In this document: in pieces, positions 1-64,000 of the stretch | How the letters are laid out: each line of letters opens with the position of its first letter | Numbering within the stretch: position 1 is the first letter of the stretch | Assembly (NCBI RefSeq): GCF_947501665.1 | Contig: NZ_CANMWS010000011.1 | Span: 1,382 to 65,381 of the forward strand | Origin: an uncultured Shewanella sp. | Lineage (GTDB): Bacteria > Pseudomonadota > Gammaproteobacteria > Enterobacterales > Shewanellaceae | Reading direction: 5' to 3' | DNA: 64,000 nucleotides | Made by a program: the position numbers and the translations under genes | The notes under the pieces: model-generated | What the model saw: the letters and a program-made list of their open reading frames with translations, nothing else | What the model was told of the DNA's origin: nothing | Database searches by the model: none

Positions 1-168
1 AACGATTGGCGCAACACCACCCGTTTGAACACCATTTGCTGACTCACTTGAGGTCGACCCATTGGTGCTTGTTGCATCGGTTTCAGTTTCCGATGTTGAA
101 CTACAAGCACTTACTGCCATAATAGGAAGTACTACCAACATCGCTTTAAAGAGCTTATTTAAATCCAT
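1..168 (-). CDS. pal: Peptidoglycan-associated lipoprotein Pal, N-terminal part only (the gene runs off the left edge)
   Basis: My reverse translation from the ATG at 166-168 gives MDLNKLFKAMLVVLPIMAVSACSSTSE..., a signal peptide with a lipobox (AVSAC). It lies directly downstream of tolB, as in the tol-pal operon. Confidence 0.7.
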   Translation of the reverse strand, partial: MDLNKLFKAMLVVLPIMAVSACSSTSETETDATSTNGSTSSESANGVQTGGVAPIV

Positions 169-195
169 CATTAAATCCTTAATCTTATAGTTTAG

Positions 196-1515
196 TTAGA
201 GAAATGGTGACCAAGAAGGCGATTTTACTTCCCCTTGTCCCATTGGTAATCTTGCTTTAAATCGCCCATCCATCGATACCGCGGCCAAAACTTGTTTGCC
301 TTGATAAGTCGTCCCATATATAACCATTGTGCCATTAGGCGCAATACTTGGAGACTCATCTAAGTGTGTCTCCGTCAACACTTGCATAAAACGGGTTTTT
401 AAATCCATTCTGGCAATATGAAATTTACCTTTTGTTCGATTAACAAATACAATGCCTCTTCCGTCAGGCATCACAGTTCCACCTAAATTCCATTCACCTT
501 CAAAGGTCAAACGGGAGATTTTTCCAGTGTCTAAATAAGCACGATATAACTGTGGCCTTCCCCCTCTCTCAGAAGTAAATAATAACGATTTACCATCTGG
601 AAACCATTTTGCTTCTGTATCAATCGCATAATGATTTGTGACGCGCTTTAAAGCCTTTGTTGCAATATCAACAATATAAATATCCGGTTGCCCATCTTTT
701 GACAGTGTAATCGCTAATTTCTTACCATCCGGTGAAAAAGCGGGTGCACCATTAATATTCGGATAGCTGGTCACTTTTGTTCTAGCCTGAGTATAAATAT
801 CTTGGATATAAATCTCAGATTTTTTATTTTCAAAACTCACATAGGCTAACTGTCTTCCATCTGGAGACCAACTAGGTGACATCAATGGCTCAGGTGAACG
901 TAAGAGCATTTGCTCATTAAAACCGTCGTAATCTGCAATCATTAAACGATAAGGAAACTTATCGCCATGCTTGACAACAACATAAGCAATACGCGTTAAA
1001 AAGGCCCCTTTAATTCCTGTCAATTTTTCATAAACAATATCACTGATCCTATGCGCATATTGCCTAAACTGTGCTTCAGAGATCACAGCCTCGCGGGTAT
1101 CAAGGAGCAAATCATTTTTTGTCGCCGTTGGATCCTGCTGAGCTTTAATTAAGTCTATCAAATCAAAACTAACTAAATATTGCCCAGCACCATAAGGTTT
1201 CACTGTACCCGCCACAACAGCTTCTGCACTCACTTTCCCCCAAGCAGCGGCATTAAAATCAATGATGCCAGATAATGCTTTTTGAGGTAGTCCAAATGTA
1301 TCAATTGGATGAAAGGTGCCACTGCGAGCCAGATCAGATGTCACAACATCTGAGATTTGTGAAGGAACAGGACCTTGTCCCTCCCATTTAAACGGCATAA
1401 CCACAATAGGACGTGCCGCATCAACCCCTTCGGTAATAACAATGTCCAATGCCGCCTTGACTGGGGCTGAACAAAGTACAAGTATTAAAACCAAATATTT
1501 TCCTAATACTTTCAT
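196..1515 (-). CDS. tolB: Tol-Pal system periplasmic protein TolB
   Basis: 439 aa with a signal peptide and repeated beta-propeller blades (SPDG..LAY/LAI/LLF motifs). It lies between tolA and pal. Confidence 0.95.
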
Positions 1516-1524
1516 AAGAATCCT

Positions 1525-2463
1525 TTAATTAAACTTATCGGGAGACACAGTTAAGTTGATTTCTCTTAACTTTTCATAAACATCCGGTTCTGCAGAGACA
1601 GGTAAACGCCCGGCTTTTGTTATTGCAGTTTCTGCTGCACGACAGACCACATTATCACCACCCAATGTTTTCACTGCCGTGACAAAGCCATCTTTTGCCA
1701 AACGCACAAACACTTTACAACTTTTCCCTCTCATGGATTCGTTAGTGACTAAGTTACGTTCTATCGTGGCTTTAATCATCGCACGATATTTATTGACCTC
1801 TGACATTAGCTGTTTATTTTTAACACTTGACAGATTAGCTTGCTCTTTTGCTAATGCTTCTTGCATCATTTTTTCTTGTTCTTGCCGCGCTTTCTCTTCA
1901 GCTTGTCGCTTACGTTCAGCATCTGCTTTTCGTTTGCGTTCATCGGCAGCCTTTTTTGCAGCAGCTTCTTCTTGCTGACGTTTCTCTGCTGCTTGTTTAG
2001 CCGCAGCCTCAGCAGCTTGACGCTCTTTTTCCTTTTGTTTACGTTGCACCTCAGCTTGTTGTGCTTTTTCTAACTCTTGCTGTTGCTTCACTTTCGCCGC
2101 TTTTGCCGCCGCTAATGCTTGTTGTGTTTCTTTCTCTTTTTGTTGGCGTTGTTGCTCAAGTTTTTTGATTTTAAGTTGCTCTTGCTCTCTGTCCTTGCGC
2201 GCTTGATCAGCTTGACGTTCCAGCTCATCTTGACGTTGTTTTTCCTTACGTTCTGCCGCAAGTTTCTGAGCCTTCAATTTTTCAACTTGTTGAGTAACTT
2301 GTGACTGGTTCACAACAACCGCTTGCAATGCAGGTGCACTAGCTTGAGGCATCACTTCAGGTTTATCATCAAAATTGATATTCAACACCAACAACACAAT
2401 CACACCGATATGTATCGTTGCCGAAATAGAAATGGGTATACTTAACTTTGATTTTTCAGCCAC
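1525..2463 (-). CDS. tolA: Tol-Pal system protein TolA
   Basis: N-terminal TM helix, a long K/E/A/Q-rich helical domain and a C-terminal globular domain. It lies between tolR and tolB. Confidence 0.85.
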   Translation of the reverse strand: MAEKSKLSIPISISATIHIGVIVLLVLNINFDDKPEVMPQASAPALQAVVVNQSQVTQQVEKLKAQKLAAERKEKQRQDELERQADQARKDREQEQLKIKKLEQQRQQKEKETQQALAAAKAAKVKQQQELEKAQQAEVQRKQKEKERQAAEAAAKQAAEKRQQEEAAAKKAADERKRKADAERKRQAEEKARQEQEKMMQEALAKEQANLSSVKNKQLMSEVNKYRAMIKATIERNLVTNESMRGKSCKVFVRLAKDGFVTAVKTLGGDNVVCRAAETAITKAGRLPVSAEPDVYEKLREINLTVSPDKFN

Positions 2464-2901
2464 CTATTTCTCCTTTTGCGCATCAGTCATTAATCCAACC
2501 GAAGGCACTCCTGCATTTTGTAAGGTCACCATTAGTTGAATAACTTTCTCATAGGCAATACTTTTATCCGCTTTAACAACAACGGGTCTTTGGGGCTCTA
2601 ATTGAATAATAGCCGCCACTCTCACCGCTATTTCATCCAGACTCAGGGTCTGCCGATTACTGACACTCCCCACATCTAAATAATAATCACCTTGTGCATC
2701 AATCGATGCCACAACTGGCGGTTTACTGTCAGCGGGTAACGTTTCAGCTGCGCCTTGAGGCAAATCGACTTTCACTCCTTGTGTCACAATAGGGGCTGTG
2801 ACCATAAAAATAATCAAGAGTACCAACATAACATCGATATAAGGCACAACATTGATCTCAGCCACAGGACGACGACGTTTTCGTTGATAGCCTTGCTGCA
2901 T
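2464..2901 (-). CDS. tolR: Tol-Pal system protein TolR (ExbD/TolR family)
   Basis: 145 aa with a single TM helix and the INVVPYIDVMLVLLIIFM motif. Its stop abuts the tolA start. Confidence 0.9.
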   Translation of the reverse strand: MQQGYQRKRRRPVAEINVVPYIDVMLVLLIIFMVTAPIVTQGVKVDLPQGAAETLPADSKPPVVASIDAQGDYYLDVGSVSNRQTLSLDEIAVRVAAIIQLEPQRPVVVKADKSIAYEKVIQLMVTLQNAGVPSVGLMTDAQKEK

Positions 2902-3590
2902 TATCCTTTATCCTTTTCGCTATATGCTTGACGGTGCAATATGCTGGAGAACTCTTCCATAAAATTAGCATACGCCATTTCAATCTTCTCAACTTGAGTT
3001 GAAAAGCGATTATATGCAATTACAGCAGGAATAGCGGCAAATAATCCCATAGCTGTTGCAATTAACGCTTCAGCAATACCAGGAGCGACCATGGCCAACG
3101 TAGCATTTTCCACTGCACCCAATGCAATAAAAGAATTCATGATGCCCCATACTGTTCCAAACAAACCAATATAAGGACTTGTTGACCCTATCGTTGCCAA
3201 TAAAGGTAAATGAGTTTCTAAACTGTCCAACTCTCTAGACAGTGACACTCTCATTGCTCTATAACTCCCGTCCATCACCGCTTCTGGTACTCGACCGTTT
3301 AACTTACTTAATCTTGCATATTCTTTAAACCCAGTGACAAAGAGTAACTCAGTGCCAGTATTACTCTCTTGACGCGCGGAAAGCTCTTGATAAAGTTTAT
3401 TTAAATCTACACCGGACCAAAATTTATCTTCAAATTTTTCAGTTTGTACTTTTGCTGAGGTCAATAATTTACGTCGTTGTAAAATGACCCCCCACGACAC
3501 AACAGATAACGCCAGTAAGGTCAACATGACAAATTTAACCAGTAAACTGGCCTGTAAAAATAGACCAACTAAAGAGATATCAGCTTCCAC
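2901..3590 (-). CDS. tolQ: Tol-Pal system protein TolQ (MotA/TolQ/ExbB channel)
   Basis: 229 aa with 3 TM segments and the conserved [10 protein letters not shown] / [11 protein letters not shown] motifs. Confidence 0.93.
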
Positions 3591-3996
3591 AGGAAAACTC
3601 CTTGATAATATTTTTCGGTATAGCTTTAGCTTTCATTTCAGATAATGAAATACAAGCCACTAAGATCATTGCTTTACAATACACAGTTCCCTCTTCATCA
3701 ACGAGTTGCTGCTCAAATAACAAAGAGGCACGATTAACCTTATTGACCTTGGTTTCCACTATTAAGTTCTGTTCTAATCTTGCTGGTTTACAAAAATCGA
3801 GTTCACTATGCTTAATGGCAAAAGCCAAATCATCGGCAAGCAAATCAGCTTGACTGATGCCAAGTTCATTTAACCACTGACTTCTTGCACGCTCAAAAAA
3901 CTTTAAGTAATTGGCATGGTAAACCACGCCACCTGCATCAGTATCTTCATAATAAATAAAAATGGGCCAGCGAAACATCACGTTAATAAATGCCAA
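3580..3996 (-). CDS. ybgC: Tol-pal-associated acyl-CoA thioesterase YbgC (4HBT hotdog fold)
   Basis: 138 aa with the [21 protein letters not shown] motif. It is the first gene of the tol cluster and overlaps the tolQ start by 11 nt. Confidence 0.85.
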
Positions 3997-4455
3997 TCTA
4001 AGTAAAAAGAAAGGCCTACTATACCTAGCCTATCGCCAATTGTGAATGCTCAGGCAAAATCAGATGCAACAATACATAACAAAAGAAAAAGCCTAAAAAC
4101 ACCATAAAGATCCAAATAAGCCCCGACTTTAGTATAAATCAATAAGACGAATAATAGACTCAACAAATAAAACAACAACTTAGACTTTGGTATTGTTATT
4201 CTTCATCAAGGTTGGCAAAGTGAATGTAAGTAGAAAATACTGTATGAATTTTATTGGAAAACATTAATAAATTAATAACATTAATTTATTATCATGCCGG
4301 ATTAATAACATATAAAATAATTAAATATCATTTATTTATATGATATTAACTCACTTTTAGTGTGCATAACTCACCAATCCAACATTAGAATTACTAATCA
4401 ATAAATACAGTTTTTCTCGTTTGTTATTATTAGATGATAATACTATCATTATTGC

Positions 4456-4626
4456 GTTCTCAGGAAGTGTCTACTAGCAGAGATGAGAACATAGAGCATT
4501 ATGCTTTAGTGAATGATTATAGAAGTGTTTCCACAGCTTCTTGTGCATGACTTCCTTCCTTCAATTTGTTGATTGCAAAACATATTCTTGCAGCCCGCTG
4601 ATATTCAGCGGGCATTTTTATTTTTA
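4456..4626 (+). ncRNA. Candidate small RNA of about 170 nt, unassigned family; 5' end inferred
   Basis: Sigma70-like promoter: TTGTTA at 4421-4426, a 17-nt spacer, TATCAT at 4444-4449. A 5' hairpin (GTTCTCA...TGAGAAC, 4456-4490) and a strong intrinsic terminator (4593-4626) flank a region with no convincing ORF. A Fur-box-like palindrome at 4433-4453 overlaps the -10. Confidence 0.35.
4593..4626 (+). terminator. Rho-independent terminator
   Basis: GCCCGCTG-atat-tCAGCGGGC stem followed by a T-rich run (TTTTTATTTTT). Confidence 0.75.
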
Positions 4627-4819
4627 AAACCAAAAAATCAACTAAATTATCAAAAAGTAGAAATGGGTTTTACTTTTTAAGCATAGATTAAATAATTAAT
4701 TATCATTAACATCATCATTTAACTACACTAACAGACTATTTTTTACACTTTATTGATCGTTGCTTTTTTAAAATCAATAACTTTCAAGTTAATTTATTTT
4801 ACCTACTATCCCTTAATCA

Positions 4820-5686
4820 CTAAGATTTGATGATCTTTATCACGACTCGCCGATTTTTATCCCTTTCCTCAATACTGCGATTAGAAGCCACTTGCCGCTT
4901 TTCACCATGAGCAAATGTCACAATACGATCATTATCAATTCCACTTGCAACCAATATCGCTTTAAGAGAATCAGCTCTATCTTGGGATAATGTTTGATTG
5001 TATTGCCGAGAGCCATAGCTGTCGCTATAGGCATCAATTAAAACCAACTCAACACTTGGGTCAACAGCCAAATAGGCATTAACTCGCGCTAACTGATGTT
5101 GAGCCATGTCTGTTAATTGATCACTACCAGAGCGGTAAGATAAAACTGTAAAAGCGATATCTTCAAATGAATACGGTAATAATTGAGATACACAAGCTCT
5201 AAAGGATTCATATGTCGACTTAAAATTAGCTGATGATAACCCTACGCTCACTCTATCTTGCTTGTTATACCAATCCAAATAAGAAAATGTTGGCTGCATA
5301 CCTGAATTAAGTTGAGCTAACATACTCCAAGCTAAACCATCTAATAACTCACCATTAAAAGAAGGATAAAAATCTAATTCAGCCAAGACTTGTCCCACGG
5401 TGCCAGGACGCCATTTAGGCGCCATACTCTGTAACTGTACTTTGGTCAATTTACTGGGTTTAACCCACATATCTAACGTAAAGTTAAGATTACTTTTTTT
5501 ATTGGCCTGACTGGTAAATATGGCTTTTCCATAGGCAGGAATATCATGGATTAATTGACACGATAACGGGTTATTAAGACTTAACTGCCACTGGGCCGTA
5601 TCAATATCAGCAACAAATGTTCTCAATTGAGCTTTAACTGAAAAAGCGCAACATAGTATAACAGCTAACAATATACGCCATCGCAT
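4820..5686 (-). CDS. motY: Sodium-type flagellar motor T-ring protein MotY (C-terminal OmpA-like domain)
   Basis: 288 aa with a signal peptide and a C-terminal OmpA/peptidoglycan-binding domain (NQTLSQDRADSLKAIL...). Size and the neighbouring rnt match my recollection of Vibrio motY. Confidence 0.75.
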   Translation of the reverse strand: MRWRILLAVILCCAFSVKAQLRTFVADIDTAQWQLSLNNPLSCQLIHDIPAYGKAIFTSQANKKSNLNFTLDMWVKPSKLTKVQLQSMAPKWRPGTVGQVLAELDFYPSFNGELLDGLAWSMLAQLNSGMQPTFSYLDWYNKQDRVSVGLSSANFKSTYESFRACVSQLLPYSFEDIAFTVLSYRSGSDQLTDMAQHQLARVNAYLAVDPSVELVLIDAYSDSYGSRQYNQTLSQDRADSLKAILVASGIDNDRIVTFAHGEKRQVASNRSIEERDKNRRVVIKIIKS

Positions 5687-5877
5687 ATCAACACACCTTT
5701 ATTATCAAATAATATATTCTATCGACTCTACTATCGATAACTTTAGACAAGCAGCATTTCAAGTCACGATTTTCATCACGCATGACAATCATCCCTTTTA
5801 CCCACGCTAAAAACATGCATTTTCAAGTCGCTTAGGGATAGGTATAATGCCACCAGATAAATAATTAGGATAAATGC

Positions 5878-6564
5878 ATGACTGATATTTGCGACGCGCA
5901 TAAAATGAAACACCGCTTTAGAGGCTACTTTCCTGTTGTCATCGACGTAGAAACAGCAGGATTTAATGCTCAAACGGATGCGTTGCTAGAAATAGCGGTA
6001 ACGCTATTAAAAATGGATAATGAAGGTAACTTAATCTTAGATAAAACACTGCATTACCATATAGAGCCTTTTGAAGGAGCGAACCTAGAACCTGAAGCAT
6101 TAGCCTTTAATGGTATCGATCCCACCAATCCACTTCGAGGCGCAGTAGATGAAAAACAAGCCTTTTTAGACATTTTCAAAGAAGTGAAAAAAGCACAAAA
6201 AGCCGCTGATTGTCATCGCAGTATCATTGTTGCCCATAACGCGGCCTTTGATCATGGTTTTGTCACCAAAGCCATAGAACGTAACGGATTAAAGCGCACA
6301 CCTTTTCATCCTTTCGCCACTTTCGATACCGCCACTCTTGCAGGACTTGCAATTGGGCATACTGTATTAGCAAAAGCCTGTAGTATGGCTGGAATTGCAT
6401 TTGATAATAAACAAGCCCATTCTGCTTTATATGATACGGAGCGAACCGCAGAACTATTTTGTCTTATTGTGAATCGTTGGAAGAGTTTAGGTGGCTGGCC
6501 CTTAATCGATGAGTCTCAAGAAAATAAAGCTGTAACCACCGAAGAATCCCTAAACGAAGCGTAA
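5878..6564 (+). CDS. rnt: Ribonuclease T
   Basis: The [29 protein letters not shown]-terminal DEDDh exonuclease motif is nearly identical to E. coli RNase T. Confidence 0.93.
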
Positions 6565-6627
6565 GAGATTACTGAGTCATCACTTATGATTCAGTTTAAC
6601 TCAACGATACTCGATAAAATAAATGCA

Positions 6628-6661
6628 TAAAAAAAGCTGCGATTATCGCAGCTTTTTTTTA
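6628..6661. terminator. Bidirectional intrinsic terminator between convergent rnt and the peroxiredoxin gene
   Basis: AAAAAAA-AGCTGCGAT-t-ATCGCAGCT-TTTTTTTT. Confidence 0.8.
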
Positions 6662-6692
6662 TGCTATTTAACGTTCTTTATATCAAGTCGCT

Positions 6693-7298
6693 TTATAGCT
6701 CGTCAGCATTATTACTTAGGTAAGATGCTACACCTTCTGGGCTTGCATCCATACCTTTGTCACCTTTTTCCCAACCCGCAGGACATACGTCGCCATGCTC
6801 TTCGTGGAATTGAAGTGCATCGATCATACGTAGCATTTCATCAACATTACGTCCAAGTGGTAAATCGTTCACCACTTGATGACGAACTTGACCTGCCTTA
6901 TCAACAAGGAAAGAACCACGGAAAGCCACACCAGCTTCAGGATGTTCAACATCATAAGCCTTACAGATCTCATGCTTAACATCTGCAACTAAAGTGTATT
7001 TCACTTGCCCAATACCACCTTGATCAACAGGGGTATTACGCCATGCATTATGCGTAAATTGTGAATCAATCGATACGCCAATTACTTCGACACCACGTTT
7101 AGTGAATTCTTCAATACGGTGATCAAAAGCGATCAACTCTGAAGGACAAACAAAAGTAAAGTCAAGTGGATAGAAAAAGATCACCGCTGGCTTACCTTTA
7201 ATAGCTTCGCTTAAGTTAAAGCTATCAACAATTTCACCATTACCAAGTACTGCTGCTGCAGTAAAATCAGGTGCTGAACGGCCTACTAATACACTCAT
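6693..7298 (-). CDS. 2-Cys peroxiredoxin (AhpC/Prx1 family)
   Basis: 201 aa with the FFYPLDFTFVCPSE peroxidatic Cys motif and a C-terminal resolving Cys (GDVCPAGW). Confidence 0.9.
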   Translation of the reverse strand: MSVLVGRSAPDFTAAAVLGNGEIVDSFNLSEAIKGKPAVIFFYPLDFTFVCPSELIAFDHRIEEFTKRGVEVIGVSIDSQFTHNAWRNTPVDQGGIGQVKYTLVADVKHEICKAYDVEHPEAGVAFRGSFLVDKAGQVRHQVVNDLPLGRNVDEMLRMIDALQFHEEHGDVCPAGWEKGDKGMDASPEGVASYLSNNADEL

Positions 7299-7457
7299 TT
7301 TATGTCTCCATCTATGGATTGAATAAGATCATCTACAAAAAGCTACAGGCATTATAGGCAGTGTATGGCAAGGTACAACCTATTTGAGGCCAATATCGAT
7401 AAATTTAAATTTAAATCTCCTTTATGTGAACAAATAGCCATCATTTTATCCTCACAT

Positions 7458-7492
7458 AAATAGAGGAAATAGAGGAAATAGAGGAAATAGAG
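7458..7492. repeat. 9-bp tandem repeat (AAATAGAGG), about 3.9 copies
   Basis: Read directly from the sequence. It lies in the divergent promoter region between the peroxiredoxin and antiporter genes. Confidence 0.9.
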
Positions 7493-7611
7493 CTTATAAC
7501 AGCTAAGTTATGATCTTTATATGTAAACAACAAATCATAAGCACTGGACAAGTGATAAATAGTCGTCACACTATAAGGCTTTTCGTCACTCAAACAATAA
7601 GAAAGAAGCTT

Positions 7612-8931
7612 ATGAATGCCGTTGTGATTGCCGTTTGTTTAATGTTGGTGCTTAGTGTCGCCAGAGTTAATGTTGTTATCGCATTAACCGTCAGTGCGCT
7701 TGTCGCCGGACTGGTCGGGGGAATCGATTTACAACATACTGTTGATGCCTTCAATACAGGCTTAGGCGGGGGGGCCCAAATTGCCTTAAGTTATGCATTA
7801 TTAGGTGCATTTGCCGTTGCACTCTCACATTCAGGATTAACCACATTAATTTCACAAAAAGTCATTAATGCCTTAGGTAAAGAGCAAAACTCCTCCAACC
7901 TAACAACCGTGCGCTGGGGATTATTATTGGCCATTCTTGCCATGGCTATTTCTTCACAAAATCTCATTCCAATTCATATTGCTTTCATTCCTATTTTGAT
8001 CCCCCCTTTGCTACATGTTATGTCTAAGTTACACCTTGATAGAAGACTTGTTGCTTGTGTGATAACATTTGGTTTGGTCACCACTTATATGATTATCCCA
8101 GTAGGGTTTGGCGGGATTTTCTTAAACAATATTCTTCTAGCCAACCTCAATAATAATGGTCTTCATGCTGTACGCGAACAAATACCTGCCGCTATGTTAC
8201 TGCCTGCCATAGGTATGATTGTAGGTTTACTCATCGCGGTGTTTATTAGCTATCGAAAACCAAGAGAGTATAGTGAGTCTGCGATTTTAAAAGCTGAACC
8301 TGAAGAAAAAGTACAAAAAAAGAATATTATGATTGCTATCGCAGCAATTGTGTCCGCGCTTACGGTACAACTTTATACAGGTTCAATGATTTTTGGCGCA
8401 TTAATGGGTTTTATCATTTTCAGTTTTTCTGGTGCATTAAAGCATGTAGCCGATCAAGATATTTTTAATCAAGGTGTCCGTATGATGGCCAATATTGGCT
8501 TCATCATGATCTCGGCGGCAGGCTTTGCCGCAGTTATTAAAGCCACTGGCGATGTCAATACACTCGTGGCCTCACTACATGAAATCATCGGGAATAATAA
8601 ACCTCTTGCAGCCTTTTTAATGTTATTGGTTGGACTATTGATCACTATGGGAATCGGCTCATCATTTTCAACTATTCCGATTATCGCAACAATTTATGTC
8701 CCTCTGTCATTAGGCTTTGGTTTCTCTGTACCAGCAACCATAGCATTGGTGGGAACCGCAGCAGCATTAGGCGATGCAGGCTCACCAGCCTCTGACTCGA
8801 CCTTAGGTCCCACTGCAGGTTTAAACGCAGACGGACAACACGATCATATCAATGACAGTGTGATCCCCACCTTTATCCACTACAACATTCCATTACTGGT
8901 TTTTGGTTGGATTGCAGCTATGGTGCTCTAG
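7612..8931 (+). CDS. Na+/H+ antiporter-family membrane transporter (YuiF/NhaC-like)
   Basis: Polytopic membrane protein. I moved the start to the ATG at 7612 ([11 protein letters not shown]...), because the 34 upstream codons of the tracked ORF look non-native. Confidence 0.7.
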
Positions 8932-8951
8932 TAAAGAATAAAACACGCAAT

Positions 8952-8979
8952 AAAAAAGGGAGCATCAGCTCCCTTTTTT
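8952..8979. terminator. Bidirectional intrinsic terminator (antiporter / upp)
   Basis: AAAAAA-GGGAGC-atc-aGCTCCC-TTTTTT. Confidence 0.8.
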
Positions 8980-9003
8980 ATTGCTCAACAAGATGGATGA
9001 GGA

Positions 9004-9630
9004 TTATTTAGTCCCGAAAATTTTATCGCCAGCATCACCCAGCCCCGGTAAAATATAACCTTGTTCATTAAGACAATCATCAATTGCCGCAGTATAAAGT
9101 TCAACATCAGGATGCGCCTCTGCTAATGCAGCCACTCCTTCAGGCGCTGCAACCAATACTAAGGCTTTGATGGCTGTACAACCCCTGTCTTTTAGTAAGT
9201 CAATCGTCGAGATCATCGAGCCCCCCGTCGCAAGCATGGGATCAACCACCAAAGCAATACGCTCATGTATATGACTGGCTAGCTTTTCAAAGTAAGGAAC
9301 AGGCTGCAATGTTTCTTCATCACGATACATACCCACCACCGAAATTCTGGCACTCGGTAGGTGCTCTAATACACCATCCATCATACCAAGACCCGCACGT
9401 AAAATTGGAACCACAGTTACTTTTTTACCTTTGATTTGCTCAACACTGACCGGTCCATTCCACCCCTCAATGGTCACTGTTTCCGTTTCAAAATCCGCTG
9501 TTGCCTCATAAGTTAATAAACTACCCACTTCAGCGGCTAGCTCACGAAAACGTTTAGTACTGATCTCACCTTCGCGCATCAATCCGACTTTATGGCGCAC
9601 TAAAGGGTGCTTGACTTCAACGACTTTCAT
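9004..9630 (-). CDS. upp: Uracil phosphoribosyltransferase
   Basis: [19 protein letters not shown] start and the PRTase motif [13 protein letters not shown]. The tracked ORF has a spurious 56-codon N-terminal extension. Confidence 0.95.
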
Positions 9631-9838
9631 ACTCTTAATCCTCATTTTATTGATATTTGAGACAACAAATTTGTACAATCTTAGTGTATTTGTTCTCGTT
9701 CTAAAACATATAATTTTCATATATAGGCCCTTATCACGCTTTAAAACACCAAACATGCCTTTCGAGCTATCTCGCAAACTGGTAGAATGGCGCCGCATAA
9801 AATCCTATAACGATGTACCCGTACCTGAGAGGATCTTC

Positions 9839-10879
9839 GTGAGCACTCCAACTACTCCATTGAGCTACAAAGACGCAGGTGTCGATATTGATGCCGGAAA
9901 TGCACTTGTCGATAACATAAAATCTGCAGTTAAACGCACTCATCGCCCCGAGGTCATGGGCAACTTAGGTGGCTTTGGCGCCCTATGTGAACTCCCAACT
10001 AAATATAAACATCCTGTACTTGTATCTGGCACTGATGGTGTAGGAACAAAGCTCAGATTGGCTATTGATCATAAAAAACACGACAGTGTAGGCGTTGATC
10101 TGGTTGCCATGTGTGTCAATGATTTGATTGTATCGGGCGCTGAGCCTTTATTTTTTCTTGACTATTATGCCACCGGTAAATTAGATGTCGCCACTGCAAC
10201 CTCTGTTGTCAATGGCATTGCTGAAGGCTGTCATCAATCTGGCTGCGCACTGATTGGCGGAGAAACCGCTGAAATGCCGGGTATGTATGAAGGCGAAGAT
10301 TACGACTTAGCAGGTTTTTGTGTTGGTGTGGTCGAAAAAGAAGATGTCATTGACGGTAGTAAAGTAAAAGCAGGTGATGCACTTATCGCATTAGCCTCAA
10401 GTGGCCCTCATTCCAATGGGTTTTCACTCATTCGTAAAGTTCTCGAAGTCAGTGGTGTTGACCCACTCACTCTTTTAGAGGATAAACCTTTAATCGACCA
10501 CTTAATCGAACCTACCAAAATTTATGTTAAACCCTTGCTAAAACTTATCGATGCATCCGATGTCCATGCAATGGCTCACATCACTGGCGGTGGTTTCTGG
10601 GAAAATATCCCTCGCGTATTACCCGATGATTGCAAAGCCATCATTCAAGGCCAATCTTGGCAATGGCCAACCATCTTTCATTGGTTAATGCAACAAGGTA
10701 ATATCAGCGAATTTGAAATGTACCGTACTTTTAATTGTGGTGTCGGTATGCTCATTGCTTTACCTGAAGATAAAGTTGACACTGCACTTGCATTATTAGC
10801 TGAAGAAGGCGAACAAGCTTGGCTTATGGGTCATATTGCACATCGTCAAGCCGATGATGAGCAAGTGGAGATAATTTAA
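9839..10879 (+). CDS. purM: Phosphoribosylformylglycinamidine cyclo-ligase (AIR synthetase)
   Basis: ...[17 protein letters not shown]... aligns with the E. coli PurM N-terminus. A GTG start at 9839 is preceded by GAGAGGA. The gene is divergent from upp, as in E. coli. Confidence 0.93.
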
Positions 10880-11523
10880 TGAGTCAGCCTTGTCGTATTC
10901 TTGTGCTTATTTCTGGTAGTGGCAGTAATTTACAAGCTATCATGGATAGCTGTGATGATAATCCACAAGCTGATATCGTTGGGGTTATCAGTAACAACCC
11001 TAATGCCTACGGTTTAACACGTGCTCATATGGCTGAGGTCAACACCAGCTGTATTATTCCTCATCAAGGCGAAAACCGTCTTGAATATGACAAACGTCTC
11101 ATTCCAGTGATTGATCAATATCAGCCAGATTTAATCGTGTTGGCTGGTTTTATGCGTATTTTAAGTGATGAATTAGTGCTGAGATATGAAGGAAAAATGA
11201 TCAACATACATCCTTCTTTACTGCCTAAATATCCTGGTTTAAATACCCATAAAGCGGTATTAGCATCCAATGATAAAGAGCACGGGGCCAGTGTCCATTT
11301 CGTGATCCCCAAACTGGACGCTGGCCCCGTTATTTTACAGGCTAACGTTCCCGTTTTTGATGAAGACACACCAGACACCTTAACGGAACGCGTTCATGAA
11401 CAAGAACATCGAATTTATCCTTTAGTGGTTAAGTGGTTCAGTCTAGGTCGACTCAAAATGCATGCAAACCAAGCCTTTTTGGATGATCAATGTCTGCCTA
11501 TTAATGGCTACGCACCAGACTAG
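10879..11523 (+). CDS. purN: Phosphoribosylglycinamide formyltransferase
   Basis: 214 aa with ILVLISGSGSNLQA and INIHPSLLP motifs. Its start overlaps the purM stop. Confidence 0.93.
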   Translation: MSQPCRILVLISGSGSNLQAIMDSCDDNPQADIVGVISNNPNAYGLTRAHMAEVNTSCIIPHQGENRLEYDKRLIPVIDQYQPDLIVLAGFMRILSDELVLRYEGKMINIHPSLLPKYPGLNTHKAVLASNDKEHGASVHFVIPKLDAGPVILQANVPVFDEDTPDTLTERVHEQEHRIYPLVVKWFSLGRLKMHANQAFLDDQCLPINGYAPD

Positions 11524-11543
11524 TCCATAGTATCAAGCACCCT

Positions 11544-11580
11544 GCCACCATTTATTCTGTTTATCACGATAAATGGTGGC
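11544..11580 (+). terminator. Perfect 12-bp stem-loop after purN (terminator-like, no clear U-tract)
   Basis: GCCACCATTTAT - 13 nt - ATAAATGGTGGC. Confidence 0.4.
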
Positions 11581-11747
11581 TAATATTTCCCACTTTGCCT
11601 CTGCAATAATCCGTCCTTTTATCACAACATAATAAAAATCAAATACTCCCTTGCTTAACATGCCAAAAGCTCCTTGTTAATGCCGCTCCCTTCCAAAAAA
11701 TGATATACTTTGAAAGAGTTTATTTGGCAATCAAGTGGAAGTAATCA

Positions 11748-12494
11748 ATGAAAAATATTATCTGTGATATCGATGGCGTTCTTCTCCATGACAATAAGCT
11801 TATTCCTGGCAGCGATGTCTTCATTAAACGTATTTTAAAACAAGGAAATCCGCTTGTTTTATTGACAAACTATCCCGTTCAAACCGCAAAAGATCTTCAA
11901 AATAGACTCGGCGCAGCAGGTATCGCGATCCCTGAATCGCATTTTTATACCTCCGCCATGGCCACTGCGGATTTTTTAAAACATCAAGATGGTAGTAAAG
12001 CCTACGTCATTGGTGAAGGAGCCTTAACACATGAGCTTTATAAGGCTGGCTTTACGATCACCGATATTAATCCTGACTTTGTTATTGTCGGTGAAACACG
12101 CTCTTATAATTGGGATATGATCCACAAAGCAGCCAAATTTGTTGCTCAGGGTGCTCGGTTTATTGCCACAAACCCAGATACACATGGCCCCTCTTACAAT
12201 CCAGCTTGCGGAGCATTATGCGCCCCTATTGAAAGGATAAGTGGCCGTATGCCCTTTTATGTCGGTAAACCCAGTGCATGGATTATTCGTTCTGCACTGA
12301 ATCACCTTAAAGGCCACTCTGATAACACGATTATTATTGGTGATAATATGCATACTGATATCCTTGCCGGTTTTCAAGCTGGATTAGAAACCGTATTGGT
12401 TACCAGTGGCGTCAGTCAATCAAGTGATATTAACCAGCAGCCTTTTAGACCCAATCATATCTTTGATTGCGTGAAAGACATTAATATCGTTTAA
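11748..12494 (+). CDS. nagD: HAD-IIA phosphatase, NagD-like (ribonucleotide monophosphatase)
   Basis: 248 aa with the DIDGVL nucleophile motif, LTNY and GDN..TDI motifs, collinear with E. coli NagD. Confidence 0.8.
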   Translation: MKNIICDIDGVLLHDNKLIPGSDVFIKRILKQGNPLVLLTNYPVQTAKDLQNRLGAAGIAIPESHFYTSAMATADFLKHQDGSKAYVIGEGALTHELYKAGFTITDINPDFVIVGETRSYNWDMIHKAAKFVAQGARFIATNPDTHGPSYNPACGALCAPIERISGRMPFYVGKPSAWIIRSALNHLKGHSDNTIIIGDNMHTDILAGFQAGLETVLVTSGVSQSSDINQQPFRPNHIFDCVKDINIV

Positions 12495-12673
12495 TTGTTA
12501 TAAAAAAGCTTTATTTTTTAGAATAATAGGTACAATTTAAGTCGTCATAATTACATTCTCTTACAGTCTTTCATTTCTTTTAATTCCTCCAGAAAGGCAT
12601 AATACTCATTAGATTTTATTTAACATTAACTGTGGTTGTGATAAAAAGAACAAAAATTTAACAGGAAATAAAC

Positions 12674-14311
12674 ATGCGTGTATTCGTATTATTTTTATTA
12701 TTAATACAAATTATCGCTTGCAGCCCCAATGAAACTGCAAGCAGAACGTTATTTGATGAATCTCATTTTCGTCAAGATATTAAAATCCTTTCATCGGATA
12801 AATTTGAAGGTCGCGCGCCCAATACTTATGGGGAAAAACTCACCTTACAATTTCTCACTCGCTCCTTTGAAGAAATGGGCCTAAAAAAACCAAATGGTAA
12901 AAACTACTTACAAGCAGTCCCAATGATAAGTTACGCCGCTTCAAATGAGCAAACCATTCGATTAGGTGATCTAAACCTACAAAACCACCAAGACATTATG
13001 CTCAATAGTCGTCATGAACAAAAGAATATATCTATAGAACAAGCACCTTTAGTCTTTGTCGGTTATGGTATAAATGCACCAGAATACCATTGGAATGACT
13101 ACCGAGATCTGGATATGAAAGGCAAAATCGCATTAATTTTGGTCAACGATCCAGGGTTTAAACATCCTAACAGTGAATTATTTAATGGAAAGGCCATGAC
13201 CTATTATGGACGCTGGACTTATAAATTTGAAGAAGCCAGTCGCCAAGGTGCATTAGGTGCCATTATCATTCATCAATCTCAAGCAGCAGGCTATCCTTGG
13301 TCTGTCGTACAAAATAGCTGGAATGGCCCACAACACGATCTGCAACCCGATAAAAATGACAGCAATAATCGTGTATTAATCGAAGGCTGGCTCACCTTTG
13401 ATAGGGCTAAGCAGTTGTTTAAACAAGCAGGGTTTCCACTCAAAAATTTACTCGATAGAGCATCTGCCAGTGAAATTAACCTGCCTCTAAACATGACAGC
13501 TTCTATTTCATTTGAAAATAAAGTAAGTTATTCAACTAGTTACAATGTTATCGCCACACTACCAGGCTCAACACAGTCTGATGAACATATTCTATTCACT
13601 GCCCATTGGGATCATATCGGTACTGACAAACAAAAATCAGGCGATAATATTTATAATGGTGCCGTCGATAATGCTTCTGGTACTGCAGGGATGTTGGCCA
13701 TAGCCAGAGAATTTATCAAACAAGCAAAAGAAGATGGCCCACAAGCACGGTCTTTAACTTTCATTGCCACCACAGGAGAAGAACAAGGTTTATTAGGCTC
13801 TCGTTATTATGTTGATCATCCCATTTATCCACTCAGCGAAACCGTTGCTGTGTTTAATTTAGATAGCAGTAATATTTATGGTCCCACCACAGATTATATT
13901 ATCGTTGGCAAGGGTAAGTCTGAACTAGAAAATTATTTGATAAAAAACGTCACGCGACAACATCGTCATGCGATCAGTGAAGCCAAACCAGAAGTCGGTG
14001 GGTTCTTCCGCTCAGATCATTTCAGTTTTGCTAAAAAAGGTGTGCCAGCGGTGTTTGCTGGCGGCGGTAATCAACCCATTGATGAAGCAACTGCCATCAA
14101 AAAGGCACAAATGAAAAAGAATGTACAAGGCTGTTATCATGATATTTGTGATGAATACCGAGAAGATTGGGATTTACGCGGTGCACTGGAAGATCTCAAT
14201 GTATATTTTAATGCTGCAAATGAATTATCAGATAATAATGATTGGCCAGGTTTCTACGAAGGCACTGAATTTCACATATTAAGACCCGCACACCCTCCCG
14301 TTACCCATTAA
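12674..14311 (+). CDS. M28-family metallo-aminopeptidase with PA domain, lipoprotein
   Basis: Lipobox (IIACS), HWDHIG and GAVDNASG metal ligand motifs, and a PA-domain insertion. Confidence 0.8.
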   Translation: MRVFVLFLLLIQIIACSPNETASRTLFDESHFRQDIKILSSDKFEGRAPNTYGEKLTLQFLTRSFEEMGLKKPNGKNYLQAVPMISYAASNEQTIRLGDLNLQNHQDIMLNSRHEQKNISIEQAPLVFVGYGINAPEYHWNDYRDLDMKGKIALILVNDPGFKHPNSELFNGKAMTYYGRWTYKFEEASRQGALGAIIIHQSQAAGYPWSVVQNSWNGPQHDLQPDKNDSNNRVLIEGWLTFDRAKQLFKQAGFPLKNLLDRASASEINLPLNMTASISFENKVSYSTSYNVIATLPGSTQSDEHILFTAHWDHIGTDKQKSGDNIYNGAVDNASGTAGMLAIAREFIKQAKEDGPQARSLTFIATTGEEQGLLGSRYYVDHPIYPLSETVAVFNLDSSNIYGPTTDYIIVGKGKSELENYLIKNVTRQHRHAISEAKPEVGGFFRSDHFSFAKKGVPAVFAGGGNQPIDEATAIKKAQMKKNVQGCYHDICDEYREDWDLRGALEDLNVYFNAANELSDNNDWPGFYEGTEFHILRPAHPPVTH

Positions 14312-14369
14312 AAACGACTGTGCAAGTGACAGATCTTTAACGTGTCACTTGCCTTACTTTAGTTATACC

Positions 14370-14535
14370 AACCTGAACTCGGATTAAGCAGCGCCGTTAA
14401 ATATCACAATTTTAGCGCCTATCTGTGTTCTGCTTTCTACTCATAGCGGGCTATTAGGTACGAAACCCTGCCTTGATATCGACCAAAATATCGGCATTTA
14501 GAAAAAGATGACATAAATAAAAACACAAAAAATAT
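14370..14535 (+). repeat. MITE-family copy A (left TIR plus about 165 bp; second TIR not found)
   Basis: Starts with AACCTGAACTCGG. It aligns over about 165 bp with the reverse complement of 19858-20082. Confidence 0.8.
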
Positions 14536-14859
14536 AAATGCAAACAAGTAATACAAAAAACAAAACAAACTCACAAATTAACAACAAAAATAGTGTTATG
14601 GAGCATTATTCAATATTGTTACGCCTTCATTGCAGAACCCACAATCTTTGCCCCTCCAGCACTAGCAATTATCGTATAATATCAAAAAAAAACCATCTAA
14701 AATGAACAATCAATAATATTAAGCACATTTAAATGAGGATATCATCATTAAAATGCCACTTTTTATGAATAATTCCACTTTTTAAATTTGTAAAAAAAGC
14801 CACTTAATGTCACAGTAGACTCAATTCAATACCAGATTGCCCTGCTCAGGAGTTTTACT

Positions 14860-16524
14860 ATGTGTTCTATATTTGCCATTTTAGATATTCACTCAAATGT
14901 GACAGCACTGAGACAAGTTGCCCTTGAAATGTCAAAGTTACTGCGTCATCGTGGCCCTGATTGGTCAGGCATTTACAGCAGCGATAAAGCCATACTAGCC
15001 CACGAACGCCTCGCCATTGTAGACATTGATAACGGTGCTCAACCTCTAATCAGTCAAGATGGCAACCTTATTTTGGCTGTTAATGGAGAAATATATAACC
15101 ATAAAGCACTGAAAGCAGAACTCGGTGAAAAATATCAATATCAAACCCTGTCAGATTGCGAAGTCATTTTAGCCCTGTATCAAGAATACGGAGTCGATTT
15201 TCTTGATAAGCTTAATGGTATTTTTGCGTTTGTTCTCTATGACAAAAGCAAAGATACTTACCTCATTGGTCGAGATCATATGGGCATTATTCCTTTGTAC
15301 ACAGGGCGAGATGAAGATGGACAATTTTATGTTGCATCTGAAATGAAAGCCTTAATGCCTGTTTGCAAAACCGTTGATATTTTCAAACCTGGGCATTATC
15401 TGAGTAGTGAGCAGAGTGAACCTGTCCATTATTATCAACGAGACTGGCGAGCTTTTTCAGAAGTATCAGACAACGGCGCCAGTGTCGAAGCACTCCGTGA
15501 TGCATTAGAAGGTGCAGTTAAACGCCAGCTCATGTCAGATGTGCCTTATGGTGTACTGCTCTCGGGTGGACTTGATTCATCTGTGATCTCCGCTATTACC
15601 CAGACCTTTGCGAAGCGTCGTATAGAAAATAACAGTGAAACCAGTGCTTGGTGGCCACAATTACATTCTTTTGCCGTTGGTTTAGAAGGGGCACCGGATC
15701 TGATCGCAGCCAAAAAAGTAGCTGATGCCATTGGTACCATACACCATGAAATGACCTTTACTTTTCAAGATGGATTAGATGCATTAATTGATGTCATTTA
15801 TCACTTAGAAACCTATGATGTCACCACCATTCGCGCTGCAACGCCCATGTACTTAATGGCAAGAAAAATTAAAGCCATGGGCATTAAAATGGTGTTATCG
15901 GGTGAAGGCGCAGATGAGTTATTTGGTGGTTATCTGTATTTCCATAAAGCCCCAAATGCTCAGGCCTTTCATGAAGAGTTGGTCAGAAAACTGGATAAAC
16001 TCCATTTATATGATTGTTTACGGGCTAACAAAGCAATGGCTGCATGGGGCTTAGAAGCCCGCGTACCTTTCCTTGATAAAGAGTTTATGGATGTGGCTAT
16101 GCGTATTAACCCTGAAGCAAAAATGTCAAAAGATGGCCGTATTGAAAAACATATTCTACGAGAAGCGTTTGAACATAAGCTGCCAGAGTCTGTGGCTTGG
16201 CGACAAAAAGAACAATTCAGTGACGGTGTGGGCTACTCTTGGATTGATGGACTAAAAGATCATGCTGAGACACAAGTTAGCGATCAACAATTAGCCAACG
16301 CGGCATTTAAGTTTCCTCATAACACACCAGCCACGAAAGAAGCTTACTTTTATCGCTGCTTCTTTGAAACGCACTTCCCATTACCCAGTGCGGCAGAAAC
16401 GGTACCAGGTGGCAAATCCGTCGCTTGCTCAACACCAGAAGCGCTGGCATGGGATGAAAGTTTGCAAAACATTGTAGACCCTTCAGGTCGTGCCGTTCAA
16501 TCTGTTCATGATAGTGCCTACTAA
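14860..16524 (+). CDS. asnB: Asparagine synthetase B (glutamine-hydrolysing)
   Basis: MCSIFAIL Ntn-amidotransferase start and the SGGLDSS PP-loop; 554 aa. Confidence 0.95.
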   Translation: MCSIFAILDIHSNVTALRQVALEMSKLLRHRGPDWSGIYSSDKAILAHERLAIVDIDNGAQPLISQDGNLILAVNGEIYNHKALKAELGEKYQYQTLSDCEVILALYQEYGVDFLDKLNGIFAFVLYDKSKDTYLIGRDHMGIIPLYTGRDEDGQFYVASEMKALMPVCKTVDIFKPGHYLSSEQSEPVHYYQRDWRAFSEVSDNGASVEALRDALEGAVKRQLMSDVPYGVLLSGGLDSSVISAITQTFAKRRIENNSETSAWWPQLHSFAVGLEGAPDLIAAKKVADAIGTIHHEMTFTFQDGLDALIDVIYHLETYDVTTIRAATPMYLMARKIKAMGIKMVLSGEGADELFGGYLYFHKAPNAQAFHEELVRKLDKLHLYDCLRANKAMAAWGLEARVPFLDKEFMDVAMRINPEAKMSKDGRIEKHILREAFEHKLPESVAWRQKEQFSDGVGYSWIDGLKDHAETQVSDQQLANAAFKFPHNTPATKEAYFYRCFFETHFPLPSAAETVPGGKSVACSTPEALAWDESLQNIVDPSGRAVQSVHDSAY

Positions 16525-16776
16525 CTCCAAACACCATAAAATACCTGACATTAACTGTGCCGATATTGTTTATTCAATATCGGCAACTAGTCCTTCAATT
16601 TACCTCATAGCAAAGTACATGAGTCTCAAAGTTAGACCTACAACAAGATGCGCTTATAAGCAATTGTATAAATAGATTATTTACACCAGTTAATCGAACA
16701 CGTTACAGTATTAAACACATAAGGAAAAGCCTATTTGAAGCAATAAGGCTAATGACAGCAAGATTCTAGGACATCC

Positions 16777-17577
16777 ATGCGTTTTTACCATTTTTTACTC
16801 ATACTACTGCTTTCATCAAACCTGCCCTGTTACGCCGCCATTAACCCAGAACACATTCAATTGGGTGACATACTGATCAATAAAAACCATCAACAATGGT
16901 ATACCGTCCACATTGTTGCCTTAGACAAAAATGAACAGCAGCAAGCTGTTGCCCATAGCATTATCTATCAAAGCCAAAAACATCAACCCACACTGGCCAC
17001 ACTTGTTCGCAGTAATATTGCCAACCAACATGCCCAAATCGATATCAATGATTTCAAAGATTGGCATCGATTGGCTCACAAAAAGCCAACAGCCGCTGAG
17101 CTTAAAGGTTATATCCATTATCTCAAGCACACCCATTTTGAACGCTATGTGCATTTTACTGGACAAAATAAAGATAAAATTATCTCAACCTCCATGGCAT
17201 TTGACAAAAAAGCCAATGATGAGAAGCGCCTTGGCCACCTCGATAACGCCATCAATTTATACAAAAAGGCGATTTCACTCTACCCCAAAAACACCAGTTC
17301 GATGGAGCATTTAGCCTCCTTGTATATGGAAACTGATCGATATGAAAAAGCACTCACCTTATTTGAGACATCCTTAAACATTCACCCAAATAACAGTACC
17401 GGACAATTATTACTTGGCCAATGTTTACTGCACATGCAACGCTTTTATCAAGCCAAACGGATTTTTCAAGATGGTATTCATTTATTTCCAGAACAAAAAG
17501 CTTTGTTTGTTCACTATCATCAGTGTGCATTAGAAGAACAAAACAACCAATATCAAAGACAAGTAATGAATTTATGA
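16777..17577 (+). CDS. Secreted TPR-repeat protein, function unknown
   Basis: Signal peptide (LSSNLPCYA) and C-terminal TPR-like repeats (AINLYKKAISLYP..., ALTLFETSLNIHP...). Confidence 0.6.
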   Translation: MRFYHFLLILLLSSNLPCYAAINPEHIQLGDILINKNHQQWYTVHIVALDKNEQQQAVAHSIIYQSQKHQPTLATLVRSNIANQHAQIDINDFKDWHRLAHKKPTAAELKGYIHYLKHTHFERYVHFTGQNKDKIISTSMAFDKKANDEKRLGHLDNAINLYKKAISLYPKNTSSMEHLASLYMETDRYEKALTLFETSLNIHPNNSTGQLLLGQCLLHMQRFYQAKRIFQDGIHLFPEQKALFVHYHQCALEEQNNQYQRQVMNL

Positions 17578-17644
17578 AACATCTCATATTAAAAATAATA
17601 CCAATCTCAGTAAATTACACTGAAAATCAGAATATTCACCAAAT

Positions 17645-17716
17645 AACCTGAACGAGGATAAGCAGCGTCGCTAATAATACTATTTTGAATGGAGCGGTTT
17701 AACGCAAGTTCAAATT
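17645..17716 (+). repeat. Miniature (72-bp) member of the same MITE family
   Basis: AACCTGAACGAGGATAAGCAGCG... at the left end and ...CGCAAGTTCAAATT at the right. The left 45 nt align with copy A. Confidence 0.6.
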
Positions 17717-17727
17717 AAGTCATTAAC

Positions 17728-19722
17728 TCAGCTACTCAGCTCTGGTAAATGCTTAAAAAATGCCAACGATTCAGGGTTTTTAAGTGCATCGGTATTATTA
17801 ACGGGTAAGTTATGAATAACATTCCTCACCGCCAATTCAACAATTTTGCCTGATATTGTTTTTGGAATATCTGATACTTGAATTATCTTTGCTGGAACAT
17901 GTCGCTGAGTCGTATTATCTTTAATGGTTTGTTTAATGATATGAATAAGCTCTTCTTGTAATACCTTACCGTCACGTAATACCACAAACAATATTATTCG
18001 CACGTCTCCTTCCCAGGCTTGACCCACCGCAATAGACTCTAGAACGTCATCCACTTTTTCAACTTGACGATAAATCTCAGCAGTTCCAATACGTACCCCA
18101 CCAGGATTCAGTACCGCATCCGAACGCCCATAAATAATGACCCCTATTTGCGATTCATGTTCAACTAATTCGGCATAATCCCCTTGTGCCCATATATTGT
18201 CGTAACGCGAAAAGTACGCCTCATGATATTTATGACGAGCAGGATCGTTCCAAAAATACACCGGCATAGAAGGAAAAGGCTTAGTACACACTAACTCTCC
18301 CCTTGCATCTTTATCCTTATGCCCTATTAATGACTTTCCTTGTGGACTTAATACTTGCACAGACATCCCTAAACCAATGCATTGTAATTCGCCACGATAA
18401 ACAGGCAAAATAGGACAACCAAGTGCAAAGCAAGAAATGATATCGGTACCACCAGAGATACTCGATAAACAAAGATCAGATTTAATCTCTTGATAAACAT
18501 AATCAAAGCTTTCATGAACTAAAGGAGAGCCTGTCGACAACACTGTTTTTAGATGGCTTAAATTATGACTCATCCGTGGTTTGACACCCGCTTTTTCAAG
18601 CGCCGAAATGTATTTTGCACTGGTACCAAAGACAGTGACTTTCTCTTTTTCGGCAATATCCCAGAGTATTTCAGGGCTTGGGGAAAACGGTGAGCCGTCA
18701 TATAAAACAATGCACGCTCCTGTCATTAAACTCGACACAAGCCAATTCCACATCATCCACCCACAAGTGGTATAGTAAAAAATGGTGCTCTTGTCTGTTA
18801 AATCAGTATGAAACACCAATTCTTTATAATGCTGTAATAATGTTCCACCAGTATCATGTACAATACACTTAGGTACCCCCGTCGTTCCTGAGCTGTACAT
18901 AATATAAAGTGGATGTTCAAAAGCATTAGAAGTAAACACGATATCTTCATGTGCTAATGCTTGAATATCTGAATAAGAGTAACTCTTTGCTTTAATAAGA
19001 GGAAGCTGTTGCTTTATTTCTTCTGCGGATAACTGCACATTAATATAGGGGACAACAACAAGGTATTCGACGCTGTCTATATGAGGCAATATACGATTAA
19101 TGCGCTCAAGGTTATTTTGTGTCTTACCATTATAAATATATGCATCTGTGGTAATAATAACCTTAGGGGTTATTTGTCCAAACCTGTCTAATACGCCTTG
19201 AAAGCCAAAATCAGGTGAGCAACTTGACCAAATGGCGCCTAAGCTGGTGACAGCCAGCATAGAAATAACCGTTTCAGCAATATTAGGCATAAAACCTGCG
19301 ACTCGGTCTCCTTGGGTCACCCCTTTTGCTTTTAACCAATTGCTTAAGTTAGCCACTCGCACATATAGCTCAGCATAACTTAGCTTTTGCTGCCGTCCCC
19401 TTTCATCATAACTCACAATCGCCAGCTTATTGTCTCTTCGCCTGAGTAGATTTTCAGCAAAATTAAGTGTCGCTCCTTTGAACCAGACCGCTTTTTCTAA
19501 TTGCTTTGTATGTTCAAGCACACAAGTATAGGGGCTGTGAGAGACAAAACCAGCAAACTCCCACACATATTGCCAAAAAAGTGCCGGTTGATTAATCGAG
19601 AAGTGATATAAGGACATGTAATTGGAAAAAGAATGCCCATGTTGTTTTAAATAAGCCATAAATCGAGTGAGATTACACTGCTTTATGCTATCAAAAGAAG
19701 GCGTCCATAATGGTATAGCCAT
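17728..19722 (-). CDS. Acetoacetyl-CoA synthetase (acetoacetate-CoA ligase)
   Basis: 664 aa AMP-forming ligase with the YSSGTTGVPK motif. N-terminus and length are typical of AACS rather than Acs. Confidence 0.85.
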   Translation of the reverse strand: MAIPLWTPSFDSIKQCNLTRFMAYLKQHGHSFSNYMSLYHFSINQPALFWQYVWEFAGFVSHSPYTCVLEHTKQLEKAVWFKGATLNFAENLLRRRDNKLAIVSYDERGRQQKLSYAELYVRVANLSNWLKAKGVTQGDRVAGFMPNIAETVISMLAVTSLGAIWSSCSPDFGFQGVLDRFGQITPKVIITTDAYIYNGKTQNNLERINRILPHIDSVEYLVVVPYINVQLSAEEIKQQLPLIKAKSYSYSDIQALAHEDIVFTSNAFEHPLYIMYSSGTTGVPKCIVHDTGGTLLQHYKELVFHTDLTDKSTIFYYTTCGWMMWNWLVSSLMTGACIVLYDGSPFSPSPEILWDIAEKEKVTVFGTSAKYISALEKAGVKPRMSHNLSHLKTVLSTGSPLVHESFDYVYQEIKSDLCLSSISGGTDIISCFALGCPILPVYRGELQCIGLGMSVQVLSPQGKSLIGHKDKDARGELVCTKPFPSMPVYFWNDPARHKYHEAYFSRYDNIWAQGDYAELVEHESQIGVIIYGRSDAVLNPGGVRIGTAEIYRQVEKVDDVLESIAVGQAWEGDVRIILFVVLRDGKVLQEELIHIIKQTIKDNTTQRHVPAKIIQVSDIPKTISGKIVELAVRNVIHNLPVNNTDALKNPESLAFFKHLPELSS

Positions 19723-19857
19723 AACTTCAATCCATTGACGGTAAGTGCTTATATCAAATTTTAGTTTGTGTTTATCGCAATTGCACTCTCAATTTCCCCC
19801 GCTCAAAAATAAACCTCGTTGTTATTACGCTACTTTCATAACATTCAGCATCATTTT

Positions 19858-20082
19858 AACCTGAACTCGGGATAATGAATGTCTAGCTTAAAAATAATCA
19901 TGTAAAAATCAATTAATTAAATTGATTTTTTGTTTTTATTTTTGTCATTTTTTAATGCCAATATCTTGGTCGATATCAAGGCGGGATGTCTTACCTAATA
20001 GCCCGCAATGAGTAGAAAGCAGAACATAGATAGGGGTCAAAATAGCAATGTTTAACGGCCCAGCTTAACCCGAGTTCAGGTT
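19858..20082 (-). mobile_element. Complete MITE-like element (225 bp) with perfect 14-bp terminal inverted repeats
   Basis: AACCTGAACTCGGG at 19858-19871 and CCCGAGTTCAGGTT at 20069-20082. The interior is homologous to 14370-14535 in inverted orientation, with no ORF. Confidence 0.8.
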
Positions 20083-20099
20083 GATTTAGCAATATACAC

Positions 20100-20357
20100 T
20101 CATTTTGATGTTGCTGACTGTGATGATGAAAGTTTTGAAATGCCCACGCCCGCTATAATAAGCGCTCCCCCTAACATCATATTAAATGTGATCATTTCTT
20201 CTAAAAATATCGCTGAAAAAATAAAAGTGAATATAATAGACAAACTGAATAATAATGCCGCTGTGACTGTAGAGACTAATGCGGCGGCTTCATACCAGAA
20301 AATAAAAGCAAGTGCAGTCGGAAATATACCCAATAATAATAATAATCCTCCATCCAA
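20100..20357 (-). pseudogene. C-terminal EamA/DMT transporter fragment (probable gene remnant)
   Basis: Only about one EamA repeat is present (GIFPTALAFIFWYEAA...GGALIIAGV). The tracked ORF starts at TTG, and an in-frame stop lies about 18 codons upstream. It abuts the MITE. Confidence 0.5.
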
Positions 20358-20410
20358 TATGGTGATTGTAAAGTGAGAAAAACAAAGAGGGCGTCATTAA
20401 GACATAAAGA

Positions 20411-20797
20411 CTAAAATCTAAACTCAATACGCATTGTCACATAAACAGGCACAGCCAAAACATTCGACTCTGCTTTTTTATATTTTATTTTACTCAAAGC
20501 TTTCATTCCACTGTAATCCCACAAACCTTCAGGCTCAGATTTTACAATCTCAGGGTTAAAAACATGGCCATTTGAATCAATTAAATATTTAATTTCAACA
20601 AATCCATCAGTACCTTTAGGTGGCATTTTTTTCGGCCCAATATTCATCCTAAAATAGTCGTTATCTTGGATCCAATACTGTGCTAGTTCGATGGCATCAA
20701 CCTGTTTTGGATTTTGATTTAACTTTATCTCAGGGGGACTCACACAAGCCGATAGCAAGGAAAAAAACATCCCCGCTAATATTAATTTTAGTGTCAT
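20411..20797 (-). CDS. Lipoprotein with a TonB-C-terminal-like domain
   Basis: Lipobox (LLSAC) and a C-terminal GFVEIKYLIDSNGHVFNPEIVKSEP pattern resembling the TonB_C fold. Confidence 0.45.
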   Translation of the reverse strand: MTLKLILAGMFFSLLSACVSPPEIKLNQNPKQVDAIELAQYWIQDNDYFRMNIGPKKMPPKGTDGFVEIKYLIDSNGHVFNPEIVKSEPEGLWDYSGMKALSKIKYKKAESNVLAVPVYVTMRIEFRF

Positions 20798-21174
20798 ATT
20801 ATTCTCTTAATTATTTTATATTCTACTTCATATTGCATTAAGCGCATTACAAGTCACATAGCTTAATACACAACCCTATCACTATATTCATTATCAAAAC
20901 GTCATTAGCCTGACTATTAATAATCAAAACTCAATATAAGCATCTATCGTCAGGATCATTATAAAAAGTCATCTTATGAATTAACATCATTAATTTCAAC
21001 AATAAATCAACATTACAAATGTAAATTAAAAAGCATGCCCAAATAGCACCCAAACGGCATAATAAAAATACTATTTAGCACGTAACTATCTAAAAGTCGT
21101 ATACTTTCACTATTGAATTTAAAGCTTTCATTATTGATAATGCGCGCCCCTAAATAAACAATCACCTATAATCC

Positions 21175-21912
21175 ATGCCACAAGTAATTGAACTTATCGA
21201 CAATCTCATCTCACAAATTGAGCATTTTCAACGCACCAGCGCCACCGAAACTGACTCAACAACCCAGTCTGACAATCAACATACCGCACTTGATATTCAG
21301 CGACGCATTAATGAATGCCAAGGCACTATCGCGTTAACTCACTATGATCTTGCCAGCACTGACATAAACGAAGACAGCCTATCCTTGGATGACTCGCCCA
21401 ACATCAGCAAAAAACTGAATAAAATTGACAAACTCTATCAAAAAGCAACGATTGATTATAATATCAATATACAAGAAACATGCTTAATCACTAGCCAGCA
21501 AGACATGTTGACCAAAATGGACTTAGTGGATCATGATGGCGGTAAGACAAGCAAAACCAAATGGGTAATACGAGATGGCAATTTATATGTCGCCAGCCAT
21601 GCCCCTTGGCGACAGCCTACCACTCCATCTAGTGATGATAAGAAAAAAATTCATCATCCTGAATTTAGCATCAACACCTTCGACACCTTAAAAAATGATA
21701 TGGCACAAAAAGGTGTGTTTTGTGGTGGAGAGCTCAAAGTGAATGAAAACGGTAAAGTCATCTCGTTTAACATCGACTGCAGTTACACCAAAGAAAATGG
21801 AAACAGCGACACATATAAACAGCAAGCCAAAGAAAATGGTTACGCCAGTTTATTACACTTGAATCGATTAGGTTTGCTCCCTGATAACTTAGATGCGTTA
21901 GCGATTGGGTAA
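21175..21912 (+). CDS. Hypothetical protein (245 aa), no family recognised
   Basis: Long ORF in an AT-rich accessory context with no obvious SD. Confidence 0.45.
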   Translation: MPQVIELIDNLISQIEHFQRTSATETDSTTQSDNQHTALDIQRRINECQGTIALTHYDLASTDINEDSLSLDDSPNISKKLNKIDKLYQKATIDYNINIQETCLITSQQDMLTKMDLVDHDGGKTSKTKWVIRDGNLYVASHAPWRQPTTPSSDDKKKIHHPEFSINTFDTLKNDMAQKGVFCGGELKVNENGKVISFNIDCSYTKENGNSDTYKQQAKENGYASLLHLNRLGLLPDNLDALAIG

Positions 21913-22085
21913 AACCATAATAAACTGAACATTATTATGCGACCAAGGCCTATCATAGCCTTGGGTAATGTCCTGTATTGAGCGAATAATAAAACATAAT
22001 GCAATAGTGTATAAAAGCCCACTAAATGATGAACAACAGTAAGTCATTTCACTAAGAGTACAGGGTATCACTTGTCTTGTTTTCT

Positions 22086-22778
22086 TTAAAATAAATATGA
22101 AACCGCTAAATTAAACAAATTATTATTATAATAAGCCTTACCTGTCGTTGCAGTACTTCCACTTGTTTTAAGTACTGTTAAACGAGTCATTGAAGCTAAA
22201 CGGCGATACTCCATTGATAACCGTATACTAGGCATAATCTGATAACCCAAGCCAAAGATCATTTGATAAGAAACAACTGTACTCGTATGGCTTTCAGGCT
22301 GTATATAAGGTGTATCAATCCCAGCAAAGCCATTGTAGTCCGTGGTAGCAGTCAAACCACCTAGACCTGCTCCAATATAAGAAAACAGATTATTATTGAT
22401 TGGAATATCATAAAAACCATTCACACCGTACCATATTGCATTTTGCGATCCCTCCCAACTCTCATTATGGATATTATTGATATTATTATTAAGATAACTG
22501 ATTTGAAACTCAGGTCTAAAGATATCCATTTTTTTACCTACACTTAAACCGACATTCCACCCCCAAGTTTGAAAACCAGTAGTTTCACCTCCCCCATCAT
22601 GAAACAGAGAACTGGTGTAACCGACACTCTCATCTTGTATATATGCCCAGCCCCCCGATGCCGTTACATACCAATTTTCAGAACTTAATTGCATTGAGTT
22701 ATTAGCGTAAGTTGCAGTACTTGCTACAACAATGGTTAATAAACTACCGAGTATGAAATATTTACCTATTATTGACAC
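22086..22778 (-). CDS. Outer-membrane beta-barrel protein (OmpA-like/porin-family barrel)
   Basis: Signal peptide, alternating aromatic/Gly beta-strand pattern, and a C-terminal ...AVSYLF signature. Confidence 0.7.
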   Translation of the reverse strand: MSIIGKYFILGSLLTIVVASTATYANNSMQLSSENWYVTASGGWAYIQDESVGYTSSLFHDGGGETTGFQTWGWNVGLSVGKKMDIFRPEFQISYLNNNINNIHNESWEGSQNAIWYGVNGFYDIPINNNLFSYIGAGLGGLTATTDYNGFAGIDTPYIQPESHTSTVVSYQMIFGLGYQIMPSIRLSMEYRRLASMTRLTVLKTSGSTATTGKAYYNNNLFNLAVSYLF

Positions 22779-22865
22779 TGTATTCCCTTATAAAAATAAT
22801 TAGCTAAAATTCAATTTTACATAACAATAGAACCTACTTTTAAAAAAAGCAAAATATTAAAAAAT

Positions 22866-23964
22866 GGCGCTGTTGTATCAAAATGTTGTCTATACTTATT
22901 AGGTGAAGCTAATCGATTGAAGGTAATAGCAATGAAAACAAAATTATTTGTGAGTAAACTTAACCAAATAACAAAATCACTTATCTCTATGACCCCAGGC
23001 CAAAGAGAAGTCGTTCATCAGTCAATTCAAGCATTAGACACTGATATTGCTATCGATGAGCTCATTCAACCCCTTTTTGATGTATCAGCACAATGCCCAC
23101 ATTGTCACTCTGCTAAGTTCAAGAAGTGGGGAAAAGCAAGGATGATACAAAGATATCGTTGTAACGAATGTCATAAGACCTTTAATAATAAAACAAATAC
23201 TCCACTTGCGAAACTTCATAAAAGTCATCTATGGGAGAAATACGCTCACTGTATGGAGCTGAAGTTAACATTAAGAGAGGCTGCTAAAATATGTGGTATT
23301 AACCTTAAAACGGCATTTTTGTGGCGACATCGATTTCTCAGTGCGCAAGCTGGCAGAAATGATGACAAGCTATCTGGGATTATTGAAGCAGATGAGTTCT
23401 TTCTCGCTTATTCAGAAAAAGGCTCTAGAACCATTAGTCTGCCACGTGTAAGTAGAAAGCAAGGAGGTGATGTCGATAAAAGAACGAAAGAAGGACAAGT
23501 GGCAATATTGCTCTCAATAGACCGAAGCAAACATATGATAGCCCCTGTACTATCAGCGGATACTGCATCAGAAATAGCGACAAATTTATCCAAGAATATT
23601 GAGGTTAATTCAGTGCTTTGTAGTGATGGTTCATGGGCATATACAGGTATTGCCAAAGAAAGACAATGTGATCATAAGCGGCTAATAAATAATAAACAAA
23701 GAGTCATAGATGGCATCTACCATATTCAAACCGTCAATGGTGAGATAGCGAACTTCAAGGCTTGGGTAAATGGAAAAATGAAAGGCATCGCGACTAAGTA
23801 TTTGCCCAATTATCTCGGTTGGTTTAAAGAAAGCAGTCAAAAGCGAGATAGTCGACAAATATTACAATTGGCTTATGGTAGACAACAGCATTCTGGTACA
23901 TAGCCATAAAAATACACTAAGTACTTAGCTTAAAAGTTATTACGTATTTTGATGGATAATCCCC
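22866..23964 (+). mobile_element. IS1595-family insertion sequence (boundaries tentative)
   Basis: Single transposase ORF. Candidate imperfect IRs are GGCGCTGTTGTATCAAAATG (22866-22885) and the reverse complement of 23945-23964 (GGGGATTATCCATCAAAATA), matching at 13 of 20 positions. I could not identify a target-site duplication. Confidence 0.6.
22932..23903 (+). CDS. IS1595-family transposase (Zn-ribbon + ISXO2-like DDE domain)
   Basis: CPHCHS...CNECHKTF zinc ribbon followed by a DDE-type domain (EADEFF..., SDGSWAY...). The ATG at 22932 is preferred over the tracked TTG at 22917. Confidence 0.85.
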   Translation: MKTKLFVSKLNQITKSLISMTPGQREVVHQSIQALDTDIAIDELIQPLFDVSAQCPHCHSAKFKKWGKARMIQRYRCNECHKTFNNKTNTPLAKLHKSHLWEKYAHCMELKLTLREAAKICGINLKTAFLWRHRFLSAQAGRNDDKLSGIIEADEFFLAYSEKGSRTISLPRVSRKQGGDVDKRTKEGQVAILLSIDRSKHMIAPVLSADTASEIATNLSKNIEVNSVLCSDGSWAYTGIAKERQCDHKRLINNKQRVIDGIYHIQTVNGEIANFKAWVNGKMKGIATKYLPNYLGWFKESSQKRDSRQILQLAYGRQQHSGT

Positions 23965-24220
23965 CATAATATTTCAACACTATCTTTCTGTTATCAATAA
24001 TGACTGATATACTTTTATTGATATAAACCTTACTGTAAGAAATAGTTTGGGTTAATATATATTTCACTGTTTCTTTTGTTTATTCATTATTAAACCAATC
24101 GCCTAATAATAGCCAGCCATTATTAATCAGTAACATACTGAGGCCCCTTATTCAAAGTATTAGGAGTGCCATTAATTAAGGATGTCATTGTCTACTGTTA
24201 TGCGCCAAACTGATGTAGAA

Positions 24221-24246
24221 TGATATCGCTTAATTAAGCGATATCA
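24221..24246. other. Perfect 26-bp palindrome
   Basis: TGATATCGCTTAA|TTAAGCGATATCA, about 40 nt downstream of the 24287-24772 gene. It could be a hairpin terminator or a protein-binding site. Confidence 0.6.
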
Positions 24247-24286
24247 TATCTCTTAGTTATGCGTTATTTTTTAACCTTATTCTGAC

Positions 24287-24772
24287 TTAATATTTTTCAG
24301 ATGAGTTAGCAATCTTTGTGGCATCTTCAGCGCTTATTTTGCCAAACAGTGCGGCCATCATGAGACGAATGCGTTTCTCGGCATCCCCAAACTTACTGGG
24401 GTTCATGGTATAGGGAACATGAAAGTCCACTTCACCGACTTTTTGACCTTGCTGATAGGCTTTAATTTCAGCGTCCTGTAAATACAGCGCAAGATCCCAT
24501 CTCCAAAGGCCTTCATATTCAAGGGTCAATTGACTCAAGTCATGTTTTGACCCACTATTAACCACCTTATACACATAGTGATGCTCACTCAGCCAGTCTT
24601 CCATGGTTTGCAAAAAACCTTCTCGAGTCTTATCGTCTTTAACAATCACCACTTCCGCTTTATTGGTCATGACCTCAATGGGCTTGACCATATAACCCGG
24701 AGAGCCACAGCCAGATAACCCCACTAACAACATAAGAGCAAATAAAAACCGGTTACATCTTTTCATCATCAA
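24287..24772 (-). CDS. Lipoprotein, function unknown
   Basis: Lipobox (GLSGC); 161 aa. Confidence 0.6.
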   Translation of the reverse strand: MMMKRCNRFLFALMLLVGLSGCGSPGYMVKPIEVMTNKAEVVIVKDDKTREGFLQTMEDWLSEHHYVYKVVNSGSKHDLSQLTLEYEGLWRWDLALYLQDAEIKAYQQGQKVGEVDFHVPYTMNPSKFGDAEKRIRLMMAALFGKISAEDATKIANSSEKY

Positions 24773-24972
24773 TCTTCCTGATTATTCCTGCCGACACCTG
24801 TCGTTTGACACCGTCTCAATTATTATGAGGACGAATGTTAAAACAATATAAATCAATTGCATACTTTTACGTTACATTCTTTTCAACCACAGGTTATATC
24901 AGTAAACAGGCATAAATCACCTTGTGGCCAACTCATCATGAGTAATGTAATTATTGCTTCTAGGTTAAACAA

Positions 24973-25032
24973 GGGAAAGGGAAAGGGAAAGGGAAAGGGA
25001 AAGGGAAAGGGAAAGGGAAAGGGAAAGGAGAA
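24973..25032. repeat. Hexanucleotide microsatellite: (GGGAAA)9 plus one degenerate unit
   Basis: Read directly from the sequence. It is intergenic, about 200 nt upstream of the start of the 24287-24772 gene. Confidence 0.95.
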
Positions 25033-25270
25033 GTGCATCACTTGTTAAGCCTGTCCTATCTTTTTTCTTTAAAGAATGCTATTCACCATCACACCAAACC
25101 AATTCAGACATCCAAAACATCCAAAACATCCAAAATTAATTTTCAACACTATAATCCAAAGCTTCAAGATACAAGTGGTCAACTAATTCTGGCCACTTCA
25201 CAGCCAACATCGAAACAAACTAAAACGGGCTGAATATATGGGAGTGTCCATATGTGTCTTGATTGTTTCC
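25031..25270. repeat. Island repeat family 2, expanded copy (about 240 bp)
   Basis: Shares a 33-nt head (AAGTGCATCACTTGTTAAGCCTGTCCTATCTTT), GGCCACT..CAG, AACGGG and a 31-nt tail (GGGAGTGTCCATATGTGTCTTGATTGTTTCC) with 26133-26250. The extra interior contains the 9-bp tandem repeat. Confidence 0.75.
25108..25134. repeat. 9-bp tandem repeat (ACATCCAAA) x3
   Basis: Read directly from the sequence. Confidence 0.9.
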
Positions 25271-25291
25271 TATTGATATTATTGTTTCATA

Positions 25292-25654
25292 TTAAAGATC
25301 GGATGCAAAGGCACCTTCAACAACCAGCCCGATATTCTCTATTACCAAAGGAAGAATATCATCTGAGGTATTAATAAGACCATCACGCCCATAAGCTCTA
25401 ATATGATATTGATTTTCACTAATTAAATGATAATAAAGATATTGTGGTTCCTGCATCAATCCCTGCGAGGCATCATACAAAAATACCATGGCATTTTCAG
25501 GAAGAGATGCTTCTAATATTTGAAGTGTTTCTGGGTAATGACCATTTTGTACTTTATAAAACTCAATGGCTTGAATAACACTGGTTAAATGTATTTTTGT
25601 TTGTTTAACGACCAGATCATCATAGATCTCACCTTCAGAGAAATGACCCTTCAT
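25292..25654 (-). CDS. Hypothetical soluble protein (pseudopilin-like IQAIEFYKVQNGHYPETLQ segment)
   Basis: ATG at 25652-25654 (the tracked ORF starts at an upstream TTG). It overlaps the end of the preceding small membrane ORF in the +1 frame. Confidence 0.45.
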   Translation of the reverse strand: MKGHFSEGEIYDDLVVKQTKIHLTSVIQAIEFYKVQNGHYPETLQILEASLPENAMVFLYDASQGLMQEPQYLYYHLISENQYHIRAYGRDGLINTSDDILPLVIENIGLVVEGAFASDL

Positions 25655-25859
25655 TAACAACAGCAAAGTAACCTATAGATCCATATAAGATTAAAGTAAA
25701 ACCAATGCCAGCAATACCGACAGCCATTAACTTAGTATGCTTTATTAATACTCCCCAGATAATTGCTATTAGACCAAATAAAATGCCAAAGAAAGGGATA
25801 AATGACATTCCACCGATAATATAACCCAGACAACCAACGAACTTTTTTTCATATTCCAT
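25635..25859 (-). CDS. Small two-TM membrane protein
   Basis: ATG at 25857-25859 preceded by AAGGAAG, with two hydrophobic helices. Confidence 0.5.
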   Translation of the reverse strand: MEYEKKFVGCLGYIIGGMSFIPFFGILFGLIAIIWGVLIKHTKLMAVGIAGIGFTLILYGSIGYFAVVNEGSFL

Positions 25860-26132
25860 TATTAACAACTTCCTTATTGTTCACTGAAATTTTCCATGTT
25901 AAAAGCAAACATTAAAATACCACTCGCTCACGATAATGCAAACAAAATGTTAATTTAAAATATCAAGACGAATGTTCATAGCATGTACCTAAGGATATCT
26001 TTTTATTATTAATCAAAAACGAGAAAAGCAATGTACTTTTGTTGAGTTATAACAGGCTGACCACGCTCAATGAGAAGGATTGATGTGCTGGTAAATGAAC
26101 AACCACGTTTAACCTGATCTTGTTCAAATTAA

Positions 26133-26250
26133 AAGTGCATCACTTTTAAGCCCGTCCTATCTTTGGTTGGCCACTACAGTTTAATTTCTCGATGTAAAAA
26201 ATATCAGACATAACGCAACGGGAGTATTCAAATATGTCTTAGTTATTTTT
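26133..26250. repeat. Island repeat family 2, compact copy (118 bp)
   Basis: See 25031-25270. It ends 8 nt from the stop of the 26259-26705 gene. Confidence 0.75.
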
Positions 26251-26258
26251 ACTGCTTA

Positions 26259-26705
26259 TTAAGTATTTTTTACACTTAACCTTTCCCAACTCTGATAAGT
26301 ACCAATTGAATATAGAATACCTATAGTTAAACAAATACCAGAACTTACAAACCAAAAAGTTAAACTATTTTCTGGAAACATAGGCATAATTGCAAAAAAT
26401 GCGACACCTCGGACTAAATAAATTAGCGATATAACAATTAAACCAAATTTCAAAAAAGGAAGCCTAAAAAGGACCTTCGCACCAGAAAGAGCATACAAAG
26501 ACCAGAGAGATAAAACCAACACAATAATTAATGTAACTACACTTGGATACCAATGCCCATCTTCAGCCATTTTAGCCATTTGCTCACCAGCACCAAAAAA
26601 ACGATACCAGTCACCACCGAAAATAATACAACCTAAATGAGCTAAAGCCGCAATTGCACTCCCCATTGAGCCGATGATTAAAAGTTTATTCTTGCCTGAA
26701 TCCAT
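26259..26705 (-). CDS. Integral membrane protein (about 4 TM), function unknown
   Basis: Hydrophobic profile, with AAGGAAG SD upstream of the ATG. Confidence 0.6.
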   Translation of the reverse strand: MDSGKNKLLIIGSMGSAIAALAHLGCIIFGGDWYRFFGAGEQMAKMAEDGHWYPSVVTLIIVLVLSLWSLYALSGAKVLFRLPFLKFGLIVISLIYLVRGVAFFAIMPMFPENSLTFWFVSSGICLTIGILYSIGTYQSWERLSVKNT

Positions 26706-26721
26706 GAAGCTTCCTTAAATG

Positions 26722-26760
26722 CCTAACTTTTGTATAGTGTTCCTGCTCATTTATCACACA
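26722..26760. repeat. Island repeat family 1, partial copy (motif A only)
   Basis: CCTAACTTTTGTATA followed by TGTTCCTGCTCAT, 17 nt upstream of the 26705 start codon. Confidence 0.6.
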
Positions 26761-26906
26761 GACCGCTATTCGAATGATGAATAAAAACTGCCCCAACAGG
26801 CACTTGCACCCAGCAAAATCTATCAGACTTCCTTGACACACTAACGCCCAAAAACAACAGTGATACAAGTGACGCTGGAAATGCTATCGCTTGTATACCC
26901 GTAAAA

Positions 26907-27260
26907 CTACTCTTCTAAAAGAATAGTAAAACCACCATAGATTAAACGCTTACCATCAAAAGGCATGGGATTGTTATCAGGGTGCATCCTTGGATCGTCC
27001 ATCATTGCTTTCCAGCCAAGATCACGCACCGCTTTAGAAGGCCATGTGACCCAAGAAAACACAATTGATTCATTAGCTTCTCGTTTTACGGACAGTGGGA
27101 ATGACGTGATTTCACCTTCGGGAACATCATCTTCCCACGTTTCGACTATTGTTAATGCACCATTTTCTTTAAATACCATGGCTGACATTTTTGCGTGTTC
27201 AATGTACTTCTCTTTATTTAGGGTAGGTACAGCGGCGACAAATCCATCGACATAATGCAT
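26907..27260 (-). CDS. ybaA: DUF1428 protein, YbaA-like
   Basis: 117 aa, collinear with my recollection of E. coli YbaA (M.YVDGFV.AVP...MPFDGKR.IYGGF); strong AAGGAG SD. Confidence 0.85.
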   Translation of the reverse strand: MHYVDGFVAAVPTLNKEKYIEHAKMSAMVFKENGALTIVETWEDDVPEGEITSFPLSVKREANESIVFSWVTWPSKAVRDLGWKAMMDDPRMHPDNNPMPFDGKRLIYGGFTILLEE

Positions 27261-27365
27261 TTCAATCTCCTTAATGAGCGATAAATATAAACAGTCCCCT
27301 TCAACATAAACTCATCCATAAAGCCTAGTCGAAGGACATCAAATCTACTATTAATGATTACTGGC

Positions 27366-27448
27366 TATGCATGTAGCCCGTCCGCTTATACAGCAAAATG
27401 TCATTAATTAGTCAAATAACTAGGGTGTCTTGATTATTCTAGTTATGC
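27366..27448. repeat. Island repeat family 2, short copy
   Basis: TGCATGTAGCCCGTCC... and AGGGTGTCTTGATTATTCTAGTTATGC match the head and tail of family 2. It contains the hairpin ATAACTAG-15 nt-CTAGTTAT when read on the minus strand. Confidence 0.55.
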
Positions 27449-27452
27449 ATAT

Positions 27453-27737
27453 TTACGATATCTCAGGCCAACACTCAATTTTTGTGAAAACAATCCTATT
27501 AATTTTACCAACCCTATTGGTAAACCACGATTCTTTTACTAGAGTACCTCTGGCGATATCTCTCCAGATTTTAAAACCACGATGCCTGAAATTGTGATCA
27601 TTTCTCTCGTACTCTCCCGAAAAAGTATCGATCAAATCCCAGCGGTTCGATTCATGGAACCTTTTTTGAAGATCGTATCCCTTTTCAATATTATTTAATC
27701 TAGTATTTCGATCTGTACTGAATTCAATTTTATGCAT
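27453..27737 (-). CDS. Hypothetical protein (94 aa), no family recognised
   Basis: ATG with an AAGG SD. It is preceded by a family-1 repeat unit, like the neighbouring defence-like genes. Confidence 0.45.
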   Translation of the reverse strand: MHKIEFSTDRNTRLNNIEKGYDLQKRFHESNRWDLIDTFSGEYERNDHNFRHRGFKIWRDIARGTLVKESWFTNRVGKINRIVFTKIECWPEIS

Positions 27738-27756
27738 AGAACCTTAAACTAAGGCA

Positions 27757-27865
27757 TTTAATCTTTCTATACTGTCCATGTTCGATTACCGCAGCTCTTA
27801 CTTAACAAGCGGGCCAGTACTCTTTCTCAAAATAGACGTATGGCTAATACACTGTATTAGCAATT
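27757..27865. repeat. Island repeat family 1, full unit
   Basis: Motif A variant (CTTTCTATACTGTCCATGTTCG, 27763-27784) and motif B ending in the palindrome TAATACACTGTATTA (27845-27859). Confidence 0.7.
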
Positions 27866-28010
27866 AATAACTGATTAATTTACTCAATTATCACTCAATA
27901 CACCAGCCTTAACTCATACTAAGATCAGCATGCGTCTCAATCAATTTAACAATGGGTGGCTTGGTTGCTCCATGAAAATGCAAGACCTGACCCCCCATGT
28001 ATTTTATAAA

Positions 28011-28658
28011 TTAACCACATAACTTTAGACACCTTGGCTCTTGATTTTTTAAACGGAAATTTTCATTTGATACAAAGTTGTCTATTTCTGTTAATAACAG
28101 GTCTGTCGCCTGAGTTATAGACACAATATATTTCTCAATATTCTCCGAATCAGGAAGGATAGAATTTTCTCCATGTGCAATCCGGTTGCGAAACATAACA
28201 ATTCTGTCTATATCTCCGATTACACCTTTAAAAGACTCAAAATTAAAACCAAACACGGTACATAGCTCTTTAAGTACATTACTGTTTAAATTTGACTTTG
28301 TATCTATGTCTTTTTTAAAACTAATTTTTTTCTGAAATATCTCTATGAAACTGTCTGTAAAAACTACCTTTTGATCGAATGATTGTTTACCACTTAATGA
28401 ATTATATTTAGTTCCTAAACCAAGAACTATTAAATTTGTAGGCACTTCACTTGGGTTCAGTTTCAAGCTATTTAGGTAATCAATTAATAGTTTAAGAGAG
28501 CTAACAACATAGCCTTCCCAATGCGCATAAATCATAGGCAAACACATTCTATTCCACAAAGAACCATCCACTTTCTGAGGGTTCACTTTAAAAGTCGCTA
28601 ATTCTCCATCACGCCAGTTATTCTCTGCTTGAATTTCATCAATTAAATTATGCGTCAC
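28011..28658 (-). CDS. HEPN-domain protein (MAE_28990/MAE_18760-like predicted RNase)
   Basis: Alpha-helical, 215 aa, with an Rx4H motif in FRNRIAHGEN. The GTG start overlaps the upstream DUF262 gene by 11 nt. Confidence 0.65.
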   Translation of the reverse strand: MTHNLIDEIQAENNWRDGELATFKVNPQKVDGSLWNRMCLPMIYAHWEGYVVSSLKLLIDYLNSLKLNPSEVPTNLIVLGLGTKYNSLSGKQSFDQKVVFTDSFIEIFQKKISFKKDIDTKSNLNSNVLKELCTVFGFNFESFKGVIGDIDRIVMFRNRIAHGENSILPDSENIEKYIVSITQATDLLLTEIDNFVSNENFRLKNQEPRCLKLCG

Positions 28659-29700
28659 CTTTAAAAATCTCCAAGGCCCTATCCATACGCTTTCTAATTC
28701 TACCTGTTGAAAAAGTACTAGTACCTATACTGTTATAAACAGTATCATTTAGCAGAAGTCCAATTTTTTCGTCAATCGCATCTTCATTACCAATAACAGA
28801 TCCAAATGTTTTAGGTAAAGCGTAAGCTAATGAGTCAAAGATATGCAAAGCAAAATTACCTTTGGGTCTAAACACCGATTTTCCGTGTCTAGAAGCAATG
28901 TACTCAATAAATTGATTTAAGCTATTTTCTTCAAAATTTAAATCGAATGGTGTAGAAGCATTGGACACAGACTTCATGAATTCACTTAAAAATTGTGGAA
29001 CTGTCGTTTTAAAATCACCTTCGAGGTTTTTAAATGCAAAAAACCTTAAAGCTAACTCTTCTAGGAACATTTGCTCTAGCTTTGAATCACTAGGGCTAAT
29101 AATTTCAATAAATTCAGGCTTTTTAGCTACTTTTTTCAATATGCTATTTAAATCAACTTTGTAGCCTCTAAAAATACAATTTCTTATTTCTTGCTCAGAA
29201 AGTGGACTTGCACCTGTATTAAGACGATTAAATAATTCATATCTTATGTCTTCTTGGCTATCCCATTTTACAATTTCTACTCTACACACTGAGCGTTTAA
29301 TAGTTGTTTTAAGTTTTAATGGGAGTGTGCTGATAGTTGTATTTTCAAGCTCATTAACTAATTCACCTTGTGTGAGTATTGAATTGTTTTTCTCAGGCAA
29401 GGACTCCAACAAGCCAAAGAATGCAAATATTGATGAAATACGTTGAAGACCATCAACAACCTCCCATCTCCCATCATCATCTTCAGCTACAAATACAGGG
29501 GGAATTGGTATCCCAAGTAAAACGGATTCAATAAACCTTGTTTGTTGAAAAATAGACCACCTAAATACGCGTTGATACTCAGGTGAAATAAACAAATCAC
29601 CATCTTCAAACATATTCATCAACTCACCAAATGACATATCTAAACGATCTGTTTTTAAGGAGTTTCTTTTAAGAGCTATAGCTTCTTCTAACTTTGGCAT
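28648..29700 (-). CDS. DUF262 (ParB/GmrSD N-terminal-like) protein without a DUF1524 nuclease domain
   Basis: ISPEYQRVFRW and VVDGLQRISS motifs are characteristic of DUF262; 350 aa with an AGGGG SD. Confidence 0.8.
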   Translation of the reverse strand: MPKLEEAIALKRNSLKTDRLDMSFGELMNMFEDGDLFISPEYQRVFRWSIFQQTRFIESVLLGIPIPPVFVAEDDDGRWEVVDGLQRISSIFAFFGLLESLPEKNNSILTQGELVNELENTTISTLPLKLKTTIKRSVCRVEIVKWDSQEDIRYELFNRLNTGASPLSEQEIRNCIFRGYKVDLNSILKKVAKKPEFIEIISPSDSKLEQMFLEELALRFFAFKNLEGDFKTTVPQFLSEFMKSVSNASTPFDLNFEENSLNQFIEYIASRHGKSVFRPKGNFALHIFDSLAYALPKTFGSVIGNEDAIDEKIGLLLNDTVYNSIGTSTFSTGRIRKRMDRALEIFKGDA

Positions 29701-29777
29701 TTTATGCCCCTAATTTATGTATTATAAGATATTCGAATATTACCGCTTAGAGTAATCTAAAGTGAAGAGAATTATTT

Positions 29778-29872
29778 CCTAACTTTTGTATAATCTACAT
29801 AATCAACTACCACGTCAAAACAGTACTGTGACTAAAAATTAAAACATAGCTAATATACTGTATAGTATATAA
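29778..29872. repeat. Island repeat family 1, full unit
   Basis: CCTAACTTTTGTATA (29778-29792) and motif B ending in the palindrome TATACTGTATAGTATA (29854-29869). Confidence 0.7.
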
Positions 29873-29897
29873 TTTTTTAAAAACAGCCAACTTACTT

Positions 29898-31067
29898 TTA
29901 GAAATACAACCTAGCAATTTTTTCTAATTCTTGATTAAAACTTTCAACATCAGGGGACTCTAAAGTAAAAGTAAAGTCTAAAGTTACATGCTCATCATTA
30001 TGTGCAAGATTCTCTAGTGTTTCAGGAATTTCGATATGAACACGATTCACAAACTGCTCAATTTTGACGAGAGAATCATCTGAAAAACCTGATAATACTT
30101 TCAGTATTGGCTCAAAGTCTTCATTGACCTCTAGAGTAGTAAATGAAAGTTTCCAGTTGATAATTTGCTCGTAAACTTCAAGTAACCTCTGGCACACATG
30201 CTGTATTTTACGATAATCACCTTGTTTGCCAGGCTCACCAAACGACTTCAACACAGCATCTTTGACTAAAATTGTTGTGATTCTGATTAGTTTAAGCATC
30301 TCTTTATTGTGCGACGTAATCCAATCTAACACGTCTTGAGGTTCTTCAATAACAACTACATCGTTAAAGGAAATTCCGTATTCTAGGTCGAATTTTTTGT
30401 GTTCCAAACGATCTAGATATGTTTTGCATAGCAAAGCAAAAAGTAAATGTTCCCAGCCATCTGGTTTTTCAATCACTAACCTTGTTGCGTGAGGTGGGAA
30501 GAGATCCGAAGGTAGGTTTACTTCATTAACCTTCAGTTTTTTCCGAGCCTCTAAAGAGTCCATGAAAAGATAAGGTATTTGCTGAAGTAAAGCTGACTTG
30601 ATATCAGAGGCAGTATCAAACTTGTACACCCAGTTTGATTTAAAATGTGAAACATTTTCAACAAACTCGAATACTTTTTGGTTTTCTACATGGCTTGAAA
30701 AATCAGCATCTGGGTTATTCTTCCAAATGGGGAGGATATCCAAAATACCCGTGTTTACAAATACATAAATTGGTATACCTTTTCTTTTAGCTTCCAAGTA
30801 TTCAAGGTTTGTTATTGACTTCCCACCGTCAGTTTGAAAACCGTAACGGCTACCAATGATCAATACAAATATATCGGCTTTTTCTCGAACATTTCGGAGA
30901 CAATTAGAAATAGTATCCGTATCGGGAAAAACTGGAAATGAGTCATATTCAGACAATACTGGCTCAAGACCAAATGTTTGGATTAGATCCCTGATGTCAG
31001 ATCGAACTTGACCTAAGTCAAAACACGTTGAACTAACGAAAACTGTTGGTTTATAGCCAACTGGCAT
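29898..31067 (-). CDS. DUF4062-type (TIR-like / nucleoside 2-deoxyribosyltransferase-like) N-terminal domain protein with an uncharacterised C-terminal half of about 210 aa
   Basis: N-terminus TVFVSSTCFDLGQVRSDIRDLI...ADIFVLIIGSRYG...ITNLEYLEAKRKGIPIYVFV follows the DUF4062 pattern as I remember it. I recognise no family for the C-terminal half. Confidence 0.7.
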   Translation of the reverse strand: MPVGYKPTVFVSSTCFDLGQVRSDIRDLIQTFGLEPVLSEYDSFPVFPDTDTISNCLRNVREKADIFVLIIGSRYGFQTDGGKSITNLEYLEAKRKGIPIYVFVNTGILDILPIWKNNPDADFSSHVENQKVFEFVENVSHFKSNWVYKFDTASDIKSALLQQIPYLFMDSLEARKKLKVNEVNLPSDLFPPHATRLVIEKPDGWEHLLFALLCKTYLDRLEHKKFDLEYGISFNDVVVIEEPQDVLDWITSHNKEMLKLIRITTILVKDAVLKSFGEPGKQGDYRKIQHVCQRLLEVYEQIINWKLSFTTLEVNEDFEPILKVLSGFSDDSLVKIEQFVNRVHIEIPETLENLAHNDEHVTLDFTFTLESPDVESFNQELEKIARLYF

Positions 31068-31098
31068 ATTTAACCCTCATACTTTTTTATTGTGTACG

Positions 31099-31215
31099 CC
31101 CTAACCTTTGTATATTGCACATGTTCGCTCATCATGCCCTCGATTTAACCAACATGACAACACTCTTACCTACTCTCTGTTAGTCAAAACACATCACTAA
31201 TACATTGTATTTAAA
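31099..31215. repeat. Island repeat family 1, full unit
   Basis: CCTAACCTTTGTATA (31099-31113), CATGTTCGCTCAT, and motif B ending in the palindrome AATACATTGTATT (31199-31211). It lies 32 nt upstream of the 31067 start codon. Confidence 0.7.
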
Positions 31216-31423
31216 TCTATTAAGCTGAGATAGTCATAAAACTATAAGCTGCTTGCTCTCATATTGACTAGGAAAATACCACCAAAGTATTAACTTTGTA
31301 AACTAAATGTTTGTTTTTGATAATGATAGAAGTGCACACTATTGATTCAGATCACAACTTTATGGATACCTCCTATTAATACACACTCAAATCAAAGTAA
31401 CACCCTGCTTTTGATGTTCAACT

Positions 31424-31545
31424 CAGTGTAAACACGGTTGTGGCCGTCCGTGACATGGATGTCACGGCCGAAGCTATAGGGATATACTTGCGCTGTGTTA
31501 CAAGTGTGTTTGCACAAAAGCCTGCTGCAAGCGATTAGCATCAAT
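31424..31545 (+). ncRNA. Structured element copy 1 (candidate ncRNA or structured DNA element, unassigned)
   Basis: Closing helix GTGTAAACAC (31426-31435) / GTGTTTGCAC (31506-31515), inner hairpin CCGTGACAT-GG-ATGTCACGG (31448-31467), and a conserved tail GCACAAAAGCCTGCTGCAAGCGATTAGCATCA. Strand is inferred from G-U wobbles. Confidence 0.45.
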
Positions 31546-31786
31546 AAGATCAGAATTAATGGAAAACCAGTCCAACACCAAATAGCCTAAATGAATACAT
31601 CAAAAATGTGATCAACTTTCATTTGAAAGCTTACCTATGTAAGTAAGCACTCACTACAATCCATTAAGCGAAGCTTCATCTCTTCGAGCCAGCATAAAAC
31701 AATAAACAAAAATTTAGAATGTAGGTAGCTATAATTAAGCCCCTTCTTTTGATTTTGTCTTTGCTTTCATCTTTGCTTTTAAACCC

Positions 31787-31909
31787 CAGTGTAGATGCAA
31801 CTGTGACCGTTGATGGCAGGGATGCCATCGTCGAACTTACATGGAGTGTACTTGCAGTGTGTCACAGAGGTATCTGCACAAAAGCCTGCGGCAAGCAATT
31901 AGCATCATC
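31787..31909 (+). ncRNA. Structured element copy 2 (paralogue of 31424-31545)
   Basis: Closing helix GTGTAGATGC (31789-31798) / GTATCTGCAC (31870-31879) and inner hairpin GATGGCA-GGGA-TGCCATC (31812-31829), with the same conserved tail. The helices are kept by compensatory changes relative to copy 1. Confidence 0.45.
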
Positions 31910-32102
31910 AAGGGAACAAGTAAACAGGAAAGAACATTTAAGTATAAAACTTAATCAAAAGGGGGATACCTTCACTAGAAGGTTAAACTTAGGTGCTGAA
32001 ATAAAAGTCACTAGGCAATAACACTGAGTGCCGCATTAAAAGCGACACTCAACATGAGCTCAAATGCTCTAGCTCAAACTCTATTGAGCGGCTTAAAACC
32101 GA

Positions 32103-32489
32103 TCAATGATTACAATCTGGGCCATGTTCGTGATCGTCATCCATAAACTCATCATCGCCTTCTTGATGCTGCATCACGCCCCAACCATCACTCATGCCGC
32201 CAAACTCCCCCGCAAACTCATTGAGGCTAGATTCTTGCGATACAAGGGCTTCATATTCAGGCACCATGTTTAAGCATACAATGAGTTCCCACTTACCTGA
32301 CTCATCGTTTAACAAGAGCTCTGCTTCACCTTCTAAATCTTTCGTTTGAATATCTTCAAGTGCCGATTCAGCATCCCTTTGATCGTCAAAAACTAAAAAG
32401 AAATCAATATCAAGTGCTTTTGATAAATCGATGCCAGCATCGGCCATTGCCGCTAACATTTTACCATTGTCATCATCAGGGTATTGCAT
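32103..32489 (-). CDS. RraB-like (regulator of RNase E activity B family) acidic protein
   Basis: 128 aa, very acidic, with an ...DGWG... core and an Asp/Glu-rich tail, as in E. coli RraB/YjgD. Confidence 0.55.
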   Translation of the reverse strand: MQYPDDDNGKMLAAMADAGIDLSKALDIDFFLVFDDQRDAESALEDIQTKDLEGEAELLLNDESGKWELIVCLNMVPEYEALVSQESSLNEFAGEFGGMSDGWGVMQHQEGDDEFMDDDHEHGPDCNH

Positions 32490-32557
32490 ATTTCACTCCA
32501 CTTACATCTTCATCGACACGGCATTGATACCATATCAACACTCAATGACTTTGCCTA

Positions 32558-32788
32558 TTAAGGCGCCACAACGGTGACCGACTCACCTTTAAACGTCACG
32601 GTCTCGCCCGCAATCACTTTTTTGCGTTTACGAGTATCCACCTCACCATTGACCATGACTAGGCCTTCGGCAATCACGTGTTTTGCCTCACCGCCCGCAC
32701 TCATCCAACCTTGCACCTTTAATACTTTATAAAGCTCTATGTATTCTTCACCCGCTAACAAGGTTAGCTCTGCTATTTCGTTACTCAC
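32558..32788 (-). CDS. ybcJ: S4-domain RNA-binding protein, YbcJ family
   Basis: 76 aa with the LYKVLKVQGWMSAGGEAKHVIAEGLVMVNGEVDTRKRKKV pattern. Confidence 0.8.
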   Translation of the reverse strand: MSNEIAELTLLAGEEYIELYKVLKVQGWMSAGGEAKHVIAEGLVMVNGEVDTRKRKKVIAGETVTFKGESVTVVAP

Positions 32789-32985
32789 GCCAAATTCGCC
32801 TTTATCAAAATGTATCGCGGCGTATTATACCTCAACGCATTAAACCTGTCTGTTTCACTATTTCAACTTAAGTGATAAATTGACAGCAATAAAAAATGAG
32901 TAACAGCACAATACTATTACTCATTTCTCTATAGCCCTAAGCTTGTCAGCAACCTTAAGGTCAATCCAATATTGAAAAATGGCGA

Positions 32986-33264
32986 TTAACCGCGGCTAGT
33001 CACTTCAAGCAAGTGATAACCAAACTGGGTCTTAACGGGACCTTGGACTTCATTTAATGGTGCACTAAATACAACTTCATCAAATTCTTTCACCATCATG
33101 CCTGGTCCAAATGATCCTAAGTCGCCGCCTTGAGACGATGAAGGGCAAGTAGAGTTCGCTTTAGCAACGTCGCCAAAATCAGCACCCTCTAGGATTTCTT
33201 GTTTTAACTCAGCACATTTTTCTTCAGTGCTCACTAAAAGGTGTCTTGCTGTGGCTTGTACCAT
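32986..33264 (-). CDS. ppiC: Parvulin-type peptidyl-prolyl cis-trans isomerase C
   Basis: ARHLLV...GGDLG.F..G.MV..FD..VF...QFGYHLLEV is collinear with E. coli PpiC. The start is moved to the Met giving a 92-aa product. Confidence 0.88.
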   Translation of the reverse strand: MVQATARHLLVSTEEKCAELKQEILEGADFGDVAKANSTCPSSSQGGDLGSFGPGMMVKEFDEVVFSAPLNEVQGPVKTQFGYHLLEVTSRG

Positions 33265-33414
33265 AATGTTACTCCAAAATAAAAGTAAACCGATGCGCAC
33301 TTAAGCACATCGATATAATGAACCCAGACAGTATAAAAACAAAAAGCAACTTTAAAAAGCCCTATCGCTGATTTGTTTAAAAATACTCAATCAAGGGCCA
33401 ATGATTGTAAGCGT

Positions 33415-35244
33415 TTAATGACGGTGTTGTTTAAGCTGCTCAGCCGTCCAATTGTGAATTTTTAATGTCAGTACTTCCATAGGCAATGCGCCCGATGTCA
33501 GCACTTGATCATGAAAAGCCCGTAAATCAAACTGCTCCCCCAATTCTGCCTGCGCTTCTTTCCTTAATGCCAATATTTTCAACTGACCCACTTTATAAGA
33601 GAGTGCTTGCCCTGGAATGGCCATATAACGTTCAACTTCTGCGGTAATATCAGACTCCGCCATAGGCGAGTTATCTTTCATGTATTGAATGGCTTGCTCT
33701 CGGCTCCAGCCTTTTGCATGCAAACCAGTGTCGACAACTAAACGCATGGCTCTAAGCATTTCATCAGACAATTTACCAAAATATTGATAGGGATCCTTAA
33801 AGAGGCCCATCTCTATGCCTAAATACTCAGCATATAACGCCCACCCCTCTTCAAAAGCATTATACCCTCCAAAGCGCTGAAACTCAGGTACACCAGTGAG
33901 CTCTTGTTTAATGGCAATTTGAAAATGGTGGCCCGGCGCGGCTTCATGAAGTGATAACGTCGTAGTGCCCCATTTAGGCTGCGCTTTTAGATTATAAGTA
34001 TTGATATAAAACACCCCAGGGCGAGAGCCATCCACCGCAGGCGCTTCATATGAGGCGCCAGCTGCCGATTGCTCTCTGAAACTTTCTACGGGTTTAACCA
34101 CATAATCCGCTTTGGGCATGACATCAAAATAATCGGGTAACTTGGCATTAATCTTATCTTTCAGCTGCATATAAGCGTCAATAAGGGCTTCTTTATTGTC
34201 AAAGAAGTATTGTGGCTGTGATGAAAGCGATGTAAAAAATGCGGCTAAATCGCCTTTAAAGCCCACTTGTTCACGCACTTTATCCATTTCAGAACGGATC
34301 CTCGCCACCTCTTTAAGCCCCATTTGATGGATCTCATCAACAGGCAGAGTCGTCGTCGTATGCTCATTGGCTAATTGTTGATACCAAAGCTTACCATTAG
34401 GCAGCCCCCACCATCCATCACTGCCTCTTGCCGCAGGTAAATAACGCGTCTCTAAATAGGTTTTAAAATCTGACAGTGCTGGAACAAGTTGTTCCAGAAT
34501 TAACGCACGATATTGTGTGGTGAGTTGTTGCTTTTCGCTATCGGTAAAATCAGTTGGAAAATGAGTGATAGGCTGATAAAAAACACTTTCAGTAACATCT
34601 TCAACTAATTGCGCTTGTAACTGTGGGATCATACGTTCCACCAACACACGTGGCAGCACAACTTGACTCTCGATGCCTTCATTCATTCGGCTTTTCGCAT
34701 CACTGAGCCACTGAATAAAGGCTTTTATTCGAGCTTGCCAGTTTTCATAATCTTGTACTGTATTAAAAGGCTGAGCACTATCACCACTGCCTAATTGCAC
34801 CATAGTGATAATGTCGCTGGAAAATTGATCCATGGGCATAAAGTAATGAGGAAATGCCTCATCTGCTAAAGCCATATTCCTGTCATACATGAACACATCG
34901 TAGCTTAACTGCAATTGAGTGGGCAGCGCTTGACGATCAATCTTTTTCAATTTAGCTAAATATTGAGTATTAAGCTCATGGCGTTGTTTTAAATACTCGT
35001 CGGTCAAATCGTTTGTAAACTGATCATTATAATCATGTACACCAACAAACGTGGCCTCAAGTGGATTGAGCTTTAAGTAATCTTTGAAATACTGATCCAC
35101 TAGATTTAAATATTGCTGCTCTTGGCTCTCATTAAGAGTCGACTGTGCGTTGGCTTGATTTTCTGCTACTTTTGGCGTCTCGGGTGAGCAAGCACTCACA
35201 CCTAATGTTAATCCCACCCAAATGGCTAAAACTGCTTTTTTCAT
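33415..35244 (-). CDS. DUF885-family lipoprotein
   Basis: Lipobox (GVSAC), 609 aa, with an HE..PGHH zinc-like motif (LHEAAPGHHFQ) typical of DUF885. Confidence 0.8.
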   Translation of the reverse strand: MKKAVLAIWVGLTLGVSACSPETPKVAENQANAQSTLNESQEQQYLNLVDQYFKDYLKLNPLEATFVGVHDYNDQFTNDLTDEYLKQRHELNTQYLAKLKKIDRQALPTQLQLSYDVFMYDRNMALADEAFPHYFMPMDQFSSDIITMVQLGSGDSAQPFNTVQDYENWQARIKAFIQWLSDAKSRMNEGIESQVVLPRVLVERMIPQLQAQLVEDVTESVFYQPITHFPTDFTDSEKQQLTTQYRALILEQLVPALSDFKTYLETRYLPAARGSDGWWGLPNGKLWYQQLANEHTTTTLPVDEIHQMGLKEVARIRSEMDKVREQVGFKGDLAAFFTSLSSQPQYFFDNKEALIDAYMQLKDKINAKLPDYFDVMPKADYVVKPVESFREQSAAGASYEAPAVDGSRPGVFYINTYNLKAQPKWGTTTLSLHEAAPGHHFQIAIKQELTGVPEFQRFGGYNAFEEGWALYAEYLGIEMGLFKDPYQYFGKLSDEMLRAMRLVVDTGLHAKGWSREQAIQYMKDNSPMAESDITAEVERYMAIPGQALSYKVGQLKILALRKEAQAELGEQFDLRAFHDQVLTSGALPMEVLTLKIHNWTAEQLKQHRH

Positions 35245-35304
35245 TTTTATTTTACCTTATCAATAAACCGTCATTTTTTTCCTATACTAAAGGAAAGACC
35301 GTCA

Positions 35305-35820
35305 ATGGAGCTGATCATGATGTATGCTGTTAATCAATCCGATATTCGCGATCCTGACACTGGGATATACAATTACACTTATTTTTTAGAATCCTTCCAG
35401 CATGAATGGAAACGCCATATTAGAGAGAATGAGAGCTTAATGTTATTGTATCTGTGCCCAAACATTCATGAAAACGTCACTCAACCTTACTTATTAAAAT
35501 CGTTAATAAACCATGTTCAATCAAATCTCAGAAACAGTGATTTATTTGGCAGGCTTGATCCCCATCGCTTTGCTATTGCCATTTTTTCAGTGACACCAGC
35601 TGTCACTCAAGTGATCATTAACCGTATTGAAAAAACCATTTTAGATTTTAATCATCAATACAGCCAACAACATGCTAGCAATGTTGATTTTACGTTAGCC
35701 GCCTGTACCTGTAAGCCAAACAATACTCTTCACATCGAATTATTATTTGAAAAGCTAGAGCAGATCAGTAACGAAATAAACTACTCAAAAGACAAAGTGA
35801 CAGTGATTTCTCATTTATAA
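35305..35820 (+). CDS. Stand-alone degenerate GGDEF-like domain protein
   Basis: RDPDTGIYNYTYFLESF resembles the GGDEF N-terminal D.LTGL.NRR.F segment. The GG(D/E)EF position reads LDPHRF, so it is probably catalytically inactive. Confidence 0.45.
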   Translation: MELIMMYAVNQSDIRDPDTGIYNYTYFLESFQHEWKRHIRENESLMLLYLCPNIHENVTQPYLLKSLINHVQSNLRNSDLFGRLDPHRFAIAIFSVTPAVTQVIINRIEKTILDFNHQYSQQHASNVDFTLAACTCKPNNTLHIELLFEKLEQISNEINYSKDKVTVISHL

Positions 35821-35839
35821 CGAACTGTATATAAGCAAT

Positions 35840-35865
35840 AAAAAAGCCCCTAGCAGGGGCTTTTT
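35840..35865. terminator. Bidirectional intrinsic terminator
   Basis: AAAAAA-GCCCCT-agc-AGGGGC-TTTTT. Confidence 0.8.
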
Positions 35866-35884
35866 AAACGCATAATGTTAGCCA

Positions 35885-37132
35885 TTATAAGCTGACATTA
35901 TGGATCCGTGCTTTCTCTTCAATATAAGACAAGTAACTAGTCGCACTGCGTTTTGTCTTTTTATCATTTGCCGCAAGTTTCGCGCGTTTATAAGCTTGCT
36001 TGTATTCCTTTAAACTTAAATACGCTAGTGCTAACTCAAATTGCGCTTCACCTGGATTTTTAATGCCAGCAGATAATGACTTCTTCAACGCTGTCACTGC
36101 GGGTTTATAATTTCCCTCAAGCGCTAACGTTCGACCTTGTTTTAAGTAAAGCTCACCATCATTATCAATAGCCGCTGCTTTACCATAATAACTGGCCGCC
36201 TCTTTTAGTGCTTTCGCGTTATGATAAAAACCTGCCAACGTACTTAAGTTTTTCTCATTGGTCTCAATTAAACCTGATTTTACAGCTTTTTCATACACTG
36301 TTGCTGCTTGATAAGGTGAGCCTTTTTGTGCAAGCAATTGAGATAAACGAGTCACATTGGCGCCGGTTTCTAAAAAGCCATTTTTATACGCTAAATCATA
36401 AGTGGCCAAAGACTTAGTGTAATCTTCAGTCATCAAATAAAATTGCGCTAATTGTACCCAAAGACGTTTATCGTCTTGGAACAAAGGCACCATCACTTCA
36501 AGTACTTTAACGGCATTCTTATATTGTTTCTTATTAAAGTAAGCCGTTAACTTCATTTGATAAAGCCCTTTATCAGGCTTCTCACTCAATGCAATGCCTT
36601 TATCGACAACTTCAAGTACTTTGTCCCAGTTTTTCTCTTCAGAATAAGCAATACCAATACGACGGTATACTTGCGCTTCTTCCTTACAAGTAAAGCTCAT
36701 CCAATCATAATAGTAAGGGATCGCTTGTTTAAACTGTTTCTCTTGCAGCAACAAGTCAGCATATAAACGCATCGTTCCCGCATGATCGACACCCCCTAAT
36801 ACATTGGCATCAACAGCTTCTTTCAAGTACTTGAGAGCTTTCTTCATTTGCCCTTTTTCGGCATAGAAGTTACCTAACATTCGCGCGACATAGGCTTTAT
36901 CAAAGGCTTTTCTAGGGTTGGCTTCAAGCAATATGCTCAATGCTTCATCTAAATTACCTTCACTGTAAGCAGCAAATGATTTTTGTACTTTTTTAGCGAC
37001 ACTTTGACCTACCGCTTTAGACTGGCGCGCATCGATTGGGCATTTCTCGGCCGCATAGGCACTGCCAACAAAAGCAGTACTACTGGCTAAAGAAAGAACA
37101 AGTGCGGCAGCGATTGAATTCATCTTACGCAT
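35885..37132 (-). CDS. Periplasmic TPR-repeat protein, last gene of the TonB cluster
   Basis: Signal peptide and multiple TPR repeats. This is the conserved terminal gene of DUF3450-ExbB-ExbB-ExbD-TonB-TPR clusters. Confidence 0.7.
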   Translation of the reverse strand: MRKMNSIAAALVLSLASSTAFVGSAYAAEKCPIDARQSKAVGQSVAKKVQKSFAAYSEGNLDEALSILLEANPRKAFDKAYVARMLGNFYAEKGQMKKALKYLKEAVDANVLGGVDHAGTMRLYADLLLQEKQFKQAIPYYYDWMSFTCKEEAQVYRRIGIAYSEEKNWDKVLEVVDKGIALSEKPDKGLYQMKLTAYFNKKQYKNAVKVLEVMVPLFQDDKRLWVQLAQFYLMTEDYTKSLATYDLAYKNGFLETGANVTRLSQLLAQKGSPYQAATVYEKAVKSGLIETNEKNLSTLAGFYHNAKALKEAASYYGKAAAIDNDGELYLKQGRTLALEGNYKPAVTALKKSLSAGIKNPGEAQFELALAYLSLKEYKQAYKRAKLAANDKKTKRSATSYLSYIEEKARIHNVSL

Positions 37133-37137
37133 CTATA

Positions 37138-37755
37138 TTACCTCCCTTTATCCAATTTAAAGTCGAGTTGTACTGTTAAACCAGGTTGTTTAATGGCTTT
37201 ACCATCAACAATTTTAGGCTTGTACTTCCACTTACGTAAGGCTTTACGCGCTTCTTTGTTGAACACACGCTTAGGTTCGGCCTTGATCACTTTAACGTCT
37301 TCAACACCACCGATTTCATTAATGGTAAAACTCAGTTGTACCCAACCTTCTTTACCATCACGAGCAGCAGCAATCGGGTATTGTGGTTCAATACGAACAA
37401 TCGGTGTCGCATCCCCATCACGGGTCATCATACTCCCCATTTTAAAGCCAGTATCAGTTGCTCCTGCATTTACTCCTCCCATTGAAAAAGACATATTGGT
37501 ATCTATTTCAGATGAGCTGTCAGGTGGCGTGATATCCGGTTTAGGCGGCTGCTCAGGCGGCGTTGGTGGCTTAGGTCTTACTCGAGGTTTATTTTGTGCT
37601 GTCGAATCAGCTCTGTCCATTGTGAGTACTATCACAGGAGACTCTTCCTTGATAGGGGCCCGTGTAGGGCCTCCACCGACAAGAAAAGCCATAAATACAA
37701 ACAGAGCAAAAGTCACAGCACCACCAATTATCAATGATACTATTACTCTTAGCAT
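37138..37755 (-). CDS. tonB: Energy transducer TonB
   Basis: N-terminal TM helix, Pro-rich spacer (KPRVRPKPPTPPEQPPKPDITPP) and a C-terminal TonB domain (EGWVQLSFTINEIGGVEDVKV). Confidence 0.85.
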   Translation of the reverse strand: MLRVIVSLIIGGAVTFALFVFMAFLVGGGPTRAPIKEESPVIVLTMDRADSTAQNKPRVRPKPPTPPEQPPKPDITPPDSSSEIDTNMSFSMGGVNAGATDTGFKMGSMMTRDGDATPIVRIEPQYPIAAARDGKEGWVQLSFTINEIGGVEDVKVIKAEPKRVFNKEARKALRKWKYKPKIVDGKAIKQPGLTVQLDFKLDKGR

Positions 37756-37756
37756 A

Positions 37757-38167
37757 TTAGTCTTTCCCCGCTGAAACCGATATTTTATCGATACCTGCTT
37801 TCTTCACATTATCCAATACTTTAATGACTAAGCCATGTTTGGCTTCTTTATCTGCTTGAATAAGGACGGCCGCTTCAGGTGCTTCAGCAAGCATTCTTTC
37901 TACGTTTGCTGTGACACGCTCAATATCAACTTGACGATTTTCCATCATAATAACGCCTGTTTTACTGACGCCAATAAAAATGTTAGCCGACGGTTTCTTC
38001 TGCGCTTGAGACGCTTCAGGCTTGTTATAATCTAGGCCTGATGGTTTCACAAACGATGTTGTTACAATAAAGAAGATCAACATGATAAACACGATGTCTA
38101 ACATCGGTGTCATATCAATTTGCGCTTCCTCTTCCACGCTGGAGTGCTTTCTACGTGCCATGTTCAA
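37757..38167 (-). CDS. exbD: Biopolymer transport protein ExbD
   Basis: 136 aa with the IDMTPMLDIVFIMLIFF motif. Confidence 0.9.
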   Translation of the reverse strand: MNMARRKHSSVEEEAQIDMTPMLDIVFIMLIFFIVTTSFVKPSGLDYNKPEASQAQKKPSANIFIGVSKTGVIMMENRQVDIERVTANVERMLAEAPEAAVLIQADKEAKHGLVIKVLDNVKKAGIDKISVSAGKD

Positions 38168-38174
38168 TCTCTCT

Positions 38175-38702
38175 CTAGTGGTGCGGCATGCTGTCTTTTA
38201 GCTTTTCAATACTGATTTTCATTTGTGCATCAAGACGAGTACTGAAGAATACTCCTGATAACGCTGCAACCATTCCTGCCATTGTCGGCATGGTCGCCAT
38301 TGAAATACCAGCTGCCATCATACGCGCATTACTCGTGCCATGAACTGCCATAATTTCGAAGACTGAAATCATACCGGTTACAGTTCCCAGTAAACCTACC
38401 ATAGGACAAATAGCCACTAAGGTTTTAATGATCAGCATACGAGCCGTTAAATCTTGCTTTGCTTGGGATATCCAAGCTTCACGGATCCGGTGTGCATACC
38501 AAGAGGTTGAATCCTCTCTTTCATCCCATGTGTGAATAATTGCTTGATGTTGTTTTGGCGATACCCATTTTAAATACCAGTACCGCTCAAGCATCAATAC
38601 CCACATGACAAATAGCACTGCCGCTACAATCCAGAGGACGTCGCCTCCGGAGGCCATGAAGCCCCTGACGGAATCCCATAAGTCCATCAGGTATAGCATC
38701 AT
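38175..38702 (-). CDS. exbB: MotA/TolQ/ExbB proton-channel protein (short form)
   Basis: 175 aa with the CPMVGLLGTVTGMI motif. Confidence 0.85.
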   Translation of the reverse strand: MMLYLMDLWDSVRGFMASGGDVLWIVAAVLFVMWVLMLERYWYLKWVSPKQHQAIIHTWDEREDSTSWYAHRIREAWISQAKQDLTARMLIIKTLVAICPMVGLLGTVTGMISVFEIMAVHGTSNARMMAAGISMATMPTMAGMVAALSGVFFSTRLDAQMKISIEKLKDSMPHH

Positions 38703-40057
38703 TAGTCGTTCCTCTTCTCAGCGTGCGCCGCAATAATACCCGCACTTTGCTCTTCAAGTACTTGAACAATAGTCTTGCTACGCGCAACAACAATCGCATG
38801 AAGCAGCATTAACGGTAGGGCAGCGACAAGACCTTGTACCGTCGTCATCAATGCCATAGAAATACCACCTGCCATCAATTTAGGATCACCCGTACCAAAT
38901 AACTGGATACTTTGGAAAGTGGCAATCATACCCGTTACAGTACCTAACAGACCCATCATAGGCGCAATGGCTGCAAGCACTTTAATGATAGAGATACGAG
39001 ACTCAAGTGCCGGGGTTTCTTTTAAAATGGCTTCATCTAATTTCAGCTCAAGCGTTTCAACATCAACATCTTTATTGTTGTCATACACTTTAAGCACGCG
39101 ACCTAAGGCATTATTACCAGGCTTATCAAGGTTCTTACGCTGCGCTTTCACTTTCGCACCCACGACACCTAACGTCACTAAACGTTCAAGAGCAATTAAG
39201 GCACCTAAGATAAGTAAAGCAATAATGATGTAACCAATGGTTCCACCGGCTTCAATACGCTCTTCAATGGTCGCCTTTTGAGTGAAGATGTTTAACAACA
39301 CACCACGTACAGGGTCAATATACAGTTTTGCGTAACCTGTTTTGGTTTCTTCAAATTTCTTAATAGGTGAAACTTGATAACCATCAGGTTGCTGAGACAG
39401 CTCTTGAATAAGGTTTAGCTCAGGGTTATAAACCACATACTCATTATTGGCTAATAAGTTAAAGGTACCGACACGGGTCACTTTTGTGTTTACAACACTA
39501 CCGTTAATATCCGTCACTGTGCCATCGAAGGTAACAACCTTACCTGACTCAACCATTTCAAATAACTGCGCTTCCCAAAACTTATGTAACTCTTCAATTT
39601 TAGGGAGTTGCTTACGAGCGGCGAGCTCTTCAATAAAAGTGTTACGACCTGGATACTGAGCACTGATATTCGACGCAGCCAGTTTGCCGGCAAAATCACC
39701 TGCATCCCCTTTAACCACACCAAACATTTCGCCTAAATCACCTTGTGCCGTTTTTAAATCTTCTTCTAACTGAGCAATTTTACGCTCGTTATCCAAAAAG
39801 GCTTGATTCAGATCTTTACCACGTTGTTTTTCATTTGCTAAAGCTTGTTTTTCACGCTTTAACAATGCCGCTTTATCGCCACGCTCATTTCTGAACTCTT
39901 GCTCACGTTTTTTGTTAACCTTTGCTTCCGTAGCACGATCAGATTGTACCTGCTTTAATAGTTGATCAATGTTTTTGGGTGCATCAGCGGCACTCACCAT
40001 GCCTGACACTAGCGACAGAGTAGAAGCAAGGATTGCTGTTTTTATTAACTTCTTCAT
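38702..40057 (-). CDS. MotA/TolQ/ExbB proton-channel protein (long form with a large periplasmic N-domain)
   Basis: 451 aa with a signal peptide, a coiled-coil N-domain, and a C-terminal APMMGLLGTVTGMI channel motif. Confidence 0.85.
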   Translation of the reverse strand: MKKLIKTAILASTLSLVSGMVSAADAPKNIDQLLKQVQSDRATEAKVNKKREQEFRNERGDKAALLKREKQALANEKQRGKDLNQAFLDNERKIAQLEEDLKTAQGDLGEMFGVVKGDAGDFAGKLAASNISAQYPGRNTFIEELAARKQLPKIEELHKFWEAQLFEMVESGKVVTFDGTVTDINGSVVNTKVTRVGTFNLLANNEYVVYNPELNLIQELSQQPDGYQVSPIKKFEETKTGYAKLYIDPVRGVLLNIFTQKATIEERIEAGGTIGYIIIALLILGALIALERLVTLGVVGAKVKAQRKNLDKPGNNALGRVLKVYDNNKDVDVETLELKLDEAILKETPALESRISIIKVLAAIAPMMGLLGTVTGMIATFQSIQLFGTGDPKLMAGGISMALMTTVQGLVAALPLMLLHAIVVARSKTIVQVLEEQSAGIIAAHAEKRND

Positions 40058-40848
40058 TATTGTGCAGCCTCCGCAGCTGGAATGGGTAACGCAAAGAGAT
40101 CGGGTGCACCTTGTTTACGTGCAATACGAATACCTTTTGTGATATCACGTAAATAGCTATCATCTAGCTTTTCCCAGCCCTTAGTGTCAGCGTTATACAT
40201 CCATGCTGATTTTTGATCTAAGCTTTGAGCGTATAATGCAACACGGCCTAAACGGAAAAAATCAACAAGGATTTCTTTGCCATCCATGTTTAATTTACCC
40301 GTATCAACAGCCACAAAGTTACCGTAATCACGCTCGATGCTATAGGCATCAAGAATAAGGCGGTATTTCTCTGCTAATGTGACTTCGGCGCTGTTTAATA
40401 AATTTTTAAGATTCGCTACACGCTCGGTACGCGTTTCAGTGTTGAAAGGCAGATCCAACTGAACAAATTGATCAAGCGCATCAACCATCTTAAACATCAG
40501 AGGTACAACGCCTTGACGTAATGTATCAATACCATTGATATCATCTTGAATGGATTTCATTGTCGCTTCTTGATCAGCGACTAAACCCGCTAAATAATCA
40601 TTATATGCTTTAGTAGACTCGCGCTCATCGGCAACTGAACCGTATTCAAAAACCATATCTTGAGCTTGATCAAAATATTTGTCGACTTTCTTTTGAGACG
40701 CCGCTGACGCTTGATGAATTTTGCTGTCAGCATTTTGGACATTTGAAAGAGGGTCGGCCATCACGAGTGGGCTACCGGCTAAGGCTAGTGCGCCTATAAG
40801 CGCCTTAGCGATTGTTGTTTTATTGCTTACCTTGGACATAGTTCCCAA
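40057..40848 (-). CDS. DUF3450-family periplasmic protein, first gene of the TonB cluster
   Basis: Signal peptide and coiled coil. Its position upstream of the long ExbB matches the conserved cluster architecture. Confidence 0.75.
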   Translation of the reverse strand: MGTMSKVSNKTTIAKALIGALALAGSPLVMADPLSNVQNADSKIHQASAASQKKVDKYFDQAQDMVFEYGSVADERESTKAYNDYLAGLVADQEATMKSIQDDINGIDTLRQGVVPLMFKMVDALDQFVQLDLPFNTETRTERVANLKNLLNSAEVTLAEKYRLILDAYSIERDYGNFVAVDTGKLNMDGKEILVDFFRLGRVALYAQSLDQKSAWMYNADTKGWEKLDDSYLRDITKGIRIARKQGAPDLFALPIPAAEAAQ

Positions 40849-40938
40849 CCAATTTAAAGTGATGAAAAAATCTTTAACTTAACGATAACAGGCATTCTTA
40901 TTGTATTTGACTCCTGTATCTAAGCCTGTATTTCTATT

Positions 40939-40957
40939 GTGATTGTTAATTATTATC
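40939..40957. promoter_or_regulatory. Possible Fur box upstream of the TonB cluster
   Basis: GTGATTGTTAATTATTATC matches 13 of 19 positions of GATAATGATAATCATTATC. It lies about 90 nt upstream of the 40848 start. Confidence 0.3.
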
Positions 40958-41652
40958 TTCTTTATTCCTATGAATGATAGGATGCAGACTGTCACGCATC
41001 ATTCCACAAACTGTTAACCTGTGTCAACATTTGAGAAGGGAGAAAACTAGTAAAAAGCCAAGTTAGAGCATAGAAAACGCGCACAAGGGGTTAATTTGAA
41101 CAAATATGAAATGAAAAGACATTTAATCAGCCATTCACTCTTTATTAAAAGACATTTTTGTTAACATAAAAAACACACCGGGCCGTCCAATAACTCACAA
41201 TAATATCGCTCACCTTAATGACGATTAATTCGAGACAGCGTCGAAATTTAGAAGGGTTACTCGTGGAAAAACAGCTAGAGTTCATATACTAATATTAAAA
41301 AATTTACTTTGTTAAAATTGAAAAGGTTAACAATTTGAGATTAAAAAGTAACATTTATAAAAATGAGAAAAACAAAAGTGAAATACGCCTCCAAAACACT
41401 AGAATTAACATTTTAACTGCGTAATTAATCACCCCAGCCCCCACATAAAGCATGCCGACTAACCAATAAAAATTGGTCAAAACCACTGTTTTTTAAGTTT
41501 TCAACAACACTTTGTTTATGACAAAATGATATATAAAAGTTGAATAAAAAATGAATAACATCACTTGCGAATGCATCATTAATCATCAATTATCTCTCTT
41601 CAAGCAATAGAGCCCCTTCTATAATCTGCTTTACTTCTCTTCAAAATACCCA

Positions 41653-41688
41653 TAAAAAAGCCCCCAACAGCTTAGCTATTGAGGGCTT
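41653..41688 (-). terminator. Rho-independent terminator of topA
   Basis: On the minus strand: AAGCCCTCAA-loop-TTGGGGGCTT followed by TTTTT. Confidence 0.75.
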
Positions 41689-41707
41689 AATAAACATTAA
41701 AGGAAAA

Positions 41708-44374
41708 TTATTCTTTGGCTTTCGCTTTTGCCTTAGCTTTAGGTTTGGCTTTCTTCTTCGCCTCCGCAACCCATTTACCGTCAATATACTTCGCTGTCCA
41801 ACCTGTGGCTTTTCCTTCCACATCGGTAGCAACATATTGCTCTTTAGTCTTACGACTAAACCTCACGGTCGCTAAATTACCCTCGTCATCTTTAACGGGT
41901 GCATCGGCGAGATATTGATATTTTGGCCAAAGCAGCTCGCGATATTTCACTAACTCCTCAACCAGAGGTCCGCGAGTTTCTCTTGATTTAGGGAAAGTAC
42001 TCGCCGCCAAAAATATGCCTGCAGCACCATCTCTTAATACAAAATAGGCATCTGACTTGGTACACTTAAGATCCGGTAAGTGAATGGGATCTTCTTTTGG
42101 TGGCGCCGCTTCGCCGCTCTTAAGCAATTTACGGGTATTTTTACATTCACTGTTAGTACAACCAAAATACTTACCAAAGCGACCATTTTTGAGCTCCATA
42201 TCATGACCACAACGATCACATTCAATAATGGGGCCTTCATAGCCTTTAATTTTAAATTGCCCTTGTTCTACTTCGTAACCGCTGCAACTCGGGTTATTAC
42301 CACACACATGCAATTTACGCTTTTCATCGATTAAATAACTGTCCATGGCCGTGCCACAAACACCACATCGATGTTTAGCCCTTAATGCATCAGTTTCGGC
42401 ATCTTCGCTATTTTCACTAATCGCTTCTTCACCGGGAGTGAGATTTAACGTGGTTTTACAACGCTCTTTAGGTGGCAGAGCATAACCAGAACAACCTAAA
42501 AATACCCCTGTCGTTCCCGTACGGATCCCCATGGGCCTTCCGCAGGTAGGGCATTCAATATCCGTTAATACCATCTCATTGGGGCGCATTCCCCCTTCTT
42601 CGGGTGGCAGCTCAGCTTTATCAACTTGCTCGGTAAAGTCATTGTAGAAACCGTCAAGGACATGTTTCCAATCTCGCTTGCCTTGAGCAACATCATCTAA
42701 TGTTTGCTCCATGCTCGCCGTAAAGTCATAACTCATCAGCTCTTGAAAACTACCCACTAAGCTATCACTGACAATTTCACCCATTTTCTCCGCATAGAAG
42801 CGACGGTTCTCAACTTTAACATATCCCCTATCTTGAATAGTTGAAATAATCGTCGCATATGTAGACGGGCGACCAATACCTCTTTTTTCAAGCTCTTTCA
42901 CCAATGATGCTTCACTAAAGCGCGCGACAGGTTTAGTGAAATGTTGTTTAGGCAATAAATCTTTTAAGTTAAGTACGTCGCCCTGATTAACCACTGGCAA
43001 GGTATTATCTTCTTCATTTTTCTTCTTGATGGCAGGTTGAACCCGTGTCCAACCATCAAATTTCAAAATACGTCCCGACGCTTTAAGCTCATATTCACCC
43101 GCTTTGGCCGTTAAACGAGTCGCATCATATTTTGCTGGGGTCATTTGACAAGACACAAATTGACGCCAAATAAGCTCATATAAACGTTGTGCATCACGTT
43201 CCATATCAGTCAATGAAGCCGACTCGACTTTAACATTTGAAGGACGAATGGCTTCATGTGCCTCTTGCGCCCCGTCCTTACTGCCATAACGTAATGGAGT
43301 ATCAGGCAAATATTTATCGCCAAATGTTTGCCCAATCATCTCCCGTACACTGTCTAATGCTTCTTGACTTAAATTAGTCGAGTCCGTTCGCATATAAGTG
43401 ATATGACCGGCTTCATACAAACGTTGAGCCATCATCATGGTTTTCTTTACACCAAAACCAAGACGCGTACTGGCGGCTTGTTGAAGTGTAGAAGTAATAT
43501 AAGGCGCAGACGGTTTACTCTGAGTCGCCCTATCTTCCCTTGATGTGATCACAAACGAAGCGTGTGATAATGCCGTAACGGCTGCTTGTGCTTGTGTTTC
43601 ATTGACAGGTTTAAACGCCACATCTTGGCATTTAACGACCTGCATTTTTATCATTTCTTGTTTAGCCGTATTAAGATCGGCATGTACATCCCAAAACTCT
43701 TCTGGCACAAAAGCTTTAATTTCACTTTCACGCTCAACCACTAAACGTACCGCGACCGATTGCACTCGACCTGCTGATAAGCCTCTAGCGACTTTTTTCC
43801 ATAACAAGGGGGATGCCATAAACCCCACAACCCGATCGAGAAATCGACGTGCTTGTTGGGCATTGACCATATTGGTATTTAAGTGCGATGGATGGCTAAA
43901 GGCATCTTTAATCGCCGATTTGGTGATTTCGTTAAACACTACACGTTGATAACGTGACTCATCACCACCAATGATCTCTTGTAAATGCCAAGCAATCGCT
44001 TCCCCTTCTCTATCCAAATCCGTTGCAAGATAAATATGATCAGCAGATTCAGCCAAGGTTTGTAATTCTTTAACCACTTTTTCTTTGCCTGGTAGCGTCT
44101 GATAATTCGCTTTCCAGCCATTATTGGGATCCACTCCCATACGGGCAATTAATGCCTGTTGAGCTTTAACCCTCTTATATTCTGCCTTATCTTCTGGTGA
44201 CATTTTTCTCACTTCAGCAGGAGATTTACTGGCCACTTTCGTGTCAGCATTAGCAGAAGTCGGTAAGTCCCGAATATGTCCCACACTCGACTTAACGATG
44301 AATTCTTTACCAAGGTATTTGTTAATAGTCTTGGCTTTTGCCGGTGATTCGACAATAACTAGCGATTTACCCAT
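41708..44374 (-). CDS. topA: DNA topoisomerase I
   Basis: 888 aa with a Toprim N-terminus ([17 protein letters not shown]), multiple C-terminal Cys4 zinc ribbons and a Lys-rich tail. Confidence 0.97.
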
Positions 44375-44728
44375 AAATTAATTTGCGCCAACAAGTTTCA
44401 ATATCATGAAAATTGGCTCCATATATAGAGTGTTGTGCAAACACTTTCAAGTGGAACCCTGTTTTATTTGCATTAGTAAGACACTTTTTAACCGTTTTAC
44501 AAAAAATAACGAAAAATAATACTGCGTATTTAAAAACTAATATTCCATGATTAGTCATTAAGCAAGTCTCTTAGTGCATTTCAATTCAGATTGCCCTTTT
44601 CTTTAACATTTATCAAACTTGTAACCTTTGCTGCTTGTGTATATTGTGCGCTAATCAGCGCCGTTTTTACCGCTATCCAGATTGTTTGGGTATACATAAA
44701 ACAGCCACTGCCGATTTAAGGATATACA

Positions 44729-46075
44729 ATGGATCATTTTGAAGCGAACTTTGATGGACTTGTTGGTCCAACTCACAACTATGCCGGTTTGTCATTTGGC
44801 AATGTGGCCTCATTTAACAATGCCGATGCCATCTCTAATCCCAGAGCCGCCGCAAAGCAAGGGTTGGCTAAAGCCAAAGCCGTTGGGCAACTAGGGTTAG
44901 TACAAGGTATGCTCGCCCCTCAAGAAAGGCCCGACCTGCATACCTTGCGTCGCATTGGTTTTACCGGATCTGATGCTAACGTCCTGGCCCAAGCGATGAA
45001 ACAGGCCCCATTATTACTCAACGCGTGCTGCAGCGCGTCTAGCATGTGGACAGCCAATGCCGCCACAGTCTCTCCTAGTAGCGACACATTTGACAATAAA
45101 CTGCATTTTACCCCTGCCAATTTAGTCGATAAACTGCACCGCAGTATAGAACCTATCACCACAGGTCGGATCCTTGCCGCTACCTTTAACGATAGCCGCT
45201 ATTTCAGTCATCATCAACATCTGCCCGAACACGCCAGTTTTGGTGATGAAGGTGCAGCCAACCATACTCGTCTGTGCGGTGACTATGGTAGTAAAGGGAT
45301 AGAGCTATTTGTTTATGGCCGTGAAGCCACAAATCCCAATGCTGTTGAGCCACAAAAATTCCCTGCACGCCAGACCTTAGAAGCTTCGCAAGCCATTGCC
45401 CGCTTACATGGTCTCAATGACGATAACACTGTGTTTATTCAGCAAAATCCGTCGGTCATAGACCAAGGGGTCTTTCATAATGACGTCATTGCCGTTGGCA
45501 ATCAAAATGTACTCTTCTACCATGAGCAAGCCTTTCTCAATACCCAAGAAAAACGCGCTGAAATAACAGAAAAATATAATAAAGCATGTAATAGACCACT
45601 GTATTTCATTGAAGTTCCAACTGATAAAGTCAGTATTCAAGACGCAGTAAGCACTTACCTTTTCAATACTCAGATTATCACCTTAGCGTCAGGCGATATG
45701 GCGATTATTGCACCGACAAACTGTGAAGAGAATCCAGCTGTTAAGGCCTATTTAGATGAACTTATCACTCTTGATACTCCCATTAAAAAAGTGCTTTATT
45801 TTGATGTGAAGCAGAGCATGCAAAATGGTGGCGGCCCCGCTTGTTTGCGACTAAGAGTAGCGATGAATGCGGCTGAAGTGGCAGCGGTGAATCCCCATAC
45901 ACTGATGAATGAGAGCCTGTTTACTTCACTCAATGCTTGGGTGGATAAGCATTACCGTGACAAACTCAGCATAAAAGATTTAGCCGATCCACAGTTGATT
46001 ATTGAATCACGAACGGCATTGGATGAACTGACCCAAATCATGCACTTGGGCAATGTGTATCAGTTTCAGCGTTAA
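44729..46075 (+). CDS. astB: N-succinylarginine dihydrolase
   Basis: 448 aa with the [19 protein letters not shown]-terminal signature and a C-terminal [10 protein letters not shown]. Confidence 0.92.
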
Positions 46076-46099
46076 ACATTAACGCTGAAAGTCATAATA

Positions 46100-46145
46100 A
46101 AAAAAATAAAAAGCCCAAGATCTGAATCGCTATTGGGCTTTATTA
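46100..46145. terminator. Bidirectional terminator between astB and the Big-domain lipoprotein gene
   Basis: A-run, AAGCCCAA-14 nt-TTGGGCTT, then a T-rich run. Confidence 0.7.
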
Positions 46146-46168
46146 ATCAATAGAATGTAACCTGCTAC

Positions 46169-48670
46169 TTAATTCACAATACTGATACTAGCAACATGAG
46201 TTTCGATTCCTGAAGGCGTCGTGACCGTAATATCTAACACCCCTGTTTCTCCTTCACCATTTCCCTTAACTGACATATTGATCACAGTGCCCCCTTGGGT
46301 TCTATCTTGTATTGTCATTGAACTTGGAATAGGCGTACCGACTAACGTGCTGAAATTGATAATCGTGCCTGATGGTAGCGTTTGATTATGCCGATCAGAC
46401 ACTATCATGGATAAACTCCCTATGTTTTCACCTAGAATAGTCATAACTTGATCACCATCATCGACCCCACTGTCTACTACCACGGGCTCTGATGCATACG
46501 CCGTACTCCCTGACATCACTAAAACGATATTTTTTCTCACATGAATAGACGCCGTACCCGTTGTAATCGTGCCGCAGTCATCATGACCGTAATCATCCGT
46601 TGGTATAGAATTACCATTCCCATCTTCTTTATAATCACAATCATTGTCTTGTGCACAGCCACATAACACACCATTATATTTTCCATCGGCTGTATCAAAC
46701 ATACCTGTTGTATTATCTCTATTACCATCAAAATCAATCAGTTCTTCTAAGTCGCCGCCAGCTTCTCCGCCTGAAGCTTGCGGATTAAAGACATTATCTT
46801 CATTGAAATCCTCAAAAGCTTCATCCATGTCATAGGGCTCACCTTGAGTATTATTGCCCAAAAATAAAGCCCGCTCCGCTTCATCAAAGCGGCCATTGCC
46901 ATTGGTATCGGCAAAGGACTCTTCCCCTATGGCAAAAGCGGTTATGGTAACCCGCCCGCCCATTGATTGACCAAAATCAGTATCAGAGTAGTTTTCTTGC
47001 ACATCAAAATAACCATTACTGTCAGCTGGATGGTTAGCATCTCCCCAATAAGCGCCTATAGGGCGCACATTTTGACTGCGCCAGGTGACAAAACAGGCGC
47101 CATTTATCGTTAAACAATAATCATCGATTGAACCACCTTCGGTGCGAAAAGTGACTGCTGTGTCATCGGGCACGGGATTATTAAACGCATCGGCTAAACG
47201 CGCCGTAACAATGACTTCTGTGCCATCAATATCCCACGCTTCAGGGGAATAGTTATCGACACTGAGCGATACACTGTCTTGATCGGCGATACCTGTGGTG
47301 ATCACTAACTCACTGGACTGACTGGAGATATCATCATATTCGCCTTCATCATTAACAAGGTAGGCCGTCACACGAATAGGCGTGGCCGTTGTACCGGCAT
47401 TGACAGTGGTTTGCACTAAGCCTTCTGCATCCGTTATTGCCTCTGTAGGATATATGTCTAAGCCACCCACAGCTGTATTTAAAGAGAAATACACCTCTTC
47501 ATTACTCATGGGCTGACCGCTCACATCGAGCACCTTAAACACAACTAACGATGTCGCAATACCGCCTGTATTTTTAATCCCTATTTGCTCTGGGGTCGCC
47601 GAAACAAACTCAATACTGCCTCTATCGGCAGGCAACACCTCAATACTTCCCCTCGCCGTTAAGCTTATGCCCACATCGGCAGTAATAGTGATGATGTCTT
47701 CCCCCACACAGCCATTGGCCCGATAGGTACTCGCCGCCCTGCCTTTATTGGCAACAACAGGGGAGCTTATCACTGCCTGGGGCGTTGAAAATTGGCTGCA
47801 TACAGAAGAAAAATACACCTCGACAGGCTCTAAATATGGCGCTCCTGTATCATCGATTAAATCCACAGAAATCGTCGCGGTGCCCCCAGCTGACAATGTG
47901 TCAAGACTCACAGCAGCCAACTCTTCCTCAAAAGGGCTTCCCGAACCCATTTTCACATTATTGGCACCGACCGTAAAAATCACCTGATCGAACTCATTAC
48001 TACTAATACTGGCCGTTACCGTATCGGCTCCTAACTGAGTTGCCGCATGCATATCAACACTGGCCACGCCGTCTTTCGTCACTGCGGTGGTAATAGGAAG
48101 GTGAGCAAGATTGGCATCAAAGGTGACAATCACGGCCTCATCGGTACCGATCACCGTGGCATTTAAGGTACCAGAGCGTTGCGTATTAATGCTATCAATC
48201 GTATTTCCATCATCATCGACCAGTGTTAAAGTGACTTGCCTAAGCCCAGCAACGCCGCCATCACCATGCATAAAAAATGCATGAGTATCATTCACATCGA
48301 TCTGACTTGTAATGGAGGCTGTAAGCGAACCCGCCCCTTTAATATTTGAAGTGTAAAGCATGACCTGAGCTTGGCCATTTTCATTGGTAATCGCGGTGCC
48401 TGTGATGGGATCAAACGTGCCCAGTAGGGGATCATTTAAAGAAAATGTAACTAACTCTCCTGTCACAAAACCTTGTACTGAACTGGTCACAATGGCAGTA
48501 ACAATGGCTGGTGTTGCAGCTGAAATGTCGGATTGCGAAATCGATAAAGAAACGGTGAAAACCTCATCGACCGGATCACTGGACTCTTCTTCAAAGCTGC
48601 CTCCGCCTCCACAGCCAACAACAATAAAGCAAGACAATACGGCCATTAAAAAGTATTTAACTGACTTCAT
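46169..48670 (-). CDS. Large surface/periplasmic lipoprotein with tandem bacterial Ig-like (Big) domains
   Basis: The start is moved to MKSVKYF... with a lipobox (VVGCGGGG). Repeated segments of about 90-100 aa are rich in T/V/S/G, and the C-terminal half is Asp/Asn/Gly-rich. Confidence 0.7.
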   Translation of the reverse strand: MKSVKYFLMAVLSCFIVVGCGGGGSFEEESSDPVDEVFTVSLSISQSDISAATPAIVTAIVTSSVQGFVTGELVTFSLNDPLLGTFDPITGTAITNENGQAQVMLYTSNIKGAGSLTASITSQIDVNDTHAFFMHGDGGVAGLRQVTLTLVDDDGNTIDSINTQRSGTLNATVIGTDEAVIVTFDANLAHLPITTAVTKDGVASVDMHAATQLGADTVTASISSNEFDQVIFTVGANNVKMGSGSPFEEELAAVSLDTLSAGGTATISVDLIDDTGAPYLEPVEVYFSSVCSQFSTPQAVISSPVVANKGRAASTYRANGCVGEDIITITADVGISLTARGSIEVLPADRGSIEFVSATPEQIGIKNTGGIATSLVVFKVLDVSGQPMSNEEVYFSLNTAVGGLDIYPTEAITDAEGLVQTTVNAGTTATPIRVTAYLVNDEGEYDDISSQSSELVITTGIADQDSVSLSVDNYSPEAWDIDGTEVIVTARLADAFNNPVPDDTAVTFRTEGGSIDDYCLTINGACFVTWRSQNVRPIGAYWGDANHPADSNGYFDVQENYSDTDFGQSMGGRVTITAFAIGEESFADTNGNGRFDEAERALFLGNNTQGEPYDMDEAFEDFNEDNVFNPQASGGEAGGDLEELIDFDGNRDNTTGMFDTADGKYNGVLCGCAQDNDCDYKEDGNGNSIPTDDYGHDDCGTITTGTASIHVRKNIVLVMSGSTAYASEPVVVDSGVDDGDQVMTILGENIGSLSMIVSDRHNQTLPSGTIINFSTLVGTPIPSSMTIQDRTQGGTVINMSVKGNGEGETGVLDITVTTPSGIETHVASISIVN

Positions 48671-48954
48671 TGTCAGCTCCTCCGTTAGTTCGATCACAGT
48701 TCAAACAACTTAAGAACAACTTTGGAACAACTAAAAAACAACCCATCCATTTAAATAAGTTAACTTCAAAGCAACGTTTTAGCAACTATAAAGCTTAACA
48801 ATATGATAACCGCTTAAATTTTTAACTTTTAGCCTCTTTCAAGCTGACTGTAAGCTGACAAAACATTTCATCCTTGTCGCTTTCTTGTTAGGCTTTAGCT
48901 CTTCATTGAAAGGCATGCACAAATTAGCTCCATAACAATTATAAAGGAAGCAAT

Positions 48955-50268
48955 ATGGCTACGACTAAAACAAAAAAGCTCGGCCTAACCAGTAAAATAC
49001 TACTCGGTATGGCAGGCGGGATCCTTCTTGGGCTCTTGCTTCGAAACCTTTTCCCAGAAAGCGATTTTATTAAAGAATATATGACCGATGGCTTTTTAAA
49101 TGTGATCGGAACTATTTTCATTTCTGGATTAAAAATGCTAGTTGTTCCTCTGGTTTTTATCTCCCTTGTTTGCGGAACCTGCTCCTTAAGCGATCCGTCA
49201 AAATTAGGTCGCCTAGGAGGAAAAACCATCGCGTTTTATCTTTTCACCACCGCCATTGCATTATGTATGGCGATTCTCATTGCCATTGTTATTCATCCTG
49301 GTAACGCCAGCATGGTTGCTGAAGGCATGCATTTCGATGCAAAACAAGCCCCCAGCTTAGCTCAAGTCATTATTAACATTGTGCCAACCAATCCCATTAA
49401 AGCCATGAGTGAAGGTAACATGCTGCAAATTATTATCTTTGCAGTGATCTTCGGTTTTGCGATTTCTCATATTGGTGAACGTGGTAAGCGTGTTGTTGCC
49501 TTATTTGAAGATTTAAACGAAGTCATCATGCGTGTTGTCACTTTGATCATGCAATTAGCACCTTATGGTGTGTTTGCTTTAATGGCCAAACTTGCCCTCA
49601 CCTTAGGCTTAGAAGATTTTCAAAGCGTTATTCAGTATTTCTTCGTCGTATTGTTTGTGCTGCTTATTCATGGCTTTATCGTTTACCCTACACTATTAAA
49701 ACTGTTTTCTGGCTTAAGCCCTATTACATTCATTCGTAAAATGCGTGATGTGCAATTATTTGCTTTCAGTACCGCCAGTTCAAATGCAACGTTACCGGTA
49801 ACGATTGAAACCGCTGAGCATAGATTAGGGGCACACAATAAAGTTGCTTCATTTACTTTACCTTTAGGTGCAACCATCAATATGGATGGCACAGCGATTA
49901 TGCAAGGTGTCGCGACTGTCTTCATTGCACAAGTCTTTGGTATTGATTTAACTATTACCGACTATGCAATGGTCGTTGTTACCGCAACGTTAGCATCCAT
50001 TGGTACCGCTGGAGTGCCTGGTGTTGGCCTTATTATGCTTGCAATGGTACTTAACCAAGTTGGCCTACCTGTTGAAGGGATTGCACTGATCATTGGTGTA
50101 GACAGATTACTGGATATGGTCCGTACAGCTGTCAATGTCACCGGTGATACCGTCGCAACATTAGTGATTGCTAAATCTGAAAATGAATTTAATGAAGAGA
50201 TATTTAACTCGCCAGTGGCCGGTCATCCTGCTAAAAACTTTAAAGAGCAAATGCATCAACGTGATTAA
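48955..50268 (+). CDS. Dicarboxylate/amino acid:cation symporter (DAACS family)
   Basis: 437 aa with conserved ...FSTASSNATLP... and ...NMDGTA... motifs. Confidence 0.88.
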   Translation: MATTKTKKLGLTSKILLGMAGGILLGLLLRNLFPESDFIKEYMTDGFLNVIGTIFISGLKMLVVPLVFISLVCGTCSLSDPSKLGRLGGKTIAFYLFTTAIALCMAILIAIVIHPGNASMVAEGMHFDAKQAPSLAQVIINIVPTNPIKAMSEGNMLQIIIFAVIFGFAISHIGERGKRVVALFEDLNEVIMRVVTLIMQLAPYGVFALMAKLALTLGLEDFQSVIQYFFVVLFVLLIHGFIVYPTLLKLFSGLSPITFIRKMRDVQLFAFSTASSNATLPVTIETAEHRLGAHNKVASFTLPLGATINMDGTAIMQGVATVFIAQVFGIDLTITDYAMVVVTATLASIGTAGVPGVGLIMLAMVLNQVGLPVEGIALIIGVDRLLDMVRTAVNVTGDTVATLVIAKSENEFNEEIFNSPVAGHPAKNFKEQMHQRD

Positions 50269-50292
50269 AACGATGCGTTAATATTGTGAGTC

Positions 50293-50320
50293 AAAAAAGC
50301 GTCCAATTGGACGCTTTTTA
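50293..50320. terminator. Bidirectional intrinsic terminator
   Basis: AAAAA-AGCGTCCAATTGGACGCT-TTTTA. Confidence 0.8.
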
Positions 50321-50354
50321 TTTATTGAACAATGTTATTGGTTAAACAATAACA

Positions 50355-51659
50355 TTATCGCTCCCAATAACTCTCTTCTAAGCTGTCTTCTTTTTCCGGT
50401 AAACCCCGTGACAAACGTGGGCTGTGCTGGGCTAACACTTCATAAGCCACACGATTAGCGTATTTACAAATTTGAGAAAACGAAGAATAACAGAGGCCAT
50501 CTCGAGTATGTTTACTTGAACCAGGTACAATTTGACGATGAAAGGTATTCGATGACAAATCATGTAATAATGCCGCTAACGCTCCATCACCTGCACCATT
50601 GGTATTTCGAATTTTTTCAGGACCACCCATGTAAGGAGAAATATGGGCATACACTTTCATGGGGGTTTCACAAGCTTGTTTTAACTTAGGTCTTGAAAAC
50701 TCATAACGGTTAAATTCTGGAATGGCACCCGGTAATAGTGTATGACTGGTTTCTCGCTTTTCCGACTCTTCAGTATAACCTGCCGTATATAAACCTAATG
50801 GGCCTGCTGTAGTCAATACCATATCACACCAATCCAATGCCGCCTCACTGGCCAATAAAGGATCTTTATAGCCTGTCAGCGCTTCCCCTTCATCTTCATT
50901 CATGGCTAAAATAGTGACATGTTCTGTGATAAATTGTTGCCACCACTTAGGATCTTCTTCAATTAAAAAGCGTGTGCCCAATGTCAATACCACAGGTACC
51001 TCTGCCGCTTTAGCATACTCAATCGCCGTCATAGCCGCTTGGGTGATCTGATCTTCACCACTTGCTCGCATTAAATAAGCCGTCAAGATTAAAGCTGAAC
51101 TGCCTTGCACAATTTGTTTATCGATATATTCAGGAGTGAGTTTATCCATCGCACCTTTACTGATAGCAAAAGTACGTTCACCACATTCAGAAATTAAAGT
51201 AAAGCAGCGACCTATTGGACCATCGACAGGCTGTAAATAATTTAAATCCACTTTAGATGAAGTGTTACACAGATAACGATAAGCATAACTGCCAATTTCA
51301 ATATTTTGGCTCATTACACCAAATAAAACCGAGCGATCATCGGCTAATATGGAATAATTGTGCACTGTATTTCCAATGGTTCCCCCCGCAAACTCATCAC
51401 TGATCATCGATTGCTGCTTTAGCTCAGTGTATAATGCATGCGCAGTGACATCATCAATAAGCGTTGAGTTTCCCTTTGGCAATTGATAACGGCTTAATAG
51501 CTCATCATCAACTTTCGCTTCAATATCAACCAAAGTTTGATCGATCCCTGCAATATAGGTCGAAAAAGGTCTCGGCTGTTGAATAAGCTGAGCCAATAAA
51601 GGATCACGATTATTAACAGGAAAATAATGCTTAGACTTACGTTTACCAGGAAACTTCAT
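50355..51659 (-). CDS. gsk: Inosine-guanosine kinase
   Basis: 434 aa with the MKFPGKRKSKHYFPV N-terminus and the PfkB-family TNGAGDGA motif. Confidence 0.9.
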   Translation of the reverse strand: MKFPGKRKSKHYFPVNNRDPLLAQLIQQPRPFSTYIAGIDQTLVDIEAKVDDELLSRYQLPKGNSTLIDDVTAHALYTELKQQSMISDEFAGGTIGNTVHNYSILADDRSVLFGVMSQNIEIGSYAYRYLCNTSSKVDLNYLQPVDGPIGRCFTLISECGERTFAISKGAMDKLTPEYIDKQIVQGSSALILTAYLMRASGEDQITQAAMTAIEYAKAAEVPVVLTLGTRFLIEEDPKWWQQFITEHVTILAMNEDEGEALTGYKDPLLASEAALDWCDMVLTTAGPLGLYTAGYTEESEKRETSHTLLPGAIPEFNRYEFSRPKLKQACETPMKVYAHISPYMGGPEKIRNTNGAGDGALAALLHDLSSNTFHRQIVPGSSKHTRDGLCYSSFSQICKYANRVAYEVLAQHSPRLSRGLPEKEDSLEESYWER

Positions 51660-51997
51660 ATAGCGCTCTCTTATTCAGCTTCCTTGCTAAATATCATTAT
51701 AAAAATAACAACAAATGCATACAATAAGGTTTGTTGTTCTTTGGGTGGTTAAATTATGTCCTAACTAAAGGTGTGCTAATTGCGACACAGTAAGTGCTGC
51801 CAAGTCTTATCAGCCCCTTTCTTTAATAAACAGATCTACAACAAAGAATAAAACACCTTTAGACGGATCCTAGCAGTAGGCATATTTTACCGTTTAGCTG
51901 TTCAAAAAATCACTCGTCATCAAAAAATAAAGACCGAGCTATAGCCTGTTTTACCCCGAGCATAATAACAAGAAAACCACTCGACTAACATGCAGAT

Positions 51998-52031
51998 ATA
52001 AAAAATCAGGCTCACAAAAAAGTGAGCCTGA
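51998..52031 (-). terminator. Rho-independent terminator of adk
   Basis: TCAGGCTCAC-aaaaaa-GTGAGCCTGA, with a T-run on the minus strand. Confidence 0.75.
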
Positions 52032-52070
52032 TCAGAAATTAGCAAAATAAGGTAAAACACCTTTTAAAAA

Positions 52071-52715
<645 letters not shown>

Positions 52716-52836
52716 TTAAACTCTTCCTCTGTATTGCAACATTGTGATTATGGAGCGCGATTTTCGCATAATTAGCGGTGATTTTGAAGCGCTTTTATTG
52801 CATTCACTTATTCATTAATGCCAACACAAAACCGCA

Positions 52837-53682
52837 TTAATAAAGTAACGTATATAATTTTCGTCGGTATTGATTCGCTAACGAGTGACCTTGCCCAAGT
52901 GCCGTTAATATTTCAAGAAAGACTTGTTTCACTTCACCATTACCCACAGTCACATCTTTTTTAAGGGGGGTAAAAATAAGCTCAAGCGCTTCTTCATTTC
53001 GACTAGCTTGGTGCAATGCCTTAGCTAACTTAATCAAAGCTTGACTATCTTCAGGGTGTTTTTCAAATTCACTCTGTAATAAACGAATTTCTGGGGTATC
53101 TGCCGCTTCCAGTGCCAATGCGAGTTTCGCTTTTAAGCTTTGATAATAACCATCTTGATCGGCAAGTCCCACTGAATCTAATAAACTTTCAGCCTCACTC
53201 AGCCCACCGGCCATCAGCTGGGCATCACAATAAACCAACGCCACCTCAGCACTTTGGTTTTCATCATAAGCCAGCTTCAATAAAGGCATTGCGGTTTGCC
53301 AATCTTGATCAGCCAACAGTGCTTTTGCTTCATTTAAGCGTAATTGCCACTGAGCTGGTAAGTGCTGTTCAAGCAAAGGTAAAATCTCAGCCGCATCTTT
53401 TACGCCAGCAAAACCATCAACTGGTTTCCCTTGATGTAAAATCAATGTGGTAGGTAAATTCTGAATTTGAAAATAGTTAGCGATTTCGACTTCAATATCG
53501 CAATTAATCTTGGCAAGAATAAAACGCCCTGCTTGTTGCTGCGCAATCTGCGTTAACACTTGTCCAAAACTGACACTTTCAGGACTCTGCTCGGCCCAAA
53601 ATGCCAATACCACCACTTGCTCCATTGAGGCATCAACAATCTCTTGTATATTTTCTTTCGTCAATTCCAGAACAGTATCCAT
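52837..53682 (-). CDS. ybbN: Thioredoxin-fold/TPR co-chaperone, YbbN-like
   Basis: N-terminal thioredoxin-like domain lacking CxxC, with a C-terminal TPR-like helical domain; 281 aa. Confidence 0.8.
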   Translation of the reverse strand: MDTVLELTKENIQEIVDASMEQVVVLAFWAEQSPESVSFGQVLTQIAQQQAGRFILAKINCDIEVEIANYFQIQNLPTTLILHQGKPVDGFAGVKDAAEILPLLEQHLPAQWQLRLNEAKALLADQDWQTAMPLLKLAYDENQSAEVALVYCDAQLMAGGLSEAESLLDSVGLADQDGYYQSLKAKLALALEAADTPEIRLLQSEFEKHPEDSQALIKLAKALHQASRNEEALELIFTPLKKDVTVGNGEVKQVFLEILTALGQGHSLANQYRRKLYTLLY

Positions 53683-54057
53683 ATTCTTCCTTTTACACTG
53701 GCATCTTTCTTCGATTTAAGAGCATAGAAACGCCAAATGATTCTTTCTATACGCCCATAATATTGATCTTTGGTGATTGTTTCGGCAGCAGTTTATGGAG
53801 GCTTTAAACAAGACAGAGCTTATGTTATACCGTTATTCAACATCAATAAACGATAGCGCTGTAAAAAGACGCCAAAAATACTCTCTATAGCATCCATCTA
53901 AATATATTCTACTTTTACGCTTTGTTGCAGGCCTCTTTATTAACGAAAAAGGCCTTACAAAGCTTGACCGTACTCATTGCGCCGCAATGACAACACGTTT
54001 ATTTCAAATATTATTTATTCACAAAAGATCAATAATCCTTAAGCAAATATCAATAAA

Positions 54058-54090
54058 TAAAAAAAGAGGCAGAAAGTCTGCCTCTTTTTA
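54058..54090. terminator. Intrinsic terminator after htpG (bidirectional shape)
   Basis: AAAAAA-GAGGCAGA-aagt-CTGCCTC-TTTTT. Confidence 0.8.
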
Positions 54091-54094
54091 ATGG

Positions 54095-56026
54095 CTATTT
54101 AACGTTAGCCACTAACATTTCATTCATCAACTTAATAAAAGCAGATGGGTCGGCAAGACTGCCTTTCTCTGACAACAAGGCTTGCTGCAGTAAAAGCTCT
54201 GACCACTGAGCAAATACATCTTCAGTTTGTTCATCATTTAAACGAACGACCAAAGGATGTTCAGGATTCAACTCAAAAATAGGCTTAGACTCAGGTACAG
54301 CTTGTCCAGCAGCTTGCATCATCTTCATCATTTGCGTTGACATATCACCTTCACCGGCAACCACACAAGCAGGGGTATCCGTTAGACGTGTTGTCACTTT
54401 GACATCTGAGACTTTGTCGCCTAATGCGGTTTTAACACGCTCAATCAAAGGAGCAGATTCTGATTCAAGCTTCTCTTGCGCTTCTTTCTCACTCTCATCT
54501 TCCAATGAGCCTAACTCAAGATCGCCACGGGTCACAGAGTGTAATTTCTTACCATCAAACTCAGTAAGATGACTCACTAACCACTCATCAATACGCTCAG
54601 ACATTAACAAGACTTCAATGCCTTTCTTACGCAGAAGTTCTAAATGAGGACTATTTGCGGCAGCCTCATGGCTATCAGCAACAATATAATAAATCTTATC
54701 TTGACCTTCTTGCATACGGCTAACGTAATCAGTCAATGATACGGTTTCGCTAGCACCTTCACCTTGTGTTGATGCAAAACGTAATAAAGCTGCTACACGT
54801 TCTTTATTGGCAAAATCCTCAGCTGGGCCTTCTTTTAGCACTTGGCCAAACTCACCCCAGAAGTTTTGATATTGTTCAGCGTCATTTTTCGCCAGTTTTT
54901 CAAGCATACCTAACACACGCTTGGTCACAGCGGTACGCAGCGCAGTCGTGACTTTATTGTCTTGTAAAATTTCACGGGATACGTTTAATGGCAAATCATT
55001 TGAATCGATTAAACCTTGTACAAAACGTAGATAGCTTGGCATAAATTGTTCAGCGTCATCCATTACAAATACACGTTGAACAAATAATTTCAGTCCATGC
55101 TTACGATCGCGGTTCCACATATCAAAGGGTGCTTTAGCCGGTAAATACAATAAGCTTGTGTACTCTTGCTTACCTTCAACGCGGTTATGACTCCACTTCA
55201 GTGGATCACTAAAGTCATGAGAAATATGCTTATAAAATTCTTGATACTCTTCATCAGAAATATCACTTTTATTACGAGTCCAAAGCGCAGTCGCTTTGTT
55301 CATCGGCTCCCAAGCACCTTCTGTTGCTGGAATTTTTTCACCTGGTTCACCGTCTGGTCCTTCTGGTCCATCGCGCTCAGGTGTGCCTTCTTGATACATT
55401 TCAACAGGCACAGAGATGTGATCTGAATACTTTGTAATAATTGAGCGCAAACGATAATCATCAGCGAATTCTTTTTCTTCTTCGCGTAAATGTAAAACAA
55501 TTTCAGTACCACGGTTTGCTTTTTCTATATTCTCAACGGTGAAATCGCCTTCACCTGTTGATTCCCAGCATACCCCGTCACTGGCGCTATGACCTGCTGC
55601 TCGGGTCCGTACCGTCACTTTATCTGCAACAATAAAAGAAGAATAGAAACCCACACCAAATTGGCCAATCAACTGTGAATCTTTTGATTCGTCACCTGAA
55701 AGGTTTTTAAAGAAATCAGCGGTACCTGATTTAGCTATGGTGCCTAAATGTTCAATCACGCCATCACGGGTCATACCAATACCATTATCTTCAATGGTCA
55801 CGGTACCCGCTTCTTTATCAGCACTAATACGGACACGTAACTCGCCGTCACCTTCATAAAGGTCGTCTTGAGTAAGGGCTTCATAGCGTAACTTATCCGC
55901 TGCATCTGCGGCATTTGATACCAATTCACGCAAGAAAATTTCTTTATTTGAATATAAAGAATGGATCATCAAATGGAGTAATTGTTTGACTTCAGTTTGA
56001 AAGCCATGAGTTTCTTGTTGAGACAT
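54095..56026 (-). CDS. htpG: Molecular chaperone HtpG (Hsp90)
   Basis: 643 aa with the [32 protein letters not shown]-terminal ATPase signature. Confidence 0.97.
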
Positions 56027-56079
56027 GAAATGCTCCCTGGTTAATCGCTAACACGAATATAAATTAAGTAATGTTTTAA

Positions 56080-56107
56080 AGATGGGGCTAGAAAAAAGCA
56101 TTTCAAG
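56080..56107 (-). promoter_or_regulatory. Sigma-32 (heat-shock) promoter of htpG
   Basis: The minus strand reads CTTGAAA - 13 nt - CCCCATCT, a match to the E. coli sigma-32 consensus (CTTGAAA / CCCCATNT). It lies about 55 nt upstream of the htpG ATG. Confidence 0.75.
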
Positions 56108-56282
56108 GGTAAAAATAAAATCAGCGGCTAAATGGGTAAAAAAAATCCAGTTAATGCAACGCATTACTGGATTTATTCATATTATTAATTCTTATTTATT
56201 GATAAGAGTTAATAGCTTACGCATAAATAAACCATGCATTGGCCTATTCGGTGGCTCAGAGATGAATAAACTATCATCTTAA

Positions 56283-56882
56283 CTACAAGGGTAAACGACC
56301 ATTAAAAGACAACGCAAGGGTCGTGCTATCCACATATTCCAATTCTCCACCCACTGGCACACCATGGGCAATGCGGCTAACAGAAACCTGATGATGTTTT
56401 GCAATATCAGCAATAAAATGCGCTGTCGCATCCCCTTCAACGGTCGGGTTAGTCGCTAAAATTAATTCTGAAATGTCTCCGTCTGCGAGTTGCTGTTCAA
56501 GCAAACTTAAGCCAAGTTCATCTGGACCAATACCATCAAGGGGGGATAAATGCCCTAATAAGACGAAATAACGCCCACTAAAATGTCCTCCCGCTTCGAT
56601 AGCAAGTACATCCGCAGGTGTCTCGACCACACAAATGACACTGGCATTACCCCGTTTATGGCTCACACAAATAGGGCACAATGCATCTTCAGTAAAAGTA
56701 CGACAAGACTGACAATGCCCCACATCCAACATCGCCTGAGATAGCGTATTCGCTAATTTAGTCCCCTCACCTCTATCACGCTCTAATAACTGAAAAGCCA
56801 TTCGTTGAGCAGACTTAGGACCGATACCGGGTAAACAACGTAATGATTGGATCAACTCATCGACTAATGGGCTAAATTTCAT
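56283..56882 (-). CDS. recR: Recombination protein RecR
   Basis: 199 aa with a helix-hairpin-helix, a C4 zinc finger (CQSC...CPIC) and a Toprim domain. Confidence 0.96.
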
Positions 56883-56888
56883 CAGGAA

Positions 56889-57218
56889 TTAAAATGGCAT
56901 CTTCATTCCCGGCGGTAACTGCATACCACCGGTAACTGCAGCCATTTTCTCTTTCTGATCCTCATCAACACGGCGAGCAGCATCATTACATGCTGCGGCA
57001 ATTAAATCCTCTAGCATCTCTTTATCATCTTCCAATAAGCTAGGATCGATATCCACTTTGCGCACATTATGTGAACCCGTCATAGTTACTTTAACAAGGC
57101 CAGCACCCGCTTCACCAGTCACTTCCATTTGAGCAATTTCTTCTTGCACTTTGGCCATTTTATCTTGCATCATTTGGGCTTGCTTCATTAAGTTGCCCAT
57201 ACCGCCTTTTCCTAACAT
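56889..57218 (-). CDS. ybaB: Nucleoid-associated protein YbaB/EbfC
   Basis: [18 protein letters not shown]... is collinear with E. coli YbaB. The tracked ORF has a 10-codon extension. Confidence 0.93.
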
Positions 57219-57309
57219 ACGTATTTTCTCTTCAATTAAAGGTTGCAAGCAACCGGATAAAGTGGATTAATTTTACTAAAATAAGCTTGATTAGCAATAA
57301 GACATTCCA

Positions 57310-59859
57310 TTACGCAACGATTAATTTATCAAAATTATCGAGCGTCAATAATTCAATATCATTACTTTTGTCAGCTAATAATGGTGGGGCATACGCCAGT
57401 GTATCAAGTTGTATTTGCGCTTGCATATTATGCATCAACCATTGAATATTTTCATCCTGCACCAGCATTTGTTCTGCATCACGAAGCAATTCTTGATGAA
57501 AACGCTTACGCACTTCCAATGGCGTTTCTCGAGTAAGATCAACTCCTACCTCCACGGATAATTGCACTGTTTGCCCAATACTGTGTGTTATTGCAGCTTC
57601 CAATTGTGAAATCGCAATATCAGCGCACAAATGTTTTTGATCTGGCTTAAGTTGTAACTGGATCATATGGCTAAACTGAAGACACACTGAATTAACAGCG
57701 AGCTGCCTAACACGCCCACCAACCTCTAATGAGGCCATAAATTTATACCATAAAAGATCACGGTTATCGCCGCTCAAAGGCGTTTTAGCCGTCGACAGCG
57801 CTCGATTCACAGCAGGTTTGTCTTCATTAAACCTCGAATTGGGCTGTTTATGATGCTCTTGTTGTATTAGGGTTGGTTGTGTCGAACTCGCTAAATTCTC
57901 AGGGCGCTTAGCAACCTTAGAGCTAAGTATTTCAGCTGTTCTTCCCTCAACCTCTGCAGCAGGTACTGACTCCCATGGCGGCCTATCTTGCGACTCCTCT
58001 TGAGTCATAGACGCGCTTTCATGATTAAGGGTTAAGTTATCTTGAGTGTCATTTAAGTCAAGTGCAACCTCAGTCTGACGATGGGATTTTGGCTTGACTA
58101 CTGGCGACTTTTTTGCAGTTTCTTTGTCCCCGTCATCATGGGTTGATGCCAATAAAGAGTCCCTTGCTGCCAATACCGCATCTAAAATATCATCACCCAA
58201 TAAAGGCTCGAATGTCTGCTCATCAGACAGAGACTGAGTAGGCGGAGATGGACTGTCTTGCAAAGGCGGTATCGTTTGCGCTACCACATCAGACACCATG
58301 GTTTCTTGAGTATGAATGAGCTCCTTTACTTCCTCATTTAAAGGAAGCGCTTCATCAAGGGGACTGGCCGATGCCACAATAGCGTCAAGCTCAATAGGCT
58401 CAATATTCGCCCCTTGACTTTGAGCTTGGCTCATAATCAGAGCCATTTCTGCTTGTAGCTCCACTGGCACTTCTTCGTCATTTTCAACAACAGGCAAAAC
58501 AAGGCGTTCATCCTTTACTGGTGCCTTTGTCGACGTCTTGTCCACAATAGACTGCTCAGATAAGGATAAAGAGGCTAAATCTGCTGATTGCGACTCCTCT
58601 TCATTAAGTGCTGCCTTATTACTTTCCTGACTCATCTCTTGTGAGTCAAGATAATCGGCATTTTTAACAGCGTCATTAGACTGATGAGGGCTAACGGACG
58701 TAAGACTCGCTCTTTCTACAGCACTTTTATCTTGACTATCTACAGGTGTATCACCTGATTTCCATCGCGTAATCGGCGCCTCGGGAACAAAAGTCACCGC
58801 CCGCAGTAATGCCATTTCTAAACCCGATTTAGGATCAGGTGCGTGAATAAGATCTTTGCGGCCAGTTAATAATATTTGATAATAGAGCTGCACTTGCTCA
58901 GCATTTAATTCATTCGCAAATAACAAAATTTGCTCGCTATTAAGCGACAATTGCGCCGCAGCAGGTGCAAACTGCGTTAAGGTAATTTGATGCAGTAATT
59001 CCAGTAAACTTCTTAACACTTCGTCAGCATCAGCGCCAAAAGATAACACCTCATAAGTCACCTGCATTAACTGGGCAATATCGCCACTCATCAAGGTCTT
59101 TAATAAACGAATGACATGATGTTCATCAATGCTACCTAACATGGTTTGCACTTGTGAGAGCATCACTTGACCTGCACCAAAAGCAATGGCCTGATCCGTC
59201 AAACTCAATGCATCACGCATGCTGCCATTTGCAGATTTCGCAATCAATGTTAATGCTTGCTCTTCAAAAGCCAAGGACTCTTGTGACAAAATATGGATTA
59301 ATTGCGCCACAATCTCTTCATGAGCAATACTTTTTAAGTTAAATTGCAAACAACGAGATAATACGGTTATCGGTAATTTTTGAGGATCAGTCGTGGCTAG
59401 TAAAAATTTGACATGTTCAGGGGGTTCTTCCAGTGTTTTTAACAGCGCATTAAAACTACTGCGAGACAGCATATGCACTTCATCGATAAGATACACTTTA
59501 TAGCGACCACGACTCGGCCGATATTGCACATTATCTAACAACTCGCGTGTATCATCGACTTTGGTTCTTGAGGCCGCATCCACTTCAATTAAATCGACAA
59601 ATCGACCTTGAGCAATCTCAATACAACTGGAGCACTTGCCGCAAGGTTGTGCACTCACACCTTGTTCGCAATTCAAGCCTTTGGCAAATAAGCGAGCGAG
59701 ACTGGTTTTCCCCACACCTCGCGTACCAGAGAATAAATACGCATGATGTAACCTTTGCTGAGTTAAAGCATTCGTTAGCGCATGCAAAACATGAGACTGA
59801 CCAACGACTTGCTCAAATTTGGCAGGGCGCCACTTTCGGGCTAACACCTGATATGACAT
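57310..59859 (-). CDS. dnaX: DNA polymerase III subunits tau/gamma
   Basis: AAA+ clamp-loader N-terminus (GTRGVGKTS, zinc module CGKCSSC). At 849 aa it is long, owing to an acidic/Ser-rich low-complexity insertion. Confidence 0.95.
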   Translation of the reverse strand: MSYQVLARKWRPAKFEQVVGQSHVLHALTNALTQQRLHHAYLFSGTRGVGKTSLARLFAKGLNCEQGVSAQPCGKCSSCIEIAQGRFVDLIEVDAASRTKVDDTRELLDNVQYRPSRGRYKVYLIDEVHMLSRSSFNALLKTLEEPPEHVKFLLATTDPQKLPITVLSRCLQFNLKSIAHEEIVAQLIHILSQESLAFEEQALTLIAKSANGSMRDALSLTDQAIAFGAGQVMLSQVQTMLGSIDEHHVIRLLKTLMSGDIAQLMQVTYEVLSFGADADEVLRSLLELLHQITLTQFAPAAAQLSLNSEQILLFANELNAEQVQLYYQILLTGRKDLIHAPDPKSGLEMALLRAVTFVPEAPITRWKSGDTPVDSQDKSAVERASLTSVSPHQSNDAVKNADYLDSQEMSQESNKAALNEEESQSADLASLSLSEQSIVDKTSTKAPVKDERLVLPVVENDEEVPVELQAEMALIMSQAQSQGANIEPIELDAIVASASPLDEALPLNEEVKELIHTQETMVSDVVAQTIPPLQDSPSPPTQSLSDEQTFEPLLGDDILDAVLAARDSLLASTHDDGDKETAKKSPVVKPKSHRQTEVALDLNDTQDNLTLNHESASMTQEESQDRPPWESVPAAEVEGRTAEILSSKVAKRPENLASSTQPTLIQQEHHKQPNSRFNEDKPAVNRALSTAKTPLSGDNRDLLWYKFMASLEVGGRVRQLAVNSVCLQFSHMIQLQLKPDQKHLCADIAISQLEAAITHSIGQTVQLSVEVGVDLTRETPLEVRKRFHQELLRDAEQMLVQDENIQWLMHNMQAQIQLDTLAYAPPLLADKSNDIELLTLDNFDKLIVA

Positions 59860-60516
59860 GAAACTTCCTACTATCTAATCAACGTTAAAAGTTGACTCCT
59901 CTTAATTAGCCACACAATAGCATGCAAGGCATAGAGTTGCCATACCCATCATGCTTCCAAACATAGGAACCAACTAGAATAAAAAACCGTTCACCTAATG
60001 CCTATTTGACTCCATCTACTCAATAAATGGTTCATTCAAGGCAGATGGATTGAAAAAGGGTTATTTCCTTTTAAATTTGTGCAACATCGCGGTTAGCAAA
60101 AAAATCATATTCCGTCGCCTTCATTGACACACTATACCCGTGAGACTTCAAGCTGCAGGATTCAGCTGGAATGAAAAGCCTTTTAGACAAGGCATTAAAC
60201 ATCGAGCCTAGTCATTCTAAGTTGATGTTTAATAACACAGTATAAAAGACTTTTAAACCAACCCTTTGGGAGTGTGTAAAAGCACCTACTTCTGCGTTGC
60301 ATCATCTTAAAAGGCAATAAGCATTTCGGCAATAATACGTCTTGAATTAGGCACTTTTACGCACTCTGAAAACATGCACCTTGAAGTATCATGGGTATAT
60401 ACTCCACAATCCACTTAGAAAAGAAAACTGGCACCTGAAAACGGATAATATCAAGCGTATAAATATGCAGAGAAAAAGACAAGATTGAAAGAGGAATACT
60501 GAAAATATGACTCAAT

Positions 60517-60550
60517 AAAAGAGAATGATTGAATCATCATTCTCTTCGGT
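60517..60550 (-). terminator. Terminator-like hairpin after apt
   Basis: On the minus strand: AAGAGAATGAT-gattca-ATCATTCTCTT followed by TTATTG. Confidence 0.6.
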
Positions 60551-60572
60551 AAAACCAATAAGGAGTGATTAA

Positions 60573-61118
60573 TTATTCACCCTCAAAATCACACAGCTTA
60601 ACCAATTCAAGTCCCATGGCTTCTAAACGCTTTTCTCCCCCTAAATCAGGAAGAGATATCACAAAAGCGGCATGATTAACTTGACCACCTAAACGGCGAA
60701 TAAGTTTAACGGTAGCTTCAATGGTTCCACCCGTCGCCAGTAAGTCGTCAATAACTAGCACCTTATCATCAGCGTTAATCGCATCGGTATGGATTTCAAG
60801 TACGTCCTGACCATATTCTAATTCATAGCTTTCAGAAATAGTCTCTCGAGGTAACTTACCCGGTTTGCGAACAGGCACGAATCCTATCCCTAGCGCTAAC
60901 GCTAAAGGCGCGCCAAACAGGAAACCTCGCGCTTCGGTACCAATCACTTTCGTAAAACCTTGATCTTGATATAACTCAACTAAATGAGCCATTGTCGCCT
61001 GATAAGCAGCAGGATCTTCCAACAAACTAGTAACATCTCTAAAAAGAATGCCAGGTTTCGGATAATCAGGAATGGTTTTAATGCTGTTTTTTATAACCGC
61101 TAAACGTTCAGTATTCAT
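60573..61118 (-). CDS. apt: Adenine phosphoribosyltransferase
   Basis: 181 aa with the PRTase motif [13 protein letters not shown]. Confidence 0.95.
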
Positions 61119-61287
61119 GGATCTATTTCTTTTCTTAACTAAAGATTAATGCATCAAAAAAATGAGCAGATTAACAATCTCCTCATCAAAAATGTCATTA
61201 AAGTGTAAAATCAGAGGGAAGCTTAAGCCCCTTTGCAACGCGTTGCAACCAAGCAAGTCAAAAAAGGCAATAATAAATCATGAGTAA

Positions 61288-61662
61288 TCAAGTTTCATCT
61301 TCCATTTCTGGAACACTTTTTAAATAACAAAACAAGCAAATAGCCGTAAAAAAGAGAAAAATTTTCACCCATAAAATCGGCGCAAGGAAAATACTCACAC
61401 TAAAGCTCAACAAACTCACTATGTAAGCTTTCCTCTTTAGTTTTTTACGGATAGCTTTATTTTCTTGCCAATTTAATAACGCATCAGAAAACCAAGGATG
61501 AGTCATCAACCACCGATGCAGTCGTTGACTCGAACGAGCAAAACAATAAGCCGCTAACAAAATAAAAGGCACCGTAGGTAGCACAGGTAGAACAATCCCA
61601 ATCATACCCAGTAATAAGCTAAGTAGACCTGCAATTAAAAAGAATCCACGAGTAACGCCCAT
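61288..61662 (-). CDS. ybaN: Inner-membrane protein YbaN (DUF454)
   Basis: GIVLPVLPTVPFILLAAYCFARSS motif; it neighbours apt as in E. coli. Confidence 0.8.
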   Translation of the reverse strand: MGVTRGFFLIAGLLSLLLGMIGIVLPVLPTVPFILLAAYCFARSSQRLHRWLMTHPWFSDALLNWQENKAIRKKLKRKAYIVSLLSFSVSIFLAPILWVKIFLFFTAICLFCYLKSVPEMEDET

Positions 61663-61817
61663 ATAACCTCCTATTGCTCAGCCTCAATATCAGCTTATAC
61701 CCAAATGACTTGTATAACATCGTTATGTTCAACAATAACAAACATTATGAATAACGAAAAATAAAAAGCCACTCGATATAAAGTGGCTATTAATCTTTAA
61801 TACTACAAAAGAATAGA

Positions 61818-61937
61818 CTAAAGCAATCCGCTCATTTTTAACCAAGATAAGCTGGCTGGGAGTGTTGGAATAAGCAACACTAAAATAAACCCAATAAAAT
61901 GAAAGATATTAAAGGGATCTTTAAAAGACTTTTCCAT
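61818..61937 (-). CDS. Possible 39-aa single-TM peptide (below the ORF-track cutoff)
   Basis: My translation gives MEKSFKDPFNIFHFIGFILVLLIPTLPASLSWLKMSGLL. A strong SD (AGAGGAAG) precedes the ATG, and the ORF sits just downstream of the DUF2063 gene on the same strand. Confidence 0.35.
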   Translation of the reverse strand: MEKSFKDPFNIFHFIGFILVLLIPTLPASLSWLKMSGLL

Positions 61938-62026
61938 GACTTCCTCTATATTAATGCCGCCTGAATATTGATCCAGATCAATTTTTGCCTGCATTATAAA
62001 GGCTAGTTAACAAGATAGAAAGCGCC

Positions 62027-62773
62027 TTATACACGATACTCACAAATGATCCCCTTAGTACTTAATTCGACTAATAAATCTAAACAACCTTGTTTTAAAT
62101 TATCAGGCTCCATGGCAGTAAACGTTTCAATTAACCAAGTCTGAATATCGGCTAACCTGACACTTTCAAATTGAGACAAATATTCGAGCACTTGGGCCGT
62201 TAACGGCGTTAATGACAGAAAATTAACCTCATTTTTTTTGTCTCGATAAACACAAAATAGTTGTGGGGCCTTTGCAGGTTCTACAGGTTGATAATTAATA
62301 CAAATATGCTGAACATCATAAGCATACTGAGCAATTTGAGCTGAAGATGATAAACACAATGGCTTTGAGGGTATATCAGCAGCGCCGATAAAATGATGCG
62401 AAACATTGTCTACGGCAATAGATGCGACCAACTCAAGCCACTCATAGTGCGCGAGTTCTAACATGAAAACGGGATCTCGTTCATCCATTTCATATTCATA
62501 CTGCAAAAAAACAAGAAATTCTTCAGCAATATTTGAAAATAAGGGGGATTGGCAATCATGTTGTTTGAAAAAAGTTTGTACTAATACTTTCCATCGAACT
62601 GGAGAATAAAGGCTTTTTAATACAGGGAAAGCATTAGAGACAAAACCTGCGATATTATTAAAAAATAAATCTCGATAGACATCCATTCGCTCTACAGTCA
62701 TTCCATTGGGTAAAGGGCTGTCAGGATCACGAATATAATCCATAAAGGTTTTTTGTATCGCAATAAAAGACAT
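62027..62773 (-). CDS. hvfC: DUF2063 protein, HvfC/BufC-type partner of the DUF692 maturase
   Basis: 248 aa, with an N-terminal pattern typical of DUF2063 (...YRDLFFNNI..FVSNAFPV...). Its start overlaps the DUF692 gene stop by 1 nt. Confidence 0.75.
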   Translation of the reverse strand: MSFIAIQKTFMDYIRDPDSPLPNGMTVERMDVYRDLFFNNIAGFVSNAFPVLKSLYSPVRWKVLVQTFFKQHDCQSPLFSNIAEEFLVFLQYEYEMDERDPVFMLELAHYEWLELVASIAVDNVSHHFIGAADIPSKPLCLSSSAQIAQYAYDVQHICINYQPVEPAKAPQLFCVYRDKKNEVNFLSLTPLTAQVLEYLSQFESVRLADIQTWLIETFTAMEPDNLKQGCLDLLVELSTKGIICEYRV

Positions 62774-63621
62774 TAAGCACTCCTTGAAAAATGCGCTTGA
62801 GATGAATGGATCGTCTTCTTTTGATACTGCTTAATTTTTCTGATTTCCATTAATAACGTTTCTGTTTCAGGAATATTAAAGTCACGTTCAAGTAAAGTTG
62901 GAAACACTCCATGACGTTGATGACATTCATGCAATAACTGCCAAACAGGATCGCTCACATCCGCGCCATGGGAATCAATGATTAAATCTGCTGTTTGTTG
63001 AAAATGTCCTGCTATATGCAAATAATGAATACGTTCCTGCGGGATACTGTTCAAAAAGGCCAATGGATCATAACGATGATTAACTGAATTGACATAAATA
63101 TTATTGACATCCAAGAGCAATTGGCAATCAGCTTCAGTAAGTACCGCCAAGATAAACTCAAGTTCTGTCATTTCAGCGCCAGGGGCGGCATAAAAAGACA
63201 CATTCTCAAGGATCAAGGGGCGCTCTATAATATCTTGTACTTGTTTAACTCGCTCGGCAACATGAAACACCGCTTCTTGAGTAAAAGGGATCGGCATTAA
63301 ATCATATAAATGCCCAAGTCCCGAACAATAGCTTAAGTGCTCTGAATACACCTGAATTTGATGCAAGTCTAAAAACTGCTTAATGTCTTTCACAAAATCA
63401 ATATCTAGCTTTTCGGGTCCACCAATAGATAAAGATAACCCATGGGTATAAAATTCATATTGTTCGGTTAACGCTTGAAATGATTTTTGAAATCTCCCGC
63501 CTAGTTGCATCCAGTTTTCAGGTGCGACTTCGAAAAAATCAATATCATCTGGGACATGATGTGCCATCTCATTAAGCATTTCCCGCCTAAGGCCGAGTCC
63601 AACTTTTGGCGCTGTGAGCAT
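62773..63621 (-). CDS. hvfB: DUF692 / MNIO-family (MbnB-like, HvfB-type) peptide-modifying iron enzyme
   Basis: 282 aa TIM-barrel-like UPF0276 pattern (VGLGLRRE...FFEVAPENW...HGLSLSIGG...YSEHLS...ERD). It is adjacent to a Cys-repeat precursor. Confidence 0.85.
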   Translation of the reverse strand: MLTAPKVGLGLRREMLNEMAHHVPDDIDFFEVAPENWMQLGGRFQKSFQALTEQYEFYTHGLSLSIGGPEKLDIDFVKDIKQFLDLHQIQVYSEHLSYCSGLGHLYDLMPIPFTQEAVFHVAERVKQVQDIIERPLILENVSFYAAPGAEMTELEFILAVLTEADCQLLLDVNNIYVNSVNHRYDPLAFLNSIPQERIHYLHIAGHFQQTADLIIDSHGADVSDPVWQLLHECHQRHGVFPTLLERDFNIPETETLLMEIRKIKQYQKKTIHSSQAHFSRSA

Positions 63622-63700
63622 AATCTATTCCTCTTAAAACAAACAAGATCAGTAAAAAACTGATCTTGTTACCAGTAACTGTGAGACAGGAAAGATTACA

Positions 63701-64000
63701 TTATATGCTGCCGCCACATGTTCCTTCACTAGACTTATGATCGCCCCCGCAAGATCCTTCTTTACTTTTGCTATGACTCCCACCACACTTACCTTCACCG
63801 CACTTCCCTTCTGCGCTTTTGGCTTTACTCTCTCCACACTTACCTTCACCGCACTTCCCTTCTGCGCTTTTGGCTTTACTCTCTCCACACTTACCTTCGC
63901 CGCACTTACCTTCTGCGCTTTTGGCTTTACTCTCTCCACACTTGCCTTCACCGCATTTACCTTCTTTGCCTTTTTTTGCATCTGGCGCAGGCATAGGTGC
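63701..64000 (-). CDS. hvfA: HvfA-type EGKCG-repeat precursor peptide (N-terminus beyond the right edge)
   Basis: The frame giving ...KEGKCGEGKCGESKAKSAEGKCGEGKCG... has eight EGKCG motifs plus EGSCG and EGTCG. The reading frame stays open to the window end, so the listed start is probably not the true one. Confidence 0.8.
   Translation of the reverse strand, partial: APMPAPDAKKGKEGKCGEGKCGESKAKSAEGKCGEGKCGESKAKSAEGKCGEGKCGESKAKSAEGKCGEGKCGGSHSKSKEGSCGGDHKSSEGTCGGSI
63784..63964. repeat. 51-bp tandem repeat, about 3.5 copies, inside hvfA
   Basis: Units at 63784-63834, 63835-63885 and 63886-63936 plus a partial fourth. Each encodes GEGKCGESKAKSAEGKC. Confidence 0.9.

Follow-up and report, generated by a model that had tools for sequence, protein, structure and literature searches.

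A DUF262–HEPN gene pair in a variable segment of a Shewanella chromosome: a probable PD-T4-2-type module for defence against phages

Introduction

Two overlapping genes on a Shewanella chromosome, encoding a DUF262 protein and a small HEPN protein, raise the question of what such a pair does and how it came to lie where it does. The stretch of DNA analysed (hereafter the window) is 64,000 nt long. The original prediction read the pair as a split GmrSD-like module with a predicted RNase partner, an architecture that had been predicted computationally and for which it knew of no experimental characterization. A computational prediction of DUF262–HEPN pairing does exist (Anantharaman et al. 2013); the statement on experiments is outdated, since PD-T4-2, a system of the same architecture, was validated against phage T4 in 2022. 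PD-T4-2 comes from E. coli ECOR65 and is described as "DUF262, HEPN"; the system cloned on a plasmid protected E. coli from T4, and its deletion in native ECOR65 restored T4 plaquing (Vassallo et al. 2022; PMC9519451). The novelty implied for the window pair therefore falls. PD-T4-2 has been called "largely uncharacterized" (PMC12065111), and no mechanistic study of it was found in the literature.

Organization of the Gene Pair

Gene A, encoding the DUF262 protein, occupies positions 28648–29700 on the minus strand (350 aa, ATG start), and gene B, encoding the HEPN protein, occupies 28011–28658 on the same strand (215 aa, GTG start), so that the pair spans 1690 bp (1.7 kb). On re-reading the sequence, both open reading frames, the quoted motifs, the overlap with its GTG, the low GC content and the flanking repeats all proved correct. 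The genes overlap by 11 nt (28648–28658) within a junction at 28648–28672 (minus strand), in which a GGAG (28669–28672) inside the end of gene A stands 10 nt upstream of the GTG of gene B (28656–28658), followed by the TAA stop of gene A (28648–28650). The translational coupling that the overlap had implied agrees with the overlapping operon and its GTG start being kept across relatives.

A conserved leader precedes gene A at 29701–29783 (minus strand), extending from GTTAGG (29783→29778) to the ATG. When the window is aligned with five related loci from unrelated hosts (L006, L007, L008, L012, and L015), no similarity is seen ahead of G(T/G)TAGG, whereas the sequence after it is conserved; within the leader stand the hexamer TATAAT and a ribosome-binding site, AGGGG. 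The promoter and terminator scan gave a number of sites not above that of shuffled sequence, and searching the window for Rfam families and tRNA genes returned no match.

Protein A: A DUF262 Protein of the NsnA Type

The DUF262 assignment of the 350-aa product was borne out by the HMM search, in which GmrSD_N/DUF262 (PF03235) was the sole Pfam family matched (E 1e-24, 88 bits against a cut-off of 33). The motifs ISPEYQRVFRW and VVDGLQRISS lie at residues 38–48 and 81–90, within a ParB-like DUF262 NTPase domain (about residues 27–177) that is followed by a C-terminal helical domain (about 180–350) resembling NsnA-C, or "ParBDB". Among 25 homologues, QRxxxW (Q43, R44, W48), DGxQR (D83, G84, Q86, R87), and FxRLNTG (F157 to N161) are invariant, and the protein is about 70% identical between distant Proteobacteria. 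The best PADLOC model is NsnA (E 1.4e-64), with residues 11–347 covering model positions 40–380 of 385; PD-T4-2_A scores below it (E 5.9e-47) and is covered from position 41 to 362 of 363, that is, over 322 of 363 positions.

The AF2 model is poor in the N-terminal part; in the C-terminal domain, pLDDT ranges from 75 to 96 per 10-residue block. Foldseek against the PDB placed SspE, BrxU, and ParB as the top fold matches of this model, none of them significant, and the matches of a PDB sequence search were confined to the N-terminal DUF262 motif. Pfam gave no DUF1524 profile match in proteins A and B or in two neighbouring proteins, which agrees with the earlier statement that the DUF1524 half is missing from protein A. 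Since DUF1524 is absent near the pair and the NsnA-like layout runs over the full length of protein A, the label "split GmrSD" is not supported; protein A fits better as a Menshen/PD-T4-2-type sensor that is coupled with an RNase, and less well as one half of a GmrSD enzyme, and a role as sensor or regulator is predicted for it.

Protein B: A Stand-Alone HEPN Protein

The downstream product was likewise identified as a HEPN protein by HMM search, where it matched two Pfam families, HEPN_RiboL-PSP (PF18735; E 5.2e-29, 102 bits against a cut-off of 28) and HEPN_MAE_28990 (PF18737; E 7.7e-24). FRNRIAHGE occupies residues 156–164, with the Rx4H motif at R157–H162, and R157, N158, H162, G163, E164, and N165 (RN.IAHGEN) are invariant among 30 homologues. 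The AF2 model (mean pLDDT 85) is all-helical, as had been proposed for the 215-aa protein, and places Rx4H at the C-terminal end of the helix spanning residues 140–161; pLDDT falls below 50 for most of residues 206–215. The last nine residues are a local extension beyond the last helix, which the homologues, at about 206 aa, do not have. Neither Foldseek of the model against the PDB, which gave no significant match, nor a PDB sequence search, which gave none, added a structural relative. Protein B is predicted to be a stand-alone HEPN RNase effector.

Conservation of the Pairing and Mobility of the Module

Of 16 related loci (L001–L016), 14 extend past the DUF262 stop, and all 14, which belong to gamma- and betaproteobacteria, keep a downstream open reading frame that begins at an overlapping GTG. 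In three of them (L009, L010, and L014) this frame is too short for a domain call; in the other 11 the partner is HEPN by Pfam (eight loci) or a GTG-initiated open reading frame of 206–216 aa (L001–L005). A GTG within the overlap opens the downstream frame in 10 of the 10 loci analysed, and the overlap measures 8–11 nt in eight of these and 29 or 44 nt in two, the two larger values being probable overestimates because the script took the first start codon that it met. Three distant pairs are found on a Roseomonas plasmid, in a Terrisporobacter phage, and in a P2-like coliphage, with HEPN partners that also match the PF18735/PF18737 families, and a further pair lies on an E. coli IncX1 plasmid. 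A blastn search of the module set for distant similarity against all complete E. coli genomes, aimed at reaching PD-T4-2 through its DNA, gave no match.

The flanks vary between loci while the pair itself stays more than 90% identical, so that the pair moves as a unit between contexts. In the metagenome relative L012 canonical attC hairpins flank the pair (z −4.5 and −6.1), L013 likewise has canonical attC sites on both sides of it, and Pseudoalteromonas L004 has a single canonical attC hairpin, after the pair (z −5.4); in L012 and L004 the pair is a true integron cassette. In these three loci the cassette begins at GTTAGGC, and in the relatives the HEPN stop codon lies within the inverse core R'' (GTCTAAC or GCCTAAC).

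Local Setting and Flanking Repeats

Just downstream of rraB, the pair sits in 3.7 kb of variable sequence (27440–31100, minus strand), delimited by blastn of the window against L140, the closest Shewanella relative, and containing a DUF4062 gene, the DUF262–HEPN pair, and a 94-aa open reading frame. Synteny with L140 holds on both sides and is lost from 31100 to 27440, the divergence beginning exactly after GTTAGG; at the syntenic site, L140 has no DUF262–HEPN pair and carries a single HEPN_AbiV gene instead. GC content is 0.32 at 28–30 kb, compared with about 0.37–0.45 elsewhere in the window. The low GC, the repeat copies on either side, and the absence of the pair from the L140 site all agree with the earlier description of an accessory, AT-rich-looking region bracketed by repeats.

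A repeat search and nhmmer defined a family of about 90–125 nt with four copies in and around the variable segment, all on the minus strand. E1 (31099–31225) forms the chromosomal edge of the segment and is also present in L140; E2 (29778–29868; E 2.6e-14) lies upstream of gene A and ends in TATACAAAAGTTAGG; E3 (27758–27865; E 2.5e-24) lies between gene B and the 94-aa open reading frame, has a degenerate 3' core (GATTAAA), and holds the palindrome GCTAATACAGTGTATTAGC; and E4 (26721–26836) lies upstream of a 148-aa membrane-protein open reading frame and ends in GTTAGGC. The repeats stand at every junction of the variable stretch, ending in the integron core GTTAGG, and they contain direct, not inverted, TATACA...TTAG sub-repeats. 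The pattern of the 24-nt repeat core had three matches where none was expected, and the window and L140 were the only places where nhmmer found the family; a metagenome scan for the 16-mer TATACAAAAGTTAGGC gave at least 120 single chance matches, none with the extended repeat.

The 5' boundary of the cassette is that of an integron (core site G|TTRRRY), with similarity to the copies in other hosts starting at GTTAGG, and a remnant of the attC inverse core, GTCTAAA, remains at 28024–28030 (minus strand). A canonical attC was rejected for the window repeats, as a strict R''...R' scan was empty and the folds were no better than those of shuffled sequence; the single-strand fold z lies between −0.5 and −2 (−0.5 for E2), and the ends do not pair as in attC. 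Xer/dif-like and LexA-box readings of the repeats were dropped by eye because the conserved arms are missing. The pair here has the boundaries of an integron cassette, which the original prediction had not recognized, though neither the attC fold nor the integrase is found, IntI being absent among the window open reading frames scanned. The only mobility gene among these is an IS1595 transposase at 22917–23903.

Relation to Known Systems

The likeness to PD-T4-2 rests on the PADLOC model of protein A, the architecture, and the published domain matches. Both are two-gene operons in which a DUF262 gene without DUF1524 is followed by a small stand-alone HEPN gene of the RiboL-PSP/MAE_28990 clade. 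PD-T4-2 measures 1540 bp, with a protein B of about 165 aa, compared with 1690 bp and 215 aa (206 aa in relatives) for the window pair; PD-T4-2B needed HHpred, by which PF18735 and PF18737 were its top matches (PMC9519451), whereas protein B of the window matches the Pfam HEPN models directly. In the PADLOC check, protein B had no PD-T4-2_B match at E ≤ 1, and the same was true of four other DUF262-linked HEPN partners, so this model may be narrow or missing from the library. When hhalign compared protein B with the 177-aa HEPN protein of a pair on an E. coli plasmid, the Rx4H motifs were aligned although the match was not significant.

Menshen (NsnABC; Millman 2022; Li et al. 2025) is the second point of comparison. 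Protein A is NsnA-like throughout, combining ParB-DUF262 with a "ParBDB"-type helical domain in the same two-domain layout as NsnA (PMC12065111), for which a sensor role has been proposed. However, Menshen continues with the ATPase NsnB and the inPIN-nuclease NsnC, whereas gene A of the window is followed by the HEPN gene and then by the unrelated 94-aa open reading frame, neither of which matched an ATPase or NsnB/C; a predicted RNase, the HEPN protein, stands directly after the predicted sensor. With GmrSD, BrxU, and SspE (type IV restriction and PT-sensing), the pair has in common the DUF262 NTPase with QRxxxW, DGxQR, and FxxxN, and a sensor role of DUF262 has been established for GmrSD and SspE (PMC12065111); these systems carry a DUF1524 His-Me DNase, which the window lacks in fused or adjacent form, and the predicted effector here is an RNase.

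AbiV, AbiF/AbiD, ApeA, and HepT share with protein B the Rx4-6H HEPN motif, the all-helical fold, and a defence or accessory location, but protein B belongs to another HEPN family (PF18735/PF18737). It is also obligatorily paired with DUF262, whereas the partner of the stand-alone HEPN effectors, where they have one, is an MNT or RNA antitoxin. The likeness to anti-phage integron cassettes (Darracq et al. 2024 preprint) is through L012/L013 and the attC of L004; the window repeats differ in keeping only the GTTAGG core, with no attC hairpin and no nearby IntI. The text of that preprint makes no mention of DUF262 or PD-T4 systems.

Proposed Function and Alternative Explanations

Probably, the two genes form an intact PD-T4-2-type module for defence against phages, in which A would be the sensor and B the RNase. 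The domain identities, invariant motifs, conserved pairing and overlap, mobility, and absence from the site of the nearest relative are observed, and phage defence by this architecture is taken from the published work on PD-T4-2. The course of events that we infer, with A as sensor, B as an RNase with its targets, a trigger, and an abortive end, is as follows. The ParB-fold DUF262 domain of A would bind and hydrolyse NTP, and the helical domain at the C-terminus of A is similar to the DNA-binding "ParBDB" of NsnA, SspE, and GmrSD; B, as a stand-alone HEPN ribonuclease, would be made in step with A by translational coupling, and A probably holds it in an inactive state. Contact of A with phage nucleic acid, perhaps DNA that is either modified or unmodified, would set B free or switch it on through a conformational change that depends on NTP; active B would then cut RNA (tRNA, mRNA, or rRNA), so that translation would stop and the infection would be aborted. 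Against the defence-module reading stand the higher score of protein A on the NsnA model than on PD-T4-2_A, the lack of a PD-T4-2_B match and of a significant hhalign result for protein B, the lack of a significant PDB fold match for either protein, and the nine-residue extension and degenerate flanking sites, which leave some chance that the window copy was recently inactivated.

A toxin–antitoxin-like addiction module, with B as the RNase toxin and A as its neutralizer, which would stabilize the array or island and have no dedicated anti-phage function, is the alternative that survives best, although it seems rather unlikely. It agrees with the tight overlap, the apparent co-translation, the occurrence as an integron cassette, and the plasmid copies whose neighbours are a replication gene or RelE/ParE genes, and Anantharaman et al. 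suggested that HEPN cassettes in integrons act in stress or dormancy. However, protein A, with 350 aa, invariant NTPase motifs, and a DNA-binding-type domain, goes far beyond a typical antitoxin, the same architecture gave phage protection, and the native deletion was viable in ECOR65; moreover, addiction and phage-defence roles are not mutually exclusive.

There is little chance that the window copy is a decaying cassette relic, stranded without an integrase and no longer expressed or functional. The flanking sites are indeed degenerate and lack an attC-like fold, the window open reading frames that were checked include no integrase, R'' is mutated to GTCTAAA, and an insertion of about 16 nt has altered the C-terminus of protein B, shifting the frame and so adding the nine extra codons. 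Nevertheless, both open reading frames are full length with all family-invariant residues present, neither the conserved leader nor the ribosome-binding site is damaged, and the extension of protein B lies beyond the last helix.

About as improbable is a DNA-targeting, restriction-like system in which A, as a ParB-like nuclease, cuts or nicks foreign DNA and the HEPN protein is a non-catalytic or accessory nucleic-acid-binding subunit: Anantharaman et al. (2013) named the partner "ParB nuclease" and noted linkage to DNA methylase genes, and methyltransferase genes adjoin the distant pairs in phage TVCOM_ph1 and the P2-like phage, but in GmrSD, BrxU, and SspE it is DUF1524 that cuts and not DUF262, the invariance of Rx4H across the 30 homologues of protein B argues that it is an active RNase, and neither the window nor its close relatives have a methylase near the pair.

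Significance

DUF262–HEPN is a validated phage-defence architecture. With about 70% identity of protein A, invariant catalytic motifs, a compact length of 1.7 kb, and its own conserved leader, the present subfamily has advantages for study, and its compactness and conservation make it a convenient model for the control of an RNase by a ParB-like NTPase. A bolder, two-part reading is rather unlikely. DUF262–ParBDB with HEPN could be the simplest ParB-type NTP switch, reading a feature of phage DNA and directly licensing an RNase, a mechanism that has been described for neither PD-T4-2 nor any relative; and the repeats of about 90–125 nt could be a non-canonical, attI-like recombination site, which, if true, would enable a Shewanella chromosome that has no integrase nearby to capture and swap integron cassettes at a fixed site after rraB.

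The pair leaves current concepts unchanged and adds one more defence system that travels as an integron cassette, here lodged at a chromosomal hotspot where the sister strain has a different HEPN defence gene. In L011–L013, the cassette neighbours of the pair include DUF4238 and NACHT proteins.

Gene Organization and Domain Composition

In the window, a DUF262–HEPN module is formed by gene A (28648..29700, − strand), an ORF of 350 aa with an ATG start, and gene B (28011..28658, − strand), an ORF of 215 aa with a GTG start. The overlap read from the window sequence is 11 nt, with a GGAG located within the 3′ end of gene A, 10 nt ahead of B's GTG; the GC content is 0.32 over the pair compared with ~0.40 for the window. 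The two overlapping ORFs, the GTG start and the length of the overlap described in the original prediction are all present in the sequence, and every peptide motif quoted there is found in the translations.

GmrSD_N/DUF262 is the sole Pfam match of protein A (E 1e-24, 88 bits, against a cut-off of 33 bits), while protein B matches HEPN_RiboL-PSP (E 5.2e-29, 102 bits) and HEPN_MAE_28990 (E 7.7e-24), so both predicted domain assignments hold. DUF1524 was not found by Pfam in A, B or neighbouring proteins, in agreement with the proposal that A lacks this half. The three DUF262 motifs, QRxxxW, DGxQR and F.RLNTG, are invariant in an alignment of 25 A homologues that takes in three very distant sequences, and RN.IAHGEN (R157...H162) is invariant among 30 aligned B homologues. 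The AF2 model of B is helical throughout (pLDDT 85), and the model of A is of low quality over the N-terminal half; neither had a significant Foldseek match in the PDB. It can be seen that the module is real, intact and well conserved.

Distribution and Conserved Pairing

Relatives of A number in the thousands, and full-length relatives with ~70% identity are known from many genera, such as Vibrio, Pseudomonas, Xanthomonas, Salmonella, Yersinia, Providencia, Pseudoalteromonas and Bermanella, together with the betaproteobacterium Noviherbaspirillum. The B family comprises 1818 cluster representatives at E<=1e-3, the best 150 of which are mostly stand-alone proteins of ~205–220 aa. Among 16 loci carrying A relatives (L001–L016), 14 continue beyond the stop codon of the A gene; in 8 of these the called downstream gene is a HEPN gene with PF18735/PF18737 matches, a script found a downstream ORF of 206–216 aa opened by a GTG in the overlap interval in L001–L005, and in L009, L010 and L014 a downstream ORF with the same overlap start is ended by the contig edge before a domain call. 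The overlap is 8–11 nt in 8 of the ten scripted loci; the remaining two gave 29 and 44 nt, values that are probably overestimates because the script used the first start codon within range.

Very distant DUF262–HEPN pairs occur on a Roseomonas plasmid, in a Terrisporobacter temperate phage and in a P2-like coliphage. A further pair is located on the E. coli IncX1 plasmid NZ_OK217279.1 (2378–4018 of locus L143), straight after the plasmid replication gene; its DUF262 protein has 365 aa and is 27% identical to A over the full length, its partner is a 177-aa RiboL-PSP HEPN protein, and in size it may be nearer to PD-T4-2. Close relatives, with A 93–94% identical, occupy very different neighbourhoods, and as a unit the pair is both conserved and mobile.

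Relationship to Known Defence Systems

The pairing of DUF262 with HEPN had been described as a computational prediction, which is correct: the prediction of a ParB-HEPN operon dates from 2013 (PMC3710099). The accompanying view that no experimental characterisation is known does not hold, since PD-T4-2, a "DUF262, HEPN" system of two ORFs over 1540 bp from E. coli ECOR65, protected E. coli K-12 against T4, and T4 plaquing was regained on ECOR65 after its deletion (Vassallo et al., PMC9519451). The architecture is therefore already known and validated; no mechanistic study of it was found in the literature, and PD-T4-2, Menshen and Dazbog have been grouped as DUF262 systems without DUF1524 that are "largely uncharacterized" (PMC12065111; PMC10952713).

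In PADLOC, A gives near end-to-end matches to the Menshen sensor protein NsnA (1.4e-64) and to PD-T4-2_A (5.9e-47). The PD-T4-2_B model matched neither B nor any other HEPN partner tested, so this negative is uninformative. The two families matched by B, PF18735 and PF18737, are also the top HHpred matches of the second PD-T4-2 protein (PMC9519451). Judged from these profile matches and the published description, the window pair is no novel type of system but belongs to the experimentally validated PD-T4-2 kind, probably as a member of a distinct subfamily. It is valuable as a clean model in which to study the still unsolved mechanism of DUF262–HEPN defence.

Proposed Mechanism

It is directly established which domains the proteins carry, that their catalytic residues are invariant, that the GTG-start overlap is conserved and that both genes are inherited together. 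It has been reported that DUF262 in GmrSD and SspE is an NTPase sensor that turns on a linked nuclease, that NsnA, a proposed sensor, has a layout of DUF262 plus a DNA-binding domain (PMC12065111), a layout that A shares, and that HEPN domains with Rx4-6H are RNases (PMC3710099). In the proposed scheme, A would detect phage nucleic acid, NTP binding or hydrolysis by A would release or activate B, and B would cut RNA and block translation, after which infection would probably be aborted. DNA methyltransferase genes adjoin the distant phage-borne pairs of Terrisporobacter phage TVCOM_ph1 (L017, 4419–5912) and the P2-like coliphage (L019, 2337–3041), as in the MAE_28990-ParB-methylase operons noted by Anantharaman in 2013 (PMC3710099), which hints that the trigger signal may concern DNA modification state.

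Less probable rival explanations are that the pair is a TA-like addiction module, against which stands the T4 protection by PD-T4-2, that A itself cuts DNA, against which the missing DUF1524 match counts, and that the window copy is an inactive relic, against which stand two full-length ORFs.

Mobility and Genomic Context

DNA similarity between the window and relatives starts precisely at G(T/G)TAGG, 78 nt upstream of A's ATG, and stops at the HEPN stop codon, which in the relatives sits within an integron inverse core of sequence GTCTAAC or GCCTAAC. Canonical attC hairpins lie on both sides of the pair in two metagenome contigs, L012 and L013 (z against shuffles −4.5 and −6.1), and the downstream site in Pseudoalteromonas sp. 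T1lg23B is also a canonical attC hairpin (z −5.4). Therefore, the pair circulates as an integron gene cassette, which fits reports of defence systems in chromosomal integron cassettes (10.1101/2024.07.02.601686). The cassettes adjoining it in L011–L013 code for DUF4238 and NACHT proteins.

The module is hosted by a Shewanella, and the neighbouring DUF885 protein shares 91% identity with one of an uncultured Shewanella sp. and 86% with one of S. surugensis. The core gene order of the window, topA ... DUF885-ppiC-S4-rraB, recurs in the closest Shewanella relative, L140 (GCA_947491715.1); the two genomes part after rraB and regain similarity at a DUF1428 gene. In the variable stretch (31100->27440, − strand), the pair stands between a DUF4062 gene and a 94-aa ORF; instead of this stretch L140 has one HEPN_AbiV gene (13845–14567, 240 aa, Pfam 4.9e-24). 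The module is thus accessory, as had been proposed, and the hotspot in which it lies is occupied by a different defence-type gene in the sister strain. The DUF4062 neighbour (29898–31067, − strand; 389 aa, N-terminal DUF4062, Pfam 1.5e-20) is its own repeat-bounded unit, is missing from L140, has a weak PADLOC PycTM match (E 0.009) and may be a further defence gene. Between rraB and the variable stretch, two direct repeats of ~75–110 nt (31455–31565 and 31815–31930, − strand; 77% identical) are kept in the Shewanella relatives L140 and L141; they gave no Rfam match and no convincing conserved structure, and may encode small RNAs or act as regulatory sites.

The predicted bracketing by "family-1" repeats is also confirmed, with copies of ~90–125 nt marking each junction in the variable stretch (31099–31225, 29778–29868, 27758–27865 and 26721–26836, − strand) and a single copy in L140 (13713–13839); the cassette boundaries go beyond these earlier claims. 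Every copy is just upstream of a gene, contains an internal palindrome and direct TATACA...TTAG sub-repeats, and ends in TATACAAA(A/G)GTTAGG, the core being degenerate in one copy. Divergence from L140 begins immediately past the GTTAGG, and the L140 HEPN_AbiV gene starts right after the same GTTAGG-terminated repeat. Among the loci compared, the family was seen solely in this Shewanella lineage; its folds are not attC-like, so the repeats were rejected as canonical attC sites and are an odd side puzzle. Behind the HEPN gene of the window, the R'' core site is mutated to GTCTAAA; an insertion of ~16 nt at this site extends B by 9 residues, which are disordered in the AF2 model. Among the window ORFs scanned there is no integrase gene, and an IS1595-family transposase (22917–23903, + strand; DDE_Tnp_IS1595, 1.8e-15), at the far edge of the small accessory genes, is the sole mobility gene. 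The window copy is taken to be a cassette residing in an array that is non-canonical or degenerate.

Elsewhere in the window, spurious ORFs translate an intergenic hexanucleotide microsatellite (~24883–25048) into (GK)n or (FP)n. In addition, a gene for an MbnB/TglH/ChrH-family RiPP-modification enzyme (62773–63621, − strand) adjoins a DUF2063 gene (62027–62773, − strand), an arrangement typical for loci of RiPPs or metal-binding peptides.

Follow-up and report, generated by a model that had tools for sequence, protein, structure and literature searches.

Can a solitary gene, encoding a DUF4062 domain joined to a C-terminal region that matches no described family, serve as a complete defense system, and what might its C-terminal half contribute? 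This question is raised by a gene in the window, the 64,000-nucleotide stretch of DNA from an uncultured Shewanella species analyzed herein, which a first-pass annotation had put forward as a stand-alone defense or abortive-infection effector. It was not until 2026 that the DUF4062 (NIR) domain was recognized as an NADase of immunity; through this domain, bacterial defense is linked with human TEP1 and the vault particle. Three preprints of that year describe DUF4062 as a TIR-like NADase effector of abortive-infection defense, including single-gene forms in which it is followed by an auxiliary domain (AUX; bioRxiv 10.64898/2026.05.01.722283, 10.64898/2026.06.25.731849, 10.64898/2026.09.04.749371). 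In our assessment the idea of a single-gene abortive-infection NADase is thus no longer new, as it has been shown for the siblings KpSwz, Eva01, and Vulcan.

KpSwz, the Swarozyc protein (PDB 10wc, 11cq, and 11cv), depletes NAD+ and does not function without E97 or without its AUX; its activator is the phage portal, to which the AUX, an HTH/winged-helix fold, binds through a W238/Y239 hairpin (bioRxiv 10.64898/2026.05.01.722283). In Eva01, F11, E87, and the AUX are all required, and infection is accompanied by a drop in NAD+; Eva02, another of the Evangelion lineages (Eva01 to Eva04), gave no protection (bioRxiv 10.64898/2026.06.25.731849). NAD+ is depleted by Vulcan, for which E98 is essential, and by PsAvs2, for which E108 is; Vulcan consists of one protein that senses a phage protein and whose C-terminus is all-helical and made of HEAT repeats, and Vesta is a small NIR protein that needs an alkaline-phosphatase operon partner (bioRxiv 10.64898/2026.09.04.749371). 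NAD+ glycohydrolase activity has been shown only for KpSwz, PsAvs2, Vulcan, Vesta, and TEP1 (bioRxiv 10.64898/2026.05.01.722283, 10.64898/2026.09.04.749371), and no activity was seen with purified human NWD1, NWD2, or NPHP3 (bioRxiv 10.64898/2026.05.01.722283). Since the latter proteins are inactive and Eva02 is not protective, the presence of DUF4062 does not guarantee NADase activity.

We propose, with a probability of about 70%, that the Shewanella gene is a self-contained single-protein abortive-infection defense system, in which a NADase head with E89 as its predicted catalytic residue would be held inactive until triggered by AUX. The proposal builds on the identity of the N-terminal domain, the conservation of its catalytic core, a discrete AUX, the lack of a conserved partner gene, and the mobile and defense-rich contexts in which homologues are found.

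The gene and its product

The coding sequence extends from ATG to stop on the minus strand (29898..31067) and specifies a protein of 389 residues, just as it had been placed before, and the motifs quoted at that time (VFVSSTCFDL, ADIFVLIIGSRYG, and TNLEYLE) are all present in the translation. A homology search returned 1,205 homologues, with full-length relatives of ∼390 residues in many phyla at 38–87% identity, and the AlphaFold2 (AF2) model of the whole protein has a pLDDT of 86.6. Judged from the reading frame, the Pfam match to DUF4062, the homologues, and the model, the ORF is a real, conserved gene. The protein is organized as a DUF4062 (NIR) domain, a long connecting helix or stalk (residues 153–181, 30525..30611, minus strand; AF2 helix H153-181), and a C-terminal domain, and we consider the stalk to be probably analogous in position to the helical stalk that follows the TIR-like domain of KpSwz. 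A scan of the 389-residue protein against Pfam, NCBIfam, and PADLOC found no STAND/NACHT NTPase, so that the architecture is not Avs/NLR-like, and the earlier description of a C-terminal region that is unrecognized and carries no NTPase domain holds for all three collections.

The DUF4062 effector domain

The N-terminal domain, a DUF4062 (NIR) effector domain with a probable TIR-like alpha/beta fold, comprises residues 8–150 (30618..31046, minus strand), as delimited by the Pfam match, an alignment to residues 8–139 with KpSwz (PDB 10wc), and the beta-alpha repeats of the AF2 model, which run from strand E8-13 through strand E146-150. The assignment to DUF4062 proposed in the first-pass annotation is borne out by Pfam PF13271 (residues 9–93, E 1.5e-20; score 73.6 bits, gathering cut-off 24.7). 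The topology predicted by AF2 is beta-alpha-beta, and Foldseek gave weak matches to a Bacillus cereus TIR domain (8fz9) and to SARM1 (probability 0.91–0.96 but E ∼0.1), together with a viral 'deoxyribosyltransferase' at E 2.8e-11. The fold is probably TIR/NDT-like, with the Foldseek matches on the TIR side being weak.

The residues that are invariant in the domain are S12, S13, T14, C15, D17, L18, R22, C56, G72, R74, Y75, G76, S84, T86, N87, and E89. The last of these, within TNLEYLE (codon 30801..30803, minus strand), is the glutamate that had been singled out for substitution and, from the translation, its conservation, and the alignments, it is the predicted catalytic residue: it does not vary among 58 homologues, and the residues aligned to it are the catalytic glutamate of KpSwz (E97, which is Ala97 in PDB 10wc as this is an E97A construct) and that of an Eva01-type plasmid protein (E87 in the numbering of that paper). 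Its S-x-T-x-x-E-Y surroundings are kept, and F10 (equivalent to F11 of Eva01) and Y90 are also kept in the family. The Q/W/E motif, to which weight is given for Evangelion and Swarozyc, is missing from the family, in which this position holds (S/K)-N-C, and C15 and N55-C56 are invariant instead. NADase chemistry is what we would predict for this head, and a family that lacks Q/W/E and has its own invariant C15 and N55-C56 could differ in substrate or regulation.

The C-terminal domain and its other partners

The C-terminal domain, which we refer to as AUX and which is presumed to be a sensor or regulator, was defined by AF2 and profile searches as residues 190–389 (29901..30500, minus strand). 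The region had been described as helical and this is confirmed by AF2, in which it is all-helical, with pLDDT 89.5 and pTM 0.86 when modeled alone and with helices of 27–41 residues each packed into one compact bundle. Residues ∼190–389 had no match in Pfam, NCBIfam, or PADLOC, and the sole match in PHROGs was sub-threshold (phrog_33947, E 0.0055, with no stretch passing on its own). Foldseek searches with the full-length and AUX-only models found no PDB fold for AUX at E ≤ 1e-3, its only matches being generic talin-rod-like bundles at E ≥ 0.1, and profile-to-PDB searches with AUX found nothing.

The domain is nevertheless common. An AUX-only profile, searched against 50%-identity cluster representatives, matched 1,848 protein clusters (E ≤ 1e-10 for 1,165), and among the best 150 of the 1,848 it was fused to SIR2_2, TIR_2, PNP_UDP_1, dCMP deaminase, protein kinase, Metallophos, Schlafen AlbA_2, and EAD1. 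A direct hhalign comparison of AUX with a SIR2 fusion gave 99.8% probability, and an Arthrobacter plasmid carries AUX as a gene of its own, which overlaps with a PIN_4 gene. By these sequence comparisons AUX is a discrete domain common to many other effector types, and from domain swapping alone we presume that its role is one of sensing. Sensor-centered single-protein defense families, such as Avs/NLR-like proteins and SIR2- or TIR-fused abortive-infection proteins, likewise combine one non-catalytic module with many death effectors. The likeness lies in one conserved non-catalytic module being joined to alternative NADases, nucleases, deaminases, and kinases; the difference is that the present proteins have neither a STAND NTPase nor repeats, and that the common module is a 200-residue helical bundle absent from Pfam and PADLOC.

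Residues kept in AUX include W205, E206, D227, the glycines G277, G280, and G283 of a GxPGxxGD loop, Y299, and W305. A surface that keeps up with phage proteins evolving fast would not usually show such strong conservation of its motifs across phyla, which counts against the function proposed here. A broader and more tentative view, which we think is somewhat less likely to be right than wrong, is that AUX is a widespread, previously undescribed sensor module (at least 1,165 50%-identity clusters; absent from Pfam, PADLOC, and the PDB) and that immune switches made of one protein form a family of their own around it. It would sense a conserved infection cue, as its invariant W-E...D...GxPGxxGD...Y...W pattern suggests, such as a small ligand or some conserved component of phage or host and not a phage protein that evolves fast, and it would be wired to at least nine effector chemistries, namely DUF4062, SIR2, TIR, PNP, deaminase, kinase, metallophosphoesterase, Schlafen/AlbA_2, and PIN in trans, in addition to EAD1 adaptors, with the DUF4062 version that lacks Q/W/E being only its commonest output. 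As AUX is reused with many death effectors, identifying its cue would explain at once how a whole set of uncharacterized single-gene systems is triggered.

Comparison with known DUF4062 systems

One of the systems nearest in plan is Swarozyc, likewise one polypeptide with a DUF4062 NADase (predicted here) at its N-terminus, a catalytic glutamate at the matching position, a helical stalk after the domain, a C-terminal auxiliary domain (required for function in KpSwz), horizontal mobility, and a presence in defense islands. However, the alignment to KpSwz covers residues 8–139 only (E 5.6e-7), and that to a 331-residue Swz-type homologue on a Vibrio alginolyticus plasmid covers residues 9–105 only. 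The AUX of the Shewanella protein is a bundle of long helices whereas that of Swz is HTH/winged, and the protein is ∼55 residues longer and lacks Q/W/E. An hhalign comparison of the AUX profile with the full-length V. alginolyticus homologue gave a probability of 0.2%. Membership of Swarozyc was rejected, as profile and pairwise matches end at residue ∼107–139.

Evangelion shares F11 and E87-Y88 of Eva01, which correspond to F10 and E89-Y90 here, and the present family is also found on Enterococcus antimicrobial-resistance (AMR) plasmids. In its broad sense Evangelion would include the gene, which is a single gene with a DUF4062 core and a diversified AUX region that is borne on mobile elements (cassettes and plasmids). 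An Eva01-type protein from Staphylococcus aureus (289 residues), however, aligns by BLASTP over residues 6–103 only, and its hhalign probability with AUX is 0.2%. Membership of Eva01 was likewise rejected because only the DUF4062 core aligns, with AUX unrelated and Q/W/E missing; this comparison covers the Eva01 lineage.

Vulcan (WP_050009967.1) resembles the protein in being a single protein with a NIR effector, a conserved glutamate, and an all-helical C-terminus, and, going by its description, it would differ in having HEAT repeats rather than one compact bundle; no HEAT or ARM Pfam match was found at E ≤ 0.1 in the 389-residue protein. Vesta differs in its alkaline-phosphatase operon partner, of which there is none in the window and no conserved equivalent among the neighbors at 79 loci. 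From these sequence comparisons we conclude that this DUF4062 lineage belongs to neither Swarozyc nor Eva01, and that its sensor half is probably unlike every characterized one, in the case of Vulcan by description.

Proposed function

In an uninfected cell the DUF4062 (NIR) NAD+ glycohydrolase, with E89 as its catalytic residue, would be kept inactive, and AUX would act through the long stalk helix as the sensor or regulatory module. On recognition by AUX of an infection cue, which may be a phage protein or an infection-derived ligand, the protein would re-arrange or oligomerize such that the NADase sites become active. NAD+ would then be hydrolyzed, giving ADP-ribose plus nicotinamide, and the infected cell would stop growing or die without propagating the phage. 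The gene would travel between genomes as a one-ORF unit, as an integron cassette in Vibrio and as a plasmid gene in Enterococcus. The NADase chemistry, a phage trigger as activator, and an abortive outcome are what we infer from the published sibling systems, and the annotation 'DUF4062/NIR-family NADase defense protein (predicted)' could replace 'DUF4062 domain-containing protein.'

The same architecture might also serve defense through a different chemistry, such as N-glycosidase, CMP-hydrolase, or 2′-deoxyribosyltransferase-like nucleotide cleavage, or the synthesis of a signaling nucleotide. This would fit with a family that lacks Q/W/E and has its own invariant Cys15 and Cys56, and with the pairing of AUX with the nucleotide-acting PNP and deaminase effectors. 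We regard it as unlikely, however, given that every bacterial DUF4062 protein assayed yielded ADP-ribose and nicotinamide or lowered NAD+, that TEP1 made no cyclic products (bioRxiv 10.64898/2026.05.01.722283), and that the catalytic glutamate is kept together with its surroundings.

Upstream repeat and integron cassettes

The gene was said to have its own copy of a 'family-1' upstream repeat, and this repeat is real. Its core TATACAAAAGTTAGG occurs at 26722, 29778, and 31100 with 0, 0, and 1 mismatch, each copy 17–78 nt 5′ of a minus-strand start codon, against a calculated chance expectation of ∼0.006 such matches per 64 kb. The copy at 31100..31135 (minus strand, core TATACAAAGGTTAGG) lies directly 5′ of the leader of the DUF4062 gene and has a second conserved block, ATACAATGTATTAGT, nearby at 31196–31210. 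The next copy, at 29778..29813 (minus strand, block A at 29849–29863), is in the 197-nt spacer between the DUF4062 and DUF262 genes and contains a promoter-like site, TTGACG-17-GATTAT. The leader itself, 38 nt with a ribosome binding site (31068..31105, minus strand), starts at GTTAGG and is shared with Vibrio integron cassettes. In blastn comparisons with Vibrio parahaemolyticus cassettes the similarity covers window positions 29898–31105 at 82.9% identity and begins at GTTAG(G/A)GCG, so that the boundary of homology coincides exactly with the GTTAGG core at the close of the 'family-1' repeat, which fits the 5′ boundary of a cassette, G|TTRRRY.

In V. parahaemolyticus the homologue (87% identical) forms a cassette that has one ORF and an attC repeat on either side, in agreement with the view of a gene that stands alone. 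One locus has 21 attC copies and the gene is between two of them, and the V. parahaemolyticus homologue is found in three different cassette neighborhoods. Cassettes of chromosomal integrons are rich in defense systems (Darracq et al., bioRxiv 10.1101/2024.07.02.601686), and the V. parahaemolyticus gene is like the cassettes of that study, whereas the window has no IntI, no Vibrio-type attC, and a repeat without a recognizable R″ box. A true integron array was considered for the window because the repeat ends in GTTAGG, and is unsupported. A six-frame scan of the window found no H-x-LRH-type integrase (IntI) motif, blastn of the window found no Vibrio attC, and the local repeat has no R″/R′ complementarity. 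A crude attC finder gave 15 matches in the window against 7–19 in shuffled sequence, none of them at the repeats, and recovered few Vibrio sites too. Folding z-scores of the repeats as ssDNA are uninformative since genuine Vibrio attC sites are also near zero. The family would be a case of one defense gene that circulates by three routes, namely as cassettes of chromosomal integrons, on AMR plasmids, and in ordinary chromosomal islands.

A mobile context of this kind could also suit an addiction or stabilization toxin that helps integron arrays and plasmids to persist, with AUX as an intramolecular antitoxin. The homologue cassette adjoins ParE/Phd cassettes in chromosomal-integron arrays, tblastn on plasmids placed a homologue beside Fic, toxin-antitoxin, and Doc/AbrB genes on the Enterococcus AMR plasmids, and an Eva01-type gene on S. 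aureus plasmids adjoins an Fst toxin. This is improbable in our view, as a cognate antitoxin gene is lacking and none of the neighbors is conserved among the 79 loci, and as the sibling proteins are non-toxic until a phage trigger is supplied and protect at low MOI (bioRxiv 10.64898/2026.05.01.722283, 10.64898/2026.09.04.749371). Moreover, effector swapping on a common C-terminal module is a signature of sensor-effector immunity proteins. Addiction and antiphage roles are not mutually exclusive.

Neighborhood and distribution

The DUF4062 gene lies, as the first-pass annotation stated, between a downstream DUF262/HEPN pair and structured elements at 31.4–31.9 kb. The latter are two structured repeats of ∼130 nt each, for which an Rfam scan gave nothing over threshold. 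The former is a candidate defense pair and a separate unit (28011..29700, minus strand; Pfam and PADLOC), in which a DUF262/GmrSD_N gene (28648–29700) overlaps a RiboL-PSP-type HEPN gene (28011–28658), with PADLOC matches to NsnA (1.4e-64) and PD-T4-2_A (5.9e-47). The pair is not conserved beside the DUF4062 homologues at the 79 loci. A conserved operon partner for the DUF4062 gene was likewise rejected, there being none at these loci, where the largest cluster of neighbors is present at only 5 of 79. Elsewhere, in a survey counted by families rather than by loci and without a matched control, the defense and mobility neighbors of homologues include Gabija, PARIS AriA, Septu PtuA, type IIG RM, mads, Rmr, Juk, PDC candidates, and integrases, and some homologue loci have metabolic or regulatory neighbors only. 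For NIR genes in general, 20% are near defense genes compared to an expected 3.9% (bioRxiv 10.64898/2026.09.04.749371).

A pattern-limited scan of 185,579 species genomes gave 157 confirmed matches, and the distribution is patchy and cross-phylum with one archaeon included, as is typical of defense genes that move horizontally. A nucleotide-salvage enzyme, be it housekeeping or accessory, that carries a helical oligomerization tail and has no role in conflict, to which the fold kinship with nucleoside deoxyribosyltransferases and the loci with purely metabolic or regulatory neighbors might point, is very improbable and already disfavored by this patchiness, by the carriage on cassettes and plasmids, by an AUX held in common with SIR2, TIR, PIN, Schlafen, and EAD1 proteins, and by the location of the window gene, which sits in a low G+C stretch beside another defense pair.

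Domain architecture and predicted structure

We propose that the DUF4062 protein of the window is a single-protein abortive-infection switch, and we put the probability of this reading at roughly 70%. The first-pass annotation placed the gene exactly (29898-31067, minus strand, ATG start, 389 aa), and its assignment of the N-terminal domain holds, as Pfam PF13271 (DUF4062) matches residues 9-93 with an E-value of 1.5e-20, far over the gathering score. Scans of the protein with Pfam, NCBIfam and PADLOC gave no convincing match besides DUF4062. The gene is real and conserved, as shown by its 1,205 homologues, the best 120 of which are nearly all ~385-405 aa long (query coverage 96-100%, identity 38-87%), and their sources include Vibrio, Aeromonas, Thalassomonas, Colwellia relatives, Nitrospirota, Desulfomicrobium and Lachnospiraceae. 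Mean column identity is 52% in a 58-sequence family alignment, in which S12, S13, T14, C15, D17, L18, R22, C56, G72, R74, Y75, G76, S84, T86, N87 and E89 of the N-domain are invariant, together with W205, D227 and W305 in the C-terminal half. The glutamate of TNLEYLE that had been singled out as the residue to substitute is this invariant E89 (codon 30801-30803), the predicted catalytic residue.

The full-length AlphaFold2 model, built with the family alignment, is confident (pLDDT 86.6). In it, residues 8-150 form a beta-alpha-beta domain, residues 153-181 a 29-residue helix in the position of the 'stalk' of the Swarozyc (Swz) system, and residues 190-389 an all-helical C-terminal domain, termed AUX. 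Folded alone, AUX gave a pLDDT of 89.5 and a pTM of 0.86; it starts with three short helices, after which come helices of about 33, 27, 11+30 and 15 residues. Foldseek searches of the PDB (to April 2026) with the full-length and AUX models returned no match at E<=1e-3, and the weak matches related the head to TIR/SARM1 and the tail to generic talin-rod bundles. The BFVD entry A0A8S5TU33 (Siphoviridae sp. ctYcY12, 358 aa, annotated 'deoxyribosyltransferase') matches the model over its whole length (Foldseek E 2.8e-11, 395 alignment columns), and hence a related head-plus-helical-tail protein is phage- or prophage-borne.

AUX is a module shared with other effectors

The main new evidence that the window protein would be an immune switch, with AUX as its input side, is that AUX is joined to many different death effectors. 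When 1.84 billion representatives were searched exhaustively by HMMER with a profile of AUX alone, 1,848 matched at E<=1e-3, of which 1,165 reached E<=1e-10 and 161 reached E<=1e-30. The best 150 of the 1,848 are mostly ~390-aa DUF4062 fusions or fragments, and Pfam scans of the odd-sized proteins among them place AUX C-terminal to eight other domains, namely SIR2_2 (P0341), TIR_2 (P0357), PNP_UDP_1 (P0384), a dCMP/APOBEC-type deaminase (P0286), a protein kinase (P0297), Metallophos (P0306), Schlafen AlbA_2 (P0385) and EAD1 (P0342). The AUX profile aligns with the SIR2 fusion over 192 columns (hhalign probability 99.8%, E 1.4e-28), and the EAD1-AUX gene adjoins a GmrSD_N gene. Homologue searches with short queries of 123 and 200 aa gave nothing much longer than the query and missed the full-length multi-domain relatives, so that domain-only queries of this kind under-report fusions. 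In conflict systems, the pairing of one non-catalytic module with a range of alternative death effectors classically marks a sensor or regulator.

AUX also occurs by itself. In tblastn searches of plasmids, Arthrobacter and Paenarthrobacter genes match residues 197-386 only. The AUX-only protein of Arthrobacter sp. ERGS1:01 (213 aa; plasmid NZ_CP012477.1, 5124-6582 of locus L082, including the PIN_4 gene) is 27% identical to the window protein over 194 residues (E 1e-20). Its gene shares 8 nt with the end of a PIN_4-domain gene, and a phage-type integrase adjoins. A similar case is found on the Paenarthrobacter aurescens TC1 plasmid (H32). PIN_4 plus stand-alone AUX appears to follow the same sensor-effector logic in a two-gene form, with the effector in trans. 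One might speculate that AUX recognizes a conserved ligand or partner, as hinted at by the cross-phylum invariance of its W-E, D, GxPGxxGD, Y and W positions.

Relationship to published DUF4062 systems

The first-pass proposal of a single-gene defense or abortive effector proves right in kind and is no longer new for DUF4062 proteins, given three 2026 preprints. DUF4062 is a TIR-like NADase yielding ADP-ribose and nicotinamide, Swarozyc is the name of a single-protein DUF4062 system, and the Klebsiella protein KpSwz, which needs both E97 and its C-terminal AUX, forms autoinhibited stalked dimers activated by the phage portal (Osinski et al., 10.64898/2026.05.01.722283). Evangelion, a single-gene 'DUF4062 core + diversified AUX' system on AMR plasmids with lineages Eva01 to Eva04, requires F11, E87 and AUX, and NAD+ drops upon infection (Ibarra-Chavez et al., 10.64898/2026.06.25.731849). 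The domain was renamed NIR by Le Mouellic et al. (10.64898/2026.09.04.749371), who report that NAD+ is depleted by an Avs2 protein, by Vulcan (a single gene, NIR plus HEAT repeats) and by Vesta (NIR with an alkaline phosphatase as its partner), and that NIR genes lie near known defense genes in 20.0% of cases versus 3.9% expected.

The present analysis itself shows the domain identities, the conservation of the catalytic core, the modular nature of AUX, and that the gene is single and mobile. By analogy with these sibling systems, from which we infer the NADase chemistry, trigger logic and abortive outcome, AUX would sense an infection cue, the stalk helix would pass on the signal or oligomerize, the DUF4062 head would hydrolyze NAD+ via E89, and the infected cell would arrest. 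Against this switch model, certain DUF4062 proteins showed no activity in vitro (Osinski et al., 10.64898/2026.05.01.722283), Eva02 gave no protection (Ibarra-Chavez et al., 10.64898/2026.06.25.731849), and in the window family the Q-W-E motif found in Swz and Eva01 gives way to x-N-C with an invariant Cys. In the core alignment the lineages have F10, the S-S-T motif, G72, Y75-G76, S84, T86, E89 and A93 in common; the window family has SSTC where Swz and Eva01 have SSTF/Y.

The kind of system is thus known, and the window lineage is a variant rather than a separate category; the remaining interest lies in AUX as an unannotated sensor family whose effectors are swapped. The window protein may belong to the Eva02-04 lineages or to Vulcan, the latter compared by description only, and HEAT-type repeats are absent from its Pfam scan. 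Swarozyc and Eva01 membership are both rejected. The KpSwz chain (PDB 10wc) matches residues 8-139 only (E 5.6e-7), with E89 opposite the Ala of its E97A construct, and the family profile, which matched at residues 7-107, did no better than the single sequence. With full-length plasmid references obtained by tblastn, only the DUF4062 core is shared, namely residues 9-105 at 33% identity with a Swz-type protein (V. alginolyticus, 331 aa) and residues 6-103 at 29% with an Eva01-type protein (S. aureus, 289 aa), and a profile of the C-terminal 200 residues gave an hhalign probability of 0.2% against each. Vesta is excluded by the lack of a phosphatase partner in the window or recurring across 79 loci, and Avs by the lack of an NTPase domain in the Pfam scan.

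Genomic context and mobility

The gene stands alone, as first described, since no neighbor family occurs in more than 5 of 79 loci (10-kb flanks); about a quarter of immediate neighbors are close and co-directional, but differ at each locus. A batch scan of 150 neighbors from the first 31 of the 79 loci, qualitative only and without a matched control, matched Gabija GajA/GajB, PARIS AriA, Septu PtuA, a type IIG RM enzyme, mads, RmrA, JukA, PDC-S01, PDC-S31 and integrases. Four Enterococcus plasmids carry full-length members at 39% identity; on E. faecium pXD5 (NZ_KJ645709.1; 5983-7161 of locus L083) the gene is flanked by Fic on one side and an AbrB/Doc TA pair on the other, with ant(6)-Ia, sat4 and aph(3')-IIIa a few kb off, and this may be one of the 'Evangelion-positive' Enterococcus plasmids of the 2026 preprint.

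A V. parahaemolyticus protein 87% identical to the window protein is found on 22 contigs. On two complete chromosomes its gene sits within an array of short co-directional ORFs, including acetyltransferases and NUDIX, with ParE/Phd in reverse orientation. At one locus (L084; CP130856.1, 1464687-1479856) 21 Vibrio attC-type repeats occur in 15 kb at cassette spacing, and the DUF4062 gene lies alone between two of them as a single-ORF chromosomal-integron cassette. The occurrence of this protein in three different cassette neighborhoods (L084, L086 and L088) is direct evidence for cassette shuffling. DNA identity between the window and the Vibrio cassettes is 82.9%; the homologous stretch starts at the stop codon (29898), takes in a 38-nt leader and ends at 31105, exactly on the G of GTTAGG, which is the canonical crossover core of cassettes. 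The sequence comparison indicates that the window gene is cassette-derived.

Beyond GTTAGG the window has, instead of a Vibrio attC, its own copy of the 'family-1' upstream repeat (31100-31135), as had been noted. The repeat cores, ending 3' in TATACAAAAGTTAGG, lie on the minus strand at 26722-26757, 29778-29813 and 31100-31135, with a degenerate copy at 27757-27792. A 5' palindromic block, ATACAGTGTATTAGC (in one copy GCTAATACAGTGTATTAGC), lies 85-110 nt further upstream in three copies (27843-27857, 29849-29863 and 31196-31210, minus strand), and from the offset between blocks the whole element is estimated at about 90-125 nt. Four consecutive minus-strand units (a 148-aa membrane protein, ORF94, a DUF262-HEPN pair and DUF4062) each follow a copy of the repeat, and the repeats mark cassette-like unit boundaries. 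Candidate explanations are a degenerate attC cluster (CALIN), a promoter/operator common to the units, or some other insertion scar. An R'' box complementary to GTTAGG was looked for at the repeats and not found, the window holds neither an IntI motif nor a Vibrio attC, and the hits of a crude attC finder did not rise above background. A folding test was uninformative, as it fails on true attC too.

Other features of the window

G+C is 32-37% around the DUF4062 gene versus about 42% in the flanks. The gene lies 197 nt upstream of a DUF262/GmrSD_N gene (PADLOC NsnA 1.4e-64, PD-T4-2_A 5.9e-47; phrog_2598 3.7e-77), which overlaps a RiboL-PSP/MAE_28990-type HEPN gene by 11 nt (28011-29700, minus strand). 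This pair, with its own upstream repeat copy, is a candidate separate two-gene defense unit, and it was not found beside DUF4062 homologues in the loci surveyed.

The structured elements reported at 31.4-31.9 kb are indeed two paralogous ~130-nt elements with two hairpins each (31420-31565 and 31784-31929, minus strand; about 78% identical), 364 nt apart in the 1 kb without ORFs that separates RraB from the DUF4062 unit. Both carry a terminator-like hairpin, GCTTGC(A/C)GCAGGC, then TTTTGTGCA, and the stems of the second hairpin differ from copy to copy yet pair (GUGACAU/AUGUCAC versus GAUGGCA/UGCCAUC). They are probably tandem small-RNA genes; an Rfam search gave no match (best Ysr224, E 0.73).

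An intergenic-looking run of repeated GKGKGK/FPFPFP codons at 24883-25041, with spurious ORFs on both strands, is apparently a short GA-rich tandem unit, judged from its translation only. At the very end of the window (63747-63950) is a tandem array with 51-nt periodicity and copies 84-86% identical.

Follow-up and report, generated by a model that had tools for sequence, protein, structure and literature searches.

Tandem Copies of a Compact, Putative Small RNA of the TwoAYGGAY Class in Shewanella

Two repeats that lie in the same orientation in the window, the 64,000-nt stretch of Shewanella DNA analyzed here, are probably tandem paralogous genes for a compact (∼122-nt) structured small RNA, an assignment that we treat as putative. 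That the repeats are a real structured element of the plus strand is almost certain, and they very probably represent a variant of the TwoAYGGAY RNA class, which is Rfam family RF01731 (Weinberg et al., 2010, PMC2864571). The compact form is a Shewanella-restricted, uncatalogued variant that ends in a conserved 3′ hairpin tail of its own.

Results

Two Copies of a Folded Element in the Window

Covariance model R1, run over the whole 64 kb, matched copy 1 with 123.2 bits and copy 2 with 124.2 bits (Table 1). With the filters off, no third match was found in the window beyond these two. The copies are 67% identical (61/91) in the structured part and 89% identical (31/35) in the tail, and the tail pattern occurs exactly twice in the window against a chance expectation of 0. 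The earlier note, made from the letters alone, had described two same-strand copies of roughly two-thirds identity with a near-invariant 3′ tail, and both parts of this description hold. Single-sequence folding of the plus strand gave −45.2 kcal/mol (z −2.9) for copy 1 and −44.5 kcal/mol (z −3.2) for copy 2, whereas the minus strands reached z-scores of merely −1.2 and −1.3. A three-way-junction fold is common to the two copies on the same strand. The helices that the note had drawn by eye were recovered by this folding, namely the closing helix (GTGTAAACAC/GTGTTTGCAC in copy 1 and GTGTAGATGC/GTATCTGCAC in copy 2) and the inner hairpin, which differs in sequence between the copies yet is paired in both (CCGTGACAT/ATGTCACGG versus GATGGCA/TGCCATC).

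Table 1. Coordinates of the two copies, their parts and nearby features in the window
Feature	Position	Strand	Basis or remark
Copy 1, complete unit (basal stem, both GGA hairpins, 3′ tail)	31421..31547	+	R1, fold
Copy 2, complete unit	31784..31911	+	R1, fold
Copy 1 basal stem, 31426-31444 paired with 31497-31515, enclosing the three-way junction	31426..31515	+	Alignment columns 7-25 with 80-99
Copy 1 hairpin 1, loop CAUGGAUG, GGA 31457-31459	31448..31467	+	Columns 29-35/42-48
Copy 1 hairpin 2, loop UAGGGAUA, GGA 31480-31482, 23 nt after first GGA	31472..31494	+	Columns 54-59/67-77
Copy 1 conserved 3′ tail hairpin GCCUGCUGCAAGC, CACAAAA just before	31520..31532	+	Near-invariant in family
Copy 2 hairpin 1, loop CAGGGAUG, GGA 31820-31822	31811..31830	+	Fold, alignment
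Copy 2 hairpin 2, loop CAUGGAGUG, GGA 31843-31845, 23 nt after first GGA	31835..31858	+	Alignment
Copy 2 conserved 3′ tail hairpin GCCUGCGGCAAGC	31884..31896	+	Near-invariant in family
TCAAAGT, copy 1 form of the conserved upstream AAWTCGAAGA motif	31392..31398	+	Deleted in copy 2
Shorter repeat stretch CCTGCTTTTGATGTT before copy 1	31405-31419	+	
Upstream motif TAGAATGTAGGTAGC	31715..31729	+	Also at L020, L035, L036 and S. surugensis copies
Short CTTTTG/GCTTT repeat run directly 5′ of copy 2	31745..31783	+	5-mer enrichment
90-aa TTG ORF	31749-32021		

The non-coding nature of the location, also claimed earlier, is upheld by the covariation described below and by 1-nt indels between the copies. 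A small-protein reading was considered and rejected: two 50-aa minus-strand ORFs (31392-31544 and 31676-31828) overlap the copies in different registers. No tRNA or tmRNA was found in the window.

Relatives, Covariation and the Loop Motif

The exact tail pattern, AAGCCTGCNGCAAGCNATTAGCA, had no match in genome or metagenome collections and is too strict across species; relatives were found with a degenerate form of it. The tail is less invariant between species than inside this genome. There are 30 or more relatives of the compact element, every one within a single Shewanella clade. A metagenome scan added just 3 true copies, plasmid and phage collections held no similarity to the element, and the rraB loci examined in other Shewanella (L002-L005) do not contain it.

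Structure statistics were taken from a MAFFT alignment of 24 copies, using the RNAalifold consensus with pair counts. Of the cells in this alignment 96.2% are paired, and double compensatory changes are seen at 27 of 37 pairs. None of 500 shuffled controls reached the observed pairing and covariation values, and controls with a slid register were 26-48% paired. Across the 24 sequences, the basal stem has 19 pairs with double changes at 12 and 94.5% of cells paired. Covariation is evident at 8 of the 9 pairs of the hairpin 1 stem and at all 6 of hairpin 2, with GGA present in 24/24 and 23/24 sequences, respectively. The earlier proposal that helices are kept by compensatory changes is thus confirmed on a wider set. 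Its assignment to the plus strand is likewise supported, both by the excess of G·U cells (62) over A·C cells (3) and by the better plus-strand fold z-scores.

Both hairpin loops read C-A-N-GGA-Y-G with a C·G closing pair, and the spacing between the GGA triplets is fixed at 23 nt. Among the 24 copies the A is constant (24/24) and the last position is Y in 23. At position 2 a pyrimidine is found in just 9/24 copies for loop 1 and 7/24 for loop 2; the loop is therefore ANGGAY and not strict AYGGAY.

Pairwise identity among the copies ranges from 46% to 100% with a median of 65%, which indicates that there was no recent burst of copies. S. surugensis has at least 9 copies on 7 contigs, and strain TC10 has 5 loci. 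A single complete copy is the usual state at a locus, tandem doublets being found in the window and at L045, L023 and L043; nested or partial copies also occur. Several sites are orthologous across species (L033/L041, L011/L047 and window copy 1/S. surugensis B), and at L011 and L047 the internal stems diverge far more than the flanks. The S. surugensis ortholog of copy 1 (L001 11090-11289) has a ∼75-nt insert in hairpin 1. Such insert-bearing relatives gain GGA hairpins (for example, AAUAAGGACAUUUAU and GCCAAGGAUGGC), while “mini” units consist of one GGA hairpin and the same GCCUGCGGCAGGC tail as the full unit. The window pair lies between rraB and the DUF4062/GmrSD island, and the TC10 copies lie upstream of orphan genes.

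Relationship to RF01731

On the window, RF01731 gave no match at its gathering threshold (43 bits), nor at E ≤ 10 on 1.2 kb or 156 nt, and R1 gave no match against canonical RF01731 copies. Because RF01731 is blind to the window copies, they are placed in an uncatalogued compact variant, and because neither model detects the other form, homology is argued from architecture, loop words and co-location and not from model score. Canonical RF01731 matches adjoin compact copies in L013, L015, L012 and L043 as divergent doublets; they lie on the opposite strand, at a distance of 70-230 nt from where the nearest compact copy has its 5′ end. CCTAAC...GTTAGGC blocks upstream in the TC10 loci had raised the idea of integron attC sites, which was rejected, with no repeated attC array in L013; the blocks proved to be canonical TwoAYGGAY copies that lie on the other strand. 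The statement that the motif matches no known RNA family stands insofar as no Rfam family reaches threshold on the window, but the TwoAYGGAY-class architecture does supply known relatives.

Ysr224 (RF02770) matched both window copies and L013 weakly on the minus strand, with 14.7-18.6 bits. These lie far under the gathering threshold of 70, so the relationship is simply a lead. The reverse complement of the consensus of this Yersinia sRNA has two hairpins with the loops ..AGGGAU.. and ..CAUGGAUG... Weak Rfam matches of the sxy, CRISPR-DR, ceN104 and miRNA type were treated as noise.

Upstream Motifs and 3′ End

GMTBT-type 5-mers are found upstream in the sense direction at 2.09 per 100 nt, compared with 0.63 for the null, 0.78 in antisense and 0.16 downstream, a 3.3-fold enrichment confined to the sense strand. 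Locus L008 carries 11 consecutive CGCTTTT units. A motif of the AAWTCGAAGA type lies ≤70 nt upstream in 26 of 35 copies and at −15 in 17 of these 26. The TAGAATGTAGGTAGC motif is possibly part of a promoter. The −10-like boxes noted earlier are present (TATTAAT at 31374-31380 and TATAAT at 31730-31735) but have no fixed position across the family, in which no conserved sigma-70 −10/−35 was found at a fixed distance. A TANNNT hexamer precedes the TCGAAGA motif in 13 of 25 copies, at scattered positions (null 0.28). The UvrY/GacA box TGTAAG-N6-CTTACA is not family-wide upstream of the element; copy 2 alone has a 10/12 match (31638-31655), and the other “hits” are GGA mini-hairpins. No plus-strand intrinsic (Rho-independent) terminator follows the tail at either copy. 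On the minus strand, the tail of both copies resembles a terminator, with a hairpin and then UUUUGUG.

Discussion

A Possible Decoy for CsrA

A spacing of 23 nt between GGA triplets is inside the range bridged by one CsrA dimer, and the loops of the compact element resemble the CsrA SELEX consensus, RUACARGGAUGU. Binding of CsrA has been proposed for TwoAYGGAY (Gardner and Eldai, 2015, PMC4333381), which shares Rfam clan CL00106 with CsrB, and Shewanella has a CsrA that shares 93% identity with its E. coli counterpart (PMC3171408). From the loop motif, the spacing and the published proposals, CsrA binding is tentatively put forward as the most likely mechanism. Each RNA would form, on the plus strand, a ∼19-bp basal stem bearing two adjacent hairpins, both with the loop C-A-N-GGA-Y-G and with their GGA triplets exactly 23 nt apart; the stem would be followed by an A-rich linker, which is conserved, and the small GC hairpin GCCUGCGGCAGGC. 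One CsrA (RsmA) dimer may bind the two loops together as a bipartite site of high affinity. Each copy would then serve as a small decoy for CsrA, and binding would be greater in larger variants that carry extra GGA hairpins. The family would spread or be reshuffled among intergenic sites by a mobile-element-like or recombinational route, which could explain why the pair sits, by chance, beside a defense gene cluster. Counting against this reading are the two GGA sites per unit and the failure to find a family-wide UvrY/GacA box, a consistent sigma-70 promoter or a plus-strand terminator. A sponge role leaves the copy number, the nesting and the flanking repeats unexplained, and the Rfam CsrB or Rsm models gave no match on the window.

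Alternative Readings

The GGA loops of a real structured RNA could instead be read by a partner other than CsrA, such as a protein tied to the spread of the element or another RNA-binding protein, in a role other than CsrA titration. We hold this to be unlikely, although it fits the lack of a UvrY box and of a canonical sRNA terminator, the presence of just two GGA sites per unit, the mobile-like copy-number behavior of the wider class and the strongly conserved 3′ tail, which CsrA binding does not explain. Set against it are a loop sequence and presentation very close to the known CsrA site with its SELEX consensus, and the absence of a conserved neighboring protein gene across the loci. More doubtful still is a mobile DNA repeat of the REP, MITE or REPIN type, whose hairpins would serve as single-stranded DNA for a transposase or recombinase, with any RNA incidental. 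The dispersed copies, the tandem and divergent doublets, the nested, partial and “mini” units, the divergence of internal stems between the orthologous L011 and L047 sites, and IS110-family insertions beside or in partner elements all suit such a repeat, as does the fact that in Pseudomonas the wider class is associated with REP arrays; G·T pairs are tolerated in single-stranded DNA too. However, freely covarying stems around invariant loops are what a folded RNA shows, not terminal repeats bound by a transposase, the identities speak against a recent burst, sites are kept across species and no transposase is consistently nearby. It is similarly improbable that the compact, “mini” and insert-bearing forms are together a modular system of self-propagating RNA genes. 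In such a system the 3′ tail, and not the GGA loops, would be the handle for a copying or recombination machinery, and copies would settle preferentially at variable-region borders, of which the window pair and the TC10 copies would be examples. If so, the dosage of CsrA sites could be linked to accessory-gene turnover.

A cis-acting transcription element, for instance an insulator or terminator for convergent genes formed by the minus-strand tail (GCUUGCCGCAGGC then UUUUGUG) or a leader of the downstream gene, appears very improbable. Both copies are terminator-like on the minus strand and, outside the TC10 group, most copies are convergent with the next gene, while the TC10 group has a co-directional gene 235-500 nt downstream. 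The large fold is nonetheless plus-strand specific by its G·U excess, the U-tract is missing in “mini” units, the orientation of the downstream gene is inconsistent, the stem is just 5 bp and rraB has its own terminator at about 32003-32036. Position had also led the earlier note to suggest a defense-associated ncRNA or the hairpins of an IS200/IS605-like element. The pair lies 354 bp upstream of a DUF4062 gene and near a GmrSD_N gene (PADLOC NsnA / PD-T4-2_A-like) and a HEPN gene. An ncRNA for these DUF4062/GmrSD-HEPN genes, or two subterminal hairpins of a non-autonomous IS200/IS605-type element, is now scarcely credible. Neighbors at about 25 other loci are diverse, and a Pfam scan of 30 flanking proteins from about 20 loci gave mostly housekeeping functions (among them glyoxalase, polysaccharide deacetylase, an Fe-S (Fer2_3/Fer4) protein, TonB-dependent receptor, PAPS reductase, radical-SAM enzyme, aldehyde dehydrogenase, a topoisomerase IV/gyrase A-type protein and a sigma-54 activator). 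A DUF4062, DUF262 or HEPN domain is present in none of the proteins scanned from other loci, and PADLOC returned no match for 5 downstream orphan genes. No link to phage defense is demonstrable, and a new kind of system is not revealed. Single complete copies are the rule, which argues against paired IS ends; no TnpA, TnpB or Y1 transposase occurs among the Pfam-scanned nearest-neighbor genes of the window and the other loci, and the Rfam IS605-orfB or HEARO-type models did not match the window.

Significance

Few structured RNAs of bacteria that still await a demonstrated function are as abundant as those of the TwoAYGGAY class. The Shewanella form is near minimal, with one basal stem, two GGA loops at 23 nt and one short conserved tail, and natural variants gain or lose GGA hairpins; it therefore offers a clean substrate for testing CsrA binding by the class, the role of the tail and the spread of copies. 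Since entire lineages of the class escape the current Rfam model, the copy numbers and taxonomic range of TwoAYGGAY are underestimated.

Comparison with Known Systems

IS200/IS605 ends and PATE elements are also same-strand imperfect hairpins in non-coding DNA, but each copy of the present element is complete, self-contained and usually alone, with no TnpA/TnpB gene. With REP/REPIN, ERIC and MITE-like repeats it shares dispersed intergenic copies of ∼120 nt, a long hairpin-like fold, size variants from internal insertions and targeting by the IS110 family. Unlike repeats of the REP/MITE type, it combines covarying stems with invariant loops in old, divergent copies, and its G·U strand asymmetry points to RNA; terminal inverted repeats accompanied by a target-site duplication were not identified.

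The Csr/Rsm sponges (CsrB, CsrC and RsmX/Y/Z) likewise display GGA motifs in hairpin loops. They carry roughly 5-22 GGA sites, compared with two per compact unit, and differ from the compact form in that the latter has no family-wide UvrY/GacA box, no plus-strand terminator and many more, dispersed copies. The compact form is about 122 nt long, whereas CsrB1 and CsrB2 of S. oneidensis are about 420 nt; the latter are tandem paralogues (PMC3171408), as are the window copies.

The TwoAYGGAY (RF01731) consensus has the same topology as the compact form, in which one basal stem bears two adjacent hairpins; its loop words are CAuGGAUG and GCCaUGGAuGG, those of the compact form CANGGAYG. Hairpin 2 has 6 bp and an internal loop in the compact form and ∼15 bp in TwoAYGGAY. 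The compact form also differs in its near-continuous 19-bp basal stem, in accepting any base at loop position 2, in its own near-invariant 3′ module CACAAAAGCCUGCGGCAGGCAAU and in same-type pairs that are tandem, not divergent, and it has so far been detected in one Shewanella clade alone. One 3′ hairpin is seen per unit, without the extra hairpins of canonical Shewanella copies; the extended Pseudomonadota architecture has three extra hairpins and a 3′ pseudoknot, and the wider class shows mobile-like copy-number behavior and, in Pseudomonas, is associated with REP arrays (bioRxiv 10.64898/2026.09.22.753630). The same work describes upstream 5′ repeat arrays (GMTBT(T) 5-6-mers), multiple copies and doublets for TwoAYGGAY in Pseudomonadota. 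Both forms belong to Gammaproteobacteria with multi-copy genomes and doublets, and have sense-strand GMTBT(T) 5-mer arrays upstream and variants with extra GGA hairpins.

Two Copies of a Structured RNA

The sequence itself bears out the earlier note's description of two units at 31374-31925. In a pairwise alignment, homology between copies 1 and 2 begins ~50 nt before the fold and ends ~10 nt beyond the conserved 3′ tail, and in the family alignment they are 67% identical in the paired region and 89% in the tail. Folding of the plus strand gives the same shape for both, with energies of −45.2 and −44.5 kcal/mol (z −2.9 and −3.2); the reverse complements reach no better than z −1.2 and −1.3. 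There are exactly two occurrences of the 32-nt tail pattern in the whole 64 kb, where chance predicts none, and a search with filters off using the covariance model R1 found no third copy in the window. The Rfam search that had been proposed as a check for a known family found no match for the window copies that passed a gathering threshold, and relaxing the cut-off to E ≤ 10 brought up nothing but noise. That the two copies are a pair of real structured RNAs is very well supported.

The fold was derived from 24 short-form copies, aligned with MAFFT without structure guidance. The RNAalifold consensus has 37 pairs, comprising a 19-bp basal stem, hairpin 1 (a 2-bp neck and 7 bp), hairpin 2 (3+3 bp), and a small tail hairpin. 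Double compensatory changes are found at 27 of these pairs. Pairing is kept in 96.2% of cells, and double-change cells number 166 compared with 48.5 in shuffled alignments, none of 500 shuffles being as high; sliding the partner by 1-3 columns lowers pairing to 26%-48%. The count of 62 G·U-type cells against 3 of A·C type assigns the fold to the plus strand, as had been correctly read from the two copies alone. Both hairpins carry the loop word C-A-N-GGA-Y-G; 24/24 copies have the GGA in hairpin 1 and 23/24 in hairpin 2, and the GGA-GGA spacing is always 23 nt. The tail hairpin of the window copies contains a C·A mismatch on the plus strand; read from the minus strand, this position would pair as G·U.

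Relatives in Shewanella

Clear homologues were found downstream of rraB in S. surugensis. The first carries a ~75-nt insertion in hairpin 1 and elsewhere shares 95% identity with copy 1; the second is copy 2-like, except that helix 2 has changed on both sides with pairing kept (CTGTGAC/GTCACAG to CAGTGAG/CTCACTG); and the third is partial. In both long S. surugensis forms the outer helices still fold as in the window copies. The exact tail pattern has no match elsewhere. A degenerate pattern recovered 28 matches in representative genomes, and the real ones are all from Shewanella: S. surugensis (7 contigs), strain TC10 (5), two uncultured isolates (4 each), UCD-KL21 (3), and S. marisflavi, S. 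electrodiphila, and Isolate7 (1 each). Unrelated taxa gave another ~16 matches, which were rejected as chance. R1 confirmed the Shewanella copies and found additional ones with divergent tails; it detected no copy at the rraB locus in four further Shewanella genomes or at the non-Shewanella degenerate-tail matches, and a metagenome scan added only three.

The inserts of the long forms in S. surugensis and L006 add further GGA hairpins, and that in L049 is an inverted fragment of another copy. Mini units consist of one GGA-loop hairpin (e.g., GTGGATGGGAATCCAC), then GACCTTA and the family tail (GCCUGCNGCAGGCAAU; GCCTGCNGCAGGCAAT). They lie in the flanks of many copies, score 20-37 bits with R1, and suggest that the tail is a separable module. 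At the orthologous site shared by L011 and L047, the flanks are alignable by eye and the internal stems of the element are wholly different, hairpin 1 of L047 matching window copy 2. This pattern suggests that paralogues have replaced one another or undergone gene conversion.

Features of the window and of loci from other genomes (L numbers; L001, the S. surugensis rraB locus)
Feature	Locus	Position (strand)	Observation
Copy 1	Window	31421-31547 (+)	
Copy 2	Window	31784-31911 (+)	
Tails, minus strand	Window	31512-31532; 31876-31896	5-bp GC hairpin, then UUUUGUG; terminator-like score
UvrY/GacA-box-like site	Window	31638-31655	TGTAAGTAAGCACTCACT; 10/12 positions of TGTAAG-N6-CTTACA; ~146 nt upstream of copy 2; similar site in L007, CATAAGTAAGTACTTACA
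Hairpin between copies	Window	31663-31679	ATTAAGCGAAGCTTCAT; also present downstream of copies in L020, L029, L035, L045, L040
Hairpin directly after rraB stop	Window	32003-32036	GAGTGCCGC-ATTAAAA-GCGACACTC; T-containing stretch (GTGTTATTG) follows on minus strand
rraB	Window	32103-32489 (-)	
DUF4062 gene	Window	29898-31067 (-)	
Gene cluster	Window	28011-31067 (-)	GmrSD_N protein (PADLOC E 1e-64) adjoins RiboL-PSP HEPN protein, then DUF4062 protein
Weak Ysr224 (RF02770) matches	Window; L013	31441-31542 (-), 31804-31909 (-); 3386-3479 (-)	14.7-18.6 bits; opposite strand
Long forms	L001; L006; L049	11090-11289 (-), 12389-12587 (-); 825-1017 (-); 6797-6972 (-)	50-80-nt inserts in hairpin 1 or 2
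Mini units	L020; L036; L035; L045; L001	~1060-1110, 1232-1288; ~2500-2680; 5962-6020; 2234-2294; 10941-10989	Often beside full copies
Orthologous site	L011; L047	833-958 (-); 4708-4834 (-)	Next to CMD-family gene
Tyrosine recombinase	L043	2516-3475 (+)	Phage_integrase + Phage_int_SAM_4, 319 aa; convergent with tandem element pair and one canonical TwoAYGGAY copy
Canonical partner	L013 (also L015, L016, L028, L043, L012)	~2990-3300 (-)	~350-nt conserved block, several extra hairpins
IS110-family transposase genes (DEDD_Tnp_IS110)	L006; L024; L018	6351-7457 (+); 5956-6657 (+); 1-~330	

Genomic Neighbourhood and Alternative Readings

The element sits between the 3′ end of rraB and the 5′ end of the DUF4062 gene, after which come genes for a GmrSD_N protein (PADLOC NsnA / PD-T4-2_A-like) and a RiboL-PSP HEPN protein. 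RraB is 89% identical to its S. surugensis counterpart, and its close matches are all from Shewanella. The DUF4062 protein has no PADLOC match. The three genes plausibly form a defence cluster, which is unrelated to the RNA family. The hairpin that follows rraB is probably its terminator; an Rfam ceN104 match at this site is spurious. The hairpin between the copies looks like an "empty" basal stem, since the same stem in L007 encloses a mini GGA hairpin.

A defence-associated RNA and the ends of an IS200/IS605-like element were the two readings offered in the earlier note, and neither association appeared across the loci surveyed. The nearest neighbours at ~20 other loci are diverse and mainly housekeeping genes, and PADLOC matched none of five orphan genes that lie downstream of copies in the TC10 group; a defence link is therefore not upheld. 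The copies are not IS200/IS605 ends either, because complete copies mostly occur singly and neither a Y1 transposase gene nor a TnpB gene lies nearby. Mobile DNA is a minority alternative for the compact element. The scattering of the copies, the nesting of fragments, the replacement of copies at orthologous sites, and the insertion of IS110-family elements into partner elements speak for it, but a selected RNA is favoured by stems that covary while the loops are invariant, by the old divergence (median identity 65%), and by the retention of copies at orthologous sites. At three TC10 loci the IS110-family genes share a ...GGATGGGTCCAT end junction inside a canonical TwoAYGGAY partner copy, which suggests that this IS targets canonical TwoAYGGAY hairpins.

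Relation to TwoAYGGAY RNA and Proposed CsrA Binding

An Rfam scan of 16 related loci gave four matches to RF01731 (TwoAYGGAY RNA, clan CL00106). All lie on the other strand from the compact element, and 70-230 nt separate each from the 5′ end of the compact copy closest to it. The RF01731 consensus resembles the compact element in topology, a basal stem with two adjacent hairpins, and in its loop words, CAuGGAUG and GCCaUGGAuGGC. In Pseudomonadota, TwoAYGGAY RNAs are paired AYGGAY-loop hairpins on a shared basal stem; they are multi-copy (median 11-23 per Pseudomonas genome), enriched in doublets, and preceded by GMTBT(T) 5-6-mer arrays, and variants with extra AYGGAY hairpins occur (bioRxiv 10.64898/2026.09.22.753630, preprint 24 Sep 2026). 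The compact element is likewise multi-copy and forms doublets. Six GMTBT-type 5-mers occur in sense upstream of its copies at 2.09 per 100 nt, compared with 0.63 for random windows, 0.78 on the antisense strand, and 0.16 downstream; the L008 copy has 11 consecutive CGCTTTT units. Given its topology, loop words, 5-mers, copy number, and doublets, the window element is most suitably classed as a compact variant of TwoAYGGAY RNA, specific to its lineage. It is called a variant and not a plain RF01731 member because the window copies fail the RF01731 score test and the loop is ANGGAY, whereas the strict TwoAYGGAY loop is AYGGAY.

The canonical partner block agrees with the "extended" architecture that the same preprint describes, and only some of its copies pass the RF01731 threshold (43-51 bits). 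The reverse complement of the Ysr224 consensus has two hairpins with loops AGGGAU and CAUGGAUG; the model of this Yersinia family may describe the wrong strand of a TwoAYGGAY-like RNA.

CsrB (RF00018) belongs to the same Rfam clan as TwoAYGGAY, as checked with E. coli csrB. CsrA binding by TwoAYGGAY was proposed by Gardner & Eldai (PMC4333381) and again in bioRxiv 10.64898/2026.09.22.753630; in Shewanella, CsrA is highly conserved and the BarA/UvrY-CsrB1/B2 pathway is present (PMC3171408). A classical sponge is disfavoured by the presence of only two sites per unit and by the lack of a family-wide UvrY/GacA box, of a promoter consistent across copies, and of a plus-strand terminator. The compact-element loops resemble the CsrA SELEX consensus, RUACARGGAUGU, and the 23-nt GGA spacing is presumably within reach of one CsrA dimer. 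Our best guess is that each compact unit would clamp one such dimer. The compact variant is new; the TwoAYGGAY class to which we assign it is already known but functionally unsolved.
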